A stretch of 64,000 bases of DNA from Octopus sinensis (taxonomy: Eukaryota), in NCBI RefSeq assembly GCF_006345805.1, contig NC_043016.1, positions 27,466,001 to 27,530,000 of the forward strand. The letters are read 5' to 3'. Position 1 is the first letter of the stretch. Every line of letters begins with the position of its first letter. The notes below the pieces were generated by a model that did no database searches, was not told the origin of the DNA, and saw nothing but the letters and a program-made list of their open reading frames with translations. Of this stretch, positions 1 to 64,000 are shown piece after piece. The position numbers and the translations under genes were made by a program.

Positions 1-760
1 GGTCTCACATACTTGGTAGGTGAGCAGCCTAACATAATTACTGTGGCATTCAAATTCTCTCAAAGTATTTCTGAAGGTTGTAAATCATCCACGTCATTGG
101 TAGTGCTTGGCCCAGCTTCTTCGTCAGTTTTGTAACGGGAGATTTTAATTAGTGTAGTTACCAATTGTAACGGGTAAGATTGATTAGGTATGCAATAATA
201 TGTAATGTTGGAGTCAGCAGTTGTAACAATAAAAATTTGTTGTTATAACAGCAAGTTGTAAGATGTGAAAGATGGACAATGCTTGAAGCTTTTAGAAAAT
301 ATTTATTTAACTCTTACATTGAATATATTACCTTGCCTCGACGGGCAGGTGATAAAAATCATAAAGCATGCAAAGTAAAGATAGATATAGATTTTCCTTG
401 CATAGTTTGTTTGTGTTCTTGTCATCGTTTAGTGGTAATTACAGAGAGAGATAGAATGATGTTGTAAGAGAGCAGAATTAGCGCTAGTGAGAGTGTGGGA
501 TGTCTTTCTTTTTCCCTCGGGCCATTTTGTCTGCCTGCTTCCATAATTCTAGTGGTCAGTTCACTAACTGATGTTAGCACTCTCTCAACTCACGAGTTGT
601 CACCAAAGTAACTAACTGTCTTTTGTTTACTGGTTCTTGTTTTTATAACTATCGATAAGGATAGACATATCATTGAGAACAATGGGCTTCGTTGGTGGTA
701 CTGTGATATCTCTATTCTAGCGTTTGGTGAAGTAGAAGAGGTTATAAGGGTCAAGTGATG
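1..760 (-). mobile_element. 5'-region remnant of a non-LTR retrotransposon related to the element at 59.1-60.9 kb
   Basis: Shares blocks with 60340-60650, e.g. agttaccaattgtaacggg and taaagcatgc(a/g)aagtaaaga...gatgttgta...gctagtga. Confidence 0.5.
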
Positions 761-929
761 AAGACATTATTTCAGCCTAGCTAAAGGCAATCTGGCAAAT
801 GTAAAACTGCTGTCAGAGAAAAACCAGTGTTCCACCATGAGAAAAGCTCTGTTGAACTGTTAATTTAAATTTGGCTATGGTGGATCAAATCCACTTCATG
901 CTTGAAAGATTCATTACAGTTTGGTAATT

Positions 930-1850
930 AGCCTGTGTATAATCCCCAACTCTTGTAAGGTCCCTCCAGCAACTTCAGCATAGTTTCTGTCCTGGCATCA
1001 ACCCCAGATTCTTGGCATTGTCTTCACTTACATTGTGGAGAGATCCTGAAAACACATTGTAATATATTATAAAATGTCAAATAAATGCAATAATGCATTA
1101 CAGTACAAATAAATGTTATAGTTTTTTTTAAATTGCATAACACATCACAACTTTGAAACATTGTAAGTCCTCTGGAAAATATCATTAATTTAAAAAGAAA
1201 TAATTTTTGCAGCATAACAAGATATGGACATTGAAAGATTAATGGCAGTTTATCTGTAGTTATGAACTTAGAATTTGTGCAGGATTTAGAACTTGCACGG
1301 TGTACCCATGTCCTAATAATTTGCAATATAAAAGATAAGACGTCACCAGGGCCTACTACCACCCTTACCTTCACCATCTTTATTTAGTACCTCATTAGTT
1401 TCAACCATTAACAAGAGTATAAAAAGATCATGCCTGTGATAAACTTATTAAAGGTTAATATAATTCTGACAAACAGATAGTACTGTATCTATCTTCTTCA
1501 GGTAATGGAGTAACACTATCTTAGGTCAATATTAATATCTTTCAAATTCTCTCATATATGTTTCGCAAATGAATAATTATACTATTATAACACTATTGAA
1601 ATACAATTATAGTATTATACTATTAACATACTATTATACTTATGTGATATCTTCTTTTTGTGAATGCTTTGGGATCTGCACATCACAGGCTTCCATAATG
1701 TGAAAGGAAAATTTTCTCATGATGAAAGCAAACATTGTCATCTTCATGCAGTGAATTAAAGCCATTTCATTGTCAGATAAAGAACTGCATTTCAAAAATC
1801 CCTGTTTTCTTGAATAATTTACTTCCAAGATTACACTGAGATATAGAACT
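930..1850 (-). pseudogene. Decayed ARL14EP-N-terminal-like Cys/His domain (probable transposon-derived ORF fossil)
   Basis: Minus-strand pieces: YSRKQGFLKCSSLSDNEMALI / NVCFHHEKIFLSHYGSL*CADP / SIHKKKISH (1640-1850) and GSLHNVSEDNAKNLGLMPGQKLC*SC (1046-966). Contains stops and frameshifts. Confidence 0.6.
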
Positions 1851-2739
1851 GGACACCATCATGGCAAGATGAGTACCTGAACATTTAATATAATGCATTA
1901 AAAATTCATTACTCTGAAAGGAAGCTCAGCAACAAAACCAGATTTCTGTCACATCATCTTCAGAAGTATAAGAATCTATGGTAAAAATTTTAAAATGCTA
2001 GTGAACTGTCCACATGGTCAACTAAGGGCATCAAAGTGGGCACATTTTGAAAAATTCTGAAATTGTGCATATTTCAAAAAATTATTCTGACACTCCCATA
2101 ATAGCAACTAACATGGTTACTGCTCAGAAATGGTCTACTACTATGCTAAGTAACTGAAAAACAATTGTGGTTGCTTTAGCTAGTGTGCCATTTGCAATAG
2201 AAATACCTAAAAGAGGCATACAGTTGCTGGACATTTAATTCTTGGCAATTTTCAGAGGCCTGTAGATGGAAAAATATATATGACACACTTGATTTGATAA
2301 GATGTTTGAACTCTACAGAAAAAGTTAGCCCCAAACACATGATTCAAAATAGTGCTTACCTTATTAGAGGAGAAATGGCTGTCTCAAGTTGGTCGAAGAA
2401 GTTCGTTTGGAAAAACATGTATAATTAATTGATATTTTAAAGGCCTACAATTTCAAAACTATTGAAGATATTGACCAAATACTTAATATAGGTACAAGAG
2501 CTAGTATGAATTTTTTCAGGGGTGGCTGAGGGGGATGACCTGGGAAATTTTTCTGAAACTGGGTGATTTGACATGGAATAACCCCAAATTTTGTCTGACT
2601 AATGCAAGCATGGAAAAGTGGATGTTAAATGATGATGGTGATGCTTATCATATACATTAAGACACACGTGTATACAAATATATGTGTGTATAATATATAT
2701 GTATTTTTTTCTGTGCGGTGTAGTCTATAGTCTGCTTAG

Positions 2740-3760
2740 AATATCTGGCATTGTAGGCTATAGTCTAGTTACCTGTATAGTCAACTAGGTGATACATGAA
2801 GGTGTCATATCCACTGACTGATGAGTAGCACCATAGCTACAAAGGTAAAGGTGACGCATTAGATAGGAATAATTACAGAGGTGTCAAATTGTTGGATCAG
2901 GTGATGAAAGTCACAGAGAGGGTCATAGCCCAACTAATTAGGAAGAGAGTTAGTTTAGACCACTGATGCTATATTTCTGGTAAGACAGCTGCAGGAGAAA
3001 ATCTTTGACAGAGTCCTCCAATCCCTTATCTGGTGGTCAATGTGGAAACTAGGGATAAATGAGCAGTTGGTGAGAGCTGTATAAGCTATGTACATAGATG
3101 CTGTCAGTAAGGTGAGGGTTGGCAATGAGTATAGTGAAGAATTCTGGATAGAAGTAGTGGGTTCACCAAGGATCAGTCTTCAGCCACCCCTATTCATCAT
3201 AGTCTTCCAGGCAATAACAGAGGAATTCAAGACAGGCTTCCTCTGGGAGCTCTTCTGTGCTGATGACCTTACTCTAATAGCAAAGTTCAGAGAGCTCCTA
3301 CCTCTGCTGTTAACAAAAGGGCTCTTGTTCAGAATGAAAGGTAGACCGTATGATGCCTGTGTGCAAACAGCCATGCTATATGGCAGTTAAACATGGGCTG
3401 TGACTGCTAAGGACATGGGTAGGCTTGAAAGAAATGAAACTAGTATGCTCCACGGGTTGTATAATGTCAGTGTGCATATACAACAGAGTGTAAGCACCTG
3501 GAGACAAAAATTGGACATAAGAAGCATCAGATGTGGTGTGCAAGAGAGACGACTGTGTTGGTATGGTCATGTGTTACATATGAATGCGGACAGCTGTGTG
3601 AAGAAGTGTCACACCCTAACAGTGGAGGGAATCTGTGGATGAGGTAGACTCAGGAAGACATGCGATGAGGTGGTGAAGCATGACCTTCAAACATTGGGTT
3701 TCACAGTGGCAATGACAAGCGACTGAAACTTTTGGAGACATGCTGTGAGATCATGGCCGA
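2740..3760 (+). mobile_element. Degenerate RTE-clade LINE reverse transcriptase / 3' region
   Basis: Fragments YKGKGDALDRNNYRGVKLLDQVMKVTERV, WELFCADDL, AMLYGS, RRLCWYGHVLHM, with multiple stops and deletions. Confidence 0.85.
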
Positions 3761-4974
3761 TGCCAGTGTCTCATAACTGACCCATTTAAGAGTACCTGCT
3801 GTGCTTGAGAAGACCTGAAAAAGCCAACTATAATTGTAGTTGTGGCTGATGCCAGTGCCACCGAACTGGCACATTTGCCAGTGGCATATAATAAGCACCT
3901 TTTAAGTGTGGTTGATGGCAGTCCTAATATTGGGGCATATAAGCTCTTGATGGGGAAAAATGGGTATTAGTAGGTGTGGGAACTGATTCCCACACCTACT
4001 AATGCTCATTTTTTCCCATCAAGGGCTTATATGCCCCAATATCAGACCATTTTATTACACCCAATATACACTAAATTTATGATTATTATTTACAAAATAT
4101 ATATCACTTGTTCCTTATATAAATATATATATATTGTGATTGTATGTAGTTGTATCCTCTGCAGTGGATATTCCAAGTGCATTTGGATGGTGAACCACAA
4201 ACAAGGCCATGCACTAAAACATATATATATATGACAGACATGGAAGTCAAACTGTCCAACCCATGCTAGGCATGGCAAGCAGACATTAAGCAGTGATAAT
4301 GATGATGCTGATGATGGTGATATACAAATCGAGGCTGTTCGTTCTTCAGTAGACTAGAAGAATGTTACCTTGCTCGAAAACAGCTCATGGTTTGTACTAG
4401 GAAATGCATTTGGCTGTAGAGTAGTTTGCCCAACAGACTTTCATCTAACTATGCAAGCATGGACAAATAAACCTTAAAATGCTAATGATAAAAGATATAT
4501 ATATGTGTGTGTGTGTGTGTGTACTAATATATAGTGTTTCTTGTGTGTACAGTTAGATATATGACTGCTAGTAGAGAATTTAGAGCTTTGCATAAAGTAT
4601 CATCATCGAATCTACTTTCAGTAGAGTGGTGTTGTTACTTAGCAGTGTTACTGGTTATGATATACAGATCAGATGTAGGATAAAGTTTGATAAATACAAG
4701 ATGTAGCTTGTACCACTTGTTCCTTATATATACACATGTGTATGTGTGTGCGTGTATATTGTGATTTTACTTATTTTGCATCTTCTGCAGTCGATATTCT
4801 AAATGCATTATTTGCATCCTCTGCAGTTGACATTCAGGGACACATTTTAATACATTATGTTCTACACAGATCAAATGCTTGAAGATGGACAGTTTCTGGA
4901 AGGGAAATAGAGAGCAAAAGAAAGAGAGAAAAGAGAGAAAAAAGGATCTGATGCTGAAAACAGGGGTATTCTTA

Positions 4975-5202
4975 GGTGAGCTGGCAGAATTGTTAGCACG
5001 ACGGTTGAAACGCTTAGCGGTATTTCATCTGCTGCTACGTTCTGAGTTCAAAATCCGCCGAAGTCGACTTTGCCTTTCATCCTTTCAGGGTTGATAAAAT
5101 AAGTACCAGTTACGCACTGGGGTCGATATAATTGCCTTAATCCGTTTGTCTGTCCTTGTTTGTCCTCTCTGTGTTTAGCCCCTTGTGGGTAGTAAAGAAA
5201 TA
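4975..5202 (+). mobile_element. tRNA-derived SINE, family A (Meta/MESC-like central domain)
   Basis: Head gagctggcagaa...ctgagttcaaa and core gcctttcatcctttc..gg.tgataaaataagtaccag. TSD-like ggtattctta (4965-4974) / ggttttctta (5203-5212). Confidence 0.85.
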
Positions 5203-5428
5203 GGTTTTCTTAAAAATATGAGAGAGAAAGAGGTGCTAAAAAAAGATGGAGTGGAAGGAATTATGGTAAGTGTTTTCAAGAGGAAGGGCCTATGGTTGTG
5301 AAAAACTCTGCCTCAACATACTTTTGTCTGAACTATACAATGATGATTATGAAAATGAATTTGTAAACTGACAGAAATGTTTGTCCTGTGAGTGTTACAT
5401 TTAAAGTATGTCTTTTGTTTATTTCCAG

Positions 5429-5568
5429 CAAGAAGATCTCGTTGCCTTGGGTAAAGTTGTGCTTGCTTTGGCATGCAATTCCATCATGGCAATACAGCGT
5501 GAGCAGGTTTCGAACTCGCTGGAGCTTGTGGCACGCAATTATTCAACAGATTTGAAGAATTTAATCTT
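5429..5568 (+). CDS. PAN3: PAN3 internal exon (end of pseudokinase domain): QEDLVALGKVVLALACNSIMAIQREQVSNSLELVARNYSTDLKNLI(L)
   Basis: Acceptor tttccAG at 5427-5428 and donor GTatgt at 5569; phase 0 start, phase 2 end. The peptide matches the recalled PAN3 motif QADLISLGKVVLALACNSL...NYSSDLKNLIL. Upstream exons are not in this window. Confidence 0.96.
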
Positions 5569-6337
5569 GTATGTTTTCTTTTGTTTACCTTTTTTGCTTC
5601 ATTATGTGGTTTAAAAGACTGGATGTTCAGCATGTTTGTTAATAGTGTTTGATGTTTGCTTTAATGGAAACTATGTTGTTTATAATACACATCCCAACAC
5701 TTAGCATTCTACTGTCTTCCACCACACACCCACCCACCACTTCAAATGCCTCATGTCTGAAGCATCCACCTCATCAACACTACTTTTATCTTATTCCAGC
5801 TCCATCCTAGTTACTCTCGACCACTCTTCAACCCAATCCTTACAATTGTTGTGTACCTCCTCTCTCCTTACATGTTTGCTGTCTCTTATTCCCCCATACA
5901 TTCTTACAATTTCTACTTACAAAAACCCCTGATCCCTCTGTCACACTCATTCTTATCTACTTGTACCTTGAGGATCCATCCTGACACCTCATCACAACCA
6001 TTTTTACTTTTCTTCCACTCCACCCAATCTTTACAGCAAGAAACCTGGCCCCTTCTCTCACATTTTAACCCCCTATCTCCTAGTTTAAAGCCGCCTTTCT
6101 CTCTACTGTTTCCCACGCAATAAAGTAGTACCTTTGTCATGCAGGCTGCATGGCACCTCACTAGTGCTGATGTCATGAAAATGGTACCCTGTGTGCTTTG
6201 TAAAGTGCTTAGCATTAGGGAGGACATCTAGCCATAGAAACCATACCAAAACAGACAATGGAGCAGGATGCAATCTTTGGACCCACTGGATCCTGTTAAA
6301 CCATTCAACTCGAGCCATGAGTTAAATGATGATGATG

Positions 6338-6387
<50 letters not shown>

Positions 6388-6835
6388 TACACATGCACAC
6401 ATCACTCCTCATCATTATCATAATTGTGCTCCAATGTCTGCTTTGGAATGGTTTCTACAGCTTGATGCCCCTTCCTAACATTAACCACTTAACAGAGTGT
6501 ATCGGGTGCTTTTATTTTTCCTTCATGGCACCAGCACTAATGAAGCCACCATGCAGCTTGCAAGACTACAAACTCCAGGTGTGAGTGTTTGCTTTATGCT
6601 AAGAGATGACGTGTAGCAGTATGAGAGAAGGAGCCAGAACAGACTACATGATTGCTTAGATTTTAGAAGAGTGGGTGAGAGAGATCGGGTTGGAACTGGA
6701 AAAAGATGAAAATGCTATTGATAAGGTGTCAGGGTAGACATTCAAGACATGAGTTGGGCAGAGAGACCATAAGTTTTTGTAGGTGGGAAGGCAGAGGTTG
6801 TAAGAGTGTATGGGGAAATGAGAAATAAGGATTGT

Positions 6836-7061
6836 TTAACTCTTTAGCATTCAGATTATTCTATCAAATATAATGTTTATTTAATCATGTTGTTTTGAAT
6901 TAATCATGTATTATCTTGTAGCTTTGTGATTTTAAATGATGTGACTACAGTTTTTAGAGTGGCATTGTAGGATCCATGTGAGAGGCTGAATCTGGCAGGT
7001 TTGAACATAAACTGGTAGAATATTTGAGCCATATATGATCAGTTTAAATGCTAAAGAGTTA
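6836..7061 (+). mobile_element. TTAA-type MITE (TIR CYCTTTAGCATT)
   Basis: ttaactctttagcatt ... aatgctaaagagtta. Related copies at ~15271-15646, ~16700-16947 and ~36794-36958. Confidence 0.75.
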
Positions 7062-7489
7062 CAGAGAGGAGAGGTAGATGAAAACTGCGAAGACTGAGTA
7101 AGACTGAAGAGCGGATGTAGTGAATAGTGGATAAGAGGTGTGGAATAACCAATGATGCATGAGTTGTAGGTAGAATGGGGTGCAGAAGAAAGTGAGGGAG
7201 AGCAGCAGGTTGGTAATGATAATGCATTAGGGAAGGGGAAGACAAGAGAGATGACATGTGGTTGGATAAGTTGTTATCCATCCTTCATCCATTAACATTG
7301 TTCTCTTTGTCTTCACTTTACATTAATTACTTCTACCAAGCCACCAAATTATCTCTCCTCCTCTACCACTATACAAATCTCTTGTTATGCACAATGCATG
7401 AGAAGAGAGTAATGTTGTGATGGGTTTTAAGGAAGAGCTGCAGTTGGTGTGTGGTAGTGTAATTTGAGGAGAATATTAAGCAAAGCACA

Positions 7490-8062
7490 CATCTGTTCTA
7501 TGCTTCAATCGCTATCTCAGTCGGAAGATTCAAATATCATCCTGCTCAATAAAGAAGATTGTTCCATATGCCTCTTATCTCACCCATATAAGCTGTTTAC
7601 AAAAGTCATAATCACTCGCCTATCAAAACATTTTGATAGCCAACAGCCGAGAGAGCAAGCAGGTTTCCATAAGATCTGTAGTACAATAGATCACATATTC
7701 ATTCTAACACAGTTTATAGAATGGGCGAATGAATACAACTTACTCTGTGCATCACTTTTGTTGGTTATGTAAAGGCCTTCAATAGCTTTGAGATGAATGC
7801 AGTGTTGAAATCTCTGGAAAAGCAAGATGTCAAAGCACTATACATCTAATTGCTCAGAAATACAAACTCTGGATGCACAATAGATAATAGCTCTGCTATC
7901 TTGAGAAGGGTGTCTAACAAAGATACACCAACTCTTCAAAGCTCTTTACTGCATATCTAGAAATAGTCATCAAGGACATTAAATGGACAGGTGGTGTGAA
8001 CATCAATGGCAAACAACTAACACACCTTTGGTTTGCAGATGACATTGTACTCCTCACTAAAG
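7490..8062 (+). mobile_element. RTE-1-like LINE reverse transcriptase fragment
   Basis: ICLLSHPYKLFTKVI..RL...QQPREQAGF...STIDHIF...KAF...NINGKQLTHLWFADDIVLL; degenerate. Confidence 0.85.
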
Positions 8063-8856
8063 CCACAGATCAGGTTTTATTTCACTTTAACTCATTTGAA
8101 TTTCTGTTGAAATACTCAACCTTTGTTACAATTAATTTTGAACATAATAAAGAATTTAGTAAAAAAAAAACTTTGTCATTATTAAGCTGGTGTTTAAGAC
8201 ATTAATTAATGTGAAATTTTGATGGAAGGTTTTAATTTAAATTATTTTACACATGAAGTTTTCTATCATGGAACCACTGGTGGTTGGACAGGTTGGGATG
8301 TCAACTGTACAATGTCCTAAGAATAGTTTTGAGAGTGACTTCCCTTGCATGAGGCCTTAAAGACAGAGTGCAATAAGTTAAAAAGCAAATGTTTAAGATT
8401 GAAGTATTATAATCACAAGATGTAGCTCATGAGGTGATAAGTGGAAGTACAGAAAGAATGGAGAGCAGCAGTATAATAGAACTGTAAATAGATGAGAAAT
8501 AAATGATTTAAAGTTTGGTGGAGAGAGAGAGAGAGAGAGAGAGAGAAGGGTACCAGAAACAGATATGGAATCTATGTGTTTGTGTCTTTGGGTCTGTTTG
8601 TTTCCACCATGGTCAGTTGACAACCAATGTTCGTGTGTTTACATCCATCATAACCTAGTGATTTGGCAAAAGAGACTGATAGAATAAGTATTAAGGCTTA
8701 CAAAGAATAAGTCCAGGAGTCAATTTTTTCAACTAAAATTCCTTTAAGGCAGTGCTCCAGCATGGCTGCAATCAAATGACTGAAACAAGTTAAAGAATGA
8801 AATTTTGCATGGCCACAGCTCATAAGCTGAAACTGGAAAAATCAAAAAATCAAAAT

Positions 8857-8899
<43 letters not shown>

Positions 8900-9155
8900 G
8901 ATAGTTTTCTTTGCTACACCATCACTGCTATCTTGTCTTTGTCTTCCTAGTTATTACTACACTCCTTGTTGAGTGACCGTGAGTGTGTATAATAATAAAA
9001 GCAAAATTCTGTCTGTCTGTCTGGGACCACAGTATCTCAGAAAGGTGTGCTCAAAATGTGTAGAGGATACGTGTGTATGTATATGAATACATGCATGTAT
9101 ATGTTTAATGTAAGTATATGCCCTGCTTTTACTACTTTTAATAAATCCATTGCAG

Positions 9156-9285
9156 ATACCTAATGGGATCACAACGACGACAGCGCAGTGTTAACGATAT
9201 AATGCCAATGATTGGTGCAAGGTTTTACACACAGCTTGATGCTGCGCAACTACGCAGTGATGTTGTTGAGAATGAGTTGGCAAAG
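9156..9285 (+). CDS. PAN3: PAN3 exon (coiled coil): (L)YLMGSQRRQRSVNDIMPMIGARFYTQLDAAQLRSDVVENELAK
   Basis: Acceptor ttgcAG at 9154-9155 and donor GTaagc at 9286. The 130 nt continue the frame (tt+a = Leu). Contains the PAN3 SVNDIMPMIGARFYTQLD motif. Confidence 0.97.
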
Positions 9286-10102
9286 GTAAGCTTGCTTAAA
9301 CTTCGATCTAAAAGTTGAGATATTTTACATGAAAAATATCTCAACTTTTAGAGCGAGAAATCTCCCTCTCTCTATCTGTCTCCAAGTTCTCTCTATCTTA
9401 TGCTTTCCCCTCTGTACATATATATTTCACTCTCTCTATGTATATCTATATCTCTCATACATGATGCTCATCCTCTCTTTTGATATGACGTGTAATTGTT
9501 CCCATTTTGTTTAGAACTTCTTATTTGTAACGTTTTTACTTTCATTTTATGATAGGCGGGCGTGAAGAAGCGGACGTCCAGAGGCGGGACGGCGCTTCGA
9601 AGCATCGTTCCCGGGTCGGGTCCGTGCGTTCACCGCGACGCTCGCGTCTGGCGTTCCCGCTCTGACTCAGGTGTAGCAGGCGGCCGGGGACCCAAAAGAT
9701 GGCGAACCAAATTTGAAAATTTTCACTTAATTTTAAAATTTCAAAATCTGTAACAACAGGAAAGATCTCTCTTTTTGTCAGTGACTTTTCTCATTGGAAA
9801 CTTTCATACTCTCTTGCTCTTTCTCTATATGTATATCACTCACACTGGGTGCATGTCTGTGCGTGTGTATGCAAGTGTGTAAAGATCATTAGAGCAACAG
9901 TGAACTAAGAAAAATCTTTACATCTATGCACTACATGGAAAAACAAAAATTTATAAATTGCCCCAAATGGTGCAGATATCAGTTCTGATCAAGAGGCCTT
10001 TCCATCAGAGAAGGCATGGTCTGACATGGAATGAAAAAAAAAAATGAAAGAAAGTCATTCTATTGTGAAAATTGCCTGGTAACAATGGGATATTCAGCTA
10101 GT

Positions 10103-10142
<40 letters not shown>

Positions 10143-10143
10143 G

Positions 10144-11166
10144 AACTATGGTTGCAGAACAAACAAATACAAGGTCATCCACGTAACATTTCATATCTCG
10201 AACATTTAATCACATAATGCTTTTTCTTTCACACAGAATATACATGTATAACATCACGGAAGATGAAACATAACTCATCAATACAAGCATATAAGAAAAT
10301 GCAAGAAAAATGTGTGAATACAGTTCATCACGGTTAAAAGTTAATACTTTAGCGATTAAGAAATATATATTTTTTTAAAAACATTACAACATCTAGAATA
10401 ATAAATACGTAAAAATATAAAGTAATATATAAATATATAGATATATTAAAAATATATAAAAATACATATGTATAGGAAGCATATAAATAAGTAATATATA
10501 AACTTTTTTTTTTACTGCTTTAATTCTTTCATTTGGGCTGGTCTAAGCATGACTTCTTAAATAAGAAACCACGCAATACTGGTTAAGGAGGTCTCGCCCT
10601 GGTACGTGATGTCTGTCTCTCTATTTTTTCCCCTGACGAAGGAGTAGTTATTGTGATGCACCCTCGTGCATTAAATACAGTGATGTACCCCTGAAATGGC
10701 CATAGGGAATGTAAATATGGTTTCTTTTTTGCTTGGACACTGGCTTTTAACTATAGGTTTCCCTTATCTGAAAAGTAATTTTTAATGAAAAAAATTTCTA
10801 AACGATGAACTTTTATCTTACCTTATATATTATATATTACTTATTTATATGCTTCCTATACATATGTATTTTTATATATTTTTTATATATCTATATATTT
10901 ATATATTACTTTATATTTTTACGTATTTATTATTCTAGGTGTTGTAATGTTTTTAAAAAAATCTATATTTCTTAATCGCTAAAGTATTAACTTTTAACCG
11001 TGATGAACTGTATTCACACATTTTTCTTGCATTTTCTTATATGCTTGTACTGATGAGTTATGTTTCATCTTCCGAGATGTTATACATGTATATTCTATGA
11101 TTAAATGTTCGAGATATGAAATGTTACGTGGATGACCTTGTATTTGTTTGTTCTGCAACCATAGTT
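10144..11166. repeat. Long inverted repeat (arms 10144-10500 and 10831-11166, 330-bp spacer), PLE-type
   Basis: The arms are reverse complements with about five substitutions and one ~21-nt indel by eye. The spacer carries a hammerhead motif. Confidence 0.95.
10628..10709 (+). ncRNA. Type I hammerhead ribozyme motif
   Basis: Stem I TTCCC (10628-32) / GGGAA (10705-09); core CTGACGA 10633-39; stem II AGGAGTA/TACCCCT (one mismatch); GAAA 10693-96; palindromic stem III TGGCCA; U10703, A10704 (AUA site). Confidence 0.75.
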
Positions 11167-11253
11167 TAATATATTTGTCTCATTCAATTGAGCACTTCTA
11201 TAGCAGTCCTATTAAACATTTTGTTCAAGATAAGAAACAATCACTGTATTATT

Positions 11254-11310
<57 letters not shown>

Positions 11311-11317
11311 ATGTGTG

Positions 11318-11460
11318 TGTGATATATCTTGACTTTGCAAAGGCCTTTGATAAAGTCAGTCATGGACTGATATGTCACAAGCTGTGTGACTTCAGCATAG
11401 TTGGAAAACTTGGAGAATGTCTACATGACTTTAAAAAATAGAAGTTGGGCAGTCATAACA
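11318..11460 (+). mobile_element. CR1/L2-like RT fragment
   Basis: DIYLDFAKAFDKVSHGLICHKLCDFSIVGKLGECLHDF. Confidence 0.75.
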
Positions 11461-12810
11461 ATGTCTTTAGTTTATACTTGTATGTCTAGATCTCTACTCC
11501 TACACCCATTCTGCCCTGTCAAGCATTCTCCCTAATTCATCTAATCCCACCTTCCCTAATGTCAATAATTTCTCTGTCTGTTGATCTGCTCAGCTACTGT
11601 GATCATGTGAGAGCAGAATCAACAGATGCTATGTTCCTTTCATTTGTCATTTTCATCATCATTTCTTCCTACAATATTTTCACTGACTACCTCCTTTCTA
11701 TGATTCCCTATGTCTCACCCTCTCTTTGCCTAGTCTTCATATTAACACTGCTTATATCTGCTTCCATTTTCAACTTGCTCTCATATCTGTCATGACACCC
11801 CTTTCACTAAAGCTCTTCACTTATGTACTTTACATTTCACTCCCTACTACTCCTACACCTTGTACATCATCCTCTGCTTCTATTTCTCTCACCTTACATC
11901 TACTCCATATAGGTATTTCTCATCAACCACGCCACCTCTGTTCATCACTTGCCATATTTACCTCTACCCTCATTTCCAGTCATCTGTTGTTCTCCTCTCA
12001 CACTCATACATAACTTCTCACTCTCCCCCCCAATCCACTGTCTGTGTCTTCTCATATGCTCACCTTGTACCTTGAGGATTTGTTTTGCCCCAACTCCCAT
12101 CATTACCATCTTTATCTTCCCAGCTATTCCCACTCACTCATATATGTGGAGTAGCCACGTATCTTCTCTTTAACAAGATACTTATTCTTGTCCCTCTATC
12201 ATACTTTAGCCCCTGAATAACTGGCATAAAGCCCCCCTCCCTCACTGAGTTGTGAAGTCTTTTTCTCTGTTTTTTTCTTTTTCTACCGTGTAGGGTACTT
12301 AGCAACCTCACCAGTGCTGGTGGTACAAAAAAAATGCACCCTGTACATTCTGTAGAGTAGTTGGCATTAGGAAGAGCATTCAATTGTAGAACTTCTGTCA
12401 AAGCAGACACTGGAGCATGATGCTGTCCTTGGATCCATTGGATCCTGCCACACCGTCCAACCCATACCAGCATGGAAAACAGACATTAAATGATGCTAAT
12501 GTTGATGTTCAACGATGATATCGTCATCCTTTAACACCCATCATTCATGCTGACATAGGTTGGGTGGTTTCACAGGTTCTGACAGAATCTAAGGACTACA
12601 TAGTGCTCCAATGTCTCATTTGGCAAGGTTTCTACGGTTGCATGCTCTTCCTTACACCAACCCTTTTGCAGCATGTATCGTGTGTGTGTGTGTCTTTTTT
12701 TTTTTTTTGTGACATCATCAATAGTAACACAAAAATATGAGTTTGTGTGTGTTTATATAAACCTATCTGCAGTCATGTCTAACATCAATTCCTTGTCATT
12801 TTCTTTCCAG

Positions 12811-12875
12811 GAAGTTGAAAACGGCCGCCTGTTTCGACTCCTTTGCAAGTTAGTTACGATATTGGAAAGACCCGA
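12811..12875 (+). CDS. PAN3: PAN3 exon: EVENGRLFRLLCKLVTILERP(E)
   Basis: Acceptor ttctttccAG at 12809-12810 and donor GTaag at 12876; 65 nt. Matches PAN3 EVQNGRLFRLLAKLGTINERPE. Confidence 0.97.
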
Positions 12876-12917
12876 GTAAGATATATTGTTTTATTCTCTT
12901 CATGTGTGTATGTATGT

Positions 12918-12964
<47 letters not shown>

Positions 12965-13189
12965 CTGCAGGTGTAGCTGTGTGGTAAGAAATTTACTTCC
13001 CAACACATGGTCTCAAGTTCATTCCAACTACATGGCACTTTAGGTAAATGTCTGCTTTAGCCTAAATGCTGATGAATGATTGTGTGTGTAATATTAGGTT
13101 GGAAAGAAATTCCTGTTGCATTTCAAAATGGGAAGGAAACAAATGATTGTTTGGTTTTAATTGGTATATTTAATGAAGATAATTCCTTT

Positions 13190-13490
13190 CATTATTGTCA
13201 ACGTTATCCCATCTAATTTGGCAAATTGTTGGTCCATCGGATTTTAAATTCTTCAGGTTTCCAAGTAAAGAAACAATATTTTTGTTTTCCCTCTAAATAA
13301 CGTTTCAATAATCTGCAAAGGTGATGCTCAAACAGAGCAAGGCATTGAGAATAAGGAGGATGAGGTAAAAACTCCCATATATATATGGTACTATAATCTT
13401 TTCCTGAGTGACTTGGGTAATATGTTGTCTTGCAGTTTTGTGTAAGAGCAACAATGATGGGCACTTTTTATGCAAATTTTTGTGCAATGG
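13190..13490 (-). mobile_element. Mariner transposase C-terminal remnant
   Basis: LLLLHKTARQHITQVTQEK and WEFLPHPPYSQCLA...HHLCRLLKRYLEGK (HDNARPH / HPPYSPDL motifs), frameshifted. Confidence 0.85.
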
Positions 13491-14211
13491 TTCCAGTTAA
13501 TGACAATAGTTCTTTGTTTTAACTGTTTCATTTTGGTTTAACATTTCATTTTCTACCTAACACAGAACTTGTCCAGATACATAAAGTTTCATTTCCATAG
13601 AGAGGTTGAATATTTCTTGCCACTTCTATTACTGAAGAATCTTTTTGAATGCAGTGTCAGGTATGGGGCTGAGCTTAATGAGTGGGACCCACTCCATATA
13701 GGAAGGGAAAATAATCTCCAAAATCAAGAATTCTCCAAAGCTGATATGCTCTGCAGATGTCACTTATTGTGGAAAAAAGCATGTCCACATAGCTATCCTC
13801 CTCTCTCCTATCAATCAGATTGTCTATTACTTGATGCCATTTTAATTTTTGGAGAATTCTTTCTACTTGAGATTATTGTCCTTCTTCATTTGGCATTTGT
13901 CCCAATGGAAGTGGAGATTAATTTCAGTAATCCAACAATTTATCTTATATATCATCATAATCATCGTCATTTAGCATCCACGTTGCATGGGGTGGATGGT
14001 TTGACAGAATTTGATGGTTCTAAAGACTGTATTGTACTCTAGTTTGTTTTTTTTGGCATGGTTTCTATGGCTGGATACCCTTCAACTTTAAAGTATGTGC
14101 TAGATGCTTTTTTTTTCATGGCATCAACACTAGTGAGGTTGCCATGCAATTTGCAAGACTTTGAACTCCAAGAGAAGTGAGTTTATGCTAAATAAAGGAT
14201 TAGTGCTTTAA

Positions 14212-15266
14212 CCCTTTCGTTACCAAACCGCCCGCAAAAAATTTTGGTTAATGTGACCAAACCACCCAAAGCCGCCCGAATTTACCTATTCATATTTAAA
14301 TGAGAATATCAGAGCAAATCTCTTTAGTACATTCGTGAAAATACGTATTATACTTCGTAAAGAGTTCAACTACAGTTTTGTACAAAAATCGAAGTGTAAT
14401 TTTAATTCCGTGAATTTGGGGAGATTTTTTTCCGAAATTTGTTCCTATTGTGTTTTCAAAATTTGTAATTCTGACAAAAAATGGATACGAATTTCATTAT
14501 ATCAAGCAGCGAGTCAGAATTCGAAGGATTTTCTACTGAAGACCTTCATAAATCTAACTCTATGACTGAAAAAGAAAAGCATGTGGTATTTGATAATGAA
14601 TCTGATGTTTCATTTTCCAAAAGTGAAAACAGTGAATCCGAGAGCTCCGACAGCGATAAAGAAAACGAATTGGCACCTGAATGGAGTGAAAATTTAAAAA
14701 CTGTTTCTTTCGGTGATTTTTCTGAAGAAACTGGACCAAGCCACAGACTTTCCCAGAAGAGTAAAGCCTTAGACTATTTCTTTTTACTTTTTCGAATGAG
14801 CCTATTTGAAATCATTACGGCGGAAATGAACCGTTACGCTAAATGTAAACGAAACGAAAGAAAGGATAGTTAGTGGTTTCCCACAACCTTAAATGAAATT
14901 AAGACTATTTTGCCATAAATATTATTATGGGTATCAGAAAGTTACCCAGAATAACAAATTCTATCGTAAAATTTTGTTGTATACCCAATTGAATATTAGC
15001 GATGTTTGAACAAAATTTTAATAATTTTATATTTTGTTGAATTTACCTGTATCTACCTGCAATTAGAGTCACGTTATGACAAAAATTATAGTATAGAATT
15101 GGTTGAGAACATTTCATTAAATTATCTTCCAAAATTCACGTTAATATATTGATAAATAAAAAAGTTATAGTTGTTTAATGAAACCAGACTAAATTTATGA
15201 TTATGTTAGAAATTAATTGAAACACATAAGGGGTGAATTTTGTTCAGAAATATAGTAACGAAAGGG
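14212..15266 (+). mobile_element. Internally deleted piggyBac element with N-terminal transposase fragment (ORF 14481-14873)
   Basis: TTAA TSDs at 14208-14211 and 15267-15270; perfect 12-bp TIR CCCTTTCGTTAC / GTAACGAAAGGG. The ORF has an acidic N-terminus then FSEETGP...LDYFFLLF...FEIITAEMNRYA, continuing past a stop as WFPTTLNEIK / IIMGIRKLP. Confidence 0.93.
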
Positions 15267-15649
15267 TTAACATTCAGATTTTTTTGTCAAATGTATTATT
15301 TATTTATATTGTTTTGAATTAATCATCATTATTGTTTAACTTTAAGATAGTCAGTGGCGTCTTTGTATATTTTTAGAATGGCATTGTAGATAAGGTGTGA
15401 GAGGCTGGATTTGGTCAGTTTTAACATAAAACATGTAGAATATTTGGGCCAGTATCAGCCAAATGTCAAGCCCAAGTATTCTCCATGTTTTATGTTCAAC
15501 CAGCCAGATCTGGCTTCTCACACCTTACTCTACAATCTGATTGTAAAACTAAAGCCACATCATCAAAATCTCGAAGCTATGAGATAATGTATGATTAATT
15601 GAAAACAATTTGAATAAATAAGCACATTACAGTTGACAGAGTAATTTAA

Positions 15650-15872
15650 CCCTTTTGTTACTATATATTTTTTTTTGAGATGCTCTGTGTTTCTTTCAAT
15701 TACTTTAAATATAACAAAGAATTCAGTAAAATAATTTAGCTATCATTCAGCTAGTATTAGGAATATAAATTGTGAATAAGATTTGGTGGAAGATTTTAAT
15801 TCAAAACTTATGAAAATGAGACATTTGTGCCCAGAGCCAGAGCCGGTTTCAGCCAGGTTGCTAACGAAAGGT
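15650..15872. mobile_element. piggyBac-type MITE sharing the TIR of the 14212-15266 element
   Basis: TTAA at 15646-49 and 15873-76; ends CCCTTTTGTTAC / CTAACGAAAGGT. Similar degenerate copies at ~8085-8290 and ~40143-40800. Confidence 0.8.
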
Positions 15873-17654
15873 TTAAATGCTAAAGGCATTTAAAGGTATG
15901 AGAGAAAAAGTCAGAGCAGAACAGAAGAGAGGGTGGGAGTAAGTGGGTGAAGTTGGAAAGAGATAAAAATAGTGGTGAGGAGATGTTTATTTGGACCCTC
16001 AAGGTACCAGCTGAGTAGAGGATGAGTGGGCCAGAGGGACCAGGCATATGGGTGGGTGAAGATTGCAAGAGTGTATGAGAGAAAGAGAGATGAGGAGTGA
16101 GTGAGGCAGTGTGAATACAGTGAATGAACAAGTGTTGAGGGGTGTATGTTGTAAATGGTGGACAAGAGTAGGGAGTGTCCAAGGATGCATGGAGGGTGCT
16201 TTTTAATGGCACCAGCACTAGTGGCATCATCAAGTAACTTTCAAGACAAGACCCCCACCTCAACTGAGTTCGAGTGTAATATTGAAGGAGGTGGTTTTAT
16301 GTCAGGTGTTGAGAAAATAAAGATGTGATAAAGGGTGTTTTGCTGTAGAGGTGACACATGGCTACCGCAGCAGAAAAGGGAGAAAAGATGGTATATGAGA
16401 TGTCAGTGCATAACCTCAAGGGACAAGAATGATAGAAAGTGTATAGGGACAGAAGATCAAGGATGGGTGGGTAGGTATGTTCAGGAGAGGCAGACTTTAG
16501 AGATGAGGACAGAATTGAAAGTAGTGAGTGGCAAGCCCAAACACAAACGCAGATGGTTAATAGTGAATCTCATTCACTGGAACGCAAGCAAGCAAAGGGA
16601 AATACAATAATTGCTTAAGTGGGGTTTGTGAAGAGAAAACCAATAGGATAAAACTGTAGATAACAAATAGGGAGATACCATATTTGCTGGCATTTTAGGA
16701 TGCCCTGCTATTTTACAAAGATATTTTGTGTTAGATTATACACCTATTGATAAATATTTTAACTGGTCAAATCTAGCCAAAATATTCTATTTATTTGAGT
16801 TTCTCACATCTACTCTATAATATCATTAAAAAAATATACAATCACATCATAAAAATCTCAAAGGTACAGGATAATGCCCGATTAATTCAAAACAATGTCA
16901 ATAAATAAGAATTATGATACAATTTAATCTGAATGCTAAAGGGTTAAAGTTGTTTTGTAAAGGAAAATGTGTATAGTTCTGCACAAGAAAATAGAATTTT
17001 AAAACAGTATACTGGAATAATGTATGAAACCATAAATTTATCATAGGTAAACTATTTTAAACAAGTACTACATTTCAACTTTATCTTCTTTCAGATCAAT
17101 TGTATAGTTGGTTATATTTTAGTTAAGAGAATTGTTATACTCTATGTGAAATTAATATTTCTAGCTATAATATTTATGTAACTTCATTTAATCACCAGGG
17201 TGATGCGCCACCACTATGATATTGTTGTTATCTACTTATAGCTGACAGGTAGATGAAAGTTTAACATTTCTTTCATCTTTCTAGGAGAATTTTTCAATTA
17301 GATGTTTAAAAAAAATGTTTCTTTAATGTAGCACAGACATTAAATAATGTAAGTCATATCAAGTATGGTTATGTATGGTGAGGAAGGAGGTATGAGATGG
17401 CATGACTTTTTCACATAGCTACTGACTTGTGAGCAATTTTTTGTAAATTTATGGTAGCAGACTCATATTTTGGCTTGTTTTCAATATCATATTATTAGTA
17501 ACAAATATGAGAGAAGGGCAAATTTTTTGATATGTTTAAAAATATTTAAAAAATGCATTTTATACTCTTACAAATACAGTGTATATTTTGAAAAGCTTAT
17601 GTATTATACTTACCTGTTATTATAATTCAAAGTCATTAATCTTTTTCATTACAG

Positions 17655-17793
17655 ATTCTCAATTGATGCTTCCTGGTCAGAAACAGGAGATCGATACATG
17701 TTAAAACTCTTCCGTGACTACATCTTCCACCAAGTTGATGAACATGGCACACCATGGGTAGATATGGCACATATCGTGGACTCGTTAAACAAG
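17655..17793 (+). CDS. PAN3: PAN3 exon (C-terminal knob): (E)[46 protein letters not shown]
   Basis: Acceptor ttacAG at 17653-17654 and donor GTatgt at 17794; 139 nt in frame. Contains the WSETGDRY and LKLFRDxxFHQV motifs. Confidence 0.97.
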
Positions 17794-17879
17794 GTATGTC
17801 TGTACATATATCTTTTACTTGTTTCAGTCATTGGACTATGACCATGGGTGTCCTGGACACCATTAACATGTTGTCAGAT

Positions 17880-18150
17880 ATGATAATGAAGTCACTACCA
17901 ATTGTCTGCAGGAAGATCTCTTAGAAATGATCCTTCTGTACTTCCGTTAAACCTATATTTGAAGCATGTGCTGAGATAACTGTTGTTTGTCGAGATGCCT
18001 ATCACTAGTCTCATCTTGATTATTCTGTCACAAACTCTGACTACCTCAATTCATTTTTTCTATTCATTTCCCACTGTTGCACACCCAGAAGAATTTGTAC
18101 GTCCATCTTTCACTTACGAGGTTTTTAGCTGGGGATGTGTTTCACTTTAA
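17880..18150 (-). mobile_element. RTE-type apurinic endonuclease fragment
   Basis: Minus strand YKFFWVCNSG ... IEVVRVCDRIIKMRLVIG; degenerate. Confidence 0.6.
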
Positions 18151-21100
18151 CTCTTCTAAATGGCATACATCCACTTGTCTCTGCCCCTGCATTTCCACAA
18201 TCCCATCAGCCCTACCTTTTATCTGCCTGCGTTAATTGTTGCAGCCCTAAAGTTTCGGAGTATCATAGAAGTCAGGGTGTATCATTAGTGGGAAGGTGGT
18301 TTAGTGATTGGTTCATATTTGTATGAATGTGTCCACACCTGTGAGGGATAAGAAAGATTGTGGGGCAGTTTCCCAACAGTTGGCAGATTTACATGCATTA
18401 TTATTAGTAGGTTTGTCCTTGCATTTGATTTACCATCTTTCACACTTGCTGCATCTACCACAAAAATAAATAATAACTGATTAATTAACTAGTAAGTATC
18501 CCCTTAGCTCATAAAAATTCACTTACATTTCCGATGTAAGTGAATTAAAGGTCTTTCCAGACAGAATATATTGATAAAAAGTGAAAAAAACAAGCAAGCT
18601 AGTCAGTACTTATGTTGAAGAAGAGTCATGTAAAAATTCAACTGAAACTCTCTGTGTGTGTGTGCACGCGCGTGTGCATGCTTGTATGTTTGTATCTTGT
18701 TTGATATTGCATGATAGTTGTAAGTCAGTGTCACCGTCATAAAAACAGTGTCATTCATTTCCAATATTCTCTGAAAATATATCTGGCTATGGGGAAATAT
18801 TACCTTGGAAAGTGAGTTAGTGAAAATCCACCTCGATAAACTCTTAACTGACACATGCAAGTATGAGAAGTTGAACATGAAAATAATGATAGATGGGTAT
18901 GTGTGTATGTATATATATATATATATATATATACACAACAGGCTTCTTTCAGTTCCCATCTACCAAACCCGCTCAAAGGCTTCAGTTCAGCCCAGAGCTA
19001 TAGTAGAAGGCACTTGCTTGATGCCACACAGTTAAAATAAACCTAAAACCATGTGTTTGGGAAACAAAATTCTTAACTATACAGCTGTGCCACACACAGA
19101 GTAAAAAAAAACACTGGCCTAAGTTATCACACAGTGGGATTGAACCCAAAGCCCTGTGGTTGGGAAGTGGTCTTCTTAGCCATACAGCCAACCCTGTGCC
19201 TTGGAAATAAGTATTGTCTCAAACGTTATAGAATTTATAAAAGTATTAGTATTCATTGATCAATAGATGAGTCAGTGGCTTATGACTGAAAAGATAGTTT
19301 TATGCTTTTTTTTTTTTGTGATAGTATAGATCTTGGGATTGTGTCTAATTTTTCCAATTAGCCCAATCTTCCTCAGTGGCTTGTTGATTAATAAGAGACC
19401 TCATGCAGTTCCGGAGGTACTGTTTTCTGACTCTTGTGTAGTTATTGCCCTTGAGAAGGGGTGCTGCTCTAGGCAGTGCTTTGGCTCATTGATTTTTTTT
19501 TGTTAATTACAGGTGAAGGTCATTTGCACATGTGTAATTATATATGTACACACCATTTCAGCATGTCATCATTTAACATGCCTGTTTCCATAGTGGTATA
19601 GATAGGATGGTTTGACAGTAAACAATGAGCCAGAGGGCTGTACCAAGCTCCAATGTTTGCTTTGGCATGGTTTATACATGTGGATGCCCTCCCTAATGCC
19701 AACCATTTCACAAAGTGTACTTTTTCATGGCATCAGCACTGGTGAAATCACCAAGAATTTGCAAGACAAGACCCTCAGCTAAAGCATGTAATGTGGAAAG
19801 TATGATAGAGGAACAGGGTCAAGTATCTTGCTAAAGAGGCTCTCCAGTCCCAGCTAGAAAGAGAATGATGATGAGAGCATATCCTCGACATAAATGTGAG
19901 AAAGAGAATAAGGATAAAAGATAGAAAAAGTTGGTATGTAAGGTTGCGAAAGTGTGAATAGAATGTGACATGTGGGCACAGTAAATATCAGATGCGAGTA
20001 GAGTGAAGTCAAGGGAATAGGAATGGGTCATAGAGGAGAGAGAAGGTGATGAGAGACAGCAGGAGGAATACAATGTGAACTGTATCCCCACTTTTTCTGT
20101 CTTATCAGGGTATTTTTACTCAGTCTTCTAAGCTGTTTTATCAGCTATTCTCCTGTATTTGAGCTTTCCTTTATTTCTAAAATAAAAATACCAGTTCACT
20201 CAACACTTTAATGTTTCTTTATATGTTCTCACATTCCAAAAGTTAATATTTAGCATTATAAAAAATAGTATCTGTTGTCACGGGTCATTTAACTTAAAGG
20301 TACAGAGTGCTCAACCAAATTTTGAGATGTACATTGTTTGATTTTTCTCTAGTGGGCTTGGTAGCCACTTTTTTTTTCCATTTTTTAAGGGTATTTTTAC
20401 CCTATCTTCTAAGCTGCTTTCACAGCTATTTGCCTGCATTTCAGATTTCCTTAATATCTAAAATAAAAATACCAACTCGCTCATCACTTTGATGTTTGTT
20501 TATAATGCCATGTTGATAATTATTGAGAGATTTCTCTCTACATGGAACCATTTGTAGCTCTGTTTACTCCAAAATGAAGAATATTTATCCACCTCCACCA
20601 ATGCTGTGTTGTGCACTCATTCTTACTGTTCAATGTATTTTTTAATATGCTGGCCATTGATAAAATTTTTTCGAAAATTTTTATCCTATATTAGATATAC
20701 ACACACACACATACACATGGCACAAGTGTGGCTGCATGGCAAGAAGTCTGCTTCCCAACCACATGTTTCCAAGTTCAGTTCTACCATGTGTCATCGTAGG
20801 CAATTGTCTTCTTCTATAGTTCCAGGCTGACCAACGCTTTGTGGATGGATTTGGTTGGCAGAAACCGAAAGGAGCTTGTCGCGTGTGTGTCTGTGTGTGT
20901 GTTATAGATGTCTGCATATTTGTGTGTGCATTACAGTTTCCTTTCCTTGTCATCATGTCATAGTGGTGAGCAAGTGGTCATCATTATATGAGTAGTGTTC
21001 TTCAGTTTCCAGACAAAATCTGTTTAGCCATGGGAAGATATTGCCTTACTTGGAAATAGGCGAGGGTTGGAGGCAGGAAAGGCATCCAGTCATTCAAAAT

Positions 21101-21301
21101 CCTCCTCAACAAATTTTCTCCAACCAATGCAAGCATGGAAGAGTGGATGTGAAGTAATGATAGGAATAATAGTGGTGATATGTGTTTATTTTTACATGTA
21201 CATTCATTCATTCACATATACCAACATATGAACTTACACACACCTCACACATTAAACTTCAAAAACTAAACACCCATCTTTTTCTTTAATTCTCTTCACA
21301 G

Positions 21302-21448
21302 CTCGATGCAGGTGTGATGGACAAGGTGACCTTGATGTCCAGAGACGAACAGACGATGTTGGTGGTATCTTATGCAGAGTTAAAACAGAGCTTCGAAACT
21401 GCGTTCACAGAGCTGCTGACTGCTACACAGCACACAAATTTTGCATAA
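21302..21448 (+). CDS. PAN3: PAN3 last coding exon: LDAGVMDKVTLMSRDEQTMLVVSYAELKQSFETAFTELLTATQHTNFA*
   Basis: Acceptor ttcacAG at 21300-21301 and stop TAA at 21446-21448. Matches the PAN3 C-terminus LDAGVPEKISLISRDEKSVLVVTYSDLKRCFENTFQEL. Confidence 0.97.
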   Translation, partial: LDAGVMDKVTLMSRDEQTMLVVSYAELKQSFETAFTELLTATQHTNFA

Positions 21449-21541
21449 ATATGCTAAGAATATTTGGAATATATTTTAAATATGGTGGGATTTTATGTAT
21501 TTTCAGGTGTGTGGGTATATGTATCTGAGTGTATGTGTGTG

Positions 21542-21604
<63 letters not shown>

Positions 21605-21829
21605 TACAGGCATGTATGTTTATATATGTGTATAGTACTTACATATCTATCTATATATATATATATATAATATATATAAATTAGAAAAAAACCACCTTTT
21701 ATCAATCAATAATGAAAAATTAAATTTTTCATTATTGAATTATATAATATATATATATATTATATTTTGTGAAATTTGATTTAGTATTTCTAAATTGAAT
21801 TTTTCCCTATAAGTTTGGAATAATATTCA

Positions 21830-21942
21830 CTCATATAATATATATATGTATATATATATGTATATATGTATATGTATATATATATATGTATATATATATG
21901 TATATGTATATATGTATATATATATGTATATGTATATATATG

Positions 21943-21980
<38 letters not shown>

Positions 21981-22106
21981 TATATATATGTATATGTATA
22001 TGTATATATATATGTATATGTATATATATATGTATATATATATATATGTATATATATATGTATATGTATATATATATGTATATGTATATATATATGTATA
22101 TATATG

Positions 22107-22141
<35 letters not shown>

Positions 22142-22215
22142 GTATATATATATATATAGATAGATATATGTATATGTATATATATATATAGATAGATAGA
22201 TATATGTATATGTAT

Positions 22216-22246
<31 letters not shown>

Positions 22247-22271
22247 GATAGATAGATATATATATGTATAT

Positions 22272-22303
<32 letters not shown>

Positions 22304-22571
22304 AGATAGTAGATATATGTATATGTATATATACATATATATACATATATATATAATATGTATACATATATATAATATAGATAGATAGATATATGTATAT
22401 GTATATATACATATATATTATAATATATATATTATATGTATACATATATATATATATATATAGATAGATAGATAGATATATGTATATGTATATATACATA
22501 TATATTATATATATATATATGTATATATATAATTATATTATATATATTATAATATATATATATATGTATAC

Positions 22572-22654
<83 letters not shown>

Positions 22655-22809
22655 ACATATATATATATATATATAGATATATATATATATATATATATGT
22701 GTATACATATATACATATATATATATAGTGTATACATATATATACATATACATATATATATATAGGTTATACATATATATATACATTATATATATATATA
22801 TATGTATAC

Positions 22810-22885
<76 letters not shown>

Positions 22886-23245
22886 ACATATATATATAGA
22901 TATTATAATATGTATACATATTATATATATATATATATATGTGTATACATATATATATAGATATATATATATTGTATACATATATATATATATATATGTA
23001 TACATATATATATATATATATATATGTATACATATATATATATATATGTATAATATATATATATATATGTATACATATATTATATATATATATATATATA
23101 TGTATACATATATATAATATATATGTATACATATATATATATATATATATATGTAATACATATATATATATATGTATACATATTATATACATATATAGTA
23201 TACATATGTATACATAATAACATATATATGTATACATATATATAC

Positions 23246-23292
<47 letters not shown>

Positions 23293-23800
23293 ACATATAT
23301 ATATGTATTACAATATATATATATATATATATGTATACATATATATATGTATACATATATATATATGTATATATGTATACATATATATATGTATACATAT
23401 ATATATATATATATATACATATATATGTATATATATATATAATATGCAATATACATTGTGGTGTGTATGTGCCTATAGATGTATGGATATATATATTTGT
23501 AATTTTGTATGTATGTTATTTATGTATAATTTTTACGTGTGTATGTATGTCCATATATATATATATGTATATATGTGTGTGTGCGTTTATGAGTATATGT
23601 GTATATAGTATGTATGTATATATATTATATGTTTATGTGTGTGTATGTATATACGTGTGTGTATTTGTGCGTGTGTGTATATATGTATATATATTTGCAT
23701 AAATATGTGTATATGCATATATATTTGTGTATATATATATATGTGCGTGTGTGTATGTAAATATACATAATACGTACATTATATGTATGTATGTGTATAA
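21830..23800. repeat. ~2-kb compound (TA)n microsatellite with recurrent GTATAC / TATG / TAGA interruptions
   Basis: Directly visible; it produces the Y/I-rich pseudo-ORFs in the ORF track. Confidence 0.97.
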
Positions 23801-23970
23801 AAAAAGCCACATTAGTGAAATATTTTAAGATATGTGTCTTTTTCTGTAGAAGTTTTGTAGATTCATGTGATTTCATTGGGGTTTTTTCATATCAGAAAAT
23901 GGAAAAAAATGGGATGTGATGTAAGCAGAAAAGAAGATATCTATGTGTGGTGTGTGTGTGTGTGTGTATG

Positions 23971-24003
<33 letters not shown>

Positions 24004-24887
24004 ATATATAATATATATATATATATTTGTATATGTGTATGTATGTGTGTGTGTGTGTATATAAATATATGTGTGTTTATACGTGTGCGCACACACACAC
24101 ACATACACACACTTGTCTCCATTTTGTTTTTCAAATTTTTAATACTGTCTCTTGCAACTCCTAACTGAAAAGTCACCATTTCTTGTGTGACGAGGCAGGA
24201 TTTAAACTCAGAATGTAAAAGTACCGGAAAAAATTCCTGTAAATATCCCATCTGATGCTAAAAGAATTCTGCCGTTCCACAGCCATTGTCCAGTACTTAT
24301 TTTATCCACCCTGATATCATGAGAGGTTTATCTTTGTAGAATTTGAACTCAGAGTTTGGAGATTCAGAGAAAATTACATAAGGTGTTCTAACCAATAATC
24401 TAACAACCATGCCTGTACGCCTAGATGTATATAGGTGCAGGCATGGCTGTGTGGTTGATAAACTTGCTTCCCGGTCATGTGTTGTTGGATTCAGTTCCAC
24501 TATGTGGCATCTTGGGCTTTCTACTATAGTCCCATGTTGACCAAGACCTTGTGAGTGTATTTCAATGACGGAAACTGAAAGAAGCATATTGTGTGTGTGT
24601 GTGTGTGTTTCTACCTTTGTCTTGATATCACATAATGGTTGTAAATAAGTATTGCTATCTTACAAGCAGTGTTGTTCATTTCCAGTTTTCCATAGAAGAC
24701 ATGCCTGACCATGGGAAAATATTATCTTGCTTAGAAACAGTAAGGGCATCCAGTTGTTGAAAATCTGCCTCAGCAAAGTCTGTCTGACTTAGGCCAGCGG
24801 CAAGCTCGGGAAACTGGACATTAAATTATGATAAGGATGATGTTTGTGTGTGTGTGTGTGTGTATACATGGACACACACTCATACTA

Positions 24888-25520
24888 TATTTGCTGGCAT
24901 ATAAGGCATGCTTTTATTTCCATGTATAAAACGATTTTCTCTGTGTCTAACATAACTCTGTTACAAGTGGAGGAATGAGTGTTGTAGACTAAAGAGAGGA
25001 ATAAGCATAAGTCTGCTGGACACAATGAGACATTGAAAACAAGCTATAATATCAGTTTGCCAGCAGTGAAATGGTGAGGTTACATACTTCCTTCCCCAGC
25101 ACTCATAACCCACCCCTGATATGTGTCTTACATTATTTAATGATTATGTTACATTAAAGAAACATTTTTTTTTCTTCAATTATTTAAATAAAAATTTTCC
25201 TGGGAAAATGAATTGAAGGGAAAAACTTTCATCCACTCTTTTGGCCAAATGCTGTTTCACAGAGCATATTAGCCAAAACTATGAGTTTTACATCTTGTAT
25301 GGTAATTCTCTCGACCGATTGGAAAGAAGATAATGCTAAGGTATGTAGCTTATTTATGATGAATTTATGGTTTCCTACATTTTTTTCTAGTGTACTTGCA
25401 CAACATTGCATTTACTTGTATAGAATCGTACATTCCCCTTTGCATAAAACCATTTCAAAATATCTTTCAATAAGTGTTTGGTGAAACATATTAAATTTAT
25501 TTCCTTCTTGAAATACTAAA
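24888..25520. mobile_element. Tc2-like MITE, partial copy
   Basis: Left end TA|ctatatttgctggcatataagg; internal block agaatcgtacattcccc...aaaatatctttcaataagtg shared with 36621-37433. No right TIR seen. Confidence 0.65.
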
Positions 25521-25544
25521 GAGTAAATTTATTTAATAAAATTG

Positions 25545-26273
25545 CCATTGGCTTTAACCACGGCTTCCAGATGACTTAGGAATCTCTTATAACTCTTTTG
25601 AATGGTCTCTTTGTTTAAGTTGGTGAATGTTGCCATAATCCTTGCCTTCAGTTCATCTTTGGTGTTACAAGGAGTTTTGCTGATTTCTCACTCACTTGCA
25701 CCCCACACATAATAATCAAGGGGGCTGCAGTCTGGGGAGTTAAGTGGCCAGATGTTAGGGGTGATGTGGTTGCATAAATTGTCTGGCAGCCATGACTGTG
25801 TTCTCCTGCTTGTGTGGCATGATACAGTCCTGTTGCCAGACATAGGGTCTTCCAGCAGCCACCCTCTTGACTTATGGCAGCACTACCTCCTCCAGGTATT
25901 TGATGTTGGCCTCAGTATTGAGTCTGAGGCCATGTGAGAAGATGAATAGAGGCATAATGTTGCCATTACTAGTGATCACTCCAAACAGCATTGATACTGA
26001 CTGGATGTTTGATTTTTATCACTCTCAGTACATGTTCTCAGATTGACACCCAAACACTCTGAAATGTTCGTATTGGAGTTTCTAGTGTGAATGCCAAACA
26101 ATACTGCTTGTCATTTCCGAATTTCTAGCAGAGTGAATTGCATCATGGTGCTGTTTTTCTTACAGATGGTGCCCAACTGACCCTACTATACTGTGTAGCC
26201 AACAAAATCAAAAACAACAATGCACACGTACGAAATTGAAAGTATGAAATGGTGACAATTTACTCATTGTCCC

Positions 26274-26275
<2 letters not shown>
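25545..26275 (-). mobile_element. Tc1/mariner-superfamily transposase C-terminal remnant
   Basis: Minus strand FGVITSNGNIMPLFIFSHGLRLNTE...YVWQQD...IWPLNSPDCSPLDYYVWG...NTKDELKARI...HLEAVVKANG. Terminal cccctg|TA at ~26270-26277. Confidence 0.85.
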
Positions 26276-26343
<68 letters not shown>

Positions 26344-27886
26344 ATTCATGCATACACATTGTTATTATTTGAGTTACAAAGTGGCCCAAGGGCCAACAGT
26401 TTCTTGCATGGCATGAAATTCTTAGCCTTTCATTCATTTTGTAACTTCTGCTGATTGAAATTGATTGAAAGTCTATATTTCATGCATGGAGTCTTGTTTG
26501 TTCTAGCAATCCTATGCATGCAAACATACATACATACATATGTGACATGAGATTTTTTTTTTTTTTTTTTGCCACTGCTGATTCAATGCTGACTATTTAA
26601 CATCAGGCATTTTAATGTTTCTCTCTCTTTTTCTCTTTCTCTTTCTCTCTCCCATTTTTTTTCTTACTCTTTTTCTACATGTATGTGTGTATGTCTGCAC
26701 CTGTGTACATATGTGTGTCTGTGTTTTTTGCCTCCGGTACCCAAAAATACTGTTACCAAAACCAACTGATTGTCCAGTAATTGGTGCTAAATCATCTGTG
26801 TCCAAATAACTGCACCGAATTGTCTTGTTCTAATTGTGTGTGTGTGTGTGTGTGTGTATGTATATATATATATATATATGTATGCATATATATATGATGA
26901 TATATATATATATATATATATATATGCATATATGTATCCTTTAACGTACATGTTTGTGGTCATCACTTTATTGAGGTAGATTTTCTACATCCTTCCTCTC
27001 AACAACCCTCACCTGTTTCCAAGCAAGTTAATATTTTCCTGTTGCCTGACATATTTTTCACAGGGACTGGAAATGAATGACATCACTTGTACGATGATCA
27101 TGATCATCAATAATTTTCACATGTGAGAAGGCTTTGAGAAATATGTGTGCATGTGCACACACACGTATATATGTGTGTGTTTGTATGTAATTATATATAT
27201 ATATATATATATATGAAATGTACTTTCAGGTTGTAGTTACCAAACCCAGTCTCTAGACTTGTTGAAATTACTTGCCCAAGGACTGAACTTGTAACTGTGT
27301 GATTGAGAAATGAGCTTCTCAACTATACAGTCTAGTATACGTGTGTGTGTGTGTGTGATTTTGTAGCCCCACTCAATTGATGGGGATCTTAGTTTTGCAA
27401 GTTGCATAGCAACCTCACTAGTGCTGGTGCCCTGTAAAAGTCACCCAGTGCACTCTTTAAAGTGATTTGGTCTAGCAAGGTCATCCAGCCTTTAGTAACC
27501 TTGCCAAAGCAGATATTGATGCATGATGCAGTCTTCAAATGTGTCAGATCCTGTCAAATCCTTTAACTTGCCAGCATGGAATATGAACATTAAATGATGG
27601 TATCAATGACATTATACACACACACACACACAATCAGCATTTAACATCCACTATTCCACATTTGTAGGATAAGATGCCCTTCTTGTCAATCTTCACGTAT
27701 AGCTAGACATTCTTTTCTTTTCTTTTTTGAGGAAGTCTAGAAACATCATGTGTTGTTTGGGCAAGGGTGCACAAAAACTCATACATACATACGCTTACAT
27801 ACTTTGCAATACTAATAATCATTTTTTTACAACCTAACATAACGTATATATGCTTTAGAATAAAGCATCAGGTGTTTATGGAATCT

Positions 27887-28278
27887 GGATGGATGGAAGC
27901 ACTCCGTCGGTTACGACAACGAGGGTCCCGGTTAATCCGAATCAACGGAACAGCCTGCTCGTGAAATTAACGTGTAAGTGGCTGAGCACTCCACAGACAC
28001 GTGTACCCTTAACGTAGTTCTCGGGGATATTCAGCGTGACACAGAGAGTGACAAGGCTGGCCCATTGAAATACAGGTACAACAGAAACAGGAAATAAGAG
28101 TGAGAGAAAGTTGTGGTGAAAGAGTACAGCAGGGATCACCACCATCCCCTACCGGAGCCTCGTGGAGCTTTATGTGTTTTCGCTCAATAAACACTCACAA
28201 CGCCTGGTCTGGGAATCGAAACCGCGATCCTATGACCGCGAGTCCGCTGCCCTAACCACTAGGCCATTGCGTCTCCTC
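27887..28278 (-). mobile_element. Full-length tRNA-derived SINE
   Basis: A box TGGCCTAGTGG and B box GTTTCGATTCC on the minus strand; (CCAT)n tail; 10-bp TSD tatggaatct (27877-86 / 28279-88). Confidence 0.92.
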
Positions 28279-28501
28279 TATGGAATCTAATGACCAGCAA
28301 AAGAACAAAAGTTGCATAATCATCTCCATTAACTTACAGCTGTTTCTGCTATTACAAGCACTGTACTCAGAGCTGAGTGTTTGTGCAAAACAATAATATT
28401 TTGCAAAGCAGTTAAATATCTAGAGCTGGTTACATTAAGGACTACATATATGATAATATATGGGTTAAGGGTGAAAAACCCTGGGCAAAGATATACTGGG
28501 T

Positions 28502-28535
<34 letters not shown>

Positions 28536-28647
28536 ATAATATTAGGGAGTATAACTCCAAACTTACAGGGAAAAATTCAATTTAGTATTTATGTTTTGGT
28601 TTATGTCTATCACTGTTTCAGTTGCATAATAGTGGTTTTATCTCTAA

Positions 28648-28681
<34 letters not shown>

Positions 28682-28752
28682 GTAGGTCCCGGGTTGATTC
28701 GGGGTTAACCACAGTAAATAAGGTACTCAATACATAGCAGAGTAAAATTAAT

Positions 28753-28931
28753 TTATTATATAGAAGGAGCTTCTACAGGACTAGAACTGTTTCATTCAAG
28801 AGAAATCTTCAGGAAGCTAGTTAACAAGAATTGTATTGGCAATGCCAATACAATTCTTGTTAACTAGCTTCCTGAAGATTTCTCTTGAATGAAACAGTTC
28901 TAGTCCTGTAGAAGCTCCTTCTATATAATAA
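28753..28931. repeat. Perfect palindrome, 89-bp arms, 1-nt centre (28842); PLE pseudo-LTR-like
   Basis: 28753-28841 is the exact reverse complement of 28843-28931. Confidence 0.95.
28866..28916 (+). ncRNA. Type I hammerhead ribozyme motif (mirror copy on the minus strand at 28768-28818)
   Basis: Stem I AGCTTC/GAAGCT; CTGAAGA 28872-78; stem II TTC-TCTT-GAA closed by a U.U mismatch; GAAA 28891-94; stem III CAG/CTG with an 8-nt loop; U28909, A28910 (GUA site). Confidence 0.65.
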
Positions 28932-29506
28932 TTATATATATATATAATATATATATATATGTATCAGTGCTCATTTATAGGTGCATACATAGGGATACAA
29001 GCAAAATATATAAATTAGACAACTGGACATACATTTAACTAGATCAGCTCAGACAGATAAAAGTATAGGGACAGCTAGACTAAAAGACTTATTCAAAAGT
29101 GCCAAGTATTTGTATATATTTATTCATTTGTTACCCCTTGATACATTTATTTTTAATTTTCATATGATATTGTGTAGATAAGAAAATTTAGTGGAAATTT
29201 AAAAAGTAATCAAATAATCTTTGTAAAGATCTGATCTGCTATGATGATGAGTTAGGAGAGTCATGAAAATGTCAACACATAACCATGCTTAGGCACCCAC
29301 CTATAAAAACAATATATATATTATTTATTTACATATATATATATATATATATATAGTGGAAGTCGATTCGTGGACTAGTAAAAGCACTAAAAGCACTTCT
29401 TAAACTGATTTCACTCTAAGAAATGCTTGCATTAGTCTCTCTATTGCTGATGTTCTTGTAGAATATTGGAATTAAATGACACTGCTTACATCATAAGGTT
29501 AGAATC

Positions 29507-29538
<32 letters not shown>

Positions 29539-30646
29539 TGTACTTCTTTCAGTTTCCATCTTTCAAATTTACCCATATGGCTTTGGTTCTCCCAGAGTTA
29601 CAGTTGAAGACTATGTCCGGTAAGTTCATCGTCATCAATCCACCACAGGAAAAGTTCACCGTCATCAATTCACCTTTTTTTTTTTTTTTTTTTTCAGTAA
29701 AATAGTTTTTAACTGTTAATAGTGAGATACTATGAATATATTTTCTCAGTAAACTTTCCTCGCGGTGAACTTACCTAGAATCTTTGAAGGCACTCGTCTA
29801 AGGTGATATGCTGTGGGGCTCAAACTGTGCTTAGAACGCAGACTTCTTAACCATTCAGCCATGCTTGTACCTGTAAATATTTATATACCACTCTGTGTAA
29901 TGTCACATGACATCACATGAGGGAAATGACAATGTCTTAATGACATTGGATGTGTGTGTGTGTGTGTGTGTATGTGCATATGTGTAACTAACATGTTATC
30001 TCTCTTTCATCCTTCTATTTACTGTATCATCATTTCTAATCTGCTGTTCCACACTATCAGCACCCCCCACCCACTCCAGGTACACCTACCCCGTTCTTCC
30101 CAATTCACCTCATAGCTTGAAGATTCATTCTGATACTTCATCACTATTTTACCTCTCTTTTCAGTTCCACCCAGTTACCTTGCCCTCTCTTCAAAAATTT
30201 GTGTAGACATGTAAGCTCCTCTACAGCAAGGAACCTGTCCTGCTCTGCCCCTTTTTTGTTCATATTTTACTCCCCTTTCTACTCCTTATTCTCCAAGCAT
30301 AAAGTTGTCCCCATGCACATTCTTGGATCATAGTCTTGCAAGTTTGTATGGTAACCGCACTAGTGCTGGTGATACAAAAAAAAAAAATCTTCCATTACAT
30401 ACTGTAATGTGGTTGGTATTAGGAAGGGTATTCAGCAGTGGAAACCATGTCACAGCAGACACTGGAGCATGATGTAATCCTTGGACCTATCAAATCCTGT
30501 CAAACTACTCAGCCCATTATAACAAGGGTGTTAATGATGGTGATGATGATAATTTCTGTACATACTCTACATTTTAGGTAGCCCATAGTGAAACTCTTCT
30601 GGCTGTAATTTATCATATATTTCTGATATTTGTTTGAAACTATATA

Positions 30647-31509
30647 CAGTCAACTCTCGCTACTATGCCACCCTGCGGGACTGAGCCAAAGTGGCATAGT
30701 ACCGAGGGTCTGTTATCTAAACACTACATAACCAAAAATGTACTGAACATACGAATAAAAATTCATAGGGTAGGAAGTAAGGCCAATAAGAAGTTCAATG
30801 CAATGGTAAAAAGAAGACATCCAAGTTTATTAAGTTCAGATTGCTTTTAGTTAATCCCGAAGCTCTCAAAAATTGTCGGCTGACGCATCTTCTTTCGGCG
30901 GATTTAATTCATTTCGTTGTCTAGCCTATCACACACCTGCATGATGCTGGGTTTTCCACTGCTCTGCTGCTGCATAAACTTTCGGATAGTGCTCCATGCT
31001 CTCTGGGCATCTGCAAACGAAACGTATTCCTCTTCCACAATTAGCTCGTTGTCTTCACTTTCCACCGGCTCTTCGTTATGCATTACCTCCTTTGCTATTT
31101 CTTCTAGAGTGAAACATGTCGGACAATATAAGGGGCGGTAACTTGTATCAGATATTACTAATGATACGAGGGGCCCGACAATAACGTTTTTCGCAGCATC
31201 GATAATCTCCTTCTTTTCCTTCAGCGTAAACTCAGTCCGCTTGCGTTTCTGAGCTGACATTGTGTGCTACTTTCTGAACTTTTCCACAAGATTACAAATA
31301 CGAAATGTACAAAATGTAGGAGTACAAAATTTTGAAAAGTTGCGTGCGCTTCAGTTTACAAGTGGCATAGTAGCGAGAGTTGAGGGTGGCATAGTAAAAT
31401 TTTTTTGTTTATTATTTGGCCGGGACCGCGCAAAACTGGCATAGTAGCGAGAGTGGCATAGTAGTGAGGTGGCATAGTAGCGAGGTGGCATAGTAGCGAG
31501 AGTTGACTG
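30647..31509 (-). mobile_element. Tigger/pogo non-autonomous element with fused mini-ORF (30904-31260)
   Basis: TA TSDs (30645-46, 31510-11); 26-bp TIR CAGTCAACTCTCGCTACTATGCCACC; subterminal GGCATAGTAGCGAG repeats. ORF start KRKRTEFTLKEKKEII (CENP-B/psq N-terminus) is joined to an acidic Tigger-like C-terminus. Confidence 0.92.
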
Positions 31510-31511
31510 TA

Positions 31512-31848
31512 ACATGCTTGGCCAATGTGAATCACCAGGTTACTTTTTCGAAAGAGCTGTTCTTCACTCCTGCTCCAGAGCGTCGGCTGCGGGGTCATTC
31601 CGAAAAGCTCTATCTGCGACAATTTCATCTCAATCGAAGGAGAGGAGCTTTCTCCGTCCGGGTTGCGGATCCGTGGAACAAGCTGCCAGATGAGATGAAG
31701 ATGCCGACGACCGCTTTGTTCAAAGCCTCCCTGGACCTCAAGTGGCCTGAACTCTTTACATGAACACCACCCTGTACTTAACTCCATGTCCCCCTACATG
31801 GCCTTGCTATTTGCTTTTGAGCCAAATTAACTAACTAACTAACTAACT
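31512..31848 (+). mobile_element. CR1 LINE 3' end
   Basis: LRGHSEKLY...RRGAFSVRVADPWNKLP...LFKASLD* followed by a (TAAC)n tail. Confidence 0.88.
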
Positions 31849-32049
31849 TATTAAAGATTGCTTATAGACAATTAAGTATAAGACAAAGCTTATAAAATAA
31901 AAGGCTGTTTTTTTTTTTTTCTTTTTAAATCAAAGGGCTACAGAAGTATAAAGCTCTAAAAGTAATGAAGTATAAGAATTCTGTGAAAGTAAGTTAGTAA
32001 GATATTTGGTTATCAGTTCAATAATCTTCAGACTTGATTGTGTAGTTAG

Positions 32050-33156
32050 AAACTCTCTGCAATGGGTGTGGGGGATGACCTTTTTAACTGGTTGAAATCC
32101 TTCATCCTCAGCCGAAAGGAGGTAGTCACAGTTCTAGGACAGCACTCTACACCATATGAGATGTCATCGGGTGTACTACAGGGATCTATCCTTGGCCCCC
32201 TCTTGTTTGTGGCATACATTAACGACATAGATGCCAATTTAAAGAATGCCACAGTATTGAAATATGCAGACGACATCAAGCTGTACCTTGAAATCAAGAG
32301 GACAGATCCTGATGTCTACAACTCTTTCCTGCAATCAGACCTAGACACAATGCAGCAATGGATCACAGACTGGCAACTGAAACTGGCTGTGGACAAGTGT
32401 ACCACCATGCATTTTGGGAGAAAAAACCCTGCGTTCACATACTCCCTCCACAACACTGATATCAAGAAATCCTCTTGCGAGCGTGACCTAGGCATCACTG
32501 TCAGCAGTGATTTGCGTTGGTCAAAGCATATCTCTAAGATTGTCAGGAAGGCCGAGGGTGTCTTGGCATCACTCAGCAGGTCTTTTGTTAGCCGCTCTCC
32601 AGCCATCTATTTAAAACTGTATACAGCTATGGTACGACCACACTTGGAATTCGCATCATCAGTTTGGAACCCCTATCTTGCACAGAACATTGACCTCCTG
32701 GAATCTGTCCAGAGACGTGCAACCAAACGCATACCCTCCATCAGACACCTACCATATTCTGAGCGCCTTGTTTCCCTGGGCATGGATTCACTGAAGCTCC
32801 GGCGTTTGGCGACGGACTTGGTAAACACCCACAAAGTTATCAACCACCTCACCAACAACAACACTGAACACCTTTTTGATCTCCATGTGTCTAACACACG
32901 TGGACATGCCTACAAAGTCAGAAAACAATACAGCTCCCATGACTTTCGGAAACATTTTTTCACGCTCAGAGTTGCTGAAGCATGGAATAAACTGCCTGCG
33001 TCAGTTGTTGACTGCCATGACACTGCATCTTTTAAGGCCCTCATGCTTTCCAAAATCCGCCGAAACTTCACCTGATTATATATACACTTTAGATGAGTTG
33101 TAGTGCACCTGAGCACTGTACACAATTATTATTATTATTATTATTTATTATTATTA
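32050..33156 (+). mobile_element. Young 5'-truncated CR1 LINE, open RT/C-terminal ORF (32062-33075, 337 aa)
   Basis: GVLQGSILGPLLF, YINDI, KYADDIKLY, ERDLGI, VRPHLEFASSVWNPY, ESVQRRATK, TRGH, RVAEAWNKLP; no stops; (TTA)n tail. Confidence 0.95.
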
Positions 33157-33946
33157 TAAGCCTACTTTGCAACCATATAGTCTCAGGTTCAGTCTCGCTG
33201 AGCAGCATTTTGGGTAGTATTCTAGCATCATATACTAAAGCCCCATATATACCAATACCTTATGAATGAATCTGGTAGATAGAAATTGTGTGTGTGTGTG
33301 TGTGTCTCTCTCTCTCTCTCGTATATGCTTCTGTTTGTGTTTCCCCCCATCCACTCAATTGACAAATAGTACTGGTTTGTTTTGGGAGAATAAACCCCAT
33401 ATTTTTGAAAGAAAAAAATATAGGTACTGACGTTGATTTGTTTGATTAAAACCTTTCAAGGTGGTGCCCCAGTGTGGCTTCAGTTCAATGACTGAAACAA
33501 GTTAAAGATGGAAAAGGGATTAAATCAAAAATCCTAATCTAGAAATCTACTGACAACTTGTTCTTAGAAATATAAATGCTTCTATCAAATACTCTTCCGT
33601 AGAAGCCCTTAAATCTGATCTTACCGTTTTCAAATTAACATCAGTAAAATTGAAAATTTTAAGGCATTATGTTACATCTTACATTTAGTTGCAGTCAATA
33701 TCAGAGTTGGTGCATAGTTGCCAATTCCAATAACCTAATTTTTCTCCCGACTTGTGACTCCAAATCTAAAGTGATGCTGAAATTCCATTGTTCTGTCTCT
33801 GCTGAGTTTTTTTTTATAAACAAACATGATTGAGTTTTCCATTGTTAGTATTAGAAGTTACCTCTTTCTAAAATGTTTAGTCATGTTCCCAAAAATTGAA
33901 ATTACTTCCTCCATTTCTGAACCATGCAAGACCACACTATCATTTA

Positions 33947-34916
33947 CCATTTTTAACAGCATATTAAGGTGCACTTTTATTTTCTAAAAGTTTCAAAAAA
34001 TTACATCTTGTGTTGCTGTATTATAGATGAGAGACAGTATTGTAGAGTAGGGAGCTCACATGATATTTGTTACTAATAGTAAAATATTGCAAACAAGCCA
34101 AAATATTAGTTTGTTAGCATAAACTTACCAAAGCTTACCAAAAACATGTCAAAAGTTATGTAGAAAGGTCACATCATCTCATTATACCTTCTTCCTCAGC
34201 ACACATAGGATAAAAAAGGGTACCCCCCCCCTTAGGTCATTAATGACTGGCCTGCCACAGTTACACAGATCATGAAAGCCAAAAATACAAATTTTACATT
34301 TTAATATGGCAGTTTTCTTGACCCAAAATATAAACAATTATATGGTTGATCTGAAAGATGATAAAACTAAGATACAGTACTCCTATAGCATAGCTTTTTC
34401 TGATTAATTTATGGTCTCATTCTTTATCCCAGTTATAGTGTCACAAAATTGTATTTACTTGCACAGAATCATGCATTTTCCCTGACATAACTCATCGTCA
34501 TCGTCATCGTTTAATGTCCGTTCTCCATGCTAGCATGGGTTGGACGGTTCGACCGGGGATCTGGGAAGCCAGAAGGCTGCACCAGGCTCCAGTCTGATCT
34601 GGCAGTGTTTCTACAGCTGGATGCCCTTCCTAATGCCAACCACTCCGTGAGTGTAGTGGGTGCTTTTTACGTGCCACCTGCACAGGTGCCAGGCGAGGCT
34701 GGCAACGGCCACGGTCGGATTGGTGCATTTTACGTGCCACCGGCGCTGGCATCGGCCACGATTCGGACAGTGCTTTAACTACTTTAAAATATCTCTCAAT
34801 AAGTGTATGATCAAACATACTACATTTGTTTTGTTTTTTCCCCCCCCTACAAAATATACTTATGAAATAGGGGTGCATCTTTTGTGAGGGAGCATTTTAT
34901 ATACCAGCAAATATGG
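33947..34916. mobile_element. Tc2-like MITE interrupted by a retroposon at ~34490-34785
   Basis: Degenerate left TIR TA|ccatttttaacagcatattaaggtgcac and right TIR ...ataccagcaaatatgg|TA. The insert has a (GAC/GAT)n tail and a possible taact duplication. Confidence 0.7.
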
Positions 34917-35670
34917 TATCTCTTTTCTAATGGAATCATTAAGTAGTCGAGTTTTGGTTTGAGAAATTTCTATTAGATAATTCATTACCATTTTCATGGC
35001 ACATACACGTGTGTGTGTAGTTGTCTAATGGGTAGTGTGGTGGCTTCACAATTATATAACATTCAATTCTTGAACTGGAGACCAGGCTCTGCAAGGCAGT
35101 TCATTTATCAAAAAGTGGAAAGGCTGAAAGTGTGTATAATTGTGACTGTACATGTACCTAAAACTATTAATGAAAACCTGGTAATGCTTGCTTGCGCCAG
35201 CTGTAGGATTGAGCTAAGAATGTATACGTCTATGTGTGTAAGTCATTATTATCATCATTTTTAAAAATCTACTTTGCTGTCCTATGCTTGCATGGCTCAG
35301 AGAGATTCATTGACCCAGACTTTCTACAACTGAATGCCCTTCCTCTCATTAGCCCTCTCATGTTTCTAAGCAAGGTAATATTTCCCCATGGTTGTTCACA
35401 TTTTCACAATGCTTGTATGATGGTGATGCTCATTTATATCTACTGTGTGATGTCAAGACAAGGAGAGACAAGTATCCATGTGAACACATGAATGCACACA
35501 CACACATGACAAGTCAATTTCAGGGTTATAGTAAATGATACTCATCCAAAGTTCCACATAGTGATATTGAAACTGAAACCATCTGGTTGGAAAACAAACT
35601 TCTCAGCCACATAGCTATGCCTGCATCCTATATATATATATATAAGTTAATGTAGAGATAAGCAGGTTAG

Positions 35671-36040
35671 ACAGATCAATATATAAAGTATATTAAATAC
35701 ATGAAATACAAAAAAATGTATATATGTACATAGTCCAACTTACACAGAATACAAATGATATAGAAAATTAAAGAGGATGAGGGGAAATGTAAGATCACTT
35801 CTCTGAAGAAAGAGGCTCATCTCATCCTTTGATGGAATCAATCTTCAAACATTATTACGGACCACCAAGACCCCAGAAACAGCTATTAGATTTGTAATAC
35901 TGTTCCTCATCCCCTTTAATTCTCCATATCATTTGTATTCTGTATAGGTCAGACCTCTTTATATGTATACATATATATACATTTTTTGTATATACATATA
36001 TATATTTCATGTATTTTATATACTTTATATATTGGTCTGT
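35671..36040. repeat. Diverged inverted repeat with a decayed hammerhead motif in the spacer
   Basis: Arms ~35671-35782 and ~35903-36040. Spacer has TCT-CTGAAGA (35803-09) ... GAAA-CAGCTA-TT-AGA (35876-90), but stem II does not pair. Confidence 0.7.
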
Positions 36041-36620
36041 GTGACTTGCTTCTATACTTGCTCAAGTTTAAATCTCTTGAGCACTATACAGAGAACATTT
36101 GGATCTCATCTATGAACTATATATATATTGTATTATAAAAGTGACCGCAATCTAAAGGTTGATGTTGTCACTCATGTTTTTAATGCAGACATCTGTCCCT
36201 CCTTGTGCTTCTCCTTATATATATTTGGGACCAACATATGAGCATATGTCTTTATCTGTGCTTTCAACCCGCAATTAGTTTTAAATATGGTACATATCAT
36301 CCAATATTCTTTACATCCCATGAATCTGCCTAGGCTTCCTTCCGCTGTTCCATAGAGGGAACGACATGTTCTTGTATAACCTGTTAAGACGGAATTGCCC
36401 AGTTTATTAGCACAACTCCGTATTGTAATCTCATTCATGAAAACTTTTCATGCTGTGTAACTTTTTTTCAATAACGTACATTTAAACCCTTTTGCATGTT
36501 GCGCGCGCGCGTGTGTGTGTGCACCATTATCACCAGTTGTTGTTCTAATTAACCAAGTCATTAATGTTTCTTAAATTTTCATCTTTATTTTTTTATGTCC
36601 ATGTTTTTTTTTTTTATTTA

Positions 36621-37433
36621 CTGTATTTGCTGGCATATAAGATGCAGTTTTTCAATATTTAAATATATCAAAATAGTTACCTTGTGTCTAAGGCAACCAA
36701 GTGTGCAGCAATTTAATGGAGAGGTCACGTCTTATTGAACCTCTTTTCTCAGTACACATAAAAAAACACCTGATATATGTCTTATATTATTTACCCTTTA
36801 GCATTTAAACTGACCATATCCAGCCACAATTTTCTACCTGTTTGTGTTCAAACCAGCTAGATCAGGCATCTCACTACAAGATAATACATGATTAATTCAA
36901 TCAATATGAATAAAAAAGCTTACATTTGACAGACAAGAGTAATCTGAATGCTAAAGGGTTAAGGAATCTTACCTCAAAAAAAAAAAAAAACAATTTTAAT
37001 TGTATAAATGGAAAAATCTTGAAAAGTGAAAGAAATGTCAAACTTTCATCCAACTATCAGCTATTTGCAGTGGGTAAAAGACACCTTAGTAATTGTCTCC
37101 TACCTTGGTGGTCAATCACATTAAACATCTCAGCAAGTTTTACATCTTGTATGACAGTTCTCTCGATCAAATTATGTGCAGATTTGAAAGAAGATAAAAA
37201 TGAAATATGGTACTCCCATAACAGTTTATATATGACAAAATTAAAGGCTTCATATTTTATTCAAGTATATACTGTCAGAATATTGTATTTTCTTGCACAG
37301 AATCATACATTTTCCCCAGGAAAATCATTTAAAAATATCTTTCAATAAGTATATGAAGAAGTGCACTAAATTTGTTTCTTCCACAAAATATTATTGTAAA
37401 ATAGGGGTACATCTTATATGCTAGCAAATACAG
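36621..37433. mobile_element. Tc2-like (TcMar) MITE carrying a nested TTAA-type MITE (~36794-36958)
   Basis: TA TSDs (36619-20, 37434-35); TIR CTGTATTTGCT(G/A)GCATATAAGATG. Confidence 0.88.
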
Positions 37434-39059
37434 TATTTATTATCAATAAGATGGCGAGCTAGCTGAAACATTAACATGCCGGGAATAATGCTTAGTGACA
37501 TTTCATCCATCTTTACATTCTGAGTTCAAATTCTACAAAGATTGACTTTGCCTTCCATCCTTTTGGGGTCAATTAAATAAGTACCAGTTGAACACTGGAG
37601 TCGATATAGTCGACTTATCCTCCTCCCCTGAATTGCAGGCCTTGTGCTGAAATTTGAAACCATTATTATTGTTGTTGTTGTTGTTATTTATTTGTTTGGT
37701 TATTTTTTTTTGTGTATGTGTCAAAAGAACACTAAGGTTTTATATTCCTTGCTGGGTCTGTGTGTTGAATATATTTTGGGTGAAAGCTGGCTACCAACAA
37801 AAATATTTTTAAGATGTCTTCATCGGCGCAGGTGTGGCTATGGGATAAGAAGTTTGCTTCTTTACCACATGGTTCTAAGTTTTGTCCCAATGTGTGACAC
37901 CTTGGGCAAGTATCTTCTACTACAGTCTCAAGCCAACCAAAGCCTTGTAAGTGGATTTGGTAGACAGAAAACTGAAAGAAACCTATTGTATGTGTAAAGT
38001 GTTGGTGTGTTTACAACCCTGTAATTTAGGGGTTCGGCTGAAGAGACTGATGGAATAATTACTGGGCTTAAAAAGGAAAATGAATGCTGAGGTCAATTTG
38101 ACTTCAAAACAGTGCCCCAGCATGGTCGCAGTCTAACGACGGAAACAAATAAACGATAGACATGAAAAATTAAAAGAAAGAAGTTAGCATTCACCACTCT
38201 TGTTAATTGTAAATGATTTAAAACAGAAATTGTCGTCCAAAGTCTGAATAGTAGGGACACGGGCATGGCTGTGTGGTTAAGAGTTTGTTTTGCAACCATG
38301 TGATTTCAGGTTCATTCCCAATGCTAGGCACCATAAGTTGGTTAATGCCTTGCGATTGAAATTTTGATACGTGGAAACTACAGAAGCTTTGTGTGCATGC
38401 ATGTGAGTATGTGTGTGTGTGTGTATTTGTCTCTACATTGGAATGTATGTCTTTGCATTGACACCACATAGACAGTGGTGATATTTGTTTATGTCCCAGA
38501 CAGACAGTGCATTCTACAGCTCAGGAGTTTGACATACAGAGGAAGATTAGTGGAATAAAATATCTTACTTGAAAAACAAGTAAAGAAAAAAACAAGTCAG
38601 GGTTTTCATCAGGTAGGGCATACACTGTTAAAACATTGTCTCCAGTCGTCTTGTCCAATCCATGCCAGTAATCAGAAGTATGGATGCCAAAATGCCAGTA
38701 CTGATGATGATGATGATGGCATGTGTGTGTGTGTGCGTGCATGTGCATATATATATATATATATATATATAATGCATGCATTCATTTATGTGTTGTATGT
38801 GTTCATGAATAAAATAATTTTCAATGACTAATTATGGAGCTCACAACATTTGATTTGAAGTTACAGTAGGGTGGTGGGACTGTCAAGATTTTTTTTTTTT
38901 TTAATGTATGTGTGTTTGGAACGAAGCAAACACATGCTGGATATGCATCATTGATAAAAAAAAAATTTAATTTTTGTTGTTGTTGTTATCATTATCATCA
39001 TTATTTTCTTGTTTGTTTCATATATTTCTGTGCAATTGCTGAAACCATTTTTGTTACAA

Positions 39060-39130
<71 letters not shown>

Positions 39131-39181
39131 GTATATATGTATGTGTGTACACATATACATGCATATGCACACTCATACACC

Positions 39182-39219
<38 letters not shown>

Positions 39220-39939
39220 TAGGGGATTTGGGGCTGTCAACTTACATCTGTCCATCTTTTGTGCGATCTCTTGGGGTGTTAGAAACAAGAATTTCAGATA
39301 AGCAATATACATTATAAAAAATATAAAAGCACAAATCATCAGTTAAAAAAAAATGTTTTTTTTTTAAATTTTATTGTATATGTATATATATAAATAATAT
39401 ATATATATATATAAATAAAATATATATGTATATATATATATATATAATATATATATATAGTAAAGTTTCAAATTGTTGAAAAATATTGTTTTTTAAAATT
39501 GAAAATAAAGAAAAGAAAAAATGGAAAAGGATTTCACTAGATTTTTAAAAATATGAAATAAAATCTTACAAAAGACACCCATAAAGCATTTAAAAAAATA
39601 CATATAAATATATATATGCATTAATGAATATTTAATGCCAAACCATTTGAATGAAAGTTCTGGTGACAATTATGGGAAATGCTGTTTTGCAGTATAAAGA
39701 CAATTTCCTGGAATTTAAAAAAAAAAAAATTTTTTGTTTAATAAATGAATAAAGTGAAATAAACAATTTTTCAGGAAGAAATTTTAAAATTATTGAAAGA
39801 AAGGGAAAAAAAACGTAAAATGGTAAAAAGGAGGACTGAAAGAATCTTATCCATTACTGAGGAAAAAAAAGACACCAGCTGATCACTGAGATCATTCCAC
39901 TGTGCTTTAGGGGTGTCTGGTATCAAATACTTTTAAAGA

Positions 39940-40065
39940 TTTGTAAATGTTTTTTTTTTTTTGTTTCTCCCTTTTCCTGTGTACAGAATTTTATTGTATA
40001 TTTGTGAAATTGTAATATTTTTGACAAATAAAAATTTTCAAAATATTGATTTTTATTTTCTCGAT
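39940..40065 (+). terminator. Candidate cleavage/polyadenylation site
   Basis: TGTA motifs at 39980, 39995 and 40011; AATAAA at 40027-40032; downstream U-rich tract tattgatttttattttc. Confidence 0.5.
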
Positions 40066-40295
40066 TAAAATTGCATTCATACAACAATCATTGGAACTTT
40101 AAGTAGACTCATACTATATACACATGCATATACATGTATTAACCTTTTTTGATACCATGTGACCTGGTACTACTTCTGGTCGTATGATATATAAACTTCC
40201 CCTGATGAAAAATAAAGCCTTCCATCAAAATTTCATGTTTCTCAAAATTAATTGAAAGAAAGTTAGTGTATTTCAACAGAAACATGATAACAAGG

Positions 40296-40701
40296 AAGGC
40301 GGCGAGCTGGCAGAAACGTTAGCACACCAGGCGAAATGCTGAGCGGTATTTTGTCTGCCGCTACGTTCTGAGTTCAAATTCCGCCGAGGTCGACTTTGCC
40401 TTTCATCCTTTTGGGGTCGATTGAATAAGTACCAGTTACGCACTGAGGTCAATATAATTGGCTTAATCCATTTGTCTGTCCTTGTTTGTCCTCTCTGTGT
40501 TTAGCCTCTTGTGGGTAGTAAAGAAATAGGTATTTCGTCTGCCGTTATTTCTGTTCTGGGTTCAAATTATGCCAAGGTTGACTTTGCCTTTCATCCTATC
40601 GGGTTCGATAAATTAAGTACCAGTTACGCCCTGGTGTCGATGTAATCGACTTAATCCCTTTGTCTGTCTTTGTTTAGCCCCTTGTGAGCAATAAAGAAAT
40701 A
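40296..40701 (+). mobile_element. Family A SINE dimer (full-length plus 5'-truncated unit)
   Basis: Two tandem Meta-like cores inside one 18-bp TSD agaaa(c/t)atgataacaagg (40278-95 / 40702-19). Confidence 0.9.
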
Positions 40702-41199
40702 AGAAATATGATAACAAGGTTTAAAGTGATCTAAATTAAAACCTATCAAAATTTCATGTTAATTTATATTCTAAATTAATTAATGACAAACTTATTTGTC
40801 AGAATTTAGTAAAATAAGTTTGTCAAGACATTAACATCATTTCTGAGATTCCCATAATGCAATGTTTTCAATATGTTCTTTGTAGAGTAACAACTTTCTT
40901 TCTCTGAAACATTGAATATTATATAATATTTACAGCTGTTTGATTTAAATGTGTTTTTAACAATAAGTTAGAAAGAAAGTCATGTTTCATATTTTACATG
41001 ATGGTATTTCTTTTCTGACTTATGGTAAAATAAGCTTTCATTTTTATATTTTCATGTTTTTTATTTACTTTGCAGATTAATTTATTCTATGGTGCTTAAA
41101 TTCCTATTGATTTTACCCTTTTAAAATGAGTTTTAATCACATTCTTATCAAGCGTTGCATGTTGCATGGATTCAAAAGGGACTTTTTAGCAATAGAAAC

Positions 41200-41890
41200 A
41201 GCAAAAAAATAATTGTTTTATCTAAGGAAATGAAGCTTTAAGTGTCTGAACATGCCAATAATGTTTTAGCTAGTTTCTCTCAGGAAATTTTTATCCTGCA
41301 GTTTCCCCTTGAGCTGGATAACCAAGACCTGTTAAAATCAAGCTTCTGAAAATCATAGTGGAAGAAAACTTAAAGCAAACTGCAGGAGAATTAGCAACGT
41401 TGTTCAATTCAAACATTTTGATCATAAAAGATCTTCCTGAACTAGGAAAAATGTCTAAACTTGATCAATGGGCTCCTCATCATCTGATTGCTTCACAGCT
41501 TAATCAAAGAATTGTCCTCTGCCTATCATTGAAGCATTGCCTTGCTGTGAAACCTTCCCTGGGTAGAATCATGATGAGTGATAAAAAGTGGGGTCTCTTT
41601 AATCATATCCAATGTAAACAACAATGCAAAAGTAGAATCTGTCCCCAAACAAGGACTACACCTATTTAAAAGTTATGTTCTGTGTTTGGTGAGATATGAA
41701 GAGTGTCATCTATCATGAAACAGTTAATGAGAAGTATCGTTGTCAGTTGGAAGCATTGCATAAAAATTTGCAGAAATAGCACCCATCATTGGTCAATCAG
41801 AAAGGGATATTACTTTTACATGGTAATGCAAGATCACATATTGCCCAAGTCACTCAGGAAAAGATGGGATTATTTTACGAAGAATGAGGG
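41200..41890 (+). mobile_element. Mariner transposase remnant
   Basis: LGKMSKLDQWAPHHL (WVPHEL), RIMMSDKKW (first Asp region), KVMFCVW, ILLLHGNARSHIAQVTQEK; frameshifted. Same family as 13190-13490. Confidence 0.85.
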
Positions 41891-42108
41891 AAAATATTGT
41901 CTTGATTAAATTATATTAATTAAAATCAAAGAGACAGTTTTTTTTTTCCATCTCGAAATGTGATAGGATTTTCTTTCTAATATGTTTTAAAACGAAATTT
42001 TATTGCCTGGGTTATATGACATTTATATGATGGTAAGCACAGAATTTTTTTTTTTATACATTTAATATATATGGAATATATGTGTGTGTGTATGTGATAC
42101 ATACATAC

Positions 42109-42152
<44 letters not shown>

Positions 42153-42459
42153 CTTATTGACTTCAGAATGTAGATAGGCTACCATCACATCTGTCCCCAC
42201 CCCCATCCTCATCGTAGATATTAATCTCAGGCTGAGATGAATGCTAAAAAGAAAACCCAATGGTTTAACTGATGTTACACCAGCCAAAAAAGAAGGAATT
42301 GATGGTGGCAACATACAGTAGAAAGAACTCTACCAAACACCATATAGCTATCATCTATCATCTATTACTTTCTCACATACAAACCCCCTCACTCCAATCA
42401 TCACATATACACACTCTCTTTCACCTTCTTGATGATCACTGTCTGTTACATTCACCCTC

Positions 42460-43450
42460 TTGGTCAAGTTTACTTTGAATGTACAAAGAAAACTGGCAAA
42501 CATCTATCTAACAGTAAGCCCATGTATAGGGTAGTTAACTGTAAAATACAGCTTCCTCTCATTCAACTATAGTGTTTAAGAACCTGGTCAAACAGGTCAG
42601 TAAAAGAATCTTCAACCTGTCTTTAAGTAAAAAAAAATTTGATGATACAGCCCCATACTACAACGGGGATCTGAATGCCTGTAGTTGATACCATCACAAA
42701 AGAAACATCAATATTTCTGAAAAAATCAACTATCAAAACCACACAATAAAAGTAGGAATACAAAAAAAAACATTCATTTTCCATCTCTAGCATTATTTCT
42801 CAACCATTTCTGGCCCAATGCCTGCTTTCACGGAATGATGTTTTACAAATATGGTCCCCACTTGTCATGTTTCTTAAAAAAAAAAAAAGATTGTTTTAAA
42901 CTGACAAACTAATTTTTTGCAATAGTTTATAATCTTCATTTATATATTTGTGAGGACTAGCACCCATTACGTTCAATTAGCAAAGAAGATGAGTGCTTAT
43001 AATGAAATTATAATGAACTTTGGTATATTATCAGCTTCTGTGTATTCGTTTCACCTGCTAGAAATAGCAGCCAAATTGTACCCTACCAACGTTTTAAAGA
43101 AAGGAAATAATGACTAATAGTCTAAAATATATAAAAAGATGATGGAATTGTCATGAGTTGTTGCCTTTGATCCTAGATTTGTTCAATGAGGGTTGACCTG
43201 AGGCTGGCTAAGCAACTATCAAACAAGTCAACACAGAATATATAACAGCTTCACCAACATAAGAACTTCCACCAGTTTACGTATCATCAACATCAGTAAA
43301 TCTTTTAGCTTCATTATGAAAAGCACAATGGATTACATCAAGTGGAGAGTATTGGAGAGGTTCAAACCTTACTTCGATAACAGTAGGAAATGCAGGCTCT
43401 GCTTGGCAGAGAAAAAAATTATACTAAAGAATTCTCTTCAGCTGGACACC
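42460..43450 (+). mobile_element. Penelope-like element remnant (RT thumb and GIY-YIG C-terminus)
   Basis: VFKNLVKQVSKRIFNLSLSKKKFDDTAPYY and MDYIKWRVLERFKPYFDNSRKCRLCLAEKKIIL (CxLCLxEK motif); interrupted by a SINE-like piece at ~42940-43230. Confidence 0.8.
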
Positions 43451-45029
43451 TATAAAACTATAAAAGCGGTATTTCCTTATCCTCTCCTCATGAGCACAGG
43501 TATGCACTTGGATTCTGGTGGACTGCAACATGGTTATAGATGTTAGAGCTTCTACCTATGGTATTTCCCATCACCATAATCTGAGGATTTGCAATACCCA
43601 CAATACGAATGACCCTTCTTCATCCAATCATCTTCACTTCACAGTGATGAACAGCCCATGCTATACTTTCCTACAGGCCCTTTTGTTGAGTGCTGAGATT
43701 GGTTTTCCCAAAATCTTGAGAACTAAACCAATTGATAAAATCAGCTGAAATATGTTGATAATATTGTATTGTATATGCCACTACAGTCTTCTGGTGACAA
43801 CAATTATATTCCAGTGAGACTGTTTATATCAATTGATGTGAGTGTAATTTTTTGTATGTATCTGCTGGTTGGTTGTGCTTTTTTTATCTTTACTCTTTTA
43901 CTTGTTTCAGTCATTTGACTGGAGCACCACCTTTAGTCAAGCAAATCGACCCCAGGATTTATTCTTTGTAAGCCTAGTACTTATTCTATCGGTCACTTTT
44001 GCTGAACTGCTAAGTTACGGGGACGTAAACACACCAGCATCAGTTGTCAAGCAATGTTGGGGGGACAAACATACACACACACATGCATATATATATACAC
44101 ATATACGACGGGTTTCTTTCAGTTTCCGTCTACCAAATCCACTCACAAAGCTTTGGTCGGCCTGAGGCTATAGTAGAAGACACTTGCTCAATGTGCCACA
44201 CAGTGGGACTGAACCCGGAACCATGTGGTTGGTAAGCAAGCTACTTACCACACAGCCACTCCTGCACCTTTATTTATTTATTTATTTATTTTCACTGAAT
44301 TTGTGGGTTAGAGGCAGTTTGTTGTTTTTATTAGTATTGATTTAATGGAAAAATTTCATAATGTTTTTAGTGAATTTATCAGCTAAATTCATTAGGTGCA
44401 GGCGTGGCTGTGTGGTTAAAAAGCTTGCTTTGCAATCCTGTGGTTTGGGATTCTACTACATCTCCAGGTTGCCCAATGCCTTACAAGAGTGAATTTGGTA
44501 GATGAAAACTGTGTGGAAGCCTGTTGTGTCTTTATGTTTGTCCCTCACCACTGCTTGAAAACCAGTGTTGGCTTTTTTACAGCCTCTATGACTTAGCAGT
44601 TCAACATAAGAAACTGATGGAATAAGTATAAAATTTCTAAATAACAACTGAGGTTGATTTATTTGACTAAACCCTTCAAGGTAGTACCCCAGCATGACTG
44701 AAACAAATAAAAGATGTGTACTTTGGGTCACTGAAACACAAAGTAGTATATGTCCTGCTTTGTTGAAGTTTTTGGTGACTTAGAAATGGTTGTAGAAGAA
44801 TGCAGCAATGTCTGGAAAATGTAAGTGTAATGTCGTCTGGTTGAGTTTTGAGGTTAAGGGAAGGTTTGGCTGAAGAGATTGATTCTTGTGGTTCTCCAAT
44901 CATGAAGTTTCAGATGCTACATAGGCTTCACAGGCAGTCTATCAACCAGAGATTGCTGTTGTTTCTTAAGATGATGTGGAATATTTTAGTGTATGATAGG
45001 GAAGCAACAACAATTGTTATTGAAGTAAG

Positions 45030-45249
45030 CAAAACACCTAAGCTCCACGTGACTCTGAAAGAAGGTAATGGCAAACTTCTGCTGACTCTTTCATCACAAC
45101 TTTCTCTCACTCTTTCCTCCTGCATCTTGCAGCTCACCTGCAACAGACTGGCATCCCATCCAGGTGGGGAACCTATATGCCAAGGAAACCGGGAAACCGG
45201 CCCTTATGGGCCAGGCATGGCTCAAGAAGGAACAAACAACAACAACAAC
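45030..45249 (+). mobile_element. 5'-truncated SINE with V-domain-like segment and (AAC)n tail
   Basis: Exact 15-bp TSD tgttattgaagtaag (45015-29 / 45250-64); cctgcaacagactggcatcccatccagg resembles the recalled V-SINE domain. Confidence 0.85.
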
Positions 45250-45740
45250 TGTTATTGAAGTAAGGTTTGCACCTCTCCAATACTCTCCGCTTGATGTAAT
45301 CCATTGTGCTTTTCATAAACAACTATACATACCTTACTAAGGCTGTGACATTTTGCTTCTCCTAGATATCAAAGGAGGATATTTAGTTGTTAAATTTGAT
45401 CCTGGAGGGACCTTCTGTTGCGCCCACATATTTCAGTTTGTCTGTCTGCTGCTGGGCACTACCTCCACCTCATAATTGATGGTTTCTCTGTCGTGTTGGC
45501 TGTCAAGTGGGCACATGGTGTTGCCTCAGTACAAACATCCTACCTATCTATTGAAATTTTCTTTATACTATGTGCACATTTAAAAGGTAATGTCTGTACA
45601 TTATTTACATTATTTACAATTGATGGATATTTGTCCTCATCTTGTTTGATGTTAACACAACGTTTTGGCTGATATACCCTCCAGTCTTCATCAAGTGTCT
45701 TGGGGAAATTTCAAACCTGGGTTCTCATTCCCAAGGTATT
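45250..45740 (-). mobile_element. Penelope-like element GIY-YIG endonuclease remnant
   Basis: Minus strand CPLD...INYEVEV...VGATEGP..KFNN.ISSF...MKSTMDYIKRRVLERCKPYFNN; ~69 nt nearly identical to 43314-43382. Confidence 0.8.
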
Positions 45741-45743
45741 TTT

Positions 45744-45966
<223 letters not shown>

Positions 45967-46300
45967 CAGGTCACTGCTTGGAATCAAATACGGGATCCGT
46001 TATATTGTTTTGTATTCCAAATATAGTTCATATACTTAGATAGTATGGAATAATGGAATCCTGTATTGATGAGCATAGTATATGAACTATATTTGGAATA
46101 CAAGACAATATAACGGATTTTACATATGAATATTATGGATTATTACAGAAGACTAACCAAGGAAGTATATATGGATTTAAAGACTCTCATCAAAAGCAAT
46201 AATTTTAAATTTATCTTTCAAATAAACACCATATCATAGTATTACTTCAAATTTAAAAAAAAAAACTACCATTCGATATGTTATACAAAATTCAAATTTT

Positions 46301-46394
46301 ATATCTCTGAAGAGCAGAAGAGTTGTCTATAAATGCTTATCAATATAGGATTTCATTATAGGGACAGCACTTCTGTGAAACGATCGTAAGATGT
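46301..46394 (+). ncRNA. Type I hammerhead ribozyme motif
   Basis: Stem I ATATCT/AGATGT; CTGAAGA 46307-13; stem II GCAGAAG/CTTCTGT with extension; GAAA 46377-80; palindromic CGATCG; U46387, A46388 (GUA site). Confidence 0.78.
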
Positions 46395-46706
46395 TTTAAA
46401 TACTTAATTCAAAACTTTTAAACTGCCATATGCATTATATATTTATACTTATACATATTTACATATATTTTTATATATATATTATATATTTTTAATACAA
46501 CAATTATTTTACACAATTTTACAGAATTTTCTAATATTGATTTCCTGATATTAATAATAATATATTATTAAAATATATATATATATATAATCTCTTGTAT
46601 TAAATATATAAATACTTTAATAGTATTAATACTTTGATACAATAGAGCACTCAATATAAATTCAGTATATATTCTCATTGAATATATTTAACTAAAGATT
46701 TATACA

Positions 46707-46770
<64 letters not shown>

Positions 46771-46874
46771 CATTATTGGTGAATTGAAGTTTCGCCATGG
46801 GCTCTTAGGAGCTTAGTTCGATTTGTTTTTGCTCCGCCTCTGTTCTGTTTTTGTTTTTCCAACGGATTTCCTTT

Positions 46875-46963
46875 TTTCTTCCTGAAGAGAAAGACACAAT
46901 ATGGTCCCATTATTCAATCGGATTTTGGTAATTTGTGCCTTTCGAAACACGTGTAGAATGAAA
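46875..46963 (+). ncRNA. Type I hammerhead ribozyme motif inside a 21-bp inverted repeat (46769-46789 / 47002-47022)
   Basis: Stem I TTTCTTC / GAA(T)GAAA; CTGAAGA 46882-88; stem II GAAAGACACAA/TTGTGCCTTTC (10 of 11 paired); GAAA 46944-47; palindromic CACGTG; U46954, A46955 (GUA site). Confidence 0.8.
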
Positions 46964-47180
46964 TAAAACGATTTCTGTTCAATCTGCGTTCAGCTCCATT
47001 TCTTCAATTCACCAATAATGTTTTAATTTCAATTATCCGCACCAACGCACGGTTGCAACGCCAGATGGTTGTACCTCCAACCGTGCTGTTTACTGCTGTA
47101 TTTTTGCTACTAAGGTATCGGTTAACTTTTGATTAATCTACTACAAGATTATTCATCTTTCTATTTCACATAAATTATAT

Positions 47181-47284
<104 letters not shown>

Positions 47285-48197
47285 AATTAGTGTACATTTA
47301 AACACAAGAGAAACTATCTTTAACAGGTAATTTTACACGCTAGAAGAAGCAGTCAAAACGACCAAAACCACATTTAAGTGCAATATATATACAAAAGGAG
47401 AGAATGTTATATTAAATCTCTGAGCGAGATACAAACACACACACTGAGAGAGAATAAGAGAAAGAGAGAGCGAGTGAGTGAGTGAGTGAGAAGGAGAGAG
47501 AGAGAGAGAGAGAGAGAGAGCTATTCTTACAGTGGCAGATTGACAAGTCTTAGGGAGTAACAAAATTTGTGAGATAGAAAAAAGAAAGCAAAAAAATTAG
47601 CTAAAAACATTTAAGTTGAACAAAGAAAATATTTGAAGGGACAGCCCTCCCACCATCTGATAAAGATAAGAGGAAACAGAAAGCGTAGGAGGAAATAAAA
47701 AGGGAAAAAATAACAAAACAAAACAAACAAACAAACCAGTCCCTCTTTTGTTCTTTCTCTCTCTCTCTCTCTTTTTCTCTTCCTCTCACCGAGTTAGTAA
47801 TATGTGACCATATTTTTATTTGTTTATCTACGTTCATTTGTATACTTTCTGCCTTGATGCATTATTATCCCACTTACTCTTTTTCTCATCTTCCTTCCCC
47901 CCATCTCTGTCTGTATGTCTGTCCGTCTGTCCGGCTGTCCCCCCCCCTCTCTCTCTCTCTCTCTTTCTCTCTCTTTCTCGTTCTCTCAAACCTCCTTTCT
48001 TCTTCCCCCACCTCTCCTGTCTGTTAAACCTTAAAAATTGGTTTGCAAAAAAAAGAAAAAAAAAAAAGAAAAAACACCTTTTCCTCCTGGTGACGTCTGC
48101 TGCGAAGGAGAACTTCCACAGAATATCATTTTATTTTTGAAGACCACATTCTCCCTTACACACATACACACAGACACACACACACACGCACACACGC

Positions 48198-48232
<35 letters not shown>

Positions 48233-49574
48233 CACACACCACACACACTCATTATACATGCACACATACCCACAGGCACAAGCACATATATTCATACATG
48301 CACATACACAGACATATACATATAGATGCACGCATACACTTGGACATCCACAGAACACGCACGGAGTAATTCTCCCCCACCCCACCCAACCACACACACA
48401 CATTCAAACTCTTTTTGAGAAGCTGAAGATGACTGTATAAATGTTAGCCTGCTTTTCCCATGTATTTTCTCTTTATCTTGTTTTAATGTTCCAAACATTA
48501 AACATATTCTCACTTAATTATCATTTATCAGGCAGATGACATAAATTATGAAAACAACTCTCTCTCTCTCTCCATCTCCCTCTCTCTTTCTATTCCTCTC
48601 TCCCTCCCTCTGTCTCTCTCTTCTTCTCTCGCAACACATATACATTATTGTATGATTACTGAGTGATTTGGCAGGTTTAACGAGATTATATCTCTGTTAA
48701 TGATTTAAACAAGACTGAAATAATGGAGTTATCGCCCATATTTGCCGAAGGAAAAAAAAATATCGATAACTAATATAAGGCACAAGGCCATAAAATTTGA
48801 GGCGAGGGTGAATCGTTTAAATTGACATCAGTTGTTGACTGGTACTTTATTTTATTGACCCCCACCCCACCCCACGAAGGATTAAAAACTAAGTTAACCC
48901 TAACCCTAACCTCAATGTGATTTATGCTCAGAATATAAAAACTTCGAGTAGGGAATTAAAAGAATGTTCGTAGTTTCAAAAATAATAATGGGTTACGTGT
49001 GTATCCGTTTTTGACTGTAGAATTCGATGTAGATAAAACTATAAATAATATCATATAAAATATTAGGCTAAAAACCCCCTTTTGGACAGAAAAAAAAACA
49101 ACGAAATTCTCACGTTTTGGATCATGATAGGCATTCTGCTATTGGACCAAGGCAGTCTCAATCTATTTTAGAAACTTTGCTCCTGCCAGCGAGTATTATC
49201 ATAAGACCTTGGAAACGTCGAAAGAAAGTGAAATAATTCGTTTTTAAATAATGCATGTAAATAGTGAGATAAAGATCCCTTCTGAATAGAAAAAGTTCAA
49301 GGGTGACCTTGGGATCTTCCGTAAACATAACAGTTTGTTTTTATATCATGGGCCTAAAAGTTATAAATAACTTTTTCTTTCATTTCCTATGTACAAACAA
49401 AAATAGACCTGTTCTGGTCTTATTGGTACAATATTTCAATAGTTGAGTGTGAAAAAGAACAGTTTGTCAGTGCAATATCAATAAGAGGTTCGGAGTACAC
49501 AATGTGTTATGAGAATACACTGTAGTGTACGCTTAGTGAAATTCTCTCTCTCTGTCTCTCTCTCTGTCTCTCTG

Positions 49575-49608
<34 letters not shown>

Positions 49609-49618
49609 GCTCTCTCTC

Positions 49619-50564
49619 TGTTATATATAACATAAATACGGACGTAGCAGATAGCAGCTAGTCTTCGGCCACTTAGACCCTGTTGTCTCTACTACTCTGA
49701 TTGGCTGGTATTGGCGCAATTTTCTCTTGCTCTATTACGCGCCAAAGTACAACCCAACCAATCGCAACCTTCTGATAAGGTCCCGTGACATAGCTTTTCT
49801 AAAGCTCTGTTTGAGCCTATAATTTGCTATAAAACACAGCGATTCATCGAGTCGAGCGTCTTTAGTTCTAGACCTTCTGAGGTCTGACCACAGAGCACAC
49901 AGCCAGTTCCAGCGACAGACAGCACCAGCAGCATTCCGGCCCTCCACCTCCGTCGCCTTCATCTTAACGTCGCCCTCCATCACCGTCGCCTTCATCTTAA
50001 CGACGCCAACAACATCTCTACGTACACAGCAACATATGCTCAGGTTTAACTTCTCGCTGTTTGTGAATTACTTCAACCTGCGAGAACCTTCTGTACCAAG
50101 TAACCGGCACAGCATAGTAACCACAACTTCTTACACGATACGTGATTCAACCGGCTCTGCATTGTAGTCACAACTTCTTGTTGCAGCTTTTCAACTATTG
50201 TGTACCTGACTACGAACTGGTATTTATCTTCATTGTGTCTGAACTTCTAGCGTCCTGTTATAGACTCTTTCTATGCTCTGTATTTTATCTCACACAAATA
50301 CACCCTTGTTTGTACACACATACACATTATGTATGCCTGACGGCCTGTCTATTATTATATATGTTCTTATGGCACACACACAGACACACACTCTGCTAAC
50401 ACCATAAATAAAACCTTTCTCTTAACATTTTACGGTTGTGTCGTCTTTCTTTTCCTTTCTGGCACTCATTTATTCCATTTTTGCTCTTATTGTAAGCAAC
50501 CGTGCGGTGTATTAAAGGAGTCATTCATTCGTCACCTCTCCTTTCGCACGGTCGTTCTACAACA
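49619..50564 (+). mobile_element. Probable solo LTR
   Basis: TGTT...AACA ends; CCAAT-type boxes (~49700, ~49757); TATAAAA at 49828-34; AATAAA at 50407-12; CpGs retained. No TSD seen because the left flank is a (TC)n tract. Confidence 0.65.
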
Positions 50565-51099
50565 CATACAATTCTCATGTTTTACAAATTTGTTTTGTGG
50601 AAAGTATTGATACACATTTTCTCACTTATAAAATCAATGTGTACATTTAGATAACAGCTTGCTCTAAAAAGAAAAATAGATATCGTACTTTTAAATTAGC
50701 AGAAATAGCAACTTGCAAATGATTTCTCACTTAGTTTAACATGTCTTATTGTTTGAGATAGTCAATTCTGTTTATATCGAGACAGTACAATGAACTTAGC
50801 ATTACGTAAGAGCTCAGAGAGAAAGCAAAGTGTCACAGCTGGTTCTTCATTGGTGCCAGGTGAGAGTGAGGAGAGGGAACAACAGAGTATGACCTCTGTG
50901 AAACTAAGTAAAATAGCACATAGATTACTGGTCTTTGATTGTGCAGCAGATGCACAAGTGCAGTACGTAATAAGGAGTATCCATGAACTGAGCGCGCGCG
51001 TACAGTAAAGAGTTGGAAAAGATAAAGGAAATACCTAGTTAAATGTAAGTTTTATTATATAAATGGAATCATTCTTCCTTTGGTATGAATCATAGCTTT

Positions 51100-63995: not shown

Positions 63996-64000
63996 TTATT

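What the first reader, a model, noticed from the sequence alone, without database searches (positions are those of the whole stretch)
10144..11166. Hammerhead ribozyme in the loop of a ~335-bp dsRNA stem, sense strand of a PAN3 intron
Seen: near-identical inverted arms enclose a complete type I hammerhead core (CUGACGA, GAAA, AUA site) with stems I-III assignable. Established: Penelope-like elements carry minimal hammerheads with palindromic stem III that can cleave as dimers, and they often form inverted repeats; coleoids edit dsRNA heavily via ADAR. Inference: every PAN3 pre-mRNA would carry a long ADAR/Dicer-type stem plus a potential self-cleavage site after 10704. Such a structure could influence intron turnover, splicing or circularisation in a gene that itself controls mRNA decay. 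Activity is untested.
Basis: partly seen in the sequence, partly recalled or inferred. Interest (0 to 1): 0.8.

Follow-up and report, generated by a model that had tools for sequence, protein, structure and literature searches.

The report
Transposon-borne hammerhead ribozyme in PAN3 intron
A young, roughly 1.1-kb mobile-element insertion in an intron of an octopod PAN3 gene carries a genuine hammerhead-ribozyme motif between two near-identical inverted arms; it looks like ordinary Penelope-like retroelement debris, not a regulator of the gene.

Summary
Arms 10145-10502 and 10830-11165 are 98.2% complementary, with one 21-nt indel. They enclose 327 unique bases containing a complete type I hammerhead core, with predicted cleavage after 10704. 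The locus lies on the sense strand of a PAN3 intron (9286-10810 region; intron 9286-12810).

The motif is not chance. A general descriptor finds three such motifs in the window (10633, 46307, 46882) and one in the Argonauta hians PAN3 locus. All four have a long helix II (53-63 nt) and a different 6-nt palindromic helix III followed by UA. Shuffles give 0.0034 such hits per window, and 719 decoy cores give none. Rfam sees none of the four.

The best reading is a 5'-truncated or non-autonomous Penelope-like (retrozyme-like) insertion into a (TA)n microsatellite. The inverted arm would be a by-product of integration and the ribozyme the element's own processing motif. No RT/GIY-YIG gene was found, so that link is inferred.

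The single copy has no partner in cis for dimer cleavage, and its active fold is a minor conformer. Efficient cleavage of PAN3 pre-mRNA is therefore unlikely. A long hairpin RNA is predicted from sequence. Editing, small RNAs and any effect on PAN3 are untested. I rate it a new member of a known kind, of modest interest.

The parts
9184..9285 (+). PAN3 exon upstream of the intron (..RSVNDIMPMIGARFYTQLDAAQLRSDVVENELAK), donor GTAAGC at 9286
10109..10144 (.). (TA)n microsatellite ending in AATG. This is the left flank and putative target; the same (TA)n-AATG recurs at 11257-11313, a possible target-site duplication.
   Evidence: the duplication is an inference
10145..10502 (+). Left arm, an inverted copy of the right arm (358 nt, GC 0.23). 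It contains a 21-nt segment (about 10211-10231) that the right arm lacks.
10503..10829 (+). Unique central region (327 nt, GC 0.36), which forms the loop of the hairpin
10628..10632 (+). Hammerhead helix I, 5' strand (UUCCC)
10633..10639 (+). Hammerhead core, positions 3-9 (CUGACGA)
10640..10692 (+). Helix II, a 53-nt imperfect hairpin. The basal stem is 7 bp with one A.C mismatch. The 10.1-11.1 pair is A-U, not the usual G-C. The inner hairpin is AUGCAC-CCUC-GUGCAU.
10693..10696 (+). Hammerhead core G12 A13 A14 A15.1 (GAAA)
10697..10702 (+). Helix III palindrome UGGCCA. In a monomer this gives 2 bp plus a GGCC loop. In the predicted homodimer it gives an 8-bp intermolecular helix.
10703..10704 (+). 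U16.1 A17; the predicted cleavage site is after 10704
10705..10709 (+). Hammerhead helix I, 3' strand (GGGAA)
10830..11165 (+). Right arm (336 nt, GC 0.24)
11166..11256 (+). Unique 91-nt stretch between the right arm and the right (TA)n. It may be a one-sided extension that belongs to the insertion.
   Evidence: the assignment is an inference
11257..11313 (.). Right (TA)n microsatellite ending in AATG
12811..12875 (+). Next PAN3 exon (EVENGRLFRLLCKLVTILERPE), acceptor ..ttccag ending at 12810
46307..46388 (+). Separate insertion carrying a second hammerhead motif of the same architecture: CUGAAGA, a 63-nt helix II, GAAA, CGAUCG, UA.
46882..46955 (+). Separate insertion carrying a third hammerhead motif: CUGAAGA, an 11-bp helix II with G10.1-C11.1, GAAA, CACGUG, UA. 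It sits inside a small inverted-repeat element (arms 46766-46789 and 47002-47025) between two (TA)n tracts.

Best explanation
The locus is a lineage-specific insertion of about 1.1 kb (10145 to about 11256) into a (TA)n microsatellite in a PAN3 intron. The inserted element is a short hammerhead-bearing retroelement. Most likely it is a 5'-truncated Penelope-like element, or a non-autonomous (retrozyme-like) derivative mobilised by one.

The + oriented copy (10503-11165, plus a possible extension) carries the element's own type I hammerhead. The left arm is an inverted partial copy made during integration, for example by the self-priming or inverted 5'-truncated-copy mode described for these elements.

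In the element's own life cycle the ribozyme would cut multimeric or paired transcripts. Two copies would pair through the palindromic helix III (UGGCCA) to form a double hammerhead.

In the host, every PAN3 pre-mRNA carries the element in sense. The arms should therefore fold into an AU-rich hairpin of about 330 bp. The single ribozyme, lacking a partner in cis, should cleave slowly or not at all. The net effect on PAN3 is probably neutral.

Shown here: the repeat, the motif and its non-randomness, the gene context, and the predicted folds. Inferred: the retroelement class, the integration mechanism, the dimer mode, and the low activity.
For: Anatomy and gene context.

The motif is real:
- Three hits in the window plus one in Argonauta.
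- Shuffles expect 0.0034 palindromic hits per window.
- None of 719 decoy cores gives a palindromic hit.
- The four copies carry four different 6-nt palindromes and different helix I and II sequences, yet 96% of cells pair, against 36-56% when partners are slid. Eleven of 13 pairs show compensatory changes.
- The four elements share no sequence outside the motif.

Fit to published Penelope-like hammerheads: helix II larger than usual, helix I of 4-5 bp, palindromic 15.2-16.2 and loop 3, dimer action, low in vitro activity (PMC4209133; PMC6765202).

Fit to Penelope-like insertions: an inverted 5'-truncated copy, a one-sided tail, and a (TA)n microsatellite bias (PMC8557442; PMC3846280).

Dimer: the predicted homodimer is -60.7 kcal/mol against 2 x -24.1, with an 8-bp intermolecular helix III.

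Young and lineage-specific: the arms are 98.2% identical, and the Argonauta intron has no similarity to the element.

Not an artefact: the arms differ by 6 substitutions and a 21-nt indel, and they enclose unique sequence.
Against: - No RT or GIY-YIG coding remnant is linked to any of the four motifs. tblastn with the Poseidon_Ac protein finds nothing in the window or in L001.
- The hammerheads sit 225-550 nt from the 3' (TA)n boundary. In characterised Penelope-like elements the motif spans the pLTR/ORF junction at the very 3' end.
- The extension is 91 nt, not the published 30-40 bp.
- Two reported family hallmarks are missing in the simplest register for this copy: the G10.1-C11.1 pair and the unpaired base between positions 9 and 10.1.
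- Helix II is far longer (53-63 nt in total) than the published 6-8 bp.
- No Rfam hammerhead model matches.
- No other copy of this particular element could be retrieved.
- Pairing in helices I and II of the four copies was partly imposed by the descriptor that found them.
Confidence: 0.65

Rival explanations
1. The carrier is a foldback or MITE-type DNA transposon with long terminal inverted repeats, inserted at a TA-rich site. It happens to carry, or has captured, a hammerhead. On this reading the inverted arms are the element's own termini, not an integration by-product.
For: - The arms end at matching termini (AACTATGGTTGCAG...) and the immediate flanks are ATAT on both sides.
- The third motif also lies between short inverted arms of 24 nt.
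- No reverse transcriptase is nearby.
Against: - The arms make up two thirds of the element and are nearly identical, as expected of a fresh duplication.
- The second motif (46307) has its inverted repeat upstream, not around it. The Argonauta copy has none.
- Both the 10.6-kb and the 46.9-kb elements have 90-160 nt of unique sequence between the right arm and the right (TA)n. This suits a one-sided extension better than transposon termini.
- In animals, hammerheads are known from retroelements.
Confidence: 0.17
2. The hammerhead and hairpin have been co-opted by the host. Self-cleavage and/or ADAR or Dicer processing of the stem would tune PAN3 pre-mRNA splicing, intron turnover or circularisation.
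For: - The element is in the sense orientation, inside the intron, 858 nt from the donor and 1645 nt from the acceptor.
- A few intronic hammerheads conserved in amniotes are thought to act in mRNA biogenesis (PMC7229834).
Against: - The insertion is young (98.2% arm identity).
- It is absent from the Argonauta intron.
- It has no dimer partner in cis; the other motifs lie more than 35 kb away, beyond the PAN3 stop, and carry different palindromes.
- The active fold is disfavoured in its native context.
- Hammerheads of this type are slow in vitro.
- In the vertebrates studied, retrozymes are depleted from introns, which suggests such insertions are tolerated at best (abstract).
Confidence: 0.05
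3. The motif at 10633-10709 is a chance match and/or the inverted repeat is an assembly artefact.
For: No curated Rfam hammerhead model matches. Only one assembly was available.
Against: - Shuffles and decoy cores both argue against a chance match.
- There are three further motifs of the same unusual architecture.
- The arms differ by 6 substitutions and a 21-nt indel and enclose 327 unique bases. Foldback chimeras produce perfect palindromes.
Confidence: 0.04

Closest known systems
Minimal type I hammerheads of Penelope-like elements (Cervera & de la Pena 2014, PMC4209133; Lunse, Weinberg & Breaker 2017, cited in PMC6765202)
   Same: - Type I topology and an intact CUGANGA / GAAA / UH core.
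[quoted passage not shown]
- Helix II enlarged.
- Very short helix III with a palindromic sequence that allows a double-hammerhead dimer.
- Dispersed single copies of highly variable sequence.
- Association with inverted repeats.
   Different: - Helix II here is a 53-63-nt hairpin, not 6-8 bp.
- This copy has A10.1-U11.1, not G-C, and no unpaired base after A9.
- The motif lies hundreds of bases from the 3' boundary.
- No RT/GIY-YIG gene is linked to it.
Naiad Penelope-like elements with 'HHR_half_core' (Craig et al. 2021, PMC8557442)
   Same: - Naiads show a (TA)n insertion bias.
- They form inverted 5'-truncated copies and one-sided tails.
- They occur in Octopus and other cephalopods.
- In eight Naiad cases the two core halves were noted 35-50 nt apart, close to the 53-63 nt seen here.
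   Different: - Naiads are reported to lack canonical hammerheads and to be long inactive in cephalopods, whereas this insertion looks young.
- No Naiad sequence was available to compare, so the link is only a lead.
Metazoan non-LTR retrozymes (Cervera & de la Pena 2020, PMC7229834; Li et al. 2026 preprint)
   Same: - Short, AT-rich, non-coding elements with one type I hammerhead.
- Helix III of 1-2 bp capped by a palindromic tetraloop.
- Proposed to derive from Penelope-like elements.
   Different: - Retrozymes are tandem repeats of 170-400 bp with canonical 6-bp helix I and 4-bp helix II and loop-loop contacts.
- No tandem copy exists here, and helix II is too long for the classical loop contact.
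Conserved intronic hammerheads of amniotes (de la Pena & Garcia-Robles 2010, as cited)
   Same: A hammerhead on the sense strand of an intron of a protein-coding gene.
   Different: Those are canonical, efficient, single-copy ribozymes conserved across amniotes. This one is a young, repeat-borne, minimal-type motif.
Intronic inverted-repeat hairpins as ADAR substrates (for example inverted Alu pairs; own knowledge)
   Same: A long, near-perfect intramolecular duplex in a pre-mRNA intron, made from two inverted repeat copies.
   Different: Both arms here come from a single insertion event. Editing was not tested.

Membership tests
Hammerhead ribozyme (type I) | Conserved core C3 U4 G5 A6 N7 G8 A9 ... 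G12 A13 A14 A15.1 ... U16.1 H17 | tested here: met
   CUGACGA 10633-10639, GAAA 10693-10696 and UA 10703-10704, read directly and found by the descriptor.
Hammerhead ribozyme (type I) | Three helices around the core, with helix I open and helices II and III closed | tested here: met
   Helix I has 5 bp, helix II is a 7-bp basal stem extended into a hairpin, and helix III has 2 bp plus a GGCC loop. The unconstrained fold of the 103-nt piece keeps helices I and II. The full hammerhead fold is +0.9 kcal/mol above the MFE.
Hammerhead ribozyme (type I) | Match to a curated covariance model (Rfam Hammerhead_1, Hammerhead_3, HH9, HH10, Hammerhead_II) | tested here: not met
   No hit at the gathering score over the whole window, nor at E<=10 for 10480-10850 or 46250-47050. 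The long helix II probably defeats these models.
Hammerhead ribozyme (type I) | Helices kept by compensatory changes among relatives | tested here: inconclusive
   Across four motifs, 96% of cells pair and 11 of 13 pairs show changes on both sides. However, helices I and II were partly required by the search that found the copies. The palindromic helix III was not required for three of the four.
Hammerhead ribozyme (type I) | Site-specific self-cleavage giving 2',3'-cyclic phosphate and 5'-OH ends | not testable with these tools
   Needs a transcription and cleavage assay, or mapping of RNA ends.
Hammerhead ribozyme (type I) | Loop 1 / loop 2 tertiary contact that gives fast cleavage at physiological Mg2+ | tested here: inconclusive
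   Helix II is about 21 bp long, and helix I has no defined loop. The classical contact therefore looks impossible, but no 3D test was run.
Penelope-like-element minimal hammerhead | Helix II larger than canonical and helix I of 4-5 bp | tested here: met
   Helix I has 5 bp. Helix II has at least 7 bp at its base, longer than the published 6-8 bp.
Penelope-like-element minimal hammerhead | Palindromic positions 15.2-16.2 and loop 3 (competent for dimer formation) | tested here: met
   UGGCCA in this copy; CGAUCG, CACGUG and CAAUUG in the other three. The predicted homodimer forms an 8-bp helix III.
Penelope-like-element minimal hammerhead | Conserved G10.1-C11.1 pair, and an unpaired base between positions 9 and 10.1 | tested here: not met
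   Here 10.1-11.1 is A-U with no unpaired base. A G-C pair appears only if A10640 and U10692 are both left unpaired. The 46882 motif does have G-C.
Penelope-like-element minimal hammerhead | Location in the pseudo-LTR of an element that encodes RT and GIY-YIG endonuclease | tested here: not met
   tblastn with Poseidon_Ac finds no hit in the window or in L001. Truncated and non-autonomous copies would also lack the gene, so this neither proves nor excludes descent from such an element.
Penelope-like element insertion | Inverted 5'-truncated copy next to the main copy, a one-sided extension, and a microsatellite ((TA)n) target | tested here: inconclusive
   An inverted arm, a 91-nt one-sided unique stretch and flanking (TA)n-AATG on both sides are all present. 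However, the extension is longer than the published 30-40 bp, and 10% of window positions have (TA)n on both sides within 600 nt by chance.
Non-LTR retrozyme | Head-to-tail tandem repeats of 170-400 bp, each with a canonical type I hammerhead | tested here: not met
   There is no direct or tandem copy of the loop or the arm anywhere in the window. The covariance model finds no neighbouring copy.
MITE / foldback DNA transposon | Terminal inverted repeats at the exact ends, flanked by a fixed-length target duplication, with many homogeneous copies | tested here: inconclusive
   Inverted arms and ATAT flanks are compatible with this. No other copy was available to define the ends.

The most novel reading that the evidence does not exclude
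Octopod genomes may hold a very abundant class of hammerhead ribozymes that has not been annotated. Its features are a helix II hairpin of 50-60 nt and a 6-nt palindromic helix III, and it is invisible to Rfam. Four motifs in 98 kb extrapolates very roughly to 10^4-10^5 copies per genome. The class would be carried by short elements that target (TA)n tracts. These may be the Naiad-type Penelope-like elements that are currently described as lacking hammerheads. Intronic sense copies embedded in long hairpins, like this one in PAN3, could then be cleaved and/or edited in vivo.
Probability: 0.15. Interest if true: 0.6.

Novelty: new member of a known kind. Interest (0 to 1): 0.35.

Why it matters
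For PAN3 itself it probably does not matter. The insertion looks young and neutral, and the ribozyme is of a slow, dimer-dependent type.

The wider point concerns annotation. A simple descriptor found four hammerhead motifs of one unusual architecture in under 100 kb of octopod DNA, and Rfam models found none. Ribozyme counts for cephalopod genomes that rest on Rfam scans, such as 235 'hammerhead 1' loci in the giant squid, may therefore miss a large class.

If the carriers prove to be Naiad or Neptune-type Penelope-like elements, the claim that some of these clades lack hammerheads would need refining. Sense-strand intronic copies inside long hairpins would also be convenient natural substrates. 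They could be used to ask whether these minimal hammerheads cleave at all in vivo, which is still open for Penelope-like elements.

Tried and rejected
- Rfam at the gathering score and at E<=10 on both hammerhead regions gave no hammerhead, only chance-level hits.
- blastn of the loop, arm, extension and the other element bodies against the window and L001 found no further copy. The four elements share nothing outside the motif.
- A covariance model built from the four motifs found only its own seeds. The weak hits at 51151-51208 and 28346 were read and are not hammerheads.
- Exact look-ups of two ORFs inside the element in public assemblies found nothing on record.
- The tRNA-derived SINE idea was dropped: ARAGORN finds nothing.
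- tblastn with the Poseidon_Ac protein from the PMC11167929 supplement gave no RT or endonuclease remnant. ORFs near the Argonauta motif are LINE-like, not Penelope-like.
Lunse et al. 2017 and Pyatkov et al. 2004 are not held.
- I ran no further search on Penelope-like proteins. The top 120 hits would be vertebrate and could not be steered towards cephalopods.
- The retrozyme reading was rejected for lack of any tandem copy.
- The assembly-artefact reading was rejected because the arms differ and enclose unique sequence.

Full report
**1. The observation**

The repeat finder reports two collinear inverted pairs: 10232-10501/10830-11099 (270 nt, 98%) and 10136-10218/11092-11174 (83 nt, 95%). 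I aligned the left arm with the reverse complement of the right arm. They form one arm pair, 10145-10502 and 10830-11165, with 330 matches, 6 substitutions and a single 21-nt segment present only on the left. The arms are very AT-rich (GC 0.23). The 327-nt centre (10503-10829) is unique and has GC 0.36. Folded as RNA, 10145-11165 gives one giant hairpin: MFE -556.9 kcal/mol, with 331 of 358 left-arm bases paired with the right arm. The arms differ from each other and enclose unique sequence, so a foldback assembly artefact is unlikely.

**2. The hammerhead**

Read directly:
- helix I: UUCCC 10628-10632 pairs with GGGAA 10705-10709
- core: CUGACGA 10633-10639
- helix II: 10640-10692
- GAAA: 10693-10696
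- palindrome UGGCCA: 10697-10702
- U16.1 A17: 10703-10704, so cleavage would follow 10704.

Helices II and III are closed and helix I is open, which makes this type I. The basal helix II is AGGAGUA/UACCCCU, 7 bp with one A.C mismatch. It extends into a hairpin of about 21 bp. The unconstrained fold of the isolated 103-nt piece keeps helices I and II. The full hammerhead fold is only 0.9 kcal/mol above the MFE in a 91-nt context. No Rfam hammerhead model matches, either at the gathering score or at E<=10.

**3. Is it chance?**

I wrote a general descriptor: CUGANGA; helix II of at least 4 bp with at most one mismatch and a loop of up to 60 nt; GAAA; 0-10 nt in helix III; U then H; helix I of at least 3-4 bp.

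- In the window it finds 10633-10704 and, unexpectedly, 46307-46388. With helix I relaxed to 3 bp it also finds 46882-46955.
- In 33.7 kb around Argonauta hians PAN3 (L001) it finds one more, at 28086-28166 on the minus strand.
- All four share an architecture the descriptor did not demand: 53-63 nt between the two core halves forming a long imperfect hairpin, a 6-nt perfect palindrome after GAAA (UGGCCA, CGAUCG, CACGUG, CAAUUG), then UA.
- In 3500 block-wise dinucleotide shuffles of the window, the mean is 0.109 hits of any kind and 0.0034 hits with a palindromic helix III. Three are observed (an earlier run of 400 shuffles is).
- As a control on real sequence, I ran 719 permuted decoy cores over the window plus L001. 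They gave a mean of 0.074 hits, and none had a non-AT palindrome. The true core gave 4 of 4.
- On an alignment of the four motifs, 96% of cells in the three helices pair, against 36-56% when partners are slid. Eleven of 13 pairs change on both sides.

One caveat applies. Pairing in helices I and II was partly imposed by the search that found the copies. The palindromes were not required for three of the four. The motif is therefore a real, recurrent hammerhead class in octopod DNA, although Rfam cannot see it.

**4. Gene context**

Stop-free + strand segments at 5423-5569, 9184-9285, 12811-12875, 17674-17793 and 21302-21445 have proper splice sites. Concatenated, they match human PAN3 (9qtu_A residues 628-829) at E=5e-78 and Drosophila PAN3 at E=3e-72. 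The element lies in the 3525-nt intron 9286-12810, in sense orientation, 858 nt from the donor and 1645 nt from the acceptor.

The closest PAN3 protein retrievable is from Argonauta hians; no Octopus protein was listed. The window is therefore from an octopod, but the species is not verified. The Argonauta locus keeps the same exons (95-97% identity at four of the five exons, 83% at the last). Its orthologous intron is 2130 nt and shows no similarity to the element.

**5. What the carrier is**

Both ends of the insertion abut (TA)n tracts. The string (TA)n-AATG precedes the left arm (to 10144) and recurs at 11257-11313, after 91 unique bases that follow the right arm. This suggests an insertion spanning 10145 to about 11256 with a duplicated target, but that is an inference.

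The third motif shows the same layout in miniature. It has 24-nt inverted arms at 46766-46789 and 47002-47025, with the hammerhead between them. About 160 unique bases follow, and (TA)n lies on both sides. The second motif has a 42-nt-arm inverted repeat upstream and (TA)n downstream. The Argonauta copy lies between TA-rich tracts. About 10% of window positions have (TA)n within 600 nt on both sides by chance, so this association is suggestive only.

The published descriptions fit this picture:
- Penelope-like elements insert 5'-truncated.
- They often carry an adjacent inverted 5'-truncated copy.
- They have an optional extension at one end only.
- They show microsatellite, including (TA)n, target bias (PMC8557442; PMC3846280; PMC8969392).
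- Their hammerheads are type I, with a short helix I, an enlarged helix II and a palindromic, minimal helix III. They act as dimers and are slow in vitro (PMC4209133; PMC6765202).

Several points count against simple membership:
- No RT or GIY-YIG remnant is found in the window or in L001.
- The motif lies 225-550 nt from the 3' boundary, whereas in Poseidon_Ac it spans the very end of the unit.
- The extension is 91 nt, not 30-40 bp.
- This copy has A10.1-U11.1 and no unpaired base after A9.
- Helix II is much longer than published.

Craig et al. noted Naiad elements, which target (TA)n and occur in Octopus, whose two core halves lie 35-50 nt apart and which fail current descriptors. That is a lead I could not test. 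The element is not a retrozyme in the strict sense, because there is no tandem copy. It is not tRNA-derived. A foldback or MITE-type DNA transposon cannot be excluded without more copies.

**6. How it most likely works**

In the element's own cycle, two copies in a multimeric transcript, or two transcripts, would pair through the palindrome. The predicted homodimer is -60.7 kcal/mol against -48.2 for two monomers. It forms an 8-bp intermolecular helix III while keeping helices II.

In PAN3 pre-mRNA there is only one copy. The other motifs lie more than 35 kb away, beyond the PAN3 stop codon, and carry different palindromes. In the native 327-nt loop the hammerhead fold is 5.9 kcal/mol above the MFE, which sequesters the core in another hairpin. 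Pairing probabilities are about 0.16 for helix I, 0.3 for helix II and 0.003 for helix III. Cleavage is therefore expected to be slow or absent.

From my own knowledge of published ribozyme-in-intron experiments, slow cleavage within an intron need not disturb splicing. The hairpin of about 330 bp is the more certain consequence, and it is a textbook ADAR/Dicer-type substrate. Editing and small RNAs were not testable here.

**7. Verdict**

Its suggestion of a role in PAN3 regulation has no support: the insertion is young, lineage-specific and of a weakly active ribozyme type.

I class it as a new member of a known kind, a repeat-borne minimal hammerhead in an intron. There is one side result worth following. 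The long-helix-II, 6-nt-palindrome variant recurs four times in 98 kb and escapes Rfam, so it may be very abundant in octopods.

Noticed in passing
window 46307-46388 (+): A second hammerhead motif of the same architecture: CUGAAGA, a 63-nt helix II hairpin, GAAA, palindrome CGAUCG, UA, and a 6-bp helix I. It lies about 25 kb downstream of the PAN3 stop. A 42-nt-arm inverted repeat sits upstream at 45995-46036/46077-46118, and (TA)n lies downstream.
   Followed up: partly
window 46766-47025 (+), hammerhead at 46882-46955: A third hammerhead motif (palindrome CACGUG, canonical G10.1-C11.1, 11-bp helix II). It lies between 24-nt inverted arms, and the whole unit sits between two long (TA)n tracts (46716-46769 and 47190-47245). 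This is a miniature of the finding's layout.
   Followed up: partly
L001 (Argonauta hians, GCA_054771915.1) 28086-28166 (-): A fourth motif of the same class (CUGAUGA, long helix II, palindrome CAAUUG, UA). It lies 4.4 kb beyond the last PAN3 exon, on the opposite strand, between TA-rich tracts.
   Followed up: partly
window 9531-9700: A CpG-rich island of about 170 nt (GC 0.57-0.62) in the same PAN3 intron, about 450 nt upstream of the element. It has no Rfam match and no obvious ORF. It could be the head of a SINE or another repeat.
   Followed up: no
window 11318-11441 (+): A fragment of a LINE-type reverse transcriptase (..LDFAKAFDKVSHGLICHKLCDFSIVGKL..) begins directly after the right (TA)n-AATG(TG)n. 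The microsatellite therefore sits at the junction of two different insertions.
   Followed up: no
window ~6100-6320, 12140-12490, 19540-19730, 30330-30490, 34500-34780, 62890-63180: A dispersed repeat of about 250-350 nt, on both strands. Its translation keeps producing the pseudo-peptide '..LDALPNAN..'. One copy lies in the same PAN3 intron. It is probably an abundant SINE-like family.
   Followed up: no
window 21500-24050: An exceptionally dense block of (TA)n and TAYA-type microsatellites, with more than 30 tracts of (TA)>=7, begins about 100 nt after the PAN3 stop codon.
   Followed up: no
window 45740-45965: A long alternating (TTG)n/(CTG)n microsatellite immediately upstream of the element that carries the second hammerhead.
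   Followed up: no
window ~61700-61800: A run of 100 N (an assembly gap) inside a repetitive (TCTA/TCCA-like) region.
   Followed up: no
window 14481-14873 (+), 41358-41669 (+), 30904-31260 (-): ORF fragments that look by eye like piggyBac-type, mariner-type and pogo/CENP-B-type transposase remnants. None was checked against a library.
   Followed up: no
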